Notes under the pieces: generated by a model | What the model saw: the letters and a program-made list of their open reading frames with translations, nothing else | Database searches by the model: none | Told to the model about the DNA's origin: nothing | Virus record (IMG/VR): IMGVR_UViG_3300048592_000986 | Origin: a virus | Reading direction: 5' to 3' (one strand) | DNA: 5,704 nucleotides | Made by a program: the position numbers and the translations under genes | Part shown: positions 1 through 5,704 of the stretch, in pieces | Numbering within the stretch: position 1 is the stretch's first letter | How the letters are laid out: the number at the start of each line of letters is the position of its first letter

Positions 1-127
1 AAACGACGCTGGAGGTCAAGTTCGCGATATACGTCGCGCTCGAGGCCGTGATTGGTGCGCGTACACGAGAAGGACGGGCGGTCATCGTTACTTGTTTCCT
101 TATCGACAAGCCCAGGGCCCGGGGCGG
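1..127. repeat. Left copy of the exact 127-nt terminal direct repeat (circularisation overlap)
   Basis: Base-by-base comparison shows 1-127 is identical to 5578-5704. The length of 127 is typical of a de Bruijn k-mer overlap on a circular contig. Confidence 0.97.
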
Positions 128-179
128 CCGCTACGCGGCCGCACCCGGTCCCATGACGTGCGACGAAGGGCAATGTCAC
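1..179 (-). CDS. Probable 5' end of the rep gene seen at the other end of the linearised circle (3'-partial in this window)
   Basis: The rep frame has no stop from 5579 to the window edge. After circularisation it stays open up to a TGA at 219-221. GTG at 179-177 is the first start codon in this frame below that stop. A GGAG (minus-strand complement of 189-192) lies 9 nt upstream, and the GTG overlaps the TGA stop of the 78-aa ORF (GTGA). It adds 59 codons: MTLPFVARHGTGCGRVAAAPGPGLVDKETSNDDRPSFSCTRTNHGLERDVYRELDLQRR. GC3 is similar to the other phage genes. Confidence 0.45.
   Translation of the reverse strand, partial: MTLPFVARHGTGCGRVAAAPGPGLVDKETSNDDRPSFSCTRTNHGLERDVYRELDLQRR
119..148. repeat. 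All-G:C hairpin: 13 bp, 3-nt loop (tac), one bulged A, built from two tandem GCGGCCGC palindromes
   Basis: 124-131 gcggccgc pairs with 135-142 gcggccgc. 119-123 ccggg pairs with 144-148 cccgg, with a143 bulged. The function is unknown; it is a candidate origin or structural element. Confidence 0.8.
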
Positions 180-412
180 AGCGTATCGCTCCAGACTTCG
201 AACGCTACGGAATCCGGGTCATCCGGATCGACCGTGCGCACCGACACGCGATAACCGCGCCGCGCAAGGTCCATTGCCACGGCTAGGGCAGCGTCTAGGC
301 CGCTTTCACACGCACTTAGATAATGGCCGCCGCGGACCCCCGAAACATACCACTCTTGCGCCAGAGTCTCGGCTAGAGGTTGGAGCGGGTTTTCTTTGAG
401 GTTGGCGGCCAC
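176..412 (-). CDS. Hypothetical 78-aa protein upstream of rep
   Basis: GTG start at 412, with the ORF open from 478. The composition is protein-like (MAANLKENPLQPLAETLAQEWYVSG...RGYRVSVRTVDPDDPDSVAFEVWSDTL). GC3 is about 64 percent by my count, like the neighbouring genes. The stop TGA at 178-176 overlaps GTG at 179-177 of the extended rep frame. Against it: there is no Shine-Dalgarno before the GTG, it uses four rare CTA codons, and I recognise no motif. Confidence 0.4.
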   Translation of the reverse strand: MAANLKENPLQPLAETLAQEWYVSGVRGGHYLSACESGLDAALAVAMDLARRGYRVSVRTVDPDDPDSVAFEVWSDTL

Positions 413-581
413 GACGCGAACGTAGCAAAGAGAACGAGCCGAGGCAAGCTCCCCCGCGGCCCGGAGATGACGGACGCCCTACCCAAGATGCTTCGCTAAC
501 GCGCCCGTAGAGCGTGCCCTTCCCGCGTCGCACCGCAGCCCTGGGAAATCCTGACCCGCCCCGGTTTTGCGCTGTCGCAGG

Positions 582-599
582 GCCACGCTCGAGCATGGC
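582..599. promoter_or_regulatory. 18-bp imperfect palindrome centred on CTCGAG (8 of 9 pairs)
   Basis: The sequence is gccacgctcgagcatggc, with a single mismatched pair at 586/595. It lies in the non-coding region between divergent ORFs, so it is a candidate operator for a dimeric regulator or part of an origin. Confidence 0.5.
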
Positions 600-605
600 G
601 GCTTG

Positions 606-646
606 CCGAATTCCGTGCCAGCTACCAACCCTGTCACGGAATTCGG
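606..646. repeat. Perfect 12-bp inverted repeat with a 17-nt spacer (stem-loop in the ssDNA form)
   Basis: 606-617 ccgaattccgtg is the exact reverse complement of 635-646 cacggaattcgg. Each arm contains GAATTC. It sits in the intergenic region, where inoviruses keep origins and the packaging signal. Confidence 0.85.
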
Positions 647-685
647 ACGGCGGGTGACGTACAGTTGCCGCGCCCTGGGCCGGTT

Positions 686-719
686 GCGGTCTACGGGTAA
701 GTGAGGCCGCCCTTTTTTT
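686..719 (+). terminator. Intrinsic-terminator-like hairpin plus T7 tract on the plus strand
   Basis: Stem 686-692 gcggtct pairs with 704-710 aggccgc (7 bp, one G-U). The loop is 11 nt, followed by cc and ttttttt (713-719). No obvious upstream plus-strand gene exists for it to terminate, so the role is uncertain. Confidence 0.4.
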
Positions 720-747
720 GAGCGGCTATAACCAGGAGCAGCGCAGC

Positions 748-1008
748 ATGATTACTGTACTTCCGAATCCAACTGGTGATGAGAAGCTCACCGTTACCGT
801 GCAGATGACCCGCCGCCAGCTTGCCGAAATCGGCTACGCCTTAGGATGCCTGCAACGCGAAACCTCGAGGAATCTTGAATACTTGAAAGCAGATTCCGAT
901 ATGTTCGAAGCGACATTGAGTGACCTGGCGTTCCTGCGAGGCATCCGCGAGCAATGGCTGGATGCGATGCCAGCCGAATACTTCGAAGCGACGGAGCCCC
1001 TGGCCTAA
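748..1008 (+). CDS. Hypothetical 86-aa acidic protein on the opposite strand; candidate regulator or accessory gene
   Basis: ATG at 748 is preceded by AGGAG (734-738) with a 9-nt spacer. The TTG at 718 in the ORF track falls in the T-tract and lacks an SD. The protein is MITVLPNPTGDEKLTVTVQMTRRQLAEIGYALGCLQRETSRNLEYLKADSDMFEATLSDLAFLRGIREQWLDAMPAEYFEATEPLA. It has only a weak HTH-like stretch (TRRQLAEIGYALGCLQRETS), and I recognise no family. Confidence 0.6.
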   Translation: MITVLPNPTGDEKLTVTVQMTRRQLAEIGYALGCLQRETSRNLEYLKADSDMFEATLSDLAFLRGIREQWLDAMPAEYFEATEPLA

Positions 1009-2048
1009 CGGCCGGGGACGACTGGCCGCTCAGCGGCTCCGGTTCCGTCGGAACCGGAGCCGTTTCCTTTTGGAGAGGCCGCGTCCAACCGTGCAATATT
1101 CTCGGCCTTGATATCCGGCACCTCCCGCGTCGGATCGAACACACGACCCGCCATGAAATCGCGGCAAACGTCGGACGCTACGTTCGCATCGCCCTGGCCG
1201 TTGTAGCACTTGCACGTTCGCACGTTGCCGACCTGCAAAGACATACACCCGGTAATCCGCGGAACCGACACCAACTTAACCTGGCCGTCGTAGTGCGGAG
1301 CCGACCAGGGCCAATGCGGAACCCGGGGCGTAAGGCTGGCAGCGTTCCATTGATCGGTCGGCGGGATACGCTCGCCACCTGGCCGCACTTCAGCAGATTC
1401 TGTTTCGACTTCGCCCTGACTCATCAACCGATCCGCCGCAAACCACCCCAGGCCAATAACACCAAGCACGGCAGCCGCCAACGTGAGAATCGGCTTCCAG
1501 GGAAGCTCCTTCTTGACCGTGTGCATATCGGCCGATTTGTACTGGTCGAAGCGTTCCTTCGGAAAATTGAACCGCGACACGAGCGCTTTGTTGCGCGCGC
1601 TCCGGTCGTTCGGGTCCGTGCATTCCTCCCATTGCAGGAGCGTAGACGAATCCTGGCCGAATGTTCGCTTTAGGTGGTAGTGCCGTCCGGTGAGCTTCCG
1701 CACAGCAATGTCAAGCAACTGGGGATGTTGCGTGATGAGAAAGACGTCAAACCCGCGATGGCGGTGTGTCTCAAATTCGGAGACCGCTCGCGGCACAGCC
1801 GCACCTGTTTTGCGAGGTGGGAATACGCGCTGGCATTCGTCAATGACGACGATGGACCCGTTCGGCAACTCCCACCATTTGGCCGGATCATCCAGCGTTT
1901 TCCACGGGAGCTTTAGTTCCGGAATGCCCGACTGATAAACCTCCCGGTTGCTTGCCACGCTCGCAGGATCAAGACGTAATTTCTCAACCAAGCCCAGGGT
2001 GAAAAGTGTTTTGCCATTGCCAGGTTGCCCCGTGATTAGATTGAGCAT
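1005..2048 (-). CDS. zot: Zot / pI-type inovirus assembly ATPase (347 aa)
   Basis: N-terminal Walker A is GQPGNGKT and Walker B-like is SIVVIDECQ. A single central TM segment (ILTLAAAVLGVIGLGWFAA) is followed by a Cys-containing periplasmic C-terminal domain. The ATG at 2048 has GGGGG 4 nt upstream. It occupies the last position of the morphogenesis module, as gene I does in Ff and zot in CTXphi. Confidence 0.93.
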   Translation of the reverse strand: MLNLITGQPGNGKTLFTLGLVEKLRLDPASVASNREVYQSGIPELKLPWKTLDDPAKWWELPNGSIVVIDECQRVFPPRKTGAAVPRAVSEFETHRHRGFDVFLITQHPQLLDIAVRKLTGRHYHLKRTFGQDSSTLLQWEECTDPNDRSARNKALVSRFNFPKERFDQYKSADMHTVKKELPWKPILTLAAAVLGVIGLGWFAADRLMSQGEVETESAEVRPGGERIPPTDQWNAASLTPRVPHWPWSAPHYDGQVKLVSVPRITGCMSLQVGNVRTCKCYNGQGDANVASDVCRDFMAGRVFDPTREVPDIKAENIARLDAASPKGNGSGSDGTGAAERPVVPGR

Positions 2049-2063
2049 TGCGCCCCCGCGCGA

Positions 2064-2378
2064 TCAATAACCGCCGTCGTTCCTGCAGTTAAAATCATTT
2101 TCCAGCGAATACTCCTCCCATTCCGGATTCCACGGTTCGTCCTCGTCCGGGTGGTTCACCGCTTCGTGATAGTCCGATTCGCCGCCAACCTGCTCAGCCT
2201 CGCGCATATCTTCATCATTCCAATCGAAATCGCTCTCCACACCCATCAGAGCCGATTTCACCCACTTGAAGGCCGCCAGCGCGACATAGATCGACAGAAC
2301 CGCAATACCCACTTCGGCCAGCCCGGGAACTTGTGCCGCAATTTCCGTTGTGACCGCTGATACGTCAATGCTCGCCAC
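2064..2378 (-). CDS. Major-coat-protein paralogue without a signal peptide, fused to a 60-aa acidic Trp-rich tail (104 aa)
   Basis: I chose the GTG at 2378 because GGAGGA lies 7 nt upstream and the g6p-like stop lies inside that spacer. The track's GTG at 2429 has no SD and overlaps the previous gene by 47 nt. Residues 4-44 (IDVSAVTTEIAAQVPGLAEVGIAVLSIYVALAAFKWVKSAL) align ungapped with coat residues 22-62 at 19 of 41 identities, including AFKWV. The tail has 21 D/E against 2 R, and 3 W. Confidence 0.7.
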   Translation of the reverse strand: MASIDVSAVTTEIAAQVPGLAEVGIAVLSIYVALAAFKWVKSALMGVESDFDWNDEDMREAEQVGGESDYHEAVNHPDEDEPWNPEWEEYSLENDFNCRNDGGY

Positions 2379-2382
2379 GGTA

Positions 2383-2706
2383 TCATCCTCCGCTCGAATT
2401 CGTGAGCCACCGACCGACCGCAATTCCACCAGCGGCAGTGAGCCCTTTCAGAGAAAGCGTCGCCAAGTACGCCGAGAACATCAACCGCATGAAGTCATCG
2501 ACGCGCGCCATTGCAAGAATTTGCAGGATGGAATTGCTGGTCGCGCCGAAATTCGAAAACACGAACGCTTCCGCGTCAGCAAACAATTCCCCGATTCCGT
2601 AATACGTGGCAACGCTGAAACCAATTGCAAGCAAAACGCGCGTCACCAGGGACACGGCAATGTACGACAGCACCGACGCTAGAGTAATTACGACCGGGAA
2701 CGCCAT
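2383..2706 (-). CDS. g6p-like small hydrophobic virion/membrane protein (107 aa), positional analogue of gene VI
   Basis: The ATG at 2706 overlaps the TAA of the upstream gene (TAATG). GGGAG/GAAGG lies upstream. The protein has multiple hydrophobic segments (MAFPVVITLASVLSYIAVSLVTRVLLAIGFSVATYY...). Its size and its position after the adsorption gene match Ff g6p (112 aa). The assignment rests on position and hydropathy only. Confidence 0.7.
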   Translation of the reverse strand: MAFPVVITLASVLSYIAVSLVTRVLLAIGFSVATYYGIGELFADAEAFVFSNFGATSNSILQILAMARVDDFMRLMFSAYLATLSLKGLTAAGGIAVGRWLTNSSGG

Positions 2707-4082
2707 TACGCCTTCACTCCCTTGACGATAATTCCAATCGCAATTAGATAGCCCATCATCATCACGACCGGCGCGAACAGCACCGCCATTTCGCACGCGC
2801 GCAACCAAATATCAAGGGACAACGTCCGCCCCATCACCGTGACGCTGATCGGAGCGGGACACGAACCCGAAAATCCACCATCGGCATTCAATGACGTGAT
2901 TTCGATAGGATCCGCGCCGCCGGTTAGGTCGCCCTCTTGTTCAGCTTCGGTTGCCCCGATGGCCGCTAGCGCGTCCTCAGCGGAAATCGCGTCGACGCAA
3001 CGCGTACGCCATTGCTGATTCAGCATTGCACATTGCACCGGGTCATCATGCGTACACGTTGGCGGCGTATCACAGACGGCACCGCCCGATGCCTGGCCGA
3101 CTGGCCCCGTGGTTTCCTCGCCCGAACCCTCACCGTCGCCGCCGATCGGACCAGACCCACCCGTGCCGGAGCCATCAGGCACAGGCCGCGACGAACCGCC
3201 GACGGTCGTGCTGCTGTACTGGTTAATTTGCTGGCAGGAATTCGCGCCCGTGCACGCTTCCACGGTGGCATCGGGCGTCGCAGGAACCCCGGGCGTGCCG
3301 TTGTCAGGCTTGGGCGGCATCGGCGCGGTTTCCGCACAGACCACAGACCCGTCGGAATTCTTAAAGCACTTGTCCGGCGTCACCTGGTTAAGACAGGTCC
3401 ACTTGTCATTGAGGAACCCGCAATTTTCACCAGTCTGCGGACCCCGGCAAAAATCCCCGATACAAGTCTCGCCCTCGGAAGTCATATCCTCGACGGGTAT
3501 TACCGGCTCGTCGTCACACGGCAAGCCCGTGAACTGGTACGACACCAGGTAATTGAAAACGCCACCGCCGTCATTGACGCGCCAGTAACGCGTGGGGCCG
3601 CTGGTGGTCTGAATGTCGCGCTTGAACGCCGCGCAACCATCGACGCAAATATCCGCTGGCGGAGAGTATTCCGCGCCGCCGGTATGCGTGCCCAATTGCC
3701 GCTGATTCATGAGCGCTTCACACTCTGGTTCGTCCGGACAAACTGCCGGAGTGATAGCCGTCCGACTGATCAGAAATTGCGGCCAAACACCATCGGTGCG
3801 CTTGAAGCGATAGAAATATTGCGTGCAATCGGGCGCACCGGAATTGCAATATTCCTGATAGGTTTCAAGGAAAACACCGCCACTCGCAGCGATGCCGCAC
3901 GCTTTAGCGGATTCATATGAACCCGGCGTACCTCCACAGGCATCGGCCACTATAGGATTGCCACCCGCGGACCAGGTGCCCGCTATCTCACCATCATCGA
4001 CACAATCCGGCCAAGCGCCAAACGCCACCGATGGCAAACACGCGACGGCTACGAATGCTATCAGTCGCGAAACATGATCCAT
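2706..4082 (-). CDS. g3p-like adsorption / minor coat protein (458 aa from ATG 4082; alternative TTG start at 4115)
   Basis: The signal peptide is MDHVSRLIAFVAVACLPSVAFG|A. The N-terminal part is very Cys-rich. A Gly/Ser-rich linker follows (GGSSRPVPDGSGTGGSGPIGGDGEGSGEETTGPVGQASGG). The C-terminal domain ends in a membrane anchor (MAVLFAPVVMMMGYLIAIGIIVKGVKA). It is the largest ORF and lies directly after the major coat gene, which is the g3p architecture. Confidence 0.8.
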   Translation of the reverse strand: MDHVSRLIAFVAVACLPSVAFGAWPDCVDDGEIAGTWSAGGNPIVADACGGTPGSYESAKACGIAASGGVFLETYQEYCNSGAPDCTQYFYRFKRTDGVWPQFLISRTAITPAVCPDEPECEALMNQRQLGTHTGGAEYSPPADICVDGCAAFKRDIQTTSGPTRYWRVNDGGGVFNYLVSYQFTGLPCDDEPVIPVEDMTSEGETCIGDFCRGPQTGENCGFLNDKWTCLNQVTPDKCFKNSDGSVVCAETAPMPPKPDNGTPGVPATPDATVEACTGANSCQQINQYSSTTVGGSSRPVPDGSGTGGSGPIGGDGEGSGEETTGPVGQASGGAVCDTPPTCTHDDPVQCAMLNQQWRTRCVDAISAEDALAAIGATEAEQEGDLTGGADPIEITSLNADGGFSGSCPAPISVTVMGRTLSLDIWLRACEMAVLFAPVVMMMGYLIAIGIIVKGVKA

Positions 4083-4123
4083 GCGGCACCGAGCAATGCG
4101 AGCAGCAAAAACCAACCTTCCAT
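4061..4123 (-). CDS. Candidate 20-aa hydrophobic micro-protein (MEGWFLLLALLGAAWIMFRD)
   Basis: The ATG at 4123 has GAGGGGG (minus strand, 4136-4130) exactly 6 nt upstream, the best SD in this intergenic region. The peptide is single-TM-like. The ORF overlaps the g3p-like ATG (4082) by 22 nt. It is too short for statistical support. Confidence 0.3.
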   Translation of the reverse strand: MEGWFLLLALLGAAWIMFRD

Positions 4124-4135
4124 CGGCATCCCCCT

Positions 4136-4171
4136 CAGGGAAACCGAGGCGGCCACAGGCACCGCCCCGGT
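4136..4171 (-). terminator. Probable leaky intrinsic terminator after the major coat gene
   Basis: The minus-strand RNA is ACCGGGGCGG-ugccugugg-CCGCCUCGGU: a 10-bp stem (4171-4162 with 4152-4143, one G-U) and a 9-nt loop, followed by UUUCCCU. It begins 8 nt after the coat TAA. The U-tract is short, so I expect only partial termination. Confidence 0.4.
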
Positions 4172-4179
4172 AAGCGCGA

Positions 4180-4368
4180 TTACATCGCGCGGCGAACCCA
4201 CTTGAACGCCTTGATGGCGACCAGCAGGAGCAGCACGCCGCCGCCGATGGCGGTAACCGGCGTGACCTGCGCGCCGATGTCGGTCACGACGTCGGCCACA
4301 TCGACGGCCGCAGCGTGCGAGAGCAGCGGCAGGAACGCGGCCGGAGCCGCCACGAGGAACTTACGCAT
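4180..4368 (-). CDS. gVIII: Major coat protein, class-II (Xf/Pf1-like) g8p precursor (62 aa)
   Basis: The ATG at 4368 has GGAG 8 nt upstream and lies 1 nt after the upstream stop (TGAAATG). The signal peptide is MRKFLVAAPAAFLPLLSHA|A. The mature part has an acidic N-terminus (VDVADVVTD), a hydrophobic core and a basic C-terminus (IKAFKWVRRAM). It closely resembles the Xf coat as I recall it (...VDVGDVVSAIQGAAGPIAAIGGAVLTVMVGIKVYKWVRRAM). Confidence 0.9.
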   Translation of the reverse strand: MRKFLVAAPAAFLPLLSHAAAVDVADVVTDIGAQVTPVTAIGGGVLLLLVAIKAFKWVRRAM

Positions 4369-4369
4369 T

Positions 4370-4597
4370 TCAGGAACTCCACAATTGACGAGCAATGACA
4401 CGAAACGCCCAAGCCGCCGCCCACAGAGCAAGGACCGCGCCGCCAATCAGCGCGCCCCCTGCCAGGTCAAGCTCAGGCAGAGCGCTTCCCTGTTCGACCC
4501 ATGACACGACGCCCCCGGCCGCCGTGCAAGTGTCGACGACTGTCGCCGGATCGCCGGGGACACTCGTCGCACCCTCGCAAGTCATGACATATGGCAT
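4370..4597 (-). CDS. 75-aa membrane protein with a coat-like C-terminal helix; candidate minor (tip) coat protein in the g7p/g9p position
   Basis: The ATG at 4597 has GGAG 8 nt upstream. The C-terminal TM (LIGGAVLALWAAAWAFRVIARQL) shares the IGGxVLxL..A..AF+ pattern with the major coat. The N-terminal 45 aa contain two Cys and no obvious signal peptide. It lies between gene V and gene VIII. Confidence 0.65.
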   Translation of the reverse strand: MPYVMTCEGATSVPGDPATVVDTCTAAGGVVSWVEQGSALPELDLAGGALIGGAVLALWAAAWAFRVIARQLWSS

Positions 4598-4687
4598 ACA
4601 GAGAGCTCCAAGACGATTCCCGCCAGGGACCGCACGGACCTACGGTCTATGACCTGGCCGCCGCCCCTGGCAGGAACCGAGGGGACA

Positions 4688-4939
4688 TTATTTCGCCGCC
4701 ACCAGACGAACGCGGGAAATTTCCAGCGACCCGTACTGATTCACAGCAAAGGACGATTCCGCGAGCGCGTACTGGCCGAGCGCGTACGGCTGCGCGCCGT
4801 CCTCCAAGCCAATGCGGAGCCGCCGATACTCGCCGTCAAGCGTCGCCCAAGCCTCCTGCTCGCGAATGCTGTACGGCCGACCCTTCGCAGACGTGCCGGA
4901 CTTCTCCGTAGTCTGCGTTGACTTCACTTCAATTTTCAT
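4688..4939 (-). CDS. gV: g5p-type single-stranded DNA-binding protein (83 aa)
   Basis: The ATG at 4939 has AGGGG 5 nt upstream and overlaps the rep stop by 11 nt. MKIEVKSTQTTEKSGTSAKGRPYSIREQEAWATLDGEYRRLRIGLEDGAQPYALGQYALAESSFAVNQYGSLEISRVRLVAAK is collinear with M13 gene V protein as recalled (..GKPYSLNEQ..GNEYP..LDEGQPAYAPGLYTVHLSSFKVGQFGSLMIDRLRLVPAK). The size is the same (M13 is 87 aa). Confidence 0.93.
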   Translation of the reverse strand: MKIEVKSTQTTEKSGTSAKGRPYSIREQEAWATLDGEYRRLRIGLEDGAQPYALGQYALAESSFAVNQYGSLEISRVRLVAAK

Positions 4940-5704
4940 ACGTACCCCTATTGATGAACACCACACAATAATGCCCGTCCGAATCACGCCCAACGTGAAA
5001 TTCGAACGGACTCCGGAAAACCGTTCCGTCTACGTCGCAGACCCACCCGAGCCGCGCAACGCGCTTCGGCACTCCAGACGGATTCGACGCCTTGTCCAAC
5101 CACACCGGCAAGCGCGAGCGCCGGACGGCATGGCGTTCGTCTAGTGCATTGCCGACGCCATAGAGTCGGGCGCCCTTCGGCACCGAATCTTCATCCACCA
5201 ACCCCCCTTTCGAAGCGTATTTGACCAGGTACCCCACCGCTCGCCGCGCCCGTTCAACCCGAGTAGAGCCGTGGTCCCACCATCCAGCCTGATCGGGTTT
5301 TGGGATTCGGACATGATGCGGAAGCCAGAACAACACGTGATAGTGAGGCACCCCTCGCCGAGTAAGCTCGAGCACCCATTGATAGCGGCAAGCAAAGCCG
5401 CGACTGTTACACCATTCCCGATAACGCTTGGTGAGCTGCGACACGTGCCGCGGTGACCATTCAACGCCTGGTCTGTAGGTCGCCGTGACCATGACAGCAG
5501 ACGGGCGCGCGCCTGCCCGTTCTGCGGAATCACGGCAAGCCTCAGCCGAAGCCACAACAACGCGCCGCAATTTGCGCAAACGACGCTGGAGGTCAAGTTC
5601 GCGATATACGTCGCGCTCGAGGCCGTGATTGGTGCGCGTACACGAGAAGGACGGGCGGTCATCGTTACTTGTTTCCTTATCGACAAGCCCAGGGCCCGGG
5701 GCGG
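4929..5704 (-). CDS. HUH-superfamily rolling-circle replication initiator (Rep), 5'-partial at the window edge; minimal in-window version is TTG 5579 (216 aa)
   Basis: Motif 1-like is VMVTATY, the HUH motif is PHYHVLFW, and the two-tyrosine motif 3 is GYLVKYASK (YxxxY, as in phiX174 A / P2 A-type Reps). It is the first gene of the operon, immediately upstream of gene V. The frame contains no stop and no ATG/GTG/TTG between 5580 and 5704. The true start is therefore either the SD-less TTG at 5579 or the GTG at 179 after circularisation (275 aa). Confidence 0.85.
   Translation of the reverse strand, partial: APGPGLVDKETSNDDRPSFSCTRTNHGLERDVYRELDLQRRLRKLRRVVVASAEACRDSAERAGARPSAVMVTATYRPGVEWSPRHVSQLTKRYREWCNSRGFACRYQWVLELTRRGVPHYHVLFWLPHHVRIPKPDQAGWWDHGSTRVERARRAVGYLVKYASKGGLVDEDSVPKGARLYGVGNALDERHAVRRSRLPVWLDKASNPSGVPKRVARLGWVCDVDGTVFRSPFEFHVGRDSDGHYCVVFINRGTYEN
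5578..5704. repeat. Right copy of the exact 127-nt terminal direct repeat (circularisation overlap)
   Basis: Identical to 1-127. It is the same physical sequence written twice. Confidence 0.97.

Follow-up and report, generated by a model that had tools for sequence, protein, structure and literature searches.

Why should a filamentous phage genome that encodes a canonical major coat protein carry a second version of the mature coat sequence, and why should this second version lack a leader and end in a long and strongly acidic tail? This question is raised by the open reading frame designated here as X, which is situated within the structural and assembly genes of the virus record IMGVR_UViG_3300048592_000986. 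The window analysed, that is, the whole 5,704-nt stretch of this record, represents a complete circular inovirus genome with a unit length of 5,577 bp; it carries a 127-bp direct repeat at both termini and all of its core genes are located on the minus strand (Table 1). Relatives selected by means of the coat gene were found among Comamonadaceae and other Burkholderiales genomes and MAGs, and the host assignment is taken from these relatives rather than from the X-bearing contig itself. A megablast search of the entire window against GenBank phages returned no match, a scan for consensus terminators and promoters identified sites that were no commoner than in shuffled sequence, and the hairpin located 3' of the coat gene was not significant (z = -1.0).

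Table 1. Genes, domains and motifs of the window, with positions in window coordinates
Feature	Position	Strand	Evidence or remark
Rep	4929-5579	-	PF23343
g5p	4688-4942	-	PF02303
p75, 75-aa membrane protein	4370-4597	-	phrog_4644
Major coat, 62 aa including leader; parent or paralogue of X	4180-4368	-	PF05356, E 7e-17, full profile 1-56
g3p-like	2706-4082	-	
g6p-like minor coat (DUF2523), directly upstream of X	2383-2706	-	Pfam
Shine-Dalgarno GGAGGA of X	2386-2391	-	7 nt 5' of the GTG, just past the g6p stop codon (2385-2383); sequence read directly
X, leaderless coat paralogue	2064-2378	-	104 aa, GTG start, stop codon included
Coat-like domain of X, residues 1-45: acidic N-terminus, single TM/lattice helix, AFKWVKSAL	2244-2378	-	Pfam, AlphaFold, 2IFO
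Membrane-adjacent motif SDFDWND, residues 49-55	2214-2234	-	Kept in closest homologues
Tail motif HPDEDEP, residues 76-82	2133-2153	-	Invariant in window clade; recurs in P0006 and P0024
Acidic, aromatic-rich, disordered tail of X, residues 46-104	2067-2243	-	Composition; pLDDT 54-59; omega 0.12; recombination-swapped
Zot/pI assembly ATPase, begins 15 nt downstream of X	1005-2048	-	

The reading frame of X extends from a GTG at position 2378 to the TGA at 2066-2064 and specifies a protein with a net charge of -20. That this short start is the real one follows from homologue L014, which starts with an ATG and in which the frame upstream is closed one codon earlier. In addition, the initiator methionine of every homologue coincides with the site at which leader peptidase cuts the coat (M-AA[VI]DV as compared to ...A/AAVDV, the slash marking the cut), and this, taken together with the closed frame of L014, establishes the leaderless 104-aa reading as the correct one. 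The preliminary description had already reported X to be devoid of a leader peptide and to lie directly upstream of the Zot/pI gene, and on both counts our analysis agrees, as the Pfam match begins at profile position 14 with Met1 aligned to the coat cleavage site, and the gap to the Zot gene in this genome is just 15 nt. A longer, 121-aa ORF starting from GTG 2429 and overlapping g6p was ruled out as the homologues start on the cleavage-site methionine and the Shine-Dalgarno sequence serves GTG 2378, while a g6p-X fusion or read-through product was ruled out because the two frames differ. The identical X protein was called on approximately 10 contigs, and the six of these that were read come from six separate samples; X is no assembly artefact.

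Residues 2-44 of X align to positions 14-56 of the 56-position Pfam profile PF05356 (Phage_Coat_B) with a score of 45.4 bits (cut-off 23.5; E 8.3e-12), a match that covers the mature coat portion only, and PF05356 is also the precomputed annotation of the X homologues. When compared to the mature major coat protein of its own genome X shows 20 ungapped identities over 44 positions (BLASTP E 2e-8), and the 19 identities in 41 ungapped positions across residues 4-44, from which a duplication of the coat had originally been proposed, were reproduced exactly, with Pfam and BLASTP in agreement. The nearest solved structure is that of the Xanthomonas phage Xf coat (PDB 2IFO, E 1.4e-11); the likeness to the Pf1 coat that had also been put forward proved weaker than implied, as Pf1 was not found at E<=10 among the structures searched. 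AlphaFold, when supplied with a 20-sequence alignment, predicted one helix spanning residues 6-45 (pLDDT 86-97) followed by a tail with a pLDDT of 54-59, superseding a run with a 2-sequence alignment that had given a pLDDT of 54, and thereby bearing out the earlier expectation of a coat-like helix joined to a disordered acidic tail. Foldseek comparison of this model against the PDB and BFVD produced no informative match, which is unsurprising for a model made up of a single helix and a disordered stretch.

Across the X family the mature N-terminus A-A-[VI]-D-V and the residues G24, A26, L28, A36 and F37 are conserved as strongly as in true coats. The retention of this N-terminus and of the core, in a protein that has no need for a peptidase site, argues for coat-like contacts of X. 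Basic residues at positions 38 and 41, just past the membrane segment, are likewise kept in the family and, on the topology suggested by the sequence, may constitute a positive-inside anchor. Lys35 of the coat is present in 96% of coats as compared to 31% of X proteins and Arg42 of the coat is replaced by E, D or S in X, so that two of the four lumen-facing basic residues of the coat are largely gone. This family-wide loss, combined with the fact that every tail is anionic or neutral, upholds the initial view that X is unlikely to be a DNA-contacting bulk subunit; a role as bulk virion subunit is also unlikely in view of the separate canonical coat gene (Table 1).

Direct counting confirmed the unusual composition that had been noted for the 60-aa tail, which contains 21 Asp/Glu, 2 Arg, 3 Trp and no Lys and has a charge of -19. 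Acidic and aromatic equivalents of its membrane-adjacent motif SDFDWND are present in many X family members. A Pfam search with seven isolated tails identified no domain; one of them, that of P0041, gave sub-threshold zinc-ribbon matches and contains four CxxC pairs in a zinc-ribbon-like arrangement, which would fit a cytoplasmic location of the tail. In the single-stranded DNA-binding protein SSB the acidic tip D-F-D-D-D-I-P-F is placed at the extreme free C-terminus, and the resemblance of X to this tip could not be sustained, since the corresponding DFDW occupies residues 50-53, adjacent to the membrane, and the C-termini of the family (for example ...NDGGY, ...ASPYR, ...AFWR, ...PEWDK and ...PPRG) are mutually unrelated.

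To place X among other genomes, 1.84 billion representative proteins were searched with HMMER, which returned approximately 18 clusters, all of which start at residue 1 with M-A-A-[VI]-D-V and possess a C-terminal extension. Together with additions from profile searches and loci fetched through the major coat gene, these clusters bring the number of distinct leaderless tailed coat paralogues to at least 39, distributed over metagenomes and Comamonadaceae prophages. The census is based on metagenomic contigs, many of them partial, and members were detected by a coat-domain HMM combined with a tail of >=10 aa, a definition by which more diverged members may be missed. The family alignment contained no conserved stretch of 7-10 columns and the major-coat alignment was used to collect loci, so that this sample was chosen independently of X. 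Among the 39 members the tail is negatively charged in 38, neutral in one and positive in none; tails measure 15-210 aa, have a median of -0.2 charge per residue and comprise about 11% aromatic residues. They are modular, with recurring blocks that include HPDEDE, PDPNDPNDPRNYDHDV[FY] (sometimes duplicated), NARVNAIHEENGWDPEWD and GFPLAPAVVQAYADNNGIPPRG, while some distant members in Variovorax and Xenophilus carry long, nearly neutral helical tails. Three members reside in prophages of isolates, these being Xenophilus azovorans DSM 13620, Variovorax sp. DXTD-1 and Variovorax sp. CAN15, and P0011 is the only one of the family present in an NCBI source, where it is unnamed.

Database annotation adds little to this picture. 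PHROGs places X in a family of 'unknown function', Pfam recognises the coat domain alone and NCBIfam has no model that scores above threshold for X, the sub-threshold 'midcut-by-XrtH' match (15.5 bits versus a cut-off of 45) being dismissed as membrane-helix noise. A tblastn search of GenBank phages with X retrieved weak matches to ordinary major coat genes only, and the same search with two distant family members retrieved nothing. The statement that no protein of this kind had been described is thus upheld in so far as X is unnamed in Pfam, PHROGs and NCBIfam and has no match among GenBank phages, albeit X is not unique, being one of at least 39 members of a family.

The gene occupies one of two positions. 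At the first, that of the window, X lies between g6p and Zot, an arrangement that 8 distinct loci display; the remaining 51 of the 59 evaluable loci have g6p abutting Zot, and across these 59 loci no gene other than X was found in this slot. At the second, X lies upstream of a p75-like gene and the major coat gene, which corresponds to the gVII/gIX slot of Ff phages, as observed for loci L010, L011, L013 and L019 and for the prophages of Xenophilus azovorans DSM 13620 and two Variovorax strains. A location between gVI and gI, which had been regarded as part of what sets the protein apart, is for this reason no family trait, since many members sit 5' of the major coat gene instead. The tail block PDPNDP..NYDHDV is common to members at both positions (L011 and L012), which indicates that the whole X gene has moved. 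The 13 next-closest relatives by Zot score contain no copy of X anywhere, and their contigs are approximately 200-300 nt shorter; with g6p abutting Zot in these nearest relatives, X is evidently accessory. In relatives devoid of X the slot before p75 is empty in 40 loci and in 22 contains some other short ORF that encodes a hydrophobic segment; for about a dozen of the 22 the product is a small membrane protein distinct from X, which has no leader and has a helical tail of basic character. The X gene itself was found solely within the structural/assembly module, tightly spaced either with g6p and Zot or with the coat gene.

Comparison of closely related genomes established how the two halves of X evolve. 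For the coat-like domain the dN/dS ratio amounts to 0.16-0.23, and for the tail, in the comparison of L008 with L014, it is 0.12; as both values fall below 1, domain and tail are both functional and under purifying selection, although the X domain changes at 5-10 times the rate of the coat. Between the window and L008, identity reaches 90-97% in coat, g6p, X domain and Zot, but drops to approximately 50% in exactly two segments, one being the X tail and the other the first two-thirds of g3p, counted from its N-terminus. Genomes with swapped tails are otherwise about 93% identical; the tail of L008 matches that of L014 at 86-90%, a similarity that does not extend to g6p or the X domain. The swapping of this segment and the occurrence of unrelated anionic sequences in its place indicate that the tail can be exchanged as a module and that its composition, not its sequence, is what is constrained, and the negative charge of 38 of 39 unrelated tails is what would be expected for an electrostatic role. 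A tail that is some 50% divergent where coat and Zot are 90-97% identical is, furthermore, unlikely to have a sequence-specific fit to those partners. An ungapped matrix of identities between each X and its own coat is unreliable for L011, L013 and L099, in which the N-terminus is one residue shorter, and no phylogenetic claims were drawn from it.

X is therefore a genuine coat derivative, optional and under selection, that has no leader and ends in a disordered anionic tail. As to what such a protein does, the reading that we prefer, to which we assign a probability of roughly 0.35, is that X mimics the coat and associates with it in the membrane or in the lattice, either forming an end or plug subunit of low copy number or competing with DNA at the assembly site. 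According to this model X would be an expressed accessory gene derived from the major coat gene, the product of which would, by analogy with Pf3, insert in the inner membrane without a leader, its acidic N-terminus being periplasmic and its C-terminus cytoplasmic. Since the mature N-terminus and the lattice helix of the coat are kept, X would partition with the major coat at the Zot assembly site, where it could occupy a coat position. The tail, being polyanionic and presumably disordered, should be incapable of lying against DNA, and would for that reason serve as a DNA surrogate or as a competitor for basic surfaces. In the f1 virion the lumen is overwhelmingly positive owing to the coat C-termini (PMC10175506). 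The likeliest target of the tail would be such an electropositive lumen at a DNA-free filament end, which would make X a low-copy end or plug subunit; an alternative target would be the DNA-binding groove of g5p during its replacement by coat. By this analogy an anionic tail would fit only those sites where DNA is absent or is being exchanged.

Several observations sit less comfortably with a coat mimic. The absence of X from the nearest relatives implies that no essential capsid or assembly step needs it, and its patchy distribution and the swapping of its tail alongside the receptor-binding region of g3p are also typical of genes involved in host interaction or conflict. The nearly neutral helical tails of the Variovorax and Xenophilus members fit the role of a polyanion poorly, and a tail of 60-200 aa would be hard to place in a lumen that is about 2 nm wide, the filament end excepted. 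X could equally be an adaptor of g5p or Zot, or a host-directed or exclusion factor.

The last of these would see X as a host-directed or conflict factor that excludes superinfecting phages, counters host defence or interferes with filamentous phages that compete with it; its coat-like part would act only as an anchor for placement in the inner membrane or for mixing with incoming or rival coats, and its variable tail would engage a target in the host or the competitor. We regard this as a possible but tentative explanation. It would account for the gain or loss of X between close relatives, for the tail and the receptor-binding part of g3p being the sole segments swapped in genomes that are about 93% identical, for the rapid evolution of the X domain as compared to the coat and for the frequent presence of a different small membrane protein in the same module of X-less relatives. 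A precedent is provided by Pf4, where PfsE (PA0721), a tiny inner-membrane protein encoded by a gene of the structural module, blocks superinfection by binding PilC via aromatic residues (PMC8764522). However, it is not obvious why exclusion should require the mature N-terminus of the coat to be preserved exactly, along with its lattice residues, the uniformly anionic composition of otherwise unrelated tails points to a generic electrostatic role as opposed to diverse specific targets, and X has no match among models in the anti-defence or PHROG 'moron' categories.

An adaptor that stays outside the virion, anchored in the membrane, was the main proposal of the preliminary description and is in our estimation an unlikely answer. 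Its tail would either mimic single-stranded DNA to unload g5p, or dock on and regulate the cytoplasmic ATPase domain of Zot. The gene of the window clade does lie directly and tightly spaced upstream of Zot, the mixture of acidic and aromatic residues in the tail is as seen in ssDNA mimics and SSB acidic tails, and the assembly model for Ff phages, in which pV is displaced at the pI/pXI site (PMC10175506), provides a step at which such an adaptor could act. Nevertheless, tails diverge by some 50% where Zot is still 93-97% identical, many members have their gene elsewhere than beside Zot, the tails lack the motif at the very C-terminus that defines the SSB tip, and close relatives assemble without X. 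Furthermore, the ssDNA-binding gene upstream of X in L010, L011, L013 and L019 has no Pfam Phage_DNA_bind match, indicating that no single g5p type accompanies X.

That X is the counterpart of pVII/pIX of Ff phages, an essential leading-end cap by which assembly is initiated on the packaging signal, we consider quite improbable. The Ff proteins are, like X, leaderless and consist of a single helix, in their case packed like the coat (PMC10175506, PMC10480500), roughly half of the lineages have X in the gVII/gIX slot between the ssDNA-binding and coat genes, and homologues of pVII/pIX have been reported absent from most integrative filamentous phages (bioRxiv 10.1101/2023.12.30.573655), which would leave a vacancy for X to fill. 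Yet pVII/pIX hold the packaging hairpin by means of C-terminal arginines (PMC10175506), whereas the tails of X are anionic; the nearest relatives manage without X, and the same genome offers better-conserved candidates in p75, present in 101 of 135 loci, and in a 20-aa micro-ORF following the coat gene (93 of 135).

A more speculative extension of coat mimicry, and in our view a long shot, is that X is packaged at low copy and, as coat subunits are, left in the inner membrane of the next host at entry, where its polyanionic tail would act as a DNA mimic at the site of naked ssDNA entry, as a decoy against host nucleases or defence systems, or for ssDNA-handling proteins of the host. Such delivery by the virion would account for the joint exchange, by recombination, of the tail and the receptor-binding region of g3p. 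Finally, that X has no function, whether as a copy of the coat gene that is decaying or evolving neutrally or as the product of an assembly error or frameshift, is scarcely credible, for although the GTG start codon and the absence from close relatives might suggest as much, the same protein was obtained from several independent samples, omega is 0.12-0.23 across both halves, the at least 39 diverged members have intact frames, the same architecture and in-frame indels, and the Shine-Dalgarno sequence is strong.

Minor proteins and accessory assembly factors of filamentous phages are poorly known outside the Ff group, and the present analysis defines an unnamed family of the coat fold, with at least 39 distinct members, in which a duplicated coat gene has been stripped of its leader and fused to interchangeable anionic tails of probably cytoplasmic location. 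If X enters the capsid, as the preferred coat-mimic reading would allow, it would establish a new class among the minor capsid proteins and offer a natural example of display at the coat C-terminus, whereas if it stays out of the capsid it would represent a new kind of coat-mimicking assembly or exclusion factor; should the virion-delivered decoy prove true, X would be without precedent among filamentous phages as an anti-defence or entry factor carried in by the virion. The immediate impact is limited by the fact that the clade is uncultured and the gene dispensable.

Comparison with known systems shows which of these features X shares and which are its own. With the class II major coats (PF05356; Xf, 2IFO) it has in common the acidic N-terminus, the Gly/Ala packing core and the AF[KR]W[VI][RK] motif, and the single continuous helix of about 40 residues characteristic of these coats is likewise predicted for X. 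However, class II coats are made as procoats from which a leader is cleaved before A-A-V-D-V, and end in a short basic segment (K..K..RRAM) that faces the DNA, whereas X is leaderless and has the 60-aa acidic disordered tail instead; unlike these coats, moreover, X is accessory and encoded in addition to a normal major coat gene. The Pf3 coat is a leaderless protein that is inserted in a YidC-dependent manner with its N-terminus out and its C-terminus in, and it acts as the sole bulk subunit with a short basic C-terminus. Pf3 coat and X are both leaderless and each has a single helix, an acidic N-terminal tail and basic residues past the membrane segment, which by analogy makes a Pf3-like route of insertion plausible for X; the sequence match between the two (PDB 1IFP) has an E value of 0.14 and homology is not significant.

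The pVII/pIX proteins, at 32-33 aa, are essential and have basic C-termini, while X is at least three times longer, anionic and dispensable in close relatives; the pVII/pIX slot between the ssDNA-binding and coat genes is not that of X in the window, but it is for L010, L011, L013 and L019. PfsE resembles X, by description, in being small and accessory and in having its gene among the structural genes of a filamentous phage, the membrane location being a prediction in the case of X, but it measures just 30 aa, has a proposed cytoplasmic N-terminus, is not described as coat-like and is without an acidic tail. DNA mimics of the Ocr/ArdA type possess a rigid fold in which carboxylates are spaced like DNA phosphates, in contrast to the X tail, which is predicted to be disordered and is without a Pfam domain, and which may achieve mimicry of an electrostatic kind. 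Engineered display on M13 pVIII, in which peptides are joined by a linker to the C-terminus of the coat, shows that a subunit extended in this way can enter the virion at low copy beside the wild-type subunit. Such fusions are artificial and retain both the leader and the basic C-terminal segment, whereas X is a natural coat derivative that has neither.

The first and last 127 bp of the window (1-127 and 5578-5704) form an identical, exact direct terminal repeat, from which it follows that the window represents a circular genome in its entirety, with a unit length of 5,577 bp, and the sister contigs are circular permutations of this genome. The start of Rep is ambiguous, the protein being 216 aa long in the ORF list and 275, 254, 264 or 187 aa long as predicted by gene callers on the sister contigs. 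The 96-aa plus-strand gene was called in all sister contigs, and searches of its product against Pfam and PHROG matched no family. The hairpin that follows it is located within the 3′-terminal part of the Zot coding sequence; the gene may specify a regulator, with the hairpin acting as its terminator.

Features of the window and of related inovirus loci (L-numbers)
Feature	Sequence	Position	Strand	Remarks
96-aa gene	window	718-1008	+	sole plus-strand gene; converges on Zot
GC-rich hairpin	window	1032-1064		15-bp stem and T-run; 3′ of the 96-aa gene
20-aa hydrophobic micro-ORF	window	4061-4123	-	conserved; peptide MEGWFLLLALLGAAWIMFRD; directly 3′ of the major coat gene
p75 (75-aa protein)	window	4370-4597	-	between g5p and the coat gene
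Rep	window	4929-5579	-	start ambiguous
P0041 (member of the X family)	L013	2920-3261		four CxxC pairs in tail
Separate soluble protein	L101	6695-7042		CxxC motifs, then poly-Asp/Glu tail; upstream of g5p
Basic-tailed small membrane protein	L036, L039, L051, L064, L069, L101, L117, L129			slot upstream of p75-like gene

Comparison with the related locus L008 revealed just 20-60% identity across the N-terminal two-thirds of g3p (window ~3125-4068), as against 90-97% for the flanking genes. This N-terminal region, which is likely the receptor-binding part of g3p, has undergone exchange in parallel with the tail of X, the leaderless paralogue of the major coat protein. In P0041 the X-type tail resembles two zinc ribbons (Pfam matches being sub-threshold), and despite its four CxxC pairs it retains a net charge of -16. 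Relatives that lack X often encode a different small leaderless membrane protein in the slot upstream of the p75-like gene, the basic helical tail of which carries a charge of +6 to +7 (for example MEIDLSLFAQRIAML...RIAQARIRQQAIFRAMPRG), opposite to that of the X tail; a PHROGs search with this protein returned no significant match.

Two other proteins further suggest that the coat region readily undergoes duplication and fusion. P0005 (103 aa) has the appearance of a coat gene duplicated in tandem, with both copies in a single ORF, and in P0012 (88 aa) the micro-ORF peptide is joined in-frame to the coat protein (...CVFMALVGAAWIIFGGD). The p75 protein, homologues of which are present in 101 of the 135 loci gathered by their major coat gene, ends in a coat-like C-terminal segment, LALWAAAWAFRVIARQL, and matched Pfam Phage_Coat_B with an E-value of 0.048 and the PHROGs family phrog_4644 ('tail protein') with an E-value of 6.5e-12. 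It may represent a third coat-derived protein and a stronger candidate for a conserved subunit of the tip.

The 20-aa micro-ORF was missed by gene callers and its peptide obtained no significant match in PHROGs; in the window it possesses its own Shine-Dalgarno sequence, GAGGGGGA, and is overlapped by the start of g3p (ATG 4082). Its motif, GA[AG]W[LIMV][LIMV][FWL], occurs in 93 of the 135 loci (for example MGLFVIIAILGAAWLIFTA), the position just 3′ of the coat gene holding for those checked among the 93. Its product is a candidate for a micro-protein similar either to pVII/pIX, the leading-end minor coat proteins of Ff, or to PfsE, the superinfection-exclusion micro-protein of Pf4.
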